In this document: positions 1 to 20,615 of the stretch, piece after piece | Layout of the letters: the number at the start of each line of letters is the position of its first letter | How positions within the stretch are numbered: position 1 is the stretch's first letter | Virus record (IMG/VR): IMGVR_UViG_2740892212_000021 | Length of the DNA stretch: 20,615 bases | Direction: 5' to 3' (one strand) | Source: a virus | Lineage: Duplodnaviria; Heunggongvirae; Uroviricota; Caudoviricetes | Notes under the pieces: model-generated | What the model was told of the DNA's origin: nothing | Database searches by the model: none | The model's input: only the letters and a program-made list of their open reading frames with translations | Made by a program: the position numbers and the translations under genes

Positions 1-1383
1 TTATTTCCCTATGGCTATCCAGGCAATTTCTGCTCCTGGAGTGCTCCAGTTGGCAATTCGGATTGTTGAAAGATCAGCTGACGACACGCCAACTGGTTTT
101 GAAGGTGCGGGATCTGAACCCCAGAACGAAGCAAGAACAATATAGCCTGAGGTAGTAAAAGGGATTGGCAGCGTCCTTACCGCAATCTGTCCTGCCGCCA
201 TGGTTGTCTTCCCGCTCTGAATAATTGTCCCGTCTGGAAACTTTACCCACCCACTACCACTGGTCCATGCAGACATGTCTGGTAGTTGGTTAGCACCTGT
301 TCCGACATCTCGTTTCGCCGCTTCGCCCAAACCAAGGTATGCGAGAAGACCAGCAACATCCTTTCCACTCAAATTAGTAAGCGTATTGTCCAGCGGTTGT
401 TTGCCTGCCAGTGCATTAAGCACTGTTGTTGAAAAGTTAGGGTCATTCCCCAGCGCCGCCGCCAGTTCATTCAGTGTATCCAGTGCCGCAGGGGCAGAAC
501 CCACCATTGCCGCAATTGCTGATTTCACAAAAGCCGTGGTGGCAATCTGTGTATTGTTGACCGACTGTGCCGCAGTAGGTGCTGTTGGCGTTCCGGTAAG
601 TGCGGGACTCGACAGCGGCGCTTTCAGTGCCAGCTCATTGTTAATGGTGGTGCTGAATTTCGGGTCATTGTTAATGGCTGCGGCAATTTCTTTCAGTGTG
701 TCCAGCGTGGCTGGCGCACCGTTAATCAGAGCGGTAATAGCGGCCTGAACAAACGCAGTAGTCGCAATCCGCGTGGTGTTATTTCCTGCGGCAGGCGTCG
801 GCGCTTTTGGTTCTCCGGTAAATGTCGGATTATGTTTCTGTGCATACTGGGTATGAGGATCCTGTGCGGCAATGTGGTTTCTCATCTGGTCATCCACATA
901 CAGCCTTAATTCCAGGACTTCATCATCCACGTATTTACGGGTCGCCAGTACCACCGACGGGTCGATTTTCAGCGTGATGGCTTCGGTATTCGAGACAACC
1001 AGAATCATGCGGATAGTCTGGGTACGACCGCTTCCTTCCTGCAACTGCGGTTTGTACGTTTCCGGGCAGTTTGCCACCGCAATGAGTACGCCTTCATCAT
1101 CATAAAGCCCAATCTCACGGATCCAGAATCCGCCCTCGTTCTCAGGGATGATTTGCTCCGCAATAATCTGGCTCTGGTTGTTCGGGTCAACACTCAGAAG
1201 ATTCAGCGGCGCGATGCGTTTCTGGTTAATCAGTTTTGTCTGTGCCGGGTCTGGTGTCGGCAAGACACCATTCGCATCACCAACGGCCATTTGCGTCAGA
1301 TTCAGCTTACTGCCGAGCATCGTCGCGTTAGCCAGCCGTGCTGCGCCCTGATTAGTCAGAATGGCGTAGTATTTCACTGTCAT
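1..1383 (-). CDS. H: Tail fibre protein (P2 gpH-like), 460 aa, complete with stop at window start
   Basis: N-terminus MTVKYY...MAVGD...GGFWIREIGLYDDEGVLIAVAN matches the conserved P2 H N-terminal domain as I recall it; two tandem ~65-aa fibre repeats (NNTxIATTAFV...LDTL.ELAAA..NDP.FSTT); position downstream of I/J. Confidence 0.9.
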   Translation of the reverse strand: MTVKYYAILTNQGAARLANATMLGSKLNLTQMAVGDANGVLPTPDPAQTKLINQKRIAPLNLLSVDPNNQSQIIAEQIIPENEGGFWIREIGLYDDEGVLIAVANCPETYKPQLQEGSGRTQTIRMILVVSNTEAITLKIDPSVVLATRKYVDDEVLELRLYVDDQMRNHIAAQDPHTQYAQKHNPTFTGEPKAPTPAAGNNTTRIATTAFVQAAITALINGAPATLDTLKEIAAAINNDPKFSTTINNELALKAPLSSPALTGTPTAPTAAQSVNNTQIATTAFVKSAIAAMVGSAPAALDTLNELAAALGNDPNFSTTVLNALAGKQPLDNTLTNLSGKDVAGLLAYLGLGEAAKRDVGTGANQLPDMSAWTSGSGWVKFPDGTIIQSGKTTMAAGQIAVRTLPIPFTTSGYIVLASFWGSDPAPSKPVGVSSADLSTIRIANWSTPGAEIAWIAIGK

Positions 1384-1991
1384 GCGTTTACTCTCAGGTT
1401 ATCAATTAAATGAATGGCCGAGGCCGGGAAATAATCCCCTCCGACAATAATGGCCTCCGGGGTGTAGGGATAAACCGTCAGGGCGTCGCCGTGATAGCAT
1501 CCCGCACCGGCAAAAATGTTGCCGGTTGTACTTAAACTGATAGCCAGTCCCGTCAGATGGCGGCTCGCCGGTTTTGCATCAGCAACGAGGCGCTCCAGCT
1601 CCTGATACATTTCCTCGGTAATACCCTGCTCAAGCACGCCAACAACGATGCGGAACGTCCCCGGCTCCTCATTGAGTTGCCACCACTCCCTCACCTCAAT
1701 CAGATAGCCGAGCGGCTCCACCACACGCCGGATTGCGCCTATAGTGCCCTTATGGCAGTGAATGAAATACGCATCGCGGATAACAGCGCGTTTTGTCGCT
1801 TCCGGCCACTTATCATCCCAGCGGTCAACCGAAAATGACCACGCCAGCCACGGCAGCAGATTTGCCGGGCAGGTATCCGGGTTCCACAGCTCACGAATAC
1901 TGACCGGCGTTTTTTCAATTTCCGCACAGGCTTTTGCGGCGGCAACTTCAAGCGGTGATGAGCCAGTCGGCAGCAGTCGCGAATCACTCAT
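1380..1991 (-). CDS. I: Baseplate assembly protein (P2 gpI-like)
   Basis: MSDSRLLPTGSSPLEVAAAKACAEIEKT... recalled as P2 gpI; 4-nt overlap with H start; sits between J and H. Confidence 0.88.
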   Translation of the reverse strand: MSDSRLLPTGSSPLEVAAAKACAEIEKTPVSIRELWNPDTCPANLLPWLAWSFSVDRWDDKWPEATKRAVIRDAYFIHCHKGTIGAIRRVVEPLGYLIEVREWWQLNEEPGTFRIVVGVLEQGITEEMYQELERLVADAKPASRHLTGLAISLSTTGNIFAGAGCYHGDALTVYPYTPEAIIVGGDYFPASAIHLIDNLRVNA

Positions 1992-2892
1992 CCGAACCTC
2001 CGGTCACGACGCGGTATTCGGTACAGAAAGACGCCTGCGTACTGTTGAGCACGATGTCGGCCAGCGGTGCAGTCAGTTCGACACGCTGCACGCCTTCCAC
2101 ATGCAAAGCGGCATAAATGGCAGACAGACGGATGTCGCGCCCCAGCCGGTGCTGTGCCGTGATATACGCTTCCAGTTTTTTCACGGCGGCAGCGCGAATG
2201 GGTTCGCTTTCGGGGCCAGGGTAAAGGTAAAGCGTGGCGTTTATCTGGTATTCAACGATGGCGGCAGACTGCACGGTCACACGGTCAGCCACCGGCCTGA
2301 CGTCCTCGCCATTAAGGGCGTTACGCACCACAGCCAGCAGGTCTTCGGATGCGACACCGTTATTTTCACGTGACAGCACAGAGATAGTGACGCAGGCCGG
2401 AGACGGACTGGTGACAGAGATATCCGCGACGCGCCCGTCGGCACTGCGACCATGATACTGATAGGCACCCACCGACCCGGCGACGCTTAAGCCCTCAAAC
2501 GCCTGCTGAATACGCAGACGATAATCGGTGTCAGACTCCATCACTGCCGGTGTCGGCGGGATAGTCGAATCATCTGCCGGGGTGATAATCAGGCGCGTGG
2601 TGTTGTAATTGGCACCAATCACATCAAGGTCATTACCGGCGGCACAGGCCAGCATTACCGCCCGTGCGGCCTCATTCACACGCTGACGCCAGATAAGCTC
2701 ACGATAAGCATTTTCCTCCAGCAGTTTGACGAGAGGCTCGGATTCCAGCGTCAGGGTACGGGCAACCGCCTCCTGCTGGTCTTCCGGGTAAAGGGAAATC
2801 AGTGTCGCCTTGCGTTCGGCAAGAATGGTTTCAAAGTCCAGCTCCTCGACCACATCCGGTGCGGGTAGCTGGTTCAGGTCGATAATCGGCAT
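1984..2892 (-). CDS. J: Baseplate assembly protein J (P2 gpJ-like), 302 aa
   Basis: Translation resembles P2 gpJ; length matches P2 J as recalled; overlaps I start; W-J-I synteny. Confidence 0.9.
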   Translation of the reverse strand: MPIIDLNQLPAPDVVEELDFETILAERKATLISLYPEDQQEAVARTLTLESEPLVKLLEENAYRELIWRQRVNEAARAVMLACAAGNDLDVIGANYNTTRLIITPADDSTIPPTPAVMESDTDYRLRIQQAFEGLSVAGSVGAYQYHGRSADGRVADISVTSPSPACVTISVLSRENNGVASEDLLAVVRNALNGEDVRPVADRVTVQSAAIVEYQINATLYLYPGPESEPIRAAAVKKLEAYITAQHRLGRDIRLSAIYAALHVEGVQRVELTAPLADIVLNSTQASFCTEYRVVTGGSDE

Positions 2893-2896
2893 GGTT

Positions 2897-3244
2897 TCAA
2901 CTCACAGGGATGGTTAACGAAAGTGGCTGGCCGGTGTCGTTGTGCTGGCCGGTTAACGTGACCGTCATTCGCCCGTCAAAACTGCGCTCAGTGGTGACGG
3001 ATGACAGGGTGACGCGGGGTTCCCATTTCAGCACCGCCATGTAACAGGCGACCTTAATCTGCAACTCAAGCGCCGGGGTCTGCGGCTGGTCAATCATTGA
3101 TGCCAGCAACGAGCCGTAATCACGACGCATCACCCGTGAGCCGACCGGTGTGCGCAGGATATCGCCGATACTCTGGCTGATATGCTCAAGGTCAGTGACC
3201 GTCAGGCCATCACTGCGATTCATTCCGAGATAACGCGCAGTCAT
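2897..3244 (-). CDS. W: Baseplate assembly protein W (gp25/lysozyme-like wedge), 115 aa
   Basis: MTARYLGMNRSDG... recalled as P2 gpW; 4-nt overlap with V stop. Confidence 0.88.
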   Translation of the reverse strand: MTARYLGMNRSDGLTVTDLEHISQSIGDILRTPVGSRVMRRDYGSLLASMIDQPQTPALELQIKVACYMAVLKWEPRVTLSSVTTERSFDGRMTVTLTGQHNDTGQPLSLTIPVS

Positions 3245-3876
3245 AGAGGTCCCCCTGTTGTGCCGCCACTGTCGCCGGGGTGTTTATGGGTATGCAGTAC
3301 CTTACCGTTTGATGAGAGTTCACCGCCGGTGTGTTCAATGTTGCCGCGCATCGTCCCGCCCTTCTGTACTTCCAGCGTGCCGGTAATCAGCCTGTTGGTG
3401 CAGACCACCTCCGGTGTGTCCAGGGTGACGCGGGTTGATGCTTTCACCATGACCACCGGCACCGTGGCGGTAACAGAATCAGAAGCCGTCACGCTGGCCG
3501 TTTTAATTCCGCTTACCGTGAGTGCACTGGTTTCAGGTTCATACTCAATCACCGCTCCGTCAGGGAAACGGATATGCAGGGCATCCGCCGACGCAGACGG
3601 CGCGGGGTTATCGCCGGAATAAATCCCCGGCAGAACGAACGCCGTGTCGAGTTCACCGCCCACGGCCAGAATCAGCACCTGTTCCCCCACGGAAGGTGCC
3701 CACCATGTGCGCGAACGTCCGGCGCGATGGGTCAACCACTGAAGCCAGTCGGTGCACATGCCGCCGGTCTGCACACGGCAGCGACCGGCGTTAAGGTCGG
3801 TTTCGACGATAATGCCGGTGCGGATCATGTTGCGCAGTGCGCGCGCGAGTTCCTGAATATTTGCGAGAGTGTTCAT
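3241..3876 (-). CDS. V: Baseplate spike protein V (P2 gpV-like), 211 aa
   Basis: MNTLANIQELARALRNMIRTGIIVETDLNAGRCRVQTGG... matches P2 gpV as recalled; length equal. Confidence 0.92.
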   Translation of the reverse strand: MNTLANIQELARALRNMIRTGIIVETDLNAGRCRVQTGGMCTDWLQWLTHRAGRSRTWWAPSVGEQVLILAVGGELDTAFVLPGIYSGDNPAPSASADALHIRFPDGAVIEYEPETSALTVSGIKTASVTASDSVTATVPVVMVKASTRVTLDTPEVVCTNRLITGTLEVQKGGTMRGNIEHTGGELSSNGKVLHTHKHPGDSGGTTGGPL

Positions 3877-3942
3877 AACGGGAAGGATGCCGCCGGGTCA
3901 TACCGGCGGCAATGTGACGATGAGGTGTCGGGAATGGCACAA

Positions 3943-4395
3943 CTAACGGTCGAGGTGAGCCAGAATAATCTCTTCAATCATCTGCACATCCTCACCGGTA
4001 AAGCCGAGCAGAGGACGCGCCGGATAATCAATTTTCTTACCGTCTTTCCGGTTTTCTTCCGACAGACCGAACTGATGCACACTGGCGATTTTCGGTGACT
4101 TCCCGCCGTAAAACTCCATTGATGCCTGTTCCGGGCTGGCGCGGATATGCAAAAAACGACTGGTGATAAGTTTCGCAAACATTTTTCGCTTAACACGACC
4201 GGTCTTTTTTCTGGCGCTCTGCTGCTGGCGTGGCACGTAGGGTGTGCCGTCCGGGGCTTTCTGTGCCATCACCCGACGCTGCTGACTCTGCCGCAGACGT
4301 TTCGCCAGTTCGGCGCTCAGTCGCCGACGCCCTGACGGTGACAGCGACTCAATCAGTCCGGTGAGCCGGTCTTCAAAACGCTTAAACTCATTCAT
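3943..4395 (-). CDS. S: Tail completion / virion morphogenesis protein S (P2 gpS-like), 150 aa
   Basis: MNEFKRFEDRLTGLIESLSPSGRRRL... recalled as P2 gpS; R-S synteny. Confidence 0.88.
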   Translation of the reverse strand: MNEFKRFEDRLTGLIESLSPSGRRRLSAELAKRLRQSQQRRVMAQKAPDGTPYVPRQQQSARKKTGRVKRKMFAKLITSRFLHIRASPEQASMEFYGGKSPKIASVHQFGLSEENRKDGKKIDYPARPLLGFTGEDVQMIEEIILAHLDR

Positions 4396-4855
4396 CCCAC
4401 TTACTCACCAGTTCACCATTGATATAAAGCTCCATCGGGCGGGTGACCGGCTCCGGCGGCGGGGGTTCCGGGATATTCTTCACATGCAGCGCGCCGTCAA
4501 CCTCACTGACCAGCGTGCGCTCAGTCAGCATCAGGCTGATGCTGATATCAAAGCTGCTGTCATTGTTGATGTCTGCATAAAACGTGAAGCCCTTTTTCTG
4601 GCCTTCGTCGGTGGTCATGATGTCGGGCTGATTTTCCCGCAGCCACGCCAGCACCGGCACGATGAGCAGGTCAAAATCACCGGTAAAGTCGGTCACAATG
4701 ACATTGAGCGTGTAACGCTTTTCGAATGACAACGACGCCGCCAGTGTGGAGGCAATACTCCCGTTATCCACGAATATCCGCAGCATATCGGGGTTAGTTT
4801 TCAGCACCGTGACGGCATCAGTCAGCGCCCTGCGCAGGCTGTCGGGTTTGAGCAT
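4388..4855 (-). CDS. R: Tail completion protein R (P2 gpR-like), 155 aa
   Basis: MLKPDSLRRALTDAVTVLKTNPDMLRIFVDNGS... recalled as P2 gpR; follows the lysis genes as in P2. Confidence 0.88.
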   Translation of the reverse strand: MLKPDSLRRALTDAVTVLKTNPDMLRIFVDNGSIASTLAASLSFEKRYTLNVIVTDFTGDFDLLIVPVLAWLRENQPDIMTTDEGQKKGFTFYADINNDSSFDISISLMLTERTLVSEVDGALHVKNIPEPPPPEPVTRPMELYINGELVSKWDE

Positions 4856-5108
4856 CGTTTTCGTCCTGACAGTATTTAATCATTTTTACCTGGCTGGCAC
4901 AGCGTGCCAGCGCGTTCTCAAGCTGCCGGATATCAGCACTTAAATCGCCGTTCGTCTCCGGGTCACTGCCCGGCATCGGGCAAAGGCTCACTTTCGGGCA
5001 GGCGTTGTGGACAATCACTGGCGTCGGCGCAGGCCGGGCGCTGGTGCAACCGGCGCACAGCATCAGGCAGGTCAGCGCCGTACCAGCGGCGAAAATCTTC
5101 GTTTTCAT
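4818..5108 (-). CDS. lysC: LysC o-spanin (Rz1-like outer-membrane lipoprotein), 96 aa, start embedded in lysB in another frame
   Basis: Internal ATG of track ORF 4818..5225 gives MKTKIFAAGTALTCLMLCAGC..., a lipoprotein signal with lipobox LCAGC; GAGG ribosome-binding site upstream; nested position typical of Rz1-type spanins; 96 aa as in P2 LysC. Confidence 0.75.
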   Translation of the reverse strand: MKTKIFAAGTALTCLMLCAGCTSARPAPTPVIVHNACPKVSLCPMPGSDPETNGDLSADIRQLENALARCASQVKMIKYCQDENDAQTRQPAQGAD

Positions 5109-5388
5109 TAAGTAACCTCGTGATGGTTTTCTCGCGCTGTGCTTCACGCTTCGCGGCGTTCTCCAGCTCCTGACGCAGTGCCACCTGCGCCAGCTCGTTT
5201 TTGTCTGCCCTGGTAAGGGCAACATGAAGCTGATTTTTCAGCATGGTGATGGTCGTCTGCTGTTCACTGGCGACGTTGTTCGCCCTGTCCAGCGAGGCGC
5301 GCAGGCTGGCATTTTTGTGTTTCACCAGAAACAGACCGGCTACCGCCAGTGATAACAACACAACCAGCACAATCATCAGCTTTGACAT
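4963..5388 (-). CDS. lysB: LysB i-spanin (Rz-like), 141 aa
   Basis: N-terminal transmembrane helix (MSKLMIVLVVLLSLAVAGLFLV) followed by coiled-coil-like charged region; contains the lysC start; position after K/lysA. Confidence 0.8.
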   Translation of the reverse strand: MSKLMIVLVVLLSLAVAGLFLVKHKNASLRASLDRANNVASEQQTTITMLKNQLHVALTRADKNELAQVALRQELENAAKREAQREKTITRLLNENEDFRRWYGADLPDAVRRLHQRPACADASDCPQRLPESEPLPDAGQ

Positions 5389-5627
5389 GGTTCCCGCCCC
5401 TCAAAACGCTGACAGCAGGCCGTACGTATCAGCCGGAAGAACACCGATGCCACGAGATAAATCAGCGCGGTAAAAATCCACCCGGCAGCGACCAGCGAGA
5501 TAAACGTCGCCAGAATCGCCCAGGCGGCGACAAAACTGACGGCCACGCTCTGCGGGTAAATCAGGGACAGTGCCAGCATCAGCGCCAGCGACACGTTCAG
5601 CATCAGTGAAAGGGATAATTTCTTCAT
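5376..5627 (-). CDS. lysA: LysA-like small membrane protein (lysis timing), 83 aa
   Basis: Very hydrophobic, about three predicted transmembrane segments; GGAG ribosome-binding site about 7 nt upstream; exactly fills the K-lysB gap; P2 LysA identity and length not verified. Confidence 0.6.
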   Translation of the reverse strand: MKKLSLSLMLNVSLALMLALSLIYPQSVAVSFVAAWAILATFISLVAAGWIFTALIYLVASVFFRLIRTACCQRFEGREPCQS

Positions 5628-5641
5628 GGTGTTTACTCCGT

Positions 5642-6139
5642 TTAAGCCGGTACGCCGCCGGCGGTACGCCAGACGGTGACCAGTTTTTCCAGTGAATGCT
5701 CACGCTGACCGTAACCGGCACCCGGCAGGGACGCCCAGATATTGCGACAGCGTGAAATGGCGCGCTCAATGCGTCCCGCCCGGATGTCATCCAGCGCACC
5801 GCGTTCGCGGATCAACTGAATGGCGAGTCTGTCCTGTGACAACGGACTGAAATCCGGCAGGGCAAGCTGTTTGCGGTAATGCGGCCAGAACAGGTAAAGC
5901 TGCTGATAGCGACCGGAGGCCGTGGATTTTTCACCGCGACGGTTAAACACCTTCGCCGGTCGGCCATGTGCGAACGGGTGGTCACTGTAGTCGGTGAAAA
6001 TTTCCGGCTTTCCGTCCACTCCGGTGACTATCACGTCATAACCCCGGTTTTTCGTCAGCGGGTGATTCGCCGTCCCTTCGGACACCGCCAGCATGTCGAG
6101 AAAGGCGGCGATATTCTGGTGCGTGTTAATTACCGGCAT
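5642..6139 (-). CDS. K: Endolysin (P2 gpK; lambda R-like lytic transglycosylase/lysozyme), 165 aa
   Basis: AFLDMLAVSEGTANHPLTKNRGYDVIV...FTDYSDHP...GRYQ...IWASLPGAGYGQ closely parallels lambda R and P2 K motifs. Confidence 0.93.
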   Translation of the reverse strand: MPVINTHQNIAAFLDMLAVSEGTANHPLTKNRGYDVIVTGVDGKPEIFTDYSDHPFAHGRPAKVFNRRGEKSTASGRYQQLYLFWPHYRKQLALPDFSPLSQDRLAIQLIRERGALDDIRAGRIERAISRCRNIWASLPGAGYGQREHSLEKLVTVWRTAGGVPA

Positions 6140-6420
6140 TACGGTTTCCCCCTGCCCTTAAAGCGGCGCTGAATGGCAATCTCAATCACCTGATAACCGG
6201 CGATACCCAGCATGGAGCCGATGCCGCACACCGCAGGCAGTGACAGGTCAGGAAACTGCACCAGAACAACACCGGCAACCATCGAGACAAAACCACCGAG
6301 CAACATGCGCCCGATAAACAGACGCGGGGTGATGGGTTCACCACCGGCAAGCACCTTGCCGACAACAATCAGCACCCCAATCATGAAAAGCGACAGGACG
6401 CTTTTTTCTTCTGCTGTCAT
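6139..6420 (-). CDS. Y: Holin (P2 gpY-like), 93 aa
   Basis: Small protein with transmembrane segments directly upstream of the endolysin; MTAEEKSVLSLFMIGVLIVVGK...; start/stop overlap with K. Confidence 0.85.
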   Translation of the reverse strand: MTAEEKSVLSLFMIGVLIVVGKVLAGGEPITPRLFIGRMLLGGFVSMVAGVVLVQFPDLSLPAVCGIGSMLGIAGYQVIEIAIQRRFKGRGKP

Positions 6421-6423
6421 GCG

Positions 6424-6627
6424 TTACTCCCACAGATTGACAGTTTCAGCCACGGGCGCGGTCTGAACGTCGGGCAGTTCGACGGCGGTGCCATGTGGCA
6501 GCACCGCCCCCAGTTCAGCCAGTCCCGAATTTGCGGCGAGCACGGTCTCAACCACGCCCTCAGTGCGCCCGTAATACCGGACACAAATGGCGTCGAGCGT
6601 GTCGCCCTGTAGCGCAAAGGTCTTCAT
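6424..6627 (-). CDS. X: Tail protein X (P2 gpX-like, LysM-like), 67 aa
   Basis: Internal ATG of track ORF giving MKTFALQGDTLDAICVRYYGRTEGVVETVLAAN...; ATGA overlap with L stop; 67 aa as recalled for P2 X. Confidence 0.82.
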   Translation of the reverse strand: MKTFALQGDTLDAICVRYYGRTEGVVETVLAANSGLAELGAVLPHGTAVELPDVQTAPVAETVNLWE

Positions 6628-7136
6628 CAGATTTGGCTCACGATGCAGCGCGGCTTGTCCTGGATGCGCGCCACTGCCCAGCGCATATCCCGCCACAGCT
6701 CATCAATGGTGCTGTCAATGCTGTCGGCCTTCTTGTCGCCTTTCGCACTGGCATCCACGCCGCGATAACGCTCATAAAGCGACGCGGTCGCCATCGCACA
6801 CACGGCGCGCTCGTAGTAAAAAACTTTGATGCTTTCACCGTCGATGTCGTCCGCCGGAACGTCCGCCAGACGCGTAAAACCGGCGGCAATTTTCTGTTCG
6901 CGGTACTCGTACAGCTCCGCATTCGTCTCCGCCATGCCTGACTTGATGGCCTCACGCAGACGGGCGGGGGCGACGGTCTGCTCAAGGCGCATACGTTCCC
7001 GGACGCGCTTCGGGTCGATATCGGGAAAAAAGAACGTGTTTTTAATCACCGGCTCGTCGCCTGCCGGTTGCGGGATGACCACCGTACCCTCACCGGACAC
7101 GGGAGCCTCCTTTCGCGGAATAATCAGCGTCATCAT
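6627..7136 (-). CDS. L: Head completion/stabilisation protein L (P2 gpL-like), about 169 aa
   Basis: Sequence from MMTLIIPRKEAPVSGEGTVV... recalled as P2 gpL; start chosen at internal Met so the length matches; the track ORF extends further 5' to 7196. Confidence 0.82.
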   Translation of the reverse strand: MMTLIIPRKEAPVSGEGTVVIPQPAGDEPVIKNTFFFPDIDPKRVRERMRLEQTVAPARLREAIKSGMAETNAELYEYREQKIAAGFTRLADVPADDIDGESIKVFYYERAVCAMATASLYERYRGVDASAKGDKKADSIDSTIDELWRDMRWAVARIQDKPRCIVSQI

Positions 7137-7235
7137 GACTACCTCTGAAAAGTCGGGCGGTGGACGCCGGTACAGCGTCAGGTGATTCACCCTCACTGAC
7201 CGACGTGCCGCCCTGGCGCGGGGCGCATTCGGTTG

Positions 7236-7979
7236 TTAACTGGCTTTCTTTTTCGGGCGTCCACGTTTTGCCGGTGTCACGCTCCGGCTCTTACGCGGGG
7301 TACGGGTGGCCGCTTTGGGCTGCGGCTCCGGCTTCGGTTTCAGCTCCCGCTCCAGTCGTTCAATCTCTTTTTTGACACCTGCCTGACAGTCGAGCTGTGT
7401 CGCACGTTGCAGGTGAGCCAGCGCCCCTGCGGCATCACCACCATCACGCAGAAACAGACCTGTGATTTTGTGCAGCTTTGCGCGCACTTCATCAGGCATG
7501 TCAGCCGTGGCGGTCAGTTCAAGGGTGTCCGTCAGCAGGCGGGTATCCACAGACTCACCGGCAGCGTGAGCGCGCATGGCAGCAAGCGCCACCTCCTCGG
7601 TGAACATGTACGGCGGGGTACGGCGGTGTTTCCCCGGCATGGCCAGACCGTACTTCAGGGCATAACGGGCAATCTCCAGCGCACCGGCAATATCGCCGGT
7701 ATCCAGACGCCACAGCATGACCGTCATCAGAATGTCATCCTGTGCACCTTTGCCCTGCTCCAGCACGCCGTTCACCCACGGCAACCAGAACGGCAGCAGT
7801 TCGCGTTTTTTCGCGGCCTTCAGCTCTTTTGAATAAATCGCTTTCAGTGTGCGCTGGTCTGCGGCCAGCTTGACCAGCATCTGCTCATAGACAGTTGCAT
7901 GTCGCAGCGGGGCGGCTTCCCGCTGCGCGGTCATCGCTGCCGAGACCCGCATCATGTGGCGCTGTGCGGGACTCGTCAT
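7236..7979 (-). CDS. M: Terminase small/endonuclease subunit M (P2 gpM-like), 247 aa
   Basis: MTSPAQRHMMRVSAAMTAQREAAPLRHATVYEQ... and basic C-terminal tail (RGRPKKKAS) match P2 M as recalled. Confidence 0.9.
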   Translation of the reverse strand: MTSPAQRHMMRVSAAMTAQREAAPLRHATVYEQMLVKLAADQRTLKAIYSKELKAAKKRELLPFWLPWVNGVLEQGKGAQDDILMTVMLWRLDTGDIAGALEIARYALKYGLAMPGKHRRTPPYMFTEEVALAAMRAHAAGESVDTRLLTDTLELTATADMPDEVRAKLHKITGLFLRDGGDAAGALAHLQRATQLDCQAGVKKEIERLERELKPKPEPQPKAATRTPRKSRSVTPAKRGRPKKKAS

Positions 7980-7982
7980 CGG

Positions 7983-9056
7983 TTACGCTCCCGGCTCTGC
8001 GGTCGCCTTAGCCGGTGTGGAGAAATCACCGACCTTAATTTTTTCCACCAGACAACCGGCGGCGTAGTCTTCCACCACGTAATCAATGTTCATTGACTCG
8101 TAGTTCTCCACGCGGTCGAGTTTCGGGTTTTCCTCAATCACGCGGCGATGGCTGTCATCCATGTAGTAGATGGACAGGTTTTCCAGCTTCGTGATGAGCA
8201 TCGCATCCGCCGGGAAGTACGGGACGCGTACCGCTGGCAGGTTGCCGATACGTTTCTGGCTGATGATGACGTCAGCGGCCAGCATTTCGCTGTTGTCCTG
8301 CTCTTTGTTGACGATGGGGAAATACTTGTCCGCCAGTAGCTGACGTCCCACAATCACCACAAGGTCAGGGTCTTCCTGATACCACGGTTCAATCAGGTTG
8401 TTGGTCGCATCCATCACCAGTGCATCAAGGCTGGCATAATCGCCGCCCTTACCCACGCGGATAACCTCAGAGGTGGTGCGCCCTTCCTCGTCAGTGACCT
8501 TGCTCATCACGCGCGCCGGGGCTTCATTGCGGTATTTCTGCAACCAGCCGACCGCCACATCCTGCAACATCGGATTGCTGCTGCGGTCAGAAGTTTCGGC
8601 ACGCTTCACGCCGTTAAAACCGGCCATGATGAAATCAAGGGACTGGCGTTTGATAATGGCGTTACGGATACGGAGCTGGAAATCCTGATAACGCGCCCAC
8701 AGGTCCAGCGTTTTGTAGCGGATATAAAAATCGAAGTTAATCTGGTCGCATTCGTACTTGTTTGACGCCAGCTTCGAGAAGTCCTTCGGCTGACGCTCGG
8801 TGCCACCGGCGGTGTCGGTGGTGCTGGCGATGGAGCCGGTGACACCAATACCAATTTTTTCCCCTTTCATTTCGCTGACCGGCACAATGTTGATGCGGGT
8901 CAGAAAGTCAGAGGACTCCTGCATGGTGTTCATCAGGGTCTGGGTGACCGACGGTTCAACGGTGAATTTTTTCGACACATCACCGGCGTCGATGCCGTTC
9001 AGTTCGGCAACACGGGACAGGTAGGCATTAAATTTAAAGCGGGTTTCCTGGCGCAT
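7983..9056 (-). CDS. N: Major capsid protein N (P2 gpN-like), 357 aa
   Basis: MRQETRFKFNAYLSRVAELNGIDAGDVSKKFTVEPSV... recalled as P2 N; AGGA ribosome-binding site upstream; length equal. Confidence 0.94.
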   Translation of the reverse strand: MRQETRFKFNAYLSRVAELNGIDAGDVSKKFTVEPSVTQTLMNTMQESSDFLTRINIVPVSEMKGEKIGIGVTGSIASTTDTAGGTERQPKDFSKLASNKYECDQINFDFYIRYKTLDLWARYQDFQLRIRNAIIKRQSLDFIMAGFNGVKRAETSDRSSNPMLQDVAVGWLQKYRNEAPARVMSKVTDEEGRTTSEVIRVGKGGDYASLDALVMDATNNLIEPWYQEDPDLVVIVGRQLLADKYFPIVNKEQDNSEMLAADVIISQKRIGNLPAVRVPYFPADAMLITKLENLSIYYMDDSHRRVIEENPKLDRVENYESMNIDYVVEDYAAGCLVEKIKVGDFSTPAKATAEPGA

Positions 9057-9114
9057 AGTTTTTCCTGAAATTAAGGGTTAATCGTGAAAGTTTTTCCGGA
9101 CTGACTGACGCCGG

Positions 9115-9969
9115 TCAGCAGTTCGTCATCAGGGCGTCACCGCCACCGCCGGTGGCTTTGCTGCGGCGCTGCTGGGTCAGACTTTCGGTGTGGTCGAGGC
9201 TGTTTTTCAGGCGGGTGAATGCCTGGCTGGTTTCATCCGCCCTGTCAGTCACCTCCTGCTTAAGTGCGGAAAAGGCGGTTTCCATCTCAGCGAGGCGCTG
9301 CTCAGTGGCGCTCAGTTTTTCCTGCACATGTTCAGCAACAGCGGTCACCGCTTCATGCACGTCATTCAGACGGGCGTCATCGCTGGCCTGTTTGCGGCCA
9401 AAAATGGATTTCACCTTTTCGGTCAGGGCGGTGAACACGGTTTCAGGCAGGTCTTCAAATTCCAGCTCAACAGGCGTTGCCACTGAAATCAGGTTTTCAG
9501 GGCTTAATTTGAAGCGGTTCAGGGGGTTGTGTTTTGCCGTACGGCAGAATTCCAGGTATTCCGTACCGAGGCTTGCCGGGTCATCGGTGACGGCCAGCCC
9601 CACCAGATAACATTTGCCGGTGTTGGCAAAGTTCGGCTGAATTTCCATTGAGGTGTAGACCTTCTGCGCGGCCTTGTTCATCGCGATAAGGTCATCGGTC
9701 GGGGTGATTTTCGCAAACAGCGCCCATTTGCCTTTCAGCGCCGAATCGTCATCAATCTTTTCGGCCTTCAGTTCGGCCACATCGCCATAACGCTTAAAAA
9801 TACCGTCAGGCAGGATGCCGCGCAGATGTTCCAGGTTAATGCGGCAACCATAGACTCGCGGGTCAAAGGTTTCGGCCATTTCCTGAATATCCTGCGCACT
9901 GATGACACGCCCGTCACAGGTGTCACCCTCAACGCCGATACGAAAGAATTTTGAGACTTTTTTTGCCAT
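9115..9969 (-). CDS. O: Capsid scaffolding protein O (P2 gpO-like), 284 aa
   Basis: Internal ATG at 9969 giving MAKKVSKFFRIGVEGDTCDGRVISAQDIQEMAETFDP...; the track ORF starts further upstream at a non-ATG codon; divergent from P as in P2. Confidence 0.9.
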   Translation of the reverse strand: MAKKVSKFFRIGVEGDTCDGRVISAQDIQEMAETFDPRVYGCRINLEHLRGILPDGIFKRYGDVAELKAEKIDDDSALKGKWALFAKITPTDDLIAMNKAAQKVYTSMEIQPNFANTGKCYLVGLAVTDDPASLGTEYLEFCRTAKHNPLNRFKLSPENLISVATPVELEFEDLPETVFTALTEKVKSIFGRKQASDDARLNDVHEAVTAVAEHVQEKLSATEQRLAEMETAFSALKQEVTDRADETSQAFTRLKNSLDHTESLTQQRRSKATGGGGDALMTNC

Positions 9970-10142
9970 TGTCAGGAGTCCTGAATAGTGATTAGAGGAG
10001 TCACATGTCGGCATCAGTTTCCCGACGATGCGCATCCTCCGCCATCAGTCCCGGATGGCTTATCACTGACACAACAGCACCTTAGCGAATCGCGGGGCGC
10101 GACTCAGTAGCCTTGCCGTGTATTCATCACGGCGAGGTATTC
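9970..10142. promoter_or_regulatory. Divergent late promoter region between O (minus) and P (plus)
   Basis: 173-bp intergenic region between divergently transcribed late operons; in P2 this holds the Ogr-dependent P and O promoters; individual elements not resolved by eye. Confidence 0.5.
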
Positions 10143-11915
10143 ATGACCATCACCACAGACACCACTCTTTTACACGACCCGCGTCGTCAGGCGGCGCTGC
10201 TGTACTGGCAGGGGTTTTCCGTGCCGCAGATTGCCGCCATGTTGCAGATGAAACGCCCGACGGTGCAGAGCTGGAAACAGCGCGACGGCTGGGACAACGT
10301 TGCCCCCATCAGCCGTGTCGAAATGAGTCTGGAAGCGCGACTGACCCGGCTCATCATCAAACCGCAGAAAACCGGCGGTGACTTCAAGGAAATTGACCTT
10401 CTGGGACGCCAGATTGAACGACTGGCACGGGTCAACCGTTACAGTCAGACCGGCAACGAGGCAGACCTTAATCCGAACGTCGCTAACCGCAACAAAGGCG
10501 GGCGTCGCAAACCGATAAAGAATTTTTTCAGTGACGAGGCCATCGAAAAGCTGGAGCAGATTTTCTTTGAGCAGTCTTTCGAATATCAGTTGCACTGGTA
10601 TCGCGCCGGGCTTGAGCACCGCATCCGCGATATCCTGAAATCCCGCCAGATTGGCGCGACGTTTTATTTTTCCCGCGAGGCGCTGCTGCGCGCCCTGAAA
10701 ACCGGTCATAACCAGATTTTTCTGTCGGCCAGTAAAACGCAGGCGTATGTGTTCCGCGAATACATCATCGCCTTTGCCCGGCTGGTTGACGTTGACCTGA
10801 CCGGTGACCCGATTGTCCTGGGCAATAACGGCGCAAAACTGATTTTTCTCGGCACCAACTCCAACACCGCACAGAGCCATAACGGTGACCTGTACGTCGA
10901 CGAGATTTTCTGGATCCCGAATTTTCAGGTACTGCGTAAGGTGGCATCAGGTATGGCCTCACAGAGTCACCTGCGCTCGACCTATTTCTCCACCCCGTCC
11001 ACGCTGGCGCACGACGCCTACCCGTTCTGGTCAGGTGAACTGTTCAACCGGGGACGCGCCAGCGCCGCCGAACGTGTGGAAATCGACGTCAGTCATAACG
11101 CCCTTGCCGGAGGTCTTCTCTGTGCGGACGGCCAGTGGCGGCAGATTGTCACCATTGAGGACGCCCTGAAAGGTGGCTGCACACTGTTCGACATTGAGCA
11201 GCTCAAACGTGAAAACAGCGCCGACGATTTTAAAAACCTGTTCATGTGTGAATTTGTTGACGACAAGGCGTCGGTGTTCCCGTTCGAGGAGCTGCAACGC
11301 TGCATGGTCGACACGCTGGAAGAATGGGAAGACTATGCGCCGTTTGCCGCCAATCCGTTCGGCTCCCGTCCGGTATGGATTGGTTACGACCCGTCACACC
11401 GTGGCGACAGCGCCGGATGCGTGGTGCTGGCACCGCCGGTGGTGGCCGGTGGCAAATTCAGAATACTTGAGCGTCACCAGTGGAAAGGCATGGACTTTGC
11501 CACCCAGGCGGAATCCATCCGCAAACTCACCGAAAAATACAACGTCGAATACATCGGTATTGATGCCACCGGCCTCGGTGTCGGCGTGTTCCAGCTCGTG
11601 CGCTCGTTCTATCCCGCCGCGCGCGATATCCGCTACACGCCGGAAATGAAAACCGCAATGGTGCTCAAGGCAAAAGACGTTATTCGCCGTGGCTGTCTGG
11701 AATATGACGTCAGCGCCACCGACATCACCAGCTCGTTTATGGCTATCCGCAAGACCATGACCAGCAGCGGACGCAGCGCCACCTATGAGGCCAGCCGCAG
11801 CGAGGAAGCCAGCCACGCCGACCTCGCCTGGGCGACCATGCACGCTCTGTTAAATGAGCCACTCACCGCCGGTATCAGCACCCCGCTGACATCCACCATT
11901 CTGGAGTTTTACTGA
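10143..11915 (+). CDS. P: Terminase large/ATPase subunit P (P2 gpP-like), 590 aa
   Basis: ATG at 10143 preceded by GAGG at -9..-6; MTITTDTTLLHDPRRQAALLYWQGFSVPQIA... recalled as P2 P; TGATG overlap with Q start; length equals P2 P. Confidence 0.94.
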   Translation: MTITTDTTLLHDPRRQAALLYWQGFSVPQIAAMLQMKRPTVQSWKQRDGWDNVAPISRVEMSLEARLTRLIIKPQKTGGDFKEIDLLGRQIERLARVNRYSQTGNEADLNPNVANRNKGGRRKPIKNFFSDEAIEKLEQIFFEQSFEYQLHWYRAGLEHRIRDILKSRQIGATFYFSREALLRALKTGHNQIFLSASKTQAYVFREYIIAFARLVDVDLTGDPIVLGNNGAKLIFLGTNSNTAQSHNGDLYVDEIFWIPNFQVLRKVASGMASQSHLRSTYFSTPSTLAHDAYPFWSGELFNRGRASAAERVEIDVSHNALAGGLLCADGQWRQIVTIEDALKGGCTLFDIEQLKRENSADDFKNLFMCEFVDDKASVFPFEELQRCMVDTLEEWEDYAPFAANPFGSRPVWIGYDPSHRGDSAGCVVLAPPVVAGGKFRILERHQWKGMDFATQAESIRKLTEKYNVEYIGIDATGLGVGVFQLVRSFYPAARDIRYTPEMKTAMVLKAKDVIRRGCLEYDVSATDITSSFMAIRKTMTSSGRSATYEASRSEEASHADLAWATMHALLNEPLTAGISTPLTSTILEFY

Positions 11916-12949
11916 TGAGCAAGAAAAAAGGGAAAACACCGCAACCTGCGGCAAAAACAATGACCGCCAGCGCCCCGAAAATGGAGGCATTCACCTTTGG
12001 TGATCCGGTGCCGGTACTCGACCGCCGTGACATTCTGGATTATGTCGAGTGCATCAGTAACGGCAGATGGTATGAGCCACCAATCAGCTTTACCGGTCTG
12101 GCAAAAAGCCTGCGTGCTGCCGTGCATCACAGCTCACCGATTTACGTCAAACGCAATATTCTGGCCTCGACATTTATCCCGCATCCGTGGCTTTCCCAGC
12201 AGGATTTCAGCCGCTTTGTGCTGGATTTTCTGGTGTTCGGTAATGCGTTTCTGGAAAAGCGATACAGCACCACCGGTAAGGTCATCAGACTGGAAACCTC
12301 ACCGGCAAAATATACCCGCCGTGGTGTGGAAGAGGATGTTTACTGGTGGGTGCCGTCCTTCAACGAGCCGACAGCCTTCGCACCCGGCTCCGTGTTTCAC
12401 CTGCTGGAGCCGGATATTAATCAGGAGCTGTACGGCCTGCCGGAATATCTCAGCGCCCTTAACTCTGCCTGGCTGAATGAGTCGGCCACGCTGTTCCGCC
12501 GCAAGTATTACGAAAACGGCGCTCATGCCGGATACATCATGTACGTCACCGATGCCGTGCAGGATCGCAACGATATCGAAATGCTTCGCGAAAACATGGT
12601 GAAGTCGAAAGGCCGCAATAACTTTAAAAATCTGTTTCTCTATGCCCCACAGGGGAAAGCCGACGGCATTAAAATTATCCCGCTCAGTGAAGTGGCAACG
12701 AAGGACGATTTTTTTAATATCAAAAAAGCCAGCGCCGCTGACCTGCTGGACGCGCACCGCATCCCCTTTCAGTTGATGGGCGGCAAGCCGGAGAACGTCG
12801 GGTCGCTGGGTGATATTGAGAAAGTGGCAAAGGTCTTTGTCCGCAATGAGCTTATCCCGCTACAGGACAGGATCCGCGAGATAAACGGCTGGCTCGGTCA
12901 GGAGGTCATCCGCTTTAAAAACTACTCACTGGACACTGACAACGGCTGA
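11915..12949 (+). CDS. Q: Portal protein Q (P2 gpQ-like), 344 aa
   Basis: MSKKKGKTPQPAAKTMTASAPKMEAFTFGDPVP... recalled as P2 Q; coupled to P; followed by terminator and cos. Confidence 0.94.
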   Translation: MSKKKGKTPQPAAKTMTASAPKMEAFTFGDPVPVLDRRDILDYVECISNGRWYEPPISFTGLAKSLRAAVHHSSPIYVKRNILASTFIPHPWLSQQDFSRFVLDFLVFGNAFLEKRYSTTGKVIRLETSPAKYTRRGVEEDVYWWVPSFNEPTAFAPGSVFHLLEPDINQELYGLPEYLSALNSAWLNESATLFRRKYYENGAHAGYIMYVTDAVQDRNDIEMLRENMVKSKGRNNFKNLFLYAPQGKADGIKIIPLSEVATKDDFFNIKKASAADLLDAHRIPFQLMGGKPENVGSLGDIEKVAKVFVRNELIPLQDRIREINGWLGQEVIRFKNYSLDTDNG

Positions 12950-12953
12950 ACAT

Positions 12954-12977
12954 CGCCGCCTGCGGGCGGCTTTTTTA
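12954..12977 (+). terminator. Rho-independent terminator of the P-Q operon
   Basis: GC-rich hairpin GCCGCC-TGCG-GGCGGC followed by TTTTTT, 5 nt after the Q stop. Confidence 0.7.
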
Positions 12978-13118
12978 CACCCCGTCATCACGCCCTCACA
13001 CGCTCACCACAGCACAAAACACCCCGCAGACACACCAACGCCTCAACGGGCAGACTAAGCGCCTTCACGACGCGCTCAGACGCTGAAAAAATAAAATCAG
13101 CACCACCGCCAGCGCGCA

Positions 13119-13137
13119 GTGCTTTCCCCGCCTCGCC
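13119..13137. other. cos site (19-nt cohesive end core of P2-type phages)
   Basis: Plus strand reads GTGCTTTCCCCGCCTCGCC, the reverse complement of GGCGAGGCGGGGAAAGCAC, which I recall as the P2/P4 cohesive end; located just past Q as in the P2 map; coordinates hand-indexed (+/-1). Confidence 0.75.
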
Positions 13138-13291
13138 CGCCCGCTTCATGGGGCGATTTTGATGCAGTTGCATGAACATACCGAGAATGCGCCAGCACTG
13201 ACAACGCTCATAAGCAACAGGGGATGAAAACGCATGCAATTCGATGCAATAGCACATGCATGAATAGAAACGACTGTAATTAAGGGGAAAC

Positions 13292-13320
13292 AGTATAAAA
13301 ATCCGGCTAAAAATAGCCGA
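13292..13320 (-). terminator. Rho-independent terminator downstream of the 200-aa cargo ORF
   Basis: Hairpin CGGCTA-tttt-TAGCCG on the minus-strand transcript followed by a T-rich run (ATTTTTATAC), about 40 nt after the ORF stop. Confidence 0.55.
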
Positions 13321-13355
13321 CCGTTCACTAGAATCGACTATTTATTGCTTATTTT

Positions 13356-13958
13356 TCACCCCATTTTAACGAGGTGGCTCATTTTTATAGCTGTTACAGA
13401 GTCTTCATAATGAGGCACATCTACAAGAAGAAGTTCTTCATTCCCGGCAAGAGAAACAATGTGCTTTAACAGTAGAGTTTCAATTCTTGATAAATACTCT
13501 GGAACTTTTTTATGAAACCCCAGCGAGTTTTCCCTAACCCGATATGGGTTCCTTACGTGAATATGTTTTGAGCATTCATCATATAGCTTGATAAACTGTT
13601 TTTTCGTCAAAAAACCTCCCGTTAGTTTCGTCCAGCCCGTTTTGGTTACTCCTGATATTGGTACTGGATAAAAGTTAGGGTTTATCTTTTCCAACTCTTT
13701 AAATATATTCTTCGCCTTCCATACACCATCAATCTTCTTTGTAACCTTCTCGTATGCTTTTTCATGTGAAATTAGAGATGAAAATGCAATGAGCTCTAGT
13801 AGCTTCCTAAGCTGCAACGCCTCCATTTCAATTAACACTTGAAAATAAATGCCATCAATCCTTCCAGATGATAAAGCATGAAGTGTTTCAAGTCGCTTTT
13901 GACATTCAAACATTATCTTTAGATATTTTTGTCTTTTTTTCTCATTCATTAATAACAT
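13356..13958 (-). CDS. Hypothetical protein, 200 aa, low-GC cargo gene in the cos-A variable position; candidate anti-phage/exclusion function
   Basis: Intact 200-codon ORF; GC about 30-35% in hand-counted 60-nt lines versus about 55% in flanking phage genes; own terminator; occupies the position of tin/old in P2; no family recognised; Lys/Glu-rich, probably helical, no transmembrane segments. Confidence 0.7.
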   Translation of the reverse strand: MLLMNEKKRQKYLKIMFECQKRLETLHALSSGRIDGIYFQVLIEMEALQLRKLLELIAFSSLISHEKAYEKVTKKIDGVWKAKNIFKELEKINPNFYPVPISGVTKTGWTKLTGGFLTKKQFIKLYDECSKHIHVRNPYRVRENSLGFHKKVPEYLSRIETLLLKHIVSLAGNEELLLVDVPHYEDSVTAIKMSHLVKMG

Positions 13959-14173
13959 GATCTCATCATCATTCTAACGTCATGCAGAAAGCTATATTAG
14001 ACACGTCACCCGAATAAAGCTTCATTACCTAAAAACAAGACCATACCATCAAACATGAGGGGAGGCGTTGAGTTTTTTGTTTTCTCATTGGTTCCAATAC
14101 CACTAACGCCTCGCGATGCTCGTTGTTCAACCCCGCCAGCCCTGAAAACAAGTTTCAAGACTGACGGCGTTTT

Positions 14174-14380
14174 CTATAGTCTGCGTGGCGGTGGAGCAAC
14201 TCTGGACTGACGGATATAATTAAGCCGCCCGTAATTATCCCGGACTATTTCGGCACACCCGACCAGCTCGTCAGGCGTCAGATTTTCGTTGACCATAATC
14301 TGCTGTAGACGGTGAACAATAGCCATCAGCTTGATATTTTTAGTGTTATGTTGCGGTATCTCGCCCGGTATTCTGTGCAT
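14174..14380 (-). CDS. Small hypothetical protein (about 68 aa; 72 aa from the upstream ATG at 14392)
   Basis: ATG overlaps the stop of the upstream ORF (TAATG), suggesting translational coupling; no recognisable motif. Confidence 0.4.
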   Translation of the reverse strand: MHRIPGEIPQHNTKNIKLMAIVHRLQQIMVNENLTPDELVGCAEIVRDNYGRLNYIRQSRVAPPPRRL

Positions 14381-14835
14381 TATCCAAGCCACCCGTTTTG
14401 CTTTGCACGCTCAATCTGTTCATCTGAATAGTTCCATGCTCCATCCGTGGCAACCATTGCCCCGCCAGACATCCCCGTCTCTGGTGCATACATAACAGCA
14501 AGGCCGAGCTGATGCATAATTTCATGATTAATTCTGAATACCAGACCACGCTCACTAAGTTCTTTCCAGTTCACAATCTCATATGCGCCTGTATTAAGCA
14601 GCTCAATACTTAGCAAGACATAATCTTCCAGCCAGTCTGACAGGTCAGTAACATCTGTTATCCGGGCTTCAACCTTTCGCCCCGTATACACACCCTGCGC
14701 CCATTCATGCAAAATCAACGTGTCCCCGCGCTCATAATTACGGTCATTTTTCCGAAACTCTGCGCGTTTCTTTCCTTCCAGCACAAGGTCAAAATATTTT
14801 GCGTGCAGCTTTACCTCGTGAATTTTTGCCATCAT
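14380..14835 (-). CDS. DUF3850/ASCH-like protein with C-terminal HExxH-containing extension (orf91 position of P2), about 151 aa
   Basis: ATGATGA arrangement overlaps the A stop; N-terminal about 85 aa (KIHEVKLHAKYFDLVLEGKKRAEFRKNDRNYERGDTLILHEW) resembles DUF3850/ASCH-like proteins; C-terminal about 65 aa contains HEIMH. Confidence 0.7.
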   Translation of the reverse strand: MMAKIHEVKLHAKYFDLVLEGKKRAEFRKNDRNYERGDTLILHEWAQGVYTGRKVEARITDVTDLSDWLEDYVLLSIELLNTGAYEIVNWKELSERGLVFRINHEIMHQLGLAVMYAPETGMSGGAMVATDGAWNYSDEQIERAKQNGWLG

Positions 14836-17117
14836 GTCCACTCCATTACTGTTGAGAATCCCGGCCACTCATCAGCGACCGGATACGTGAATTTTTTCCC
14901 GTCATAATTTACGGTCGCGCCACGCACCAGCGCCTCAAGCTCCCATCGCTGCGGCCTGATACCGTTCTGAGCAAGGTCAACGCGGATACGGGTGATTTGC
15001 ATTCTTTCCGACCGGGTCAGTCTGGCCGATGGTGCAATTTCATGTGGTTTTAACGGGCTTCCGTTTCTTGGCTGACAATGTGGTGTTCTCAGTCCGTGTT
15101 TTAATGCACCTCTGAGCGCCCTCACAACCTCCGGGTCACTCCATTCGATAACACCGTCATCTACCAGATTAAGCACTGCTGCGGCGTGCTCAGAAGGTGT
15201 GGGAGCCGGTAACGAAGTATCACCACCGTTGAGCTTTCCACAGTTATTGACAGGACTCCGAGGCGCGGCGATGCCGCTTTTTAAAGTCAAAGGCTCAACG
15301 ACCGGAACTTTCGGCACGATGCGCCAGTCCGTCGTTCTGGTGATATGAATATGACGCGCGCCGAGATGCGGCGCGTAAATGCCGACCACTCTCTCGACTT
15401 CTTCCTCGTACTCGTTAACTTCATCCGACGGGCTACGGGCGACCCTGACAGTCTGACAATCGCGCGGGACATTTGCCCCGCCCTGCGCGCTGATATACAA
15501 CGCAAAATCGCCACTGTCTGCGGCGGCGCGTGCAGCCTCCACGCGTTCGTCAAATTCATCAGCAATGCTGACGCCGCGAGGCAATTTACGTAGCTCACGG
15601 TAAGCTCCCATTGTCGGCAGGCCAACCGTTTTAAATTGCGGGATGCGCCACGTTGACGCCCATGCGGTAACAGCCGCCGCAGTATCTTTCAGCGGTCTGC
15701 CGGTATCGTTATCGAGCTGACCATCCAGTGCATAGCCGTCGATATTTTTTGAAATGTATTTCGCGATATATCCCGCAGCACCGCCCCGGTTAAGGTGTTT
15801 TGCCTGAAAACGGTTTCGCGCGGCTCCTCTTTCGTCGCCATCCTCTTTGAGCGCATAGCGACGCATGATTTCGATAATCTGGTTACGCTGGCGTGGATTA
15901 CAAAAAAGCATCATATGCCAGTGCGGCGTTCCGTCGTGGTGTGGCTCGACGACACGCAAACCGTAGACCTGTAAATCATTATCCTTGAATGCCGTGCGCA
16001 TCAGGCTCCAGATACGGCAGAGATAACGCTGCGCATCCTTTGGATTAAATGCCTCATCATTCCAGCCGTGATTAAGCTGGACGGTTTTATTTTCGCCTTT
16101 TCCAACCTGACGTGTCGGGTGATACTTTGACGGCGCGGTAAGCGTGATAAACATCCCCACATCACCCTCTGAGGCGGCGTAACGCTCAATACCGGCAATG
16201 GTGTTCATCAGCTCCATCCGGCGAATTTCAGGATTAGAAATACTGCCCATCACCTTACTGATAAGGTCGATGCGCTCGCCGGTTTCCCTGTTTTCAAGGT
16301 CACACGATTTAAGAAATTCCAGATTTGCCTGGCGGCGCGCACGCACATCACGAATGGCATGTTTACTGGCATAAGGTGAACGGTCTTTATTGACCTCCCC
16401 GACAGCAATCAGTAACGCCTCATGCCAGCGCATACGCTGGCCTTTAAGCTGACTAATCCACCACTCATCGTTAAACAGGCGGGCAATGGCAGAATATGCC
16501 TGCCTCGTGGTCATCTGCCCTTTACGGTATTTTCTCCAGTAAAGCGGGGAAATATTGAAAGCACGTGCAGCGCCAGCAACATGACCATACAGGTGATCCT
16601 GCGCCTCATCCGTAAACAGCGATTCTTTTTCGCCATGCGCATCCACCCAGGCATCGCAGAGTTCCTCATACATCATGAAAAGCTGCGATGAGATTCGGGC
16701 GGCAAACTTTTTCAGCTCCTTGTCATTCATCCCCGGCAGGCGCGCATACTGGTCGCGCTCTGCCAGAAACAGCAACGACGCGTCGGTGTTCATTTCATGG
16801 CGCTGATTCACACGCTCAATGCGCGGCCATAAACGACGCTGAAAAGTGGATGTGAGGAAATAAAACCCGTGCACCGGGCTTTTATTGCGCCGGATGTAGT
16901 CATAGCGTGAAGTAAACAGCGAGCGCAAAAAGTAAGGCAGGCGGTTAATCGTGGATAAAACACCTTGCACCTGACGCATCTCGTCACGTGTAAGGGGTCT
17001 TTCCCGCCCGACGGCCTCGCGTGGCGCGTTCCATGCATAAGCACCGGTAAACGCCTTACCGGTGCCTGCGGCAAATGCTGACGGAGGGACAAAACGCCCG
17101 GAGGCTTTAACGGCCAT
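14832..17117 (-). CDS. A: Replication initiation protein A (rolling-circle initiator, P2 gpA-like), 761 aa
   Basis: Internal ATG at 17117 giving MAVKASGRFVPPSAFAAGTGKAF...; HxH-type Rep motif region (PHWHMMLF); length equals P2 A as recalled. Confidence 0.93.
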   Translation of the reverse strand: MAVKASGRFVPPSAFAAGTGKAFTGAYAWNAPREAVGRERPLTRDEMRQVQGVLSTINRLPYFLRSLFTSRYDYIRRNKSPVHGFYFLTSTFQRRLWPRIERVNQRHEMNTDASLLFLAERDQYARLPGMNDKELKKFAARISSQLFMMYEELCDAWVDAHGEKESLFTDEAQDHLYGHVAGAARAFNISPLYWRKYRKGQMTTRQAYSAIARLFNDEWWISQLKGQRMRWHEALLIAVGEVNKDRSPYASKHAIRDVRARRQANLEFLKSCDLENRETGERIDLISKVMGSISNPEIRRMELMNTIAGIERYAASEGDVGMFITLTAPSKYHPTRQVGKGENKTVQLNHGWNDEAFNPKDAQRYLCRIWSLMRTAFKDNDLQVYGLRVVEPHHDGTPHWHMMLFCNPRQRNQIIEIMRRYALKEDGDERGAARNRFQAKHLNRGGAAGYIAKYISKNIDGYALDGQLDNDTGRPLKDTAAAVTAWASTWRIPQFKTVGLPTMGAYRELRKLPRGVSIADEFDERVEAARAAADSGDFALYISAQGGANVPRDCQTVRVARSPSDEVNEYEEEVERVVGIYAPHLGARHIHITRTTDWRIVPKVPVVEPLTLKSGIAAPRSPVNNCGKLNGGDTSLPAPTPSEHAAAVLNLVDDGVIEWSDPEVVRALRGALKHGLRTPHCQPRNGSPLKPHEIAPSARLTRSERMQITRIRVDLAQNGIRPQRWELEALVRGATVNYDGKKFTYPVADEWPGFSTVMEWT

Positions 17118-17382
17118 ATGAGCCAAAAGCCTCTGAACAACGCCTGCTGAGTTGCTCAACCTGCGCGTTTAAATCAGCAAAAGACTTTGCGCTTCCGGTC
17201 AGAATATCGTGATGCATCAGGCCGGAAACGAGCTGGCTTAATTTCGGGTAATAACCAACCACTGCCAGCCATTCCTGACCGGCGTTTTTACCGCTTTCCG
17301 CTCTCTTTTTCTCGTGGAGAATAAACTGAAAGCTGTCACTGGTAACGACATAACGTTCGCCAATTTCAATACGAATACTCAT
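17107..17382 (-). CDS. Hypothetical early protein (P2 orf83-like position), 91 aa
   Basis: ORF directly upstream of and overlapping the A start; conserved position in the P2 early operon. Confidence 0.6.
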   Translation of the reverse strand: MSIRIEIGERYVVTSDSFQFILHEKKRAESGKNAGQEWLAVVGYYPKLSQLVSGLMHHDILTGSAKSFADLNAQVEQLSRRCSEAFGSYGR

Positions 17383-17603
17383 GCCGTTCTCCGGTAATGT
17401 TTGTTTTTTGCTTCAAAGACTGACTGACAGGAAACACAACGCGTGGCTGACGGATAAGCCGCACGACGGGCAGCAGGTATTGGCGCGTCACACTCTTCGC
17501 AAACCAGCGAAGAAACACCGCAATGTTTTACCCTTGCCGCGTTAATCTGGCGCTCCAGTAATTCAGCCTGTTGTTCCTGAATAAAATCTACGTTGTCCGG
17601 CAT
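17379..17603 (-). CDS. TraR/DksA-family C4 zinc-finger protein (P2 orf82-like), 74 aa
   Basis: CEEC-x19-CVSC four-cysteine motif typical of the TraR/DksA zinc finger; 4-nt overlap with the downstream gene. Confidence 0.75.
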   Translation of the reverse strand: MPDNVDFIQEQQAELLERQINAARVKHCGVSSLVCEECDAPIPAARRAAYPSATRCVSCQSVFEAKNKHYRRTA

Positions 17604-17605
17604 TA

Positions 17606-17908
17606 TCAGCTCCTTTTATCGTTAAGTTTCCTGGATACATCAGCGCAATAACTGGCAAGTTCTGTCGTTAATTTTGTCAGTTCATCCACTGAGGAAATTT
17701 GCTTGTGGAATACAGCGCGTTTAACAAGTAAATTGACCACATCAGACAGGAGGTTTAATTCATTCTGATAAATCGCGATAACAGATTCAGTTATGTCGCG
17801 TTTTTCTTTATCAAGACAAAGTTGAATAAGAGACAAATCACCATTTTCCATAACGGCGATTTTTAAGGCGTTATTCAGTAATACAACTGAATGAGAACAG
17901 GACATCAA
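17606..17908 (-). CDS. Hypothetical early protein (P2 orf81-like position); start uncertain (track start 17908, or internal Met at about 17851 giving 81 aa)
   Basis: ORF in the conserved early-operon position; track start overlaps the stop of the upstream gene. Confidence 0.55.
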
Positions 17909-18129
17909 AGCACCTCCCCGCGAGACAATCCGATATTGTGAAATTTTTCCGACTCCTGACTGAGCAGCTCGACTATCTCCACGCGGGATAACTCCGCCTT
18001 TGTGATATGGCGAATCATGGCGTCAAGACGAGAAGAAAAGCGCGTCGCAGCGTCGGCCTGTGCTTCGGTTCTGGCCTGTTGCAGCAGTAATGCGTATTTA
18101 CCGCACTGATTTTCAGAAACTGTATGCAT
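17905..18129 (-). CDS. Hypothetical early protein (P2 orf80-like position), 74 aa
   Basis: ORF between B and the orf81-like gene; 4-nt overlap downstream. Confidence 0.55.
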
Positions 18130-18192
18130 GACTTTCTCCAGGCAAAAAGAAGCCCCGCACGATTAAGTGCGTTAAAAACTCGGGTTAATTAC

Positions 18193-18693
18193 TTAATGCA
18201 GATATTGCTCTGGTTTTACCGACGTCAGAATTGTCGGTGCATACTCAAACAGACTGAATAATTCACGTAATGCACGGAATAAAGCATCACGCCAGTAACA
18301 TGACTCTTCATTAATTCGCCAGTATGGCTGGTTGAATTCTTTTTCAGTCAATCCGGCATGCATAAATAAAGTACGACGCTGACTGACTGTTAAAAAACTA
18401 ATATATGCATACTCACTTGCGCCAACCTGACGGCGTTTTGAGAATGCCCCACGCAATTCATCAATTGCACAAACCAGCCGTTCACGTTCGACGTCGTTCA
18501 TTTCTTCAAAACGCATCGTTGCGTGACGCTGTTTTAACTGCGCATGAAAGCAAACCGTTAACCGTTCGCGCTCCATCATCTGATTATAATAATCACATGT
18601 ATCCTGCCAGCGAGGGACGGCCAGATGCTTACCAATTATCCGGCGCATAGTTGCTGGCTGTTTTTCGACGAGATTGAGCGTCATCACTGTCAT
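18193..18693 (-). CDS. B: Replication protein B (helicase loader, P2 gpB-like), 166 aa
   Basis: 166 aa as recalled for P2 B; position between cox/orf78 and orf80; sequence identity to P2 B not verified from memory. Confidence 0.8.
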   Translation of the reverse strand: MTVMTLNLVEKQPATMRRIIGKHLAVPRWQDTCDYYNQMMERERLTVCFHAQLKQRHATMRFEEMNDVERERLVCAIDELRGAFSKRRQVGASEYAYISFLTVSQRRTLFMHAGLTEKEFNQPYWRINEESCYWRDALFRALRELFSLFEYAPTILTSVKPEQYLH

Positions 18694-18887
18694 TTCCAGA
18701 CCCTCCGGCTTTTCAGAAAGGTCAGAGCCTTTTTTAACGGACTCTGTTTTTTGGTGCGGATAATGATTCCCTTGCGACCCTTCCCGTGGGTGATGGTGAA
18801 GTCAATCGCCCTGGGGCTTTCGTTACGCAGTAACTGAGCAATACAACGCGGCTCATTCATAATCACAACCCCATCCACAAAAGCCAT
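18690..18887 (-). CDS. Hypothetical protein (P2 orf78-like position), 65 aa
   Basis: Small ORF between cox and B; overlaps B start by 4 nt and the cox 3' end. Confidence 0.45.
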   Translation of the reverse strand: MAFVDGVVIMNEPRCIAQLLRNESPRAIDFTITHGKGRKGIIIRTKKQSPLKKALTFLKSRRVWK

Positions 18888-19150
18888 GCATCACGCTGTT
18901 CAACCGGTCGGTTATAAAACGCCTCACGTACAGCGCGATTAAACTCAGGAATGAAAACCCATTTTTCACCGGCACGAGCCTTCGGTTTGCAAGGATCACG
19001 CAATTCAATAATTGGTAATTTATTTGCCTTCACCATTTCACTGACGGCTGTCTTTGGCTTCCCTAATAAATCAGCAAATTTATCCACATGAACCGCATCA
19101 AGCGGATACTGAATCACATAATTTTCAGCGTCCATATATGGTACCCTCAT
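18863..19150 (-). CDS. cox: Cox-like excisionase/early-promoter regulator, 95 aa (possibly 90 aa from the internal Met)
   Basis: First gene of the early operon, divergent from C; C-terminal region ...RDAWLLWMGL resembles P2 Cox (...WLMWLGL) as recalled. Confidence 0.8.
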   Translation of the reverse strand: MRVPYMDAENYVIQYPLDAVHVDKFADLLGKPKTAVSEMVKANKLPIIELRDPCKPKARAGEKWVFIPEFNRAVREAFYNRPVEQRDAWLLWMGL

Positions 19151-19271
19151 AGGATCCAGCCCTTTCTAAACCACTCAAAACCGTTTAGACGCTGGTTTAT
19201 TCTCAAATCAATGGAACCTATATAGGTTCCAGTTTTGAGGGAATTTAGTCCCTATATAGGCACCATGTCAA
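19151..19271. promoter_or_regulatory. Lysis/lysogeny switch region: divergent early and repressor promoters with operators
   Basis: 121-bp region between divergent cox and C; perfect 18-bp palindrome GGAACCTATATAGGTTCC (about 19213..19230) and a second CCTATATAGG copy (about 19251..19260). Confidence 0.7.
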
Positions 19272-19565
19272 ATGAAATTAAGCGAAAAGATTAAGGCCTT
19301 GCGTGAGGCTGAAGGGCTAAGCCAATCAAAATTCTGTGAAATCATAGAGTTACCGCTAAGCACACTTAAAAAATATGAAGGAGGAAACTTTGAACCCGGT
19401 GGCACAGCTTTGCTAAAAATCACTATGCATCCCACATTCCAAAAATATGCTCTATGGCTTATGACAGATAAAACCGCGCCGGACGCAGGACAAATCGCAC
19501 CGGCTCTCGCGCACATTGGGCCAGAGTCAACAGAGTCCAACCACTCCGCGAAAAGGATTGGCTAA
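19272..19565 (+). CDS. C: Immunity repressor C (P2 C-like), 97 aa
   Basis: C-terminal half (...TFQKYALWLMTDKTAPDAGQIAPALAHIGPE...) resembles P2 C as recalled; N-terminal half differs; directly upstream of int. Confidence 0.85.
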   Translation: MKLSEKIKALREAEGLSQSKFCEIIELPLSTLKKYEGGNFEPGGTALLKITMHPTFQKYALWLMTDKTAPDAGQIAPALAHIGPESTESNHSAKRIG

Positions 19566-19634
19566 CTCTATATAAAGATTACATTTTCACCATTTGCTAC
19601 CAAGATGGTGAATACAGCGCCGGAGGGCTTTCTT

Positions 19635-20615
19635 ATGGCAATTAAGAAGCTCGATGATGGTCGCTATGAAGTGGACATTAGACCTCGCGGTCGCGACGGA
19701 AAACGCATCCGCAGGAAATTCGAAAGAAAAGCTGAAGCACTAGCATTTGAGCGATACACAATCGCCAATGCCAGTCAGAAAGAATGGGGAGGCCAGCGAG
19801 CAGACCGCCGGACTTTGAGTGAGTTGCTGGACATCTGGTGGAAATATCACGGGCAAAACCACGAGCATGGAACAAAAGAGTTTAATCATCTACTCAAAAC
19901 CATCAGCGGCATAGGTGATATACCAGTGAGCAGGATGAGCAAAAGGGCTTTGATGGATTATCGTTCCATGCGACTACGTGATGGTATCAGTGCCGCAACG
20001 ATAAACCGTGACATGTACCGATTATCCGGCATGTTCACAAAATTAATTCAATTGGATGAATTTTCCGGGCAACACCCAATTCACGGACTGCCGCCACTGG
20101 CGGAGGCCAACCCTGAAATGACGTTCCTGGAAAAAGCAGAAATCGAAAAACTGTTAAATGTTTTGGCTGGTGATGACTTACTTGTCGCGCTTTTATGTCT
20201 GAGCACTGGAGGAAGATGGACGGAAGTTGCCACGCTAAAACCAGCACAGATTACAAATTGCAGGGTTACCTTCCTGAAAACCAAAAACGGTAAAAAGCGA
20301 ACCGTGCCGATTTCTGAGGAACTGGAGAAAAAAGTTAAAGAGGAGGCCAGCGCCAAATTATTCAAAGTTGATTATGAGAAATTTTGCGGGATTTTACGCA
20401 GAGTGAAACCTGATATACCACCCAATCAGGCAACCCACATCCTGCGGCATACATTCGCAAGCCATTTCATGATGAATGGGGGCAATATAATCGCACTGCA
20501 ACAGATTCTGGGACATGCGAGCATTCAGCAGACGATGGCCTATGCGCACCTTGCGCCTGACTATCTGCAAAATGCCGTCGCTCTGAATCCACTAAAAGGC
20601 GGAGTGACGTTATAA
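19635..20615 (+). CDS. int: Tyrosine integrase (P2 Int-like), 326 aa from ATG 19635
   Basis: MAIKKLDDGRYEVDIRPRGRDGKRIRRKF... matches the P2 Int N-terminus as recalled; catalytic-region motifs (ATHILRHTFASH, LGHASIQQTMAYAHLAP); GGAGGG ribosome-binding site upstream; stop codon is the last codon of the window. Confidence 0.92.
   Translation: MAIKKLDDGRYEVDIRPRGRDGKRIRRKFERKAEALAFERYTIANASQKEWGGQRADRRTLSELLDIWWKYHGQNHEHGTKEFNHLLKTISGIGDIPVSRMSKRALMDYRSMRLRDGISAATINRDMYRLSGMFTKLIQLDEFSGQHPIHGLPPLAEANPEMTFLEKAEIEKLLNVLAGDDLLVALLCLSTGGRWTEVATLKPAQITNCRVTFLKTKNGKKRTVPISEELEKKVKEEASAKLFKVDYEKFCGILRRVKPDIPPNQATHILRHTFASHFMMNGGNIIALQQILGHASIQQTMAYAHLAPDYLQNAVALNPLKGGVTL

What the first reader, a model, noticed from the sequence alone, without database searches (positions are those of the whole stretch)
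12950..14835. Hotspot architecture: tin/old absent, replaced by a three-ORF arrangement downstream of A
Relative to the P2 map (A, orf91, tin, old, cos as recalled), this locus has A, then an extended DUF3850-HExxH ORF, then a small coupled ORF, a spacer, the 200-aa low-GC ORF, a terminator and cos. No old-like ATPase/nuclease or tin-like ORF is present. The coupled pair and the cargo gene could act together as a previously undescribed system or be independent.
Basis: partly seen in the sequence, partly recalled or inferred. Interest (0 to 1): 0.6.

Follow-up and report, generated by a model that had tools for sequence, protein, structure and literature searches.

The report
P2 hotspot: backbone pair plus cargo
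In this P2-like prophage the known variable "hotspot" next to the DNA-packaging site holds two conserved backbone genes and one independently mobile 197-residue gene of unknown function, not a new three-gene system, and the arrangement is already listed in a published catalogue.

Summary
On the minus strand the order is gpA, a 151-aa DUF3850/ASCH+DUF7415 ORF with an invariant HExxH, a 68-aa translationally coupled ORF, a spacer, a 197/200-aa ORF at 36% GC, a terminator and cos. No old or tin is present.

The idea that the three ORFs may form one system is not supported. They assort independently.
- **The coupled pair is backbone.** It occurs in 348 of 5,426 complete E. coli genomes, about 94% of those carrying orf91. 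Reference P2 carries a truncated orf91. The pair sits beside many different cargos.
- **The small ORF stands alone elsewhere.** It occurs without orf91 in 186-like prophages.
- **The low-GC gene is the only true cargo.** The variable segment is 13177-14101. The gene is in 21 E. coli genomes and one phage (vB_YpM_50). Homologues occur without the pair in Enterobacter and Salmonella prophages, a Tn7-like element, plasmids and solitary chromosomal islets. Across 75 species it has no conserved neighbour.

Rousset et al. 2022 already list this arrangement, and list the cargo as untested single-gene "system 58".

The cargo family is large (2,623 clusters). It has no Pfam or PADLOC match and no significant structural neighbour, so its function is unknown. 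A defence role is plausible only from its location.

The parts
14832..17159 (-). gpA replication initiator (nicking endonuclease). It is the conserved left flank of the hotspot.
   Evidence: Pfam Phage_GPA E 2.1e-122. Annotated as replication endonuclease in matching genomes.
14380..14835 (-). orf91-long, 151 aa. It has an N-terminal DUF3850/ASCH domain (about 14605-14823) and a C-terminal DUF7415 (about 14449-14577) with an invariant FRINHEIxH motif; HEIMH lies at 14512-14526. It is translationally coupled to gpA through an ATGA overlap. It is a backbone gene of the early operon.
   Evidence: PDB 3iuw ASCH homologue, E 2.4e-13. The DUF3850 part is in 370 E. coli genomes and the DUF7415+small part in 348.
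14174..14380 (-). Small 68-aa ORF coupled to orf91-long through a TAATG overlap. It is a conserved small gene of P2/186-family phages with unknown function.
   Evidence: phrog_11386 E 2.7e-41. Homologues of 79-82% aa identity occur in 186-like prophages that lack orf91. dN/dS 0.04. Found in 486 E. coli genomes.
14102..14172 (-). Conserved ~70-nt element with an 18-bp hairpin immediately 3' of the small ORF. Backbone homology on the A side ends exactly at its 3' end (14102).
   Evidence: MFE -30.6 kcal/mol, z -3.15. Kept in 9 copies with 3 compensatory pairs. Boundary at 14102 in all comparisons. At least 120 IMG/VR contigs carry it. No Rfam match.
13177..14101 (.). The variable (cargo) segment of the A-Q hotspot in this prophage, 925 bp. 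It holds an AT-rich upstream region, one gene and a terminator.
   Evidence: Homology with other P2-like loci stops at 13166-13176 on the cos side and at 14102 on the A side. GC drops to 0.35-0.40.
13356..13949 (-). Cargo gene, 197 aa (200 aa if translation starts at 13958). It belongs to a large uncharacterised family with no Pfam model.
   Evidence: No Pfam, NCBIfam or PADLOC hit. phrog_13799, unknown function. 2,623 clusters at 50% identity. Invariant R48, E52, H131, P135, H163 and an FYP motif. AF2 pLDDT 89.8. Listed as Rousset Table S5B system 58.
13303..13320 (-). Intrinsic-terminator-like hairpin plus T-run, 36 nt downstream of the cargo stop.
13119..13137 (-). 19-nt cos cohesive-end sequence GGCGAGGCGGGGAAAGCAC.
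   Evidence: Exact match. The same 19-mer lies in the P4/P2 cos regions printed in Rousset Table S2. Its identity as the P2 cohesive end is from my own knowledge.
11915..12949 (+). Portal gene Q, the conserved right flank, followed by its terminator at 12955-12970.

Best explanation
The interval is the known cos-proximal gpA-gpQ diversity hotspot of P2-like phages. It is made of three independently assorting modules, not one system.

(1) orf91-long (ASCH/DUF3850 + DUF7415) and (2) the 68-aa ORF are the last two genes of the phage early operon. They are translationally coupled to gpA and to each other. This is the usual backbone state; reference P2 carries a version of orf91 truncated just after the ASCH domain, where tin/old begin. 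A conserved hairpin element closes this backbone block.

(3) The 925-bp low-GC segment 13177-14101 is the only true cargo. It is a self-contained cassette with an AT-rich upstream region, one 197-aa gene and an intrinsic terminator. It was acquired horizontally and replaces tin/old.

Inferred, not shown: the cargo is transcribed on its own in the lysogen as a "moron", while the pair is expressed only during lytic growth. Also inferred: the cargo most likely gives the lysogen a competitive trait. From the locus, exclusion of other phages is the likeliest such trait (about 0.3-0.4). It would act as a cytoplasmic single-protein effector or enzyme whose candidate active site is the invariant R48/E52/H131/H163 set on a helical bundle. 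Its biochemical activity is unknown.
For: - **Anatomy and coupling:**
- **The pair is backbone.**
  - The DUF7415+small-ORF DNA covers at least 80% in 348 of 5,426 E. coli genomes, against 370 for the DUF3850 part.
  - It is present in many peduoviruses, including Wphi, P24A7b, P22H4 and 9W.
  - It sits beside different cargos.
  - P2 orf91 diverges right after EDYVLL.
- **The cargo is independent.**
  - It is in only 21 E. coli genomes and one of 50,697 phage records.
  - Enterobacter prophages have A-cargo-Q with no orf91 or small ORF.
  - Salmonella 186-like prophages have A-DinI-243aa-cargo-small ORF.
  - Other homologues are solitary or on mobile elements.
  - Across 76 loci from different species no neighbour family recurs in more than 7 loci, and the immediate upstream neighbours are unrelated to each other.
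  - In 120 IMG/VR loci, 31 carry the pair and none of those carries the cargo.
- **Cassette boundaries:** sharp and shared, at 14102 and about 13170. GC is 0.357 against 0.531. A terminator follows the gene.
- **Purifying selection on the cargo:** dN/dS 0.07.
- **Locus context:** the gpA-gpQ region is a documented hotspot rich in anti-phage systems. Besides old-tin, three of eight tested P2 hotspot systems protected (PMC9122126). Of unknown proteins in P2, 15-32% are predicted antiviral (PMC13586616).
Against: - No promoter was found for the cargo by the consensus scan on the minus strand, so independent transcription is inferred only from AT-richness and the upstream hairpin.
- No defence model matches the cargo (PADLOC).
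- Outside P2-like prophages its neighbours are mostly housekeeping genes. Only a handful of the 145 immediate neighbours look defence-like, so association with defence islands is weak.
- Similarity to HEPN toxins is no stronger than to generic helical bundles, and the Rx4-6H motif is absent.
- In the one lineage that carries all three ORFs, functional cooperation cannot be excluded by genomics alone.
Confidence: 0.8

Rival explanations
1. The three ORFs form one new multi-gene defence system: an ASCH-HExxH sensor or protease, a small adaptor and a 197-aa effector.
For: They are adjacent on one strand in 21 E. coli genomes and in phage vB_YpM_50. The first two are translationally coupled. The locus is a defence hotspot.
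Against: - Independent assortment in every wider sample.
- A 224-nt spacer with a conserved hairpin, and a compositional break, separate the pair from the cargo.
- The 22 co-occurrences are at least 98% identical over 2 kb, so they amount to one recombinant lineage.
Confidence: 0.04
2. The cargo is a lysogenic-conversion or selfish gene that is not antiviral. It could be a counter-defence factor, an orphan immunity protein or a small metabolic or regulatory enzyme. It would simply ride in a permissive insertion site.
For: - Distant homologues sit as solitary genes between housekeeping genes in many phyla, with no defence-island signal.
- One homologue lies beside an orphan cytosine methyltransferase, ERF and toprim genes near traF on a Halomonas plasmid.
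- Rousset et al. note that the hotspot also carries non-defence cargo such as partition systems and a cytolethal distending toxin.
- No PADLOC hit.
Against: - Recurrent capture in the gpA-gpQ hotspot of at least three prophage lineages (E. coli, Enterobacter, Salmonella) and in Tn7-like and plasmid cargo next to toxin-antitoxin modules. That pattern is typical of defence or addiction cargo.
- The published rate of antiviral phenotypes among unknown hotspot genes is high.
Confidence: 0.45
3. orf91-long plus the small ORF is a toxin-antitoxin or metalloprotease-substrate pair that acts as a defence module by itself.
For: Translational coupling. The HExxH is invariant in all DUF7415 sequences examined. 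Stand-alone DUF7415 proteins exist.
Against: - The pair is at a fixed position as part of the gpA operon in about 94% of orf91-bearing prophages, so it is not variable cargo.
- The small ORF occurs without DUF7415.
- No peptidase, toxin-antitoxin or PADLOC family matches; the only PADLOC hit has E 0.025 over 20 residues.
- DUF7415 is only about 50 aa and AF2 gives it pLDDT below 50.
Confidence: 0.07

Closest known systems
gpA-gpQ (cos-proximal) diversity/defence hotspot of P2-like phages (Rousset et al. 2022, PMC9122126; Odegrip et al. 2006 as cited there)
   Same: Same position between gpA and portal Q next to cos. Same logic: conserved flanks with swappable, compositionally foreign cassettes. 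The exact gene arrangement and the cargo protein are listed in Tables S5A and S5B, the cargo as system 58 with 70 occurrences.
   Different: This cargo was neither tested nor annotated there. Its function and mechanism remain unknown.
P2 tin / old
   Same: They occupy the same hotspot downstream of orf91. They are also low-GC morons carried by the prophage (established P2 biology, cited).
   Different: No sequence similarity and no ATPase or TOPRIM domain. In P2 the tin/old insertion truncates orf91 after the ASCH domain and removes DUF7415 and the small ORF.
Single-gene P2-hotspot defence DUF4238 and the three-gene 3HP system (Rousset 2022)
   Same: Hotspot cargos without recognisable effector domains. 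DUF4238 shows that a single gene at this site can protect.
   Different: No significant similarity to any of the four proteins; best E is 0.05 in a four-sequence search. No PADLOC hit.
HEPN-domain toxins (e.g. SO_3166, PDB 5yep; HEPN-MNT, 7ae2)
   Different: The scores equal those for generic or designed helical bundles, and all Foldseek E-values exceed 0.9. The family lacks the Rx4-6H motif. It also has an extra five-strand sheet. No HEPN Pfam hit.
ASCH / DUF3850 (PUA-like) proteins, e.g. PDB 3iuw
   Same: The N-terminal 80 residues of orf91-long match DUF3850/ASCH and PDB 3iuw at E 2.4e-13.
   Different: It is fused to DUF7415, a ~50-aa module with an invariant HExxH, no solved relative and no known function.

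Membership tests
P2-like gpA-gpQ hotspot cargo cassette | Lies between gpA and portal Q, adjacent to cos | tested here: met
   Cargo at 13177-14101, cos at 13119-13137, Q ends at 12949, gpA ends at 14832.
P2-like gpA-gpQ hotspot cargo cassette | Content varies between otherwise syntenic, near-identical prophages, with sharp shared boundaries | tested here: met
   Flanks are 94-98% identical while the 13177-14101 segment is replaced by other genes in L002, L018, L019, L020 and L021.
P2-like gpA-gpQ hotspot cargo cassette | Applies to orf91-long and the small ORF as well, i.e. they are variable cargo | tested here: not met
   They are present at a fixed position in 348 of about 370 orf91-bearing E. 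coli genomes. They are backbone, not cargo.
Multi-gene defence system (operational definition: conserved co-occurrence of its genes across lineages) | The three ORFs co-occur beyond one clonal recombinant | tested here: not met
OLD family nucleases | ABC ATPase plus TOPRIM domains, or similarity to P2 Old | tested here: not met
   No such Pfam or PADLOC hits. tblastn best E is 1.1.
Tin | Sequence similarity to P2 Tin | tested here: not met
   tblastn best E is 0.053, and that hit is outside the interval.
Rst_3HP / Rst_DUF4238 (Rousset 2022) | Sequence similarity to the validated proteins | tested here: not met
   blastp gives no significant hit. PADLOC gives none.
HEPN superfamily (cargo protein) | Four-helix up-down bundle fold | tested here: inconclusive
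HEPN superfamily (cargo protein) | Conserved Rx4-6H catalytic motif | tested here: not met
   In the 59-sequence alignment, invariant H131 and H163 have no conserved Arg 4-6 residues upstream, and invariant R48 has no His downstream.
Zincin metallopeptidases (DUF7415 of orf91-long) | HExxH motif | tested here: met
   FRINHEIxH is invariant in 18 and in 15 aligned sequences down to 48% identity.
Zincin metallopeptidases (DUF7415 of orf91-long) | Zincin fold with a third metal ligand, or a match to a peptidase family | tested here: inconclusive
   No peptidase Pfam hit. The domain is about 50 aa. The AF2 model has pLDDT below 50 over residues 97-137.
ASCH / DUF3850 | Match to the family profile and to a solved member | tested here: met
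   PF12961 E 3.5e-18 and PF04266 E 5e-11. PDB 3iuw E 2.4e-13. AF2 pLDDT is about 80 over residues 1-80.
Type II toxin-antitoxin pair (orf91-long + small ORF) | Obligate two-gene linkage and a match to toxin or antitoxin families | tested here: not met
   The small ORF occurs without orf91. No toxin-antitoxin families were hit.

The most novel reading that the evidence does not exclude
The 197-aa cargo founds a new, widespread family of single-gene antiviral (or counter-defence) proteins. The family has more than 2,600 clusters at 50% identity across many phyla. It has no Pfam model and no significant structural relative among solved or viral structures. It would use an R-E-H-H site on a helical bundle, and it moves as a self-contained cassette between P2-like hotspots, Tn7-like elements, plasmids and chromosomal islets.
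Probability: 0.3. Interest if true: 0.55.

Novelty: new member of a known kind. Interest (0 to 1): 0.28.

Why it matters
The main value is corrective. When P2-like hotspots are mined for new systems, the DUF3850-DUF7415 gene and the 68-aa ORF should be treated as phage backbone, with reference P2 as the atypical truncated case. The variable cassette starts only after a conserved hairpin element. That leaves one clean, small (925 bp), easily clonable single-gene candidate. It comes from a large family that no database annotates. Testing it would be cheap, and a positive result would add a defence or counter-defence family. On present evidence it is one of hundreds of similar untested hotspot genes.

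Tried and rejected
- **Defence and family libraries.** I scanned all three proteins against PADLOC, Pfam, NCBIfam and PHROGs. Only DUF3850/ASCH/DUF7415 and unknown-function PHROGs matched.
- **Known hotspot systems.** Identity with Rousset's 3HP or DUF4238 is rejected. Old and Tin are rejected.
- **A dedicated partner for the cargo.**
  - The 243-aa membrane protein upstream of the Salmonella and E. coli variant alleles also pairs with an unrelated 218-aa gene. It is unrelated to the Pseudomonas upstream gene.
  - Clustering of neighbours over 76 loci found no partner.
- **Fused domains.** Longer family members gave no Pfam hits. Some carry transmembrane or unknown extensions.
- **Structure of orf91-long.** DUF7415 was not modelled with confidence, so the geometry around the HExxH could not be judged.
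- **Homologue search for DUF7415.** It returned only close relatives.
- **Rfam.** No hits on the window.
- **Promoter scan.** No convincing sigma-70 promoter for the cargo.
- **Literature.** Searches for the accessions, phrog_13799 and DUF7415 returned no papers. A search for orf91/DUF3850 found only papers that mention orf91 in passing, which I did not read. The 2026 NAR paper has no held supplements.
- **Wphi annotation.** Wphi "orf91" (93 aa) and "gp92" (64 aa) are frameshifted pieces of orf91-long, not separate genes.
Full report
**1. What is in the sequence**

The window is a P2-like (Peduovirus) prophage. The region of interest reads on the minus strand.

- The early operon runs cox, orf78, B, orf80-83, A with overlapping or abutting genes. 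gpA ends at 14832 (Phage_GPA, E 2e-122).
- A 151-aa ORF (14835..14380) starts with an ATG that overlaps the gpA stop as ATGA. It has an N-terminal DUF3850/ASCH domain and a C-terminal DUF7415. The N-terminus matches PDB 3iuw at E 2.4e-13. The HEIMH motif is at 14526..14512.
- A 68-aa ORF (14380..14174) begins with a TAATG overlap on the stop of the previous ORF.
- After a 224-nt spacer comes a 197-aa ORF (13949..13356), or 200 aa from 13958. Its GC is 35.7% against 53.1% for the window.
- A hairpin plus T-run follows at 13320..13303.
- The 19-nt cos sequence lies at 13137..13119. Portal gene Q ends at 12949 and has its own terminator.
- There is no similarity to P2 Old or Tin and no ATPase, TOPRIM or PADLOC hit.

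**2. The ORFs are real genes**

- All three match PHROG families strongly.
- dN/dS is 0.04 for the small ORF against a 186-like homologue. It is 0.07 for the cargo against its Enterobacter homologue.
- orf91-long keeps both domains in relatives of 48-57% identity.

**3. How the three ORFs are distributed**

The whole 2-kb arrangement is 98.7% identical in Yersinia phage vB_YpM_50. It is at least 98% identical in 21 of 5,426 complete E. coli genomes. That amounts to a single recombinant lineage. The parts behave differently when taken one at a time.

| Part | E. coli genomes |
|---|---|
| DUF3850 part of orf91 | 370 |
| DUF7415 + small ORF | 348 |
| Small ORF alone (distant search) | 486 |
| Cargo, near-identical | 21 |
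| Cargo, 73%-identical allele | 7 |

- **The long orf91 plus small ORF is the normal state.**
  - Reference P2 is the exception. Its orf91 diverges right after "EDYVLL", where the tin/old segment begins.
  - The Wphi "orf91" and "gp92" annotations are frameshifted fragments of the same long ORF.
- **The pair occurs with many cargos.**
  - Cytosine methylase, orf96 and orf98 in Wphi.
  - ParB-N, a hypothetical gene and Dam.
  - A 243-aa plus a 218-aa gene.
  - An IS1-disrupted locus.
- **The small ORF occurs without orf91.** In 186-like prophages it is 79-82% identical at the protein level.
- **The cargo occurs without the pair.**
  - Enterobacter P2-like prophages have A-cargo-Q.
  - Salmonella 186-like prophages have A-DinI-243aa-cargo-small ORF.
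- **An independent sample agrees.** In 120 IMG/VR loci, 31 carry the pair and none of those carries the cargo.

These results show the three ORFs are not a co-inherited system.

**4. Boundaries of the cassette**

- Pairwise comparisons place the A-side break at 14102 in every case. The cos-side break falls at 13166-13176. The variable segment here is therefore 13177-14101, 925 bp.
- The 71 nt between the small-ORF stop and 14102 form a conserved element with an 18-bp hairpin.
  - MFE is -30.6 kcal/mol with z -3.15.
  - Three pairs carry compensatory changes across nine copies.
  - It has no Rfam match.
- Extra copies of the element sit at internal cassette junctions in two other prophages.
- I infer that the element ends or stabilises the early-operon transcript. 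It may also act as a recombination junction.

**5. The cargo family**

- *Size and composition.*
  - A profile search finds 2,623 clusters at 50% identity, 601 of them at E below 1e-30.
  - Almost all are stand-alone proteins of about 200 aa.
  - Rare longer members carry transmembrane or unknown extensions with no Pfam match.
- *Conserved residues.* R48, E52, A55, L59, F93-Y94-P95, L114, F119, Y123, H131, P135, L159 and H163 are invariant.
- *Structure.*
  - AlphaFold gives a confident model, pLDDT 89.8 and pTM 0.88, with six helices and a small five-strand sheet.
  - Foldseek finds nothing significant in the PDB or BFVD.
  - The HEPN Rx4-6H motif is absent, so I do not place the family in HEPN.
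- *Genomic context.*
  - Homologues lie in a Tn7-like element next to TacAT.
  - One is on a 6.6-kb Paracoccus plasmid that also carries a RelE/ParE module.
  - One is on a Halomonas plasmid beside an orphan methylase, ERF and toprim genes.
  - Others are solitary genes among housekeeping genes.
- *Neighbours.*
  - Over 76 loci from different species, no neighbour family recurs in more than 7 loci.
  - The immediate upstream genes are unrelated to one another.
  - Only a few of 145 immediate neighbours look defence-like.

The gene is a self-sufficient mobile unit. Its association with defence rests mainly on its repeated capture in P2-family hotspots.

**6. What is already published**

- Rousset et al. 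2022 (PMC9122126) defined the gpA-gpQ hotspot.
- Their Table S5A lists WP_024187708 + WP_021519102 + WP_021519103, the proteins annotated at this locus in the near-identical E. coli genomes.
- Their Table S5B lists the 200-aa protein as single-gene system 58. It has 70 occurrences, no Pfam annotation and was not tested.
- They treated orf91 as part of the flank; it was cloned together with old-tin.
- The 2026 NAR survey (PMC13586616) reports that 19% of P2 elements carry only unknown genes at the locus. It also reports that 15-32% of such proteins are predicted antiviral.
- Full-text searches found no paper that mentions these accessions, phrog_13799 or DUF7415. A search for orf91/DUF3850 returned only papers with passing mentions, which I did not read.

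**7. Interpretation**

- *Shown.* The architecture, the boundaries, the independence of the modules, and the absence of old/tin and of any known defence model.
- *Inferred.* The pair is expressed with the lytic early operon, and the cargo on its own in the lysogen. The cargo gives a competitive trait, most likely phage exclusion (about 0.3-0.4). Otherwise it has a non-antiviral accessory or counter-defence role (about 0.45).
- *Unresolved.* The role of orf91-long. Its ASCH domain suggests nucleic-acid binding, from what is known of the family. The invariant HExxH in DUF7415 suggests metal binding, but the fold could not be modelled.

**8. Verdict**

The proposal of a new three-gene system is not supported. 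The arrangement is catalogued but uncharacterised. Interest is modest and rests on the cargo as a clean single-gene candidate from a large unannotated family.

Noticed in passing
window 14102-14172 (- strand); also L020:3958-4022, L022:3776-3846 and 3372-3442, L007:7045-7115: A conserved ~70-nt element with an 18-bp hairpin sits directly after the small ORF, and backbone homology ends exactly at its 3' end. Second copies lie at internal cassette junctions in other prophages. At least 120 IMG/VR contigs carry its core, some with no detectable small ORF. It has no Rfam family and no U-tract. It may be an early-operon 3' end and/or a recombination junction for cassette exchange.
   Followed up: partly
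Reference P2 (NC_001895) versus window 14380-14612: P2's annotated Orf91 is a truncated form. It shares only the ASCH/DUF3850 part and then runs into an unrelated tail at the tin/old junction. About 94% of orf91-bearing E. coli prophages have the long DUF3850+DUF7415 form followed by the 68-aa ORF.
   Followed up: yes
L002 (Escherichia phage Wphi, NC_005056) 3662-4177: Wphi 'orf91' (93 aa) and 'gp92' (64 aa) are frameshifted fragments of one orf91-long gene that read into the start of the small ORF. This is either a sequencing or annotation artefact or a real pseudogene.
   Followed up: partly
L005/L006 (E. coli), L007-L010 (Salmonella), L020 (E. coli O177:H21): A 243-aa predicted membrane protein (78% identical between E. 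coli and Salmonella) sits upstream of the 198-aa cargo homologue in some hotspots and upstream of an unrelated 218-aa gene in another. It is a second independently assorting cassette. One of these hotspots also carries a 451-aa FRG-domain protein.
   Followed up: partly
L012:7258-8978 (Enterobacter prophage hotspot): Next to the cargo homologue lies a two-gene AAA_15 ATPase plus OLD-like TOPRIM pair. This looks like a split OLD/PARIS/Gabija-type module, so the cargo can share a hotspot with a recognisable defence system.
   Followed up: no
E. coli 'complete genome' records, e.g. NZ_CP054371, NZ_CP059130, NZ_AP045833, NZ_CP182142: Many assemblies have the P2-like gpA gene at coordinate 1, with matches always at 2218-4218 or 2518-2944. 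Automated start-fixing probably took the prophage replication gene as the chromosome start.
   Followed up: no
window 12988-13257 (- strand): An 89-aa ORF spans the cos site and is annotated as a 63-aa hypothetical protein (WP_176247815) in one genome only. It is probably a spurious call over the conserved cos region.
   Followed up: no
P0096, P0098, P0112, P0119: Chimeric predicted proteins join DUF7415 to Phage_Cox or RepB N-termini. This suggests deletions that fuse early-operon genes to the DUF7415 segment in some degraded prophages.
   Followed up: no

Follow-up and report, generated by a model that had tools for sequence, protein, structure and literature searches.

The stretch of viral DNA analysed here, 20,615 nucleotides (nt) in length and referred to below as the window, is a P2-like prophage that is 99.4% identical to Yersinia phage vB_YpM_50. 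A small open reading frame (ORF) on its minus strand is placed between a gene of the DUF3850 type and the cos site, and the locus comprises the following features, listed in the direction of transcription:

14380..14835, minus strand: upstream gene of 151 amino acids (aa) with an N-terminal DUF3850/ASCH domain and a C-terminal DUF7415 domain, assigned with Pfam
14389..14394, minus strand: Shine–Dalgarno (SD)-like GGGTGG in the last codons of the upstream gene, ~8 nt before the small-ORF ATG
14378..14382, minus strand: TAATG stop/start overlap, read in the sequence
14174..14380, minus strand: small ORF of 68 codons followed by a TAG stop, sequence and translation read directly
14103..14173, minus strand: conserved 71-nt element (labelled E) directly after the small-ORF stop, ending in GCGTTAG
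13356..13958, minus strand: first variable cargo gene, 200 aa, phrog_13799 (function unknown; PHROG E 2e-109)
13119..13137, minus strand: cos cohesive-end 19-mer GGCGAGGCGGGGAAAGCAC, an exact match where none is expected by chance

The product of the small ORF is MHRIPGEIPQHNTKNIKLMAIVHRLQQIMVNENLTPDELVGCAEIVRDNYGRLNYIRQSRVAPPPRRL, and its reading frame is closed by a TAG at 14176-14174. The upstream gene ends with ...TGG CTT GGA TAA, and its stop codon (14382-14380) shares the A at 14380 with the small-ORF ATG (14380-14378); the shared nucleotide on which an earlier note on this DNA had remarked is hence read directly as TAATG at 14382-14378. A longer product of 72 aa from an upstream ATG had been proposed as well. 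The ORF listing does include a frame of this length (14174..14392), but its first codon at 14392-14390 is a GTG and not an ATG. Since relatives from other lineages share nothing upstream of the MHR with which the protein begins, the ATG at 14380 is the true start.

The size of the ORF is not significant in itself, given that 39 ORFs with a length of 30 aa or more overlap the surrounding 4.5 kb; it is set above chance by its conservation. Across 96 sources, namely 95 related loci and the window, the frame is intact and has an ATG at the homologous position in 89. The ratio of nonsynonymous to synonymous substitution (dN/dS) amounts to 0.096 in the reading frame, whereas the two shifted frames give 1.14 and 2.24; for the core codons 17-50 of the reading frame it drops to 0.055. 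The comparison of relatives that had been suggested as a check thus finds the frame conserved. Judged from this pattern of substitution, the small ORF is a genuine protein-coding gene whose product is under strong purifying selection. It could be argued instead that there is no protein and that the conservation reflects a signal in the DNA or RNA, for example one for termination, recombination or packaging, in view of the structured conserved element that abuts the ORF and of the proximity to cos and to a recombination hotspot. This reading is refuted by a proportion of synonymous differences (pS) of 0.44 against a proportion of nonsynonymous differences (pN) of 0.06 in one frame only, the shifted frames giving ratios >1. 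Furthermore, no part of the element lies before the stop codon, and homology at the protein level outlasts DNA similarity, which is gone in the Serratia fusion proteins described below that retain 41% identity to the small ORF. We regard a non-coding origin of the conservation as extremely improbable. One apparent relative, gp92 of phage Wphi, was rejected as a clean homologue; the Wphi record is frameshifted here, with only 18 codons of the small-ORF-like frame before it is broken, and its annotation divides the DUF3850+DUF7415 gene between gp91 and gp92.

The gene is an ordinary one and already annotated, with entries in RefSeq and PHROGs as well as in a catalogue published for the P2 hotspot. 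Its protein is 100% identical to RefSeq WP_021519102.1, an annotated CDS in E. coli 2009C-3133, and residues 1-67 align to positions 1-68 of the 69 positions of the phrog_11386 profile (E 2.1e-41). To the same family belong WP_001394634.1 and gp37 of PSP3 (NP_958096.1), the latter with ~81% identity to the window protein over the helical core, and all of these entries are termed ‘hypothetical’. The identical protein is listed under the same description among the gpA-gpQ arrangements in Table S5 of Rousset et al. 2022 (PMC9122126). Among 5426 complete E. coli genomes, 387 carry the small ORF, and most of these have a ‘hypothetical protein’ at the site. The expectation that so short a gene would be missed by gene callers holds true for the vB_YpM_50 records and the P2_4A7b record, from which the ORF is absent, but not for the NCBI pipeline, which calls WP_021519102.1. 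Similarly, the claim that the product has no recognisable motif is correct as far as Pfam, NCBIfam and PADLOC are concerned and fails against the end-to-end match to phrog_11386: searches of Pfam and NCBIfam returned nothing significant (the best Pfam hit, a vinculin-binding site with E 0.019, falls below the cutoff), and no family of the PADLOC defence models matched at E <= 1.

The upstream gene matches PF12961 (E 3e-18), PF24187 (E 2e-14) and PF04266 (E 4e-11), and its ATG overlaps the stop codon of gpA (ATGA). It is a homologue of P2 orf91, and its relatives are annotated as DUF3850 proteins. P2 orf91 is classically the last gene of the P2 early operon; it is homologous to the upstream gene and not to the small ORF, is devoid of DUF7415, and is followed in P2 by tin and old rather than by the small ORF. 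Of the 62 sources with a DUF3850 gene upstream, 57 retain the one-base overlap of stop and start, which is a conserved feature of the P2-type lineage. The SD-like GGGTGG is predicted to form a duplex with the anti-SD of 16S rRNA at -5.9 kcal/mol, a value that ~8% of random 20-mers from the window equal or better, and its strength compares with that of the GAGGG in the 186-type lineage. The small ORF could accordingly be translated in an SD-driven manner, by coupling, or in both ways. Its layout in the window is one that suits coupling of its translation to that of the DUF3850+DUF7415 gene; since an SD-like site is present, this coupling is an arrangement in the sequence, and a dependence on upstream translation is putative.

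The earlier note had surmised that the product might be a small regulator or a partner of the upstream protein. In its strict form, this view has the small protein dedicated to the DUF3850(ASCH)+DUF7415 protein, as partner or regulator, with coupling to keep the two at a constant ratio. The conserved overlap speaks for such a role, as does the detection of both ASCH and DUF7415 upstream of the ORF in 64 of the 96 sources. Against it, neither domain is detected in the upstream sequence (up to 5 kb) of 22 sources. In prophages of the 186/PSP3 type, the ORF comes after tumB/dinI and is preceded by a 123-nt leader that provides a GAGGG Shine–Dalgarno sequence of its own. In prophages that are more distantly related, a methyltransferase-like gene or a Toprim primase precedes the homologue. 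The reverse situation occurs in L-413C, which keeps the DUF3850+DUF7415 gene and only the first ~40 nt of the small ORF, and P2 orf91 comes without both DUF7415 and the ORF. An obligate partnership with the DUF3850 protein is largely refuted by this distribution, and we consider a dedicated partner very unlikely. The small ORF is rather an independent module, expressed in the other lineages from a leader and Shine–Dalgarno sequence of its own. The free-standing PSP3-type gene after tumB and the overlapping gene of the window differ in nothing essential.

The map position of the small ORF is fixed by the match to the cos 19-mer GGCGAGGCGGGGAAAGCAC, which we take to be the P2 cohesive end; cosR of P2 is annotated at the equivalent position. 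The resulting order is A, the orf91-like gene, the small ORF, cargo, cos and Q. Between P2-like phages, homology of the DNA extends only a little past the small ORF, to the GCGTTAG that ends the 71-nt element, and the adjoining cargo stretch 13356..13958 is common only to phages of the vB_YpM_50 type and has no match in Pfam or PADLOC. On this map the small ORF is an accessory gene of the temperate P2/186 phages (Peduoviridae) and, within their early replication operon, the final conserved gene, placed just before the variable defence/cargo hotspot by cos. It is evidently dispensable for lytic growth, since P2 and 186 are without it. Early descriptions of the variable region, those of Odegrip et al. 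in 2006 and Nilsson et al. in 2004, are said to have discussed recombination there. The gpA-gpQ interval is defined as the P2 defence hotspot by Rousset et al. (PMC9122126), and the mechanism by which cassettes are swapped in it was described as unresolved in a 2026 NAR study (PMC13586616).

A gene in such a place might itself be the first cassette of the hotspot and not belong to the replication backbone, with a function in anti-defence or superinfection exclusion or as another lysogenic-conversion ‘moron’. It lies inside the gpA-gpQ interval and is listed there (PMC9122126), it is accessory in the sense of its occurrence in E. coli and its absence from P2 and 186, and the 186-type ORF is bracketed by two copies of the 71-nt element. 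In addition, cargo can sit on either side of the ORF (a homologue of the 13356..13958 gene lies upstream of it in the loci L012 and L086), and the neighbouring orf97 of 186 blocks infection by 186 upon expression from a plasmid, according to a note in the record. Apart from the lack of a PADLOC match, the observations that weigh against a cassette concern how the gene is held in place: unlike true cargo it occupies the same position across genera and replication modules, it is oriented with the early operon and often overlaps or abuts the preceding early gene, and its sequence retains at least 67% identity across the Enterobacteriaceae, which is unusually uniform for a hotspot gene. We judge a cassette of this kind to be rather improbable.

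The structure of the small-ORF protein was modelled with AlphaFold2, which places helices at residues 10-31 and 36-61 (mean pLDDT 79.5, >90 in the core). The predicted fold is a two-helix hairpin, acidic, with flexible basic ends and a disordered tail. The hairpin includes the invariant motif RLQ..M.NENLTP.ELVGCA..VR. The C-terminal tail, in comparison, varies in length and sequence, with PPRR as its usual end; among 112 distinct tails, 72 have PP..R within the last eight residues and 101 have an arginine within the last four. The possibility that this C-terminus simply results from the DNA element next to it was rejected: the tail codons are not part of the element, and copies of the element elsewhere are preceded by unrelated sequence. 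A Foldseek comparison of the model with the PDB and BFVD yielded no match, and a profile search of PDB sequences yielded a chance-level match alone (E 0.84). Rop/Rom, a 63-aa helical-hairpin dimer that binds RNA, is similar in its architecture of two antiparallel helices of ~22-26 residues. Hairpins are generic, however, and the window protein has no sequence similarity to Rop/Rom and no Foldseek match to any PDB chain.

The closest approach to a function comes from relatives in which the hairpin is joined to a second domain. A profile search of 1.84 billion representatives retrieved 32 clusters only, six of which are fusions of 101-122 aa that carry PF06689 (Pfam E-values from 1e-11 to 6e-19), and ~30 clusters of such fusions are distributed over Serratia, Yersinia, Pectobacterium, Cedecea, Yokenella and Citrobacter. 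A comparison of the small-ORF family profile with the fusion family profile gives an E-value of 2e-22 over 55 columns, and hhalign considers the two homologous with near certainty. The fused domain aligns to the structures of the E. coli ClpX zinc-binding domain (2DS5 and 1OVX; E 7e-16, ~70% identity). All six fusion loci that were examined have the gene on the same strand, after a replication gene (GPA or Toprim primase), either directly or one to two genes downstream of it, and before the portal gene. These ‘ClpX C4-type zinc finger proteins’ (for example P0165 and P0191) therefore agree with the window protein in hairpin domain, strand and map position. They differ from it at the C-terminus: the fusions, of 101-123 aa, end in the PF06689 finger, whereas the window protein has a single cysteine, no PF06689 match and no zinc finger, and ends in the disordered Pro/Arg tail. 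An AlphaFold2 model of a fusion protein shows two separate domains with a linker of low confidence; the model as a whole has low confidence too (pLDDT 60, pTM 0.34) and is informative only as to this separation.

The fusion relatives suggest either a ClpX-linked role or that of a dimeric regulator. The N-terminal zinc-binding domain of ClpX (structures 1OVX and 2DS5-2DS8) docks adaptors and some substrates, and the tail of SspB is one of its docking partners. The window protein has sequence similarity neither to the ClpX N-domain nor to SspB; with no zinc finger of its own, it is tied to ClpX only by way of the domain fusion in its relatives. Its flexible tail with a basic end presumably resembles, in a general way, known ClpX-recognition tails. 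A search of the literature on phage ClpX-finger proteins, ClpX inhibitors and orf91 found nothing relevant. As homologues at the same position carry, after a flexible linker, a ~70%-identical ClpX zinc-binding domain, we tentatively propose that the hairpin is a module for protein–protein interaction or dimerisation that would act early in infection or induction on a step needing the host ClpX unfoldase, for example one at which a factor of replication or induction is turned over or remodelled. This is a possible and by no means a probable reading. The same type of finger is also fused to the helix–turn–helix (HTH) domains of MerR and of excisionase (Xis) in other small proteins, so it may be a mere dimerisation module, and the family would then be one of small dimeric regulators and not a matter of ClpX biology.

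The downstream element is relevant to this second reading. It follows the ORF stop immediately in nearly all loci with 75-94% identity, and some loci have another direct copy, either ~123 nt before the ORF or ~970 nt past it. Within it, a hairpin of ~15 bp occupies 14131-14169, and compensatory changes affect 7 of 19 predicted pairs; frequent G-U pairs render the structure strand-specific. The copy in the window folds at -50.2 kcal/mol (z = -3.9). No Rfam covariance model matched between 13300 and 14900 at E <= 1, and at neither the ORF nor the element did a scan for promoters and terminators return more calls than chance would give. An intrinsic terminator was accordingly rejected: of the G+C-rich hairpin and the U tract after it that define such a site, the hairpin is present, but then comes GGGGUUGAACAACG, and the scan calls no terminator. 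In phage 186 an annotated terminator, t95b, lies ~24 nt beyond the element. The element was likewise rejected as an integron attC site, in which complementary RYYYAAC and GTTRRRY cores bracket a single imperfect hairpin and which goes together with an integron integrase. Only the AAC...GTT is kept, the flanks fit by eye neither the purine/pyrimidine pattern nor each other, each copy shows homology to the others from end to end, which attC sites do not, and the phages are without an integron integrase.

A regulator of this type would be a small dimeric nucleic-acid-binding protein, a Rop-like four-helix bundle whose basic tails contact DNA or RNA; its target might be the 71-nt element after its own stop codon, and the ClpX-type finger would merely strengthen dimerisation. 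Such a protein is compatible with the modelled helical hairpin and its basic tails, the charges being counted from the sequence, and with a generic dimerisation role of the finger as suggested by its occurrence on the MerR and Xis DNA-binding domains. Candidate targets are at hand in the covarying hairpin element after the ORF in nearly every locus of the E. coli or Salmonella type and in the conserved leader of the 186-type gene, which bears a palindrome. The core formed by the helices is acidic on balance, however, and neither Pfam nor Foldseek nor the PDB profile search detects an HTH or another known nucleic-acid-binding signature. Moreover, element and ORF occur apart from each other. The fusion loci in Serratia, Yersinia, Pectobacterium and Citrobacter are without the element, and in loci that lack the ORF, such as that of phage 186, the element follows unrelated genes (tumB, orf97-like). 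We think such a regulator unlikely, though deserving of consideration.

The explanation that we favour overall, and hold to be somewhat better than an even bet, is that the small ORF is an accessory early gene which encodes a hairpin protein and offers a ClpX-linked lead to its function. Phages are known to modulate host proteases by means of small proteins, among them lambda CIII, which acts on FtsH, and T4 PinA and T7 Gp4.5, which act on Lon. These resemble the window protein in size class, early expression, accessory status and the kind of mechanism proposed; they are not homologous to it and have another protease as their target. A bolder version of the ClpX-linked explanation combines the protein with the element, and as a joint proposition we would call it a long shot. 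Here the family would consist of unrecognised phage modulators of ClpX, some members having captured the ClpX N-domain as a decoy or docking module and others, including the window protein, using the short C-terminal Pro/Arg tail; the phage would employ these modulators to remodel a factor of replication or induction, or to protect it. The 71-nt element would be a portable 3' module that, placed after the small ORF, tumB and orf97-like cargo, stabilises transcripts and supplies short homology for cassette swaps in the P2 defence hotspot.

As a sequence feature, the small ORF adds little to what is already annotated. Its position is more informative, in that it marks the point at which the conserved early operon of P2-like phages truly ends and their variable defence hotspot begins, and hotspot surveys that take in the entire gpA-gpQ interval count both the small ORF and the DUF3850 gene as cargo. 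The homology to the ClpX-finger fusions furnishes the family with its first testable functional hypothesis. If this were true, a ClpX-directed factor would be added to the few proteins with which phages manipulate the proteolysis of their hosts.

The DUF3850 gene stops with a TAA at 14382-14380 whose last A is also the first base of the small-ORF ATG (14380-14378), just as the earlier note had described, and from this ATG the frame runs for 68 codons to a TAG at 14176-14174. The same note placed an alternative ATG four codons 5′; a GTG stands there instead. In relatives from other lineages the sequence 5′ of the common Met-His-Arg start is unrelated, which identifies the ATG at 14380 as the start of the gene. 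The comparison drew on phage records, IMG/VR and both complete E. coli and GTDB genomes, which yielded 95 related loci and, counting the window, 96 sources. In 89 of these the frame is uninterrupted and has its ATG at the homologous position; the exceptions are a frameshifted Wphi record, two contigs shifted at the N-terminus, one truncated copy and three distant members whose starts apparently lie at other positions. A comparison of 60 distinct sequences across codons 1-56 yields mean pairwise values of 0.44 for pS and 0.06 for pN, giving a dN/dS of 0.096 that falls to 0.055 over codons 17-50, compared to 1.14 and 2.24 for the other two frames of the same sequences. The small ORF is a real and correctly located gene.

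It is also an ordinary and previously annotated one belonging to a known sequence family. Its product matches phrog_11386 over the full length (E 2e-41), and at megablast sensitivity the small-ORF region turns up in 387 of the 5426 complete E. coli genomes. The suggestion that gene callers would miss it is half right: the gene is not called in the annotations of vB_YpM_50 and P2_4A7b, but E. coli 2009C-3133 has an annotated CDS with 100% identity, WP_021519102.1. Rousset et al. (PMC9122126) include this accession in their Table S5 under ‘DUF3850/ASCH + hypothetical + hypothetical’, where it is one of the ‘hypothetical’ entries. An N-terminally truncated copy in E. coli 4/0 (locus L008, 4071-4226) bears the RefSeq name ‘meiotically up-regulated 80 protein’ (WP_371128002.1), evidently an annotation artefact.

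The region is 99.4% identical to Yersinia phage vB_YpM_50 over 1.6 kb, and many other P2-like phages match part of it at 93-97% identity. The layout of the window corresponds to the classical P2 order A - orf91 - (tin, old) - cos - Q:

Features of the window around the small ORF
14832-17159, minus strand: gpA
14380-14835, minus strand: DUF3850/ASCH+DUF7415 gene, 151 aa
14174-14380, minus strand: small ORF
14173-14103, minus strand: 71-nt element, directly after the small-ORF TAG
13356-13958, minus strand: cargo gene, 200 aa, phrog_13799, function unknown
13119-13137: exact copy of the P2 cos (cohesive-end) 19-mer
11915-12949, opposite direction to the gpA-side genes: portal gene Q

The cos site lies ~170 bp past the end of Q and ~220 bp ahead of the 200-aa cargo gene, which has neither a Pfam nor a PADLOC match. 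Homologues of this cargo protein are found on both sides of the small ORF, 3′ in the window and 5′ in L086 and in an Enterobacter prophage (L012), so cargo insertion is possible on either side. The interval between gpA and gpQ has been described as a hotspot of anti-phage systems (PMC9122126); that the small ORF serves an anti-defence or exclusion role within this hotspot strikes us as quite improbable.

A one-base overlap is present in 57 of the 62 sources with a DUF3850+DUF7415 gene upstream. The P2-type arrangement includes a Shine-Dalgarno-like GGGTGG ~8 nt 5′ of the small-ORF ATG, and prophages of the 186/PSP3 type a GAGGG located 8 nt from the ATG. The predicted strengths of the two sites are -5.9 and -6.0 kcal/mol, respectively, and since the P2-type site is as strong as its counterpart, translational coupling would be plausible without being demanded by the sequence. 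The proposal that the small protein is a partner of the upstream protein does not hold as a rule. Neither an ASCH/DUF3850 nor a DUF7415 domain was detected upstream in 22 of the 96 sources (up to 5 kb examined), and in 186/PSP3-type prophages the small ORF (gp37 of PSP3) follows tumA and the DinI-like tumB, with a conserved 123-nt leader in between. Conversely, L-413C retains the DUF3850+DUF7415 gene together with just the first ~40 nt of the small ORF, and P2 has a shorter orf91 and no small ORF, which is also absent from phage 186. The 123-nt leader, situated between an upstream copy of the 71-nt element and the small ORF, contains in L007 and other loci of this type an inverted repeat (TGTGTTATTGGTTACACA) and a TATAGT hexamer resembling a -10 element; it may be a dedicated and regulated promoter for the small ORF in this lineage. 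The orf91 homologue of the window (14380-14835, minus strand) carries an additional C-terminal DUF7415 domain that P2 orf91 (L096) lacks. In the Wphi record (L002) the orf91 homologue appears as two genes, ‘gp91’ and ‘gp92’, and the small ORF has a frameshift, which suggests that this record contains either sequencing errors or genuine decay.

The 71-nt element that directly follows the small-ORF stop is 75-94% conserved behind the gene in nearly all loci from E. coli, Salmonella and their relatives, and ends in GCGTTAG, past which the phages share nothing. It includes a hairpin of ~15 bp with compensatory changes at 7 of 19 predicted pairs, and its many G-U pairs restrict the structure to the sense strand of the early operon. 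No Rfam family, terminator call or U tract was found for it; in phage 186 (L102, locus 2501-2570) the element has the orf97 stop on one side and the annotated terminator t95b on the other. Besides the window it is present in L007, L056-L062, L072, L080, L083, L087-L095, L102 and, in two copies, PSP3 (L103). Second copies are direct repeats in two arrangements, either right after the tumB/dinI stop and ~123 nt before the small ORF (186/PSP3-type prophages) or after an orf97-like cargo gene ~970 nt downstream (some P2-type prophages). The element stands directly 3′ of the stops of the small ORF, tumB/dinI and the orf97-like cargo, three genes that are unrelated to one another. In alignments, similarity is greater among copies that follow the same gene than among those of one phage; a gene and its copy appear to move together. 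Across 5426 E. coli genomes the element occurs at 577 places in 498 genomes; it is absent from P2 and from the loci encoding the fusion proteins discussed below. It could be a stabiliser of the mRNA 3′ end, a processing site, or a short stretch of homology that anchors recombination when cassettes are exchanged in the P2 hotspot.

AlphaFold2, given 22 aligned sequences, models the small-ORF protein as two helices (residues 10-31 and 36-61) with pLDDT >90 in the core, lower values at both ends and a mean of 79.5; no structural neighbours were found in the PDB or BFVD. Across the family, which has the motif RLQ..M.NENLTP.ELVGCA..VR, L25 and C42 are invariant and Q26, L39, V40 and V46 nearly so. 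C42 (within LVGCA) is the one cysteine conserved throughout the family. Residue counts give a net acidic helical core flanked by basic ends. The C-terminal tail of 13-29 residues is highly variable, with 112 distinct tails of at least seven unrelated types among 149 members; 72 tails have PP..R within the last eight residues and 101 an arginine within the last four. Despite this diversity, most members end in PPRR(R/P). That the downstream DNA element imposes this ending is ruled out, as copies of the element follow other genes with unrelated upstream sequence.

A profile search of 1.84 billion cluster representatives retrieved only 32 clusters, and the family is therefore narrow. Six of the more distant matches are proteins of 101-122 aa in which the hairpin domain precedes a ClpX C4-type zinc finger (PF06689; Pfam E-values 1e-11 to 6e-19, above the gathering score); C42 is invariant in these as well. 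Profile-profile comparison relates the small-ORF and fusion groups with a probability of 99.5% (E 2e-22, 55 columns). Fusion clusters number ~30, in Serratia, Yersinia, Pectobacterium, Cedecea, Yokenella and Citrobacter. All six fusion loci examined are in P2-like prophages. In each, the fusion gene shares the strand of the replication gene and sits between it and the portal gene, either immediately 3′ of the replication gene or at a distance of one to two genes, which is where the small ORF lies on the map as well. Five of the loci have GPA as the replication gene; the Citrobacter locus instead has a Toprim primase, with the fusion gene starting only four bases behind it. A Serratia prophage (L097) has (A)AAATGACTTCA three times as direct repeats at 6372-6440, in the gap separating the fusion gene from the toxin-antitoxin genes hicA and hicB; these repeats are probably the operator of the hicAB promoter.

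The fused finger matches the solved E. coli ClpX N-domain structures 2DS5 and 1OVX (E 7e-16, ~70% identity), and a low-confidence AlphaFold2 model of one fusion protein has two separate domains joined by a low-confidence linker. Adaptors such as SspB, and some substrates, dock on the ClpX N-domain, a dimeric module, and several phage and plasmid replication proteins are ClpX targets. This makes a ClpX-directed role attractive; as the mechanism of the small-ORF family we nevertheless consider it doubtful. The same type of finger is fused to MerR and excisionase-type HTH domains in small metagenomic proteins (P0219, P0238, P0241, P0245, P0246 and P0248), and seems to be a C-terminal module widely reused outside ClpX. 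Its contribution to the fusions may therefore be dimerisation and nothing else, which would favour a small dimeric regulator, a reading we hold to be unlikely. The ClpX-finger fusions are the best handle on the function of the small ORF.

Follow-up and report, generated by a model that had tools for sequence, protein, structure and literature searches.

Organization of the cox-C Region

The window, by which we mean the whole stretch of 20,615 bp analyzed here, is a P2-like (Peduovirus) segment that is 96-98% identical to deposited phages over most of its length. Its gene order follows the P2 arrangement, with cox on the minus strand facing C and int on the plus strand, and relatives are annotated alike. 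Positions 19151-19271 constitute the cox/C intergenic region. The genes and predicted regulatory features of the locus are as follows.

18863-19135, minus strand: cox, encoding the Cox repressor/excisionase (Pfam Phage_Cox, E = 1e-23) and leading the early operon from Pe
19201-19240, no strand: wider imperfect dyad, with outer arms (19201-19207 and 19234-19240) that pair across a small internal loop
19212-19231, no strand: predicted distal operator, a perfect 20-bp palindrome, TGGAACCTATATAGGTTCCA, with symmetry reaching one base further on each side than in the 18-mer described below
19242-19271, minus strand: predicted early promoter Pe, with -35 element TTGACA (19271-19266), an 18-bp spacer and -10 element TAAATT (19247-19242)
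19246-19265, no strand: predicted proximal operator, with its core at 19251-19260 and an extended imperfect dyad, TAGTCCCTATATAGGCACCA
19272-19565, plus strand: gene for the C immunity repressor (97 aa and a stop codon; Pfam HTH_3 at residues 7-50)
19635-20615, plus strand: integrase gene (Pfam Int_N and Phage_integrase), located 3' of C in the lysogenic operon

An in-frame alternative ATG upstream of cox, at 19150, serves as the start in some annotations; the gene comprises 273 nt in most relatives. The longest integrase ORF begins at 19605, the 981-nt form listed above is the one annotated in most relatives, and the gene reaches the end of the window.

In a consensus scan, Pe stood out as the sole strong sigma-70-like site in the region, matching the consensus at 10 of 12 positions. 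It reads leftward into cox, its -35 element adjoins the C start codon, and its position is homologous to that of the annotated Pe of WPhi, the -35 element of which also abuts the C start codon. The transcription start is predicted to lie near 19235. Neither homology with the annotated WPhi Pc nor the consensus scan of the region revealed convincing Pc hexamers; Pc is weak in WPhi and undetectable in a reporter assay of phage HQ103 (PMC10321612).

A Common Immunity Type Shared with Phage L-413C

Yersinia phage L-413C (AY251033; Peduovirus L413C) encodes a gpC with 100% identity to window C, compared to 55.7% for WPhi C and 43.2% for P2 C. At the DNA level, the cox-C region is 100% identical to that of "Escherichia phage P2" from E. 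coli O157:H43 T22 (KC618326), P24B2 and MET_P1_103_31, and 99.4% identical to that of L-413C. This region (471 bp) is present at an identity of at least 99% in 420 of 5,426 complete E. coli genomes (~8%), chromosomal in every case, and the phage collection contains nine distinct phages of the window's class. P2-type C repressors fall into seven or more immunity classes, members of one class sharing at least 95% C identity, and L-413C, which has an attachment-site core in common with WPhi, was a separate reference phage in the survey of these classes (PMC3448106). When C identity (at least 95%) and a common C-cox spacer are taken together (PMC3448106), the window groups with L-413C; the two spacers are equal in length, and the three differences between them are L-413C-specific substitutions.

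Since C is identical to L-413C gpC and the region recurs in 420 of the 5,426 E. coli genomes, the switch, as judged by its sequence, is not new but is the lysis/lysogeny switch of the known, common and already sequenced L-413C immunity type. Its proper annotation would be an L-413C-class C/Cox switch, representing an ordinary, well-populated P2-family immunity type. The original prediction of an immunity switch between cox and C is thus borne out by the identity to L-413C gpC, by the cox/C/int gene order and by the full-length homology of C to P2 C.

Divergence of C from the P2 and WPhi Repressors

In a phmmer search of the PDB, C aligned with P2 C (PDB 2XCJ/2L49) over its full length (residues 3-97 to 5-99, E = 1.9e-21). 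Identity to P2 C amounts to 33% over residues 1-52, which carry the HTH, and to 56% over residues 53-97; the corresponding values for WPhi C are 46% and 67%. The original prediction had C matching P2 C in the C-terminal half only. The asymmetry between the halves is real, but the alignment covers the entire protein, and the N-terminal half is homologous though diverged.

The divergence extends to residues that determine specificity in P2. Y31, S35, Y36 and R41 are base-specific, poorly conserved residues of P2 C, according to the P2 C structure paper (PMC2995052), and correspond to L29, K33, K34 and N39 in the alignment with window C. In addition, the Pe region of the window contains no P2 half-site ATCTAAAC; the sole TCTAAAC/GTTTAGA pair (19165/19183) lies in the cox-proximal part of the intergenic region. 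Full-length alignment with P2 C together with unchanged P2 repeats would have been the signature of P2 specificity; the former is seen, while the P2 repeats are absent from Pe. Given that each C of the P2 family recognizes operators of its own class only (PMC2995052), the replaced specificity residues and the absence of P2 repeats from Pe lend good support to the proposal that this phage would be heteroimmune to P2. As both the recognition helix and the sites are unlike those of P2 and WPhi, heteroimmunity to both phages is to be expected.

Membership in the P2 immunity class itself is excluded by a C identity of 43% and by the lack of ATCTAAAC half-sites 22 bp apart at Pe. Repressors of the 186 CI or lambda CI type are two-domain proteins of ~190-240 aa with a C-terminal oligomerization domain; this type is likewise excluded, as window C consists of 97 aa with one HTH domain. 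An assignment of phage P24E6b to the P2 Hy dis class was also considered and dropped, since its repressor is 51% identical to P2 C as opposed to the 63% expected, which places it in a different class.

Among E. coli records, 37 fall into a 90-95% identity band, and the sampled examples align at 19437-19570 only. The 3' half of C is thus conserved at the DNA level across classes, which suggests that immunity modules may have been swapped through recombination inside the C gene.

Two Predicted Operators Bracket the Pe -10 Element

As originally predicted, the intergenic region contains a perfect 18-bp palindrome, GGAACCTATATAGGTTCC, at 19213-19230, the symmetry of which extends to 20 bp, and a second copy of its core. 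This 10-bp core, CCTATATAGG, occurs at 19217-19226 and 19251-19260, 34 bp apart from centre to centre. The description of both operators as perfect palindromes holds for one of them: the distal site is self-symmetric at 20 of 20 positions, and the proximal site at 16 of 20. The proximal site is situated inside the spacer between the -35 and -10 elements of Pe, and the distal site would occupy the predicted Pe transcript from about +4 to +24. The two sites thereby bracket the Pe -10 hexamer, and they can be summarized in the dyad-symmetric consensus TGGNNCCTATATAGGNNCCA.

Chance is a poor explanation for this arrangement. In the 20,615-bp window, CCTATATAGG has these two matches only, with up to one mismatch allowed, compared to 0.09 expected from shuffled sequences, and 0 of 100 shuffles reached two; perfect 20-bp palindromes are expected ~0.02 times by chance in a window of this size. 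In KC618326, which is complete at 31.2 kb and belongs to the same immunity type, these two copies are likewise the only ones, even when up to two mismatches are allowed. Distant extra operators of the kind present in phage 186 are thus lacking in this complete genome of the class. Both 10-mers are kept in 35 of 36 same-class IMG/VR loci, and the single exception is a 31,834-bp contig that bears the two substitutions of phage R18C discussed below.

A manual tally of eight half-sites, drawn from the window class and from the L045 class, the C of which is 86% identical, yielded the half-site consensus T-G/A-G-N-N-C-C-Y-A-T, in which T-10, G-8, C-5 and C-4 are invariant across these eight half-sites. 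By manual reading, the flanking T-10, G-8 and CCA (+8 to +10), which lie outside the 10-mer, are common to the two classes, even though the cox-proximal parts of their intergenic regions differ considerably. Reading of the central TATATA by C might be indirect or absent.

An operator of two repeated sequences at Pe, a feature of the P2 C family, is therefore present here. Non-palindromic direct repeats, another feature of the family (PMC2995052), are absent, the repeated unit being a perfect palindrome. As CCTATATAGG is its own reverse complement, its two copies are direct and inverted repeats at the same time, and the description of the family as binding direct repeats is thus not formally contradicted.

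As of 2007, operators had been located for three classes only, P2, P2 Hy dis and WPhi (PMC1904268). P2 resembles the window in having a homologous HTH repressor of 97-99 aa, a face-to-face switch with Cox and two repeats at Pe, but its operator, O1/O2, differs in that its direct repeats, ATCTAAAC, are non-palindromic, 8 bp long and placed at a distance of 22 bp. Repression in P2 is clearly reduced only once both repeats have been mutated (PMC1904268, PMC2995052). The WPhi operator has been defined by mutation as 10-bp repeats 34 bp apart that flank the Pe -10 element (PMC1904268). WPhi (immunity class III) therefore shares with the window two 10-bp repeats spaced 34 bp centre to centre around this element, as well as a distal site that lies within a wider inverted repeat; unlike in the window, its repeat, GTCACCAATA, is non-palindromic and the copies are direct. 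The recognition helices differ as well (IALGTVKNYESGH in WPhi, LPLSTLKKYEGGN in window C). With a C that is 56% identical and the same predicted operator layout, WPhi, not P2, is the closest experimentally characterized relative of the window's switch.

Lytic Isolates as Probable Natural Operator Mutants

Three phages of the window's class, R18C, L-413C and HQ103, have been described as lytic or clear-plaque. R18C, called virulent by its authors (PMC6823313), differs from the window at two positions in 911 bp, G19226A and C19252A, so that each 10-mer carries one substitution; the chance of such a distribution is ~2e-4, from 2 x (10/911)^2. L-413C has the same gene order as the window (cox, C, int) and an identical C protein, but it was derived from temperate L-413 as a lytic mutant with clear plaques (PMC2893161, PMC3448106). 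It differs from the window at five positions in 911 bp, among them one substitution each in the distal dyad (G19214T), the proximal 10-mer (G19260T) and the Pe -10 element (A19243G). Because this lytic mutant is the one that deviates at G19214T, A19243G and G19260T, the window appears to carry the wild-type, repressible operator.

All four operator substitutions of R18C and L-413C affect invariant half-site positions (-8, +5, -4 and +5), although G19214T of L-413C falls beyond the 10-mer and may have been carried along as a passenger. In P2, P2 Hy dis and WPhi, repression remains intact when a single half-site is mutated, and it is reduced (P2) or abolished when both are mutated (PMC1904268). 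One substitution in each site is what this mutagenesis predicts, and we infer that the two operator substitutions would be the cause of the lytic phenotype of R18C.

HQ103, which has the same switch with window-type operators, forms clear plaques at 37 C (PMC10321612). Both of its sites are intact, and its C gene has a 7-bp deletion; a full-length C homologue of the window's class, supplied in trans, blocks HQ103 plaques (PMC10321612). Base-by-base comparison showed both sites and the C frame to be intact in vB_YpM_50, P2_AC1, FSLSP004 and 569R9, with 569R9 bearing three substitutions inside C (19349, 19355 and 19361). The same holds for KC618326, P24B2 and MET_P1_103_31, in which the switch is matched at 100%.

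Predicted Operator Sequences Covary with the C Recognition Helix

We compared the region upstream of C in 64 IMG/VR loci that encode C relatives with 59-100% identity. Across 14 related classes, the sequence of the sites tracks the recognition helix of C, not Cox. By manual reading, classes with the helix S-T-(L/V)-x-K-Y-E have a CCTAnATAGG core in common and differ in class-specific flanks, KNYE classes (WPhi, P37 and SW3-like) show GT-N12-AC sites, and KKLE/KKIE classes show GGTTC...GAACC sites. The lack of a link to Cox is illustrated by loci L060 and L066, which encode identical Cox proteins and have unrelated sites, and by the L045 class, in which an unrelated ORF replaces cox, yet C is 86% identical and the sites are of the same type as in the window.

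The spacing of the sites is 32-34 bp in all sampled members of the WPhi-related clade, compared to 22 bp in P2. Their relative orientation varies. A better match is obtained with the sites inverted than direct in L045 (17 vs 15), L049 (15 vs 12), P37/L052 (13 vs 9), L055 (14 vs 8), L061 (12 vs 8) and L062 (14 vs 11), the 15-bp inverted pair of L045 being TGGAACCCATATAGG / CCTATATGGGTTCCA. The 20-mers of WPhi (13 vs 10) and L060 (12 vs 8) match better as direct repeats. As the relative orientation is not conserved, the sites fit a symmetric reader.

A Wider Dyad around the Distal Site

The distal palindrome is embedded in the wider imperfect dyad at 19201-19240, which is broader than one HTH dimer should need and the right arm of which extends over the predicted Pe start. 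On either strand, a 47-nt segment folds with z ~ -4. The wide dyad is found in all 14 WPhi-clade classes examined, centred 47.5-50.5 bp upstream of the C start. Of 105 cases at its outer positions (11-17 from the centre), 74 showed complementarity (25% expected). The arm sequences themselves vary by class, among them AAAAGGT/ACCTTTT, CCCTCATTGG/CCAATGAGGG, TTTCATTG/CAATGAAA and TCAACTGGTTC/GAACCAGTTGA. G.T and A.C mismatches in the dyads are about equally frequent (14 vs 17); given this lack of RNA-strand bias, nothing points to selection acting on a single RNA strand, and the dyad region has no match in Rfam.

The element may serve as a near-5'-terminal stem-loop of the early mRNA, as a structure of the Pc leader or at the DNA level. 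In WPhi, phage DNA flanking the operator shifts Pe-cat expression ~100-fold and alters the EMSA pattern, an effect that was left unexplained (PMC1904263) and for which the wide dyad could account. The perfect symmetry of the distal palindrome may be due in part to this wider element. A scan also flagged the palindrome plus TTGATTTGAG on the Pe strand as a terminator/attenuator; we rejected a terminator as a family feature because the equivalent hairpins of other classes, read manually, are not followed by a U-tract.

Proposed Mode of Repression and Alternatives

Taken together, it is likely that the locus is an L-413C-type switch in which two dyad-symmetric C operators bracket the Pe -10 element, with one C dimer per site as the most likely occupancy. 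Dimerization in solution, DNA bending and a need for both sites in repression are traits of P2-type C repressors; for the window's class, the pairs of substitutions in the two lytic isolates with an intact C give indirect support. As a homologue of the symmetric-dimer P2 C, window C would most likely place one dimer on each site, with its two identical recognition helices reading the two halves of the palindrome. Both dimers together would shut off Pe and thereby maintain lysogeny and superinfection immunity, and escape from repression would need damage to both sites. The sequence features, how well they are conserved, how they covary with C and how they are mutated in lytic isolates are observed directly; one dimer per site, the symmetric reading and the Pe start point are points that we infer.

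P2 C is a symmetric dimer resembling palindrome binders such as P22 c2, on which it can be superimposed with similar helix spacing, yet the authors of its structure had to propose that only one helix per dimer reads the repeat (PMC2995052). In the window class, both helices can read equivalent putative half-sites. The mode proposed here is that of the controller protein C.Esp1396I, which binds repeated palindromic sites cooperatively with one dimer per site (PMC2995052), although its sites are 15 bp apart, compared to 34 bp in the window. The likeness to P22 c2 and to C.Esp1396I is to be taken as a functional analogy only. We favor a dyad-symmetric site of ~20 bp bound by a symmetric dimer, on the basis of the half-site consensus, the variable orientation of the sites and the P2 C structure.

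C might instead read the 10-bp unit as direct repeats through one helix per dimer, with the palindromy and the 20-bp symmetry being incidental. All seven coliphage immunity classes have been described as apparently recognizing direct repeats (PMC2995052), the 10 bp/34 bp geometry is identical to that of WPhi (PMC1904268), and the 20-mers of WPhi and L060 fit a direct arrangement better. We nevertheless regard this reading as unlikely, as six related classes fit an inverted arrangement better and orientation is not conserved, as T-10, G-8 and CCA (+8 to +10) are conserved between the window and the L045 class outside the 10-mer, and as L-413C is substituted at G-8. Even less probable, in our estimation, is that the palindrome arose mainly from the need for a hairpin, be it a stem-loop in the Pe mRNA, a Pc leader structure or a cruciform, with the C operator merely located inside it. 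Such a need would be in line with the folding of the segment on either strand (z ~ -4), with the presence of the wide dyad in 14 of 14 WPhi-clade classes despite differing arms (74 of 105 positions complementary), with a predicted Pe start 4 nt before the inner stem and with the ~100-fold effect of flanking DNA in WPhi (PMC1904263). It leaves unaccounted for the presence of a second 10-mer between the Pe -35 and -10 elements, the way in which the sites follow the C helix and the paired substitutions of the lytic isolates; moreover, neither strand is favored by the mismatches (14 vs 17), manual reading of other classes showed no conserved U-tract behind the stem, Rfam holds no match, and the dyad lies partly upstream of the predicted Pe +1.

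It is scarcely credible that the sites belong not to C but to a different binding protein, for instance Cox, H-NS or IHF. The AT-rich core would suit such a factor, and P2 Cox also down-regulates Pe. Fragments with Pe or Pc of HQ103 are bound by H-NS, which keeps Pe silent at 21 C (PMC10321612). However, L060 and L066 have identical Cox proteins and unrelated sites, and WPhi Cox is 82% identical to the Cox of the window while the sites are unrelated. A host factor would not need class-specific sequences that covary with the phage repressor, and the site, inspected by eye, does not match the IHF consensus.

Beyond the window's class, we tentatively put forward that in the WPhi-related clade a ~20-bp dyad may be the true recognition unit, bound by one dimer per site in either relative orientation, that the direct-repeat mode of P2 may be derived, and that the 30-34-bp dyad is perhaps a separate regulatory element. 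The use of dyad-symmetric 20-bp sites in either relative orientation by this clade, as opposed to the textbook non-palindromic direct repeats, would be modestly new.

Implications

The additions suggested by the present comparison are modest: an operator model, an explanation for the lytic behavior of R18C and L-413C, and apparently symmetric or inverted sites across much of the family. The model is a concrete 20-bp operator, TGGNNCCTATATAGGNNCCA, for an immunity class present in ~8% of complete E. coli genomes. As judged by the class comparison, much of the P2 C family seems not to follow the "direct repeat" paradigm, a matter that bears on how DNA is read, in structural terms, by a symmetric C dimer. 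If the proposed mode is correct, the window class would provide the cleanest naturally occurring target for structure determination of a C-DNA complex.

A sequence-level explanation is also offered for the lytic nature of R18C and of L-413C, which is used in plague diagnostics, despite their intact repressor genes. With respect to diagnostic or therapeutic use, such operator-mutant phages would be expected to form plaques on lysogens of the type to which they belong. Two phages of the WPhi class, vB_YpM_22 and STYP1, are each changed at the last base of one GTCACCAATA copy only.

Immunity modules and the C start codon

In E. coli prophages that belong to other immunity classes, matches to the window at the switch cover only the 3′ half of the C gene (19437-19570), at about 90-95% nucleotide identity, as read from sampled examples among the 37 records in this identity band. 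In the sampled examples, neither the N-terminal half of C nor the operator region found a match. This restriction to the 3′ half suggests that immunity modules are swapped through recombination inside the C gene.

The counterpart of the P2 C start codon (ATGTCAAA...), an ATG at 19265, is out of frame with C. In the window's class, the following ATG, at 19272, serves as the start of C, as it likewise does in WPhi-like classes, yielding a protein of 97 aa in both cases as compared to 99 aa from a P2-type start. The C start codon, preceded by a weak Shine-Dalgarno match, directly adjoins the −35 element of the early promoter Pe on the other strand (window 19265-19274).

Conserved architecture of the intergenic region

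Symmetric elements between cox and C:

19165-19171 and 19183-19189: TCTAAAC / GTTTAGA pair
19167-19173 and 19193-19199: TAAACCA / TGGTTTA pair
19201-19240: wide dyad of 30-34 bp with the distal operator inside; counterparts in L001 and L045-L069, IMG/VR loci encoding C relatives

Across the 14 immunity classes compared, the wide dyad keeps its position and varies in sequence: the C ATG follows its center at a distance of 47.5-50.5 bp, and complementarity at its outer positions 11-17 is seen in 74 of 105 cases. Inspection of the dyad for RNA strand bias and for a terminator revealed neither, and an Rfam search with it gave no match.

Motifs of the TAAAC(C/G) type cluster in both orientations on the cox side of the intergenic region (19165-19201). 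Since a reading of the IMG/VR locus comparison showed this side to be conserved where loci have the same Cox type, we regard these motifs as candidate sites for Cox binding. TCTAAAC agrees as well with the P2 C half-site at seven of eight bases, a likeness that is probably coincidental.

Natural variants in the switch

C19190T is the only intergenic difference between the window and HQ103 (L008), a phage of the same class whose clear plaques its authors attributed in part to a "mutation of promoter Pc" (PMC10321612). 19190T also occurs in FSL SP-004, another phage of the class, and is found in 9 of the 36 same-class IMG/VR loci, carriers including L008, L011, L014, L044 and L077. If C19190T is the mutation meant, it would represent a common natural polymorphism. 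L014 (IMGVR_UViG_2925903241_000001), one prophage-like contig of the class, additionally bears A19242G, which alters the final T in the −10 element of Pe (TAAATT to TAAATC). This is likely a Pe-down mutation, and it might be a sign of a crippled prophage.

Gene starts and cargo

The start codons of cox and int vary between public annotations:

cox, 273 nt: ATG at 19135, GAGGG ahead of it
cox, 288 nt: ATG at 19150
int: 981 nt from 19635, or 1011 nt from 19605

Elsewhere in the window lies a variable region:

12950-14870: cargo region between portal gene Q and replication gene A
13356-13958, minus strand: 200-aa ORF, without Pfam or PADLOC match
14380-14868, minus strand: 162-aa ASCH/DUF3850/DUF7415 protein

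This region corresponds to the P2 "TO" hotspot, in which the closest relative, KC618326, carries cdt-V.
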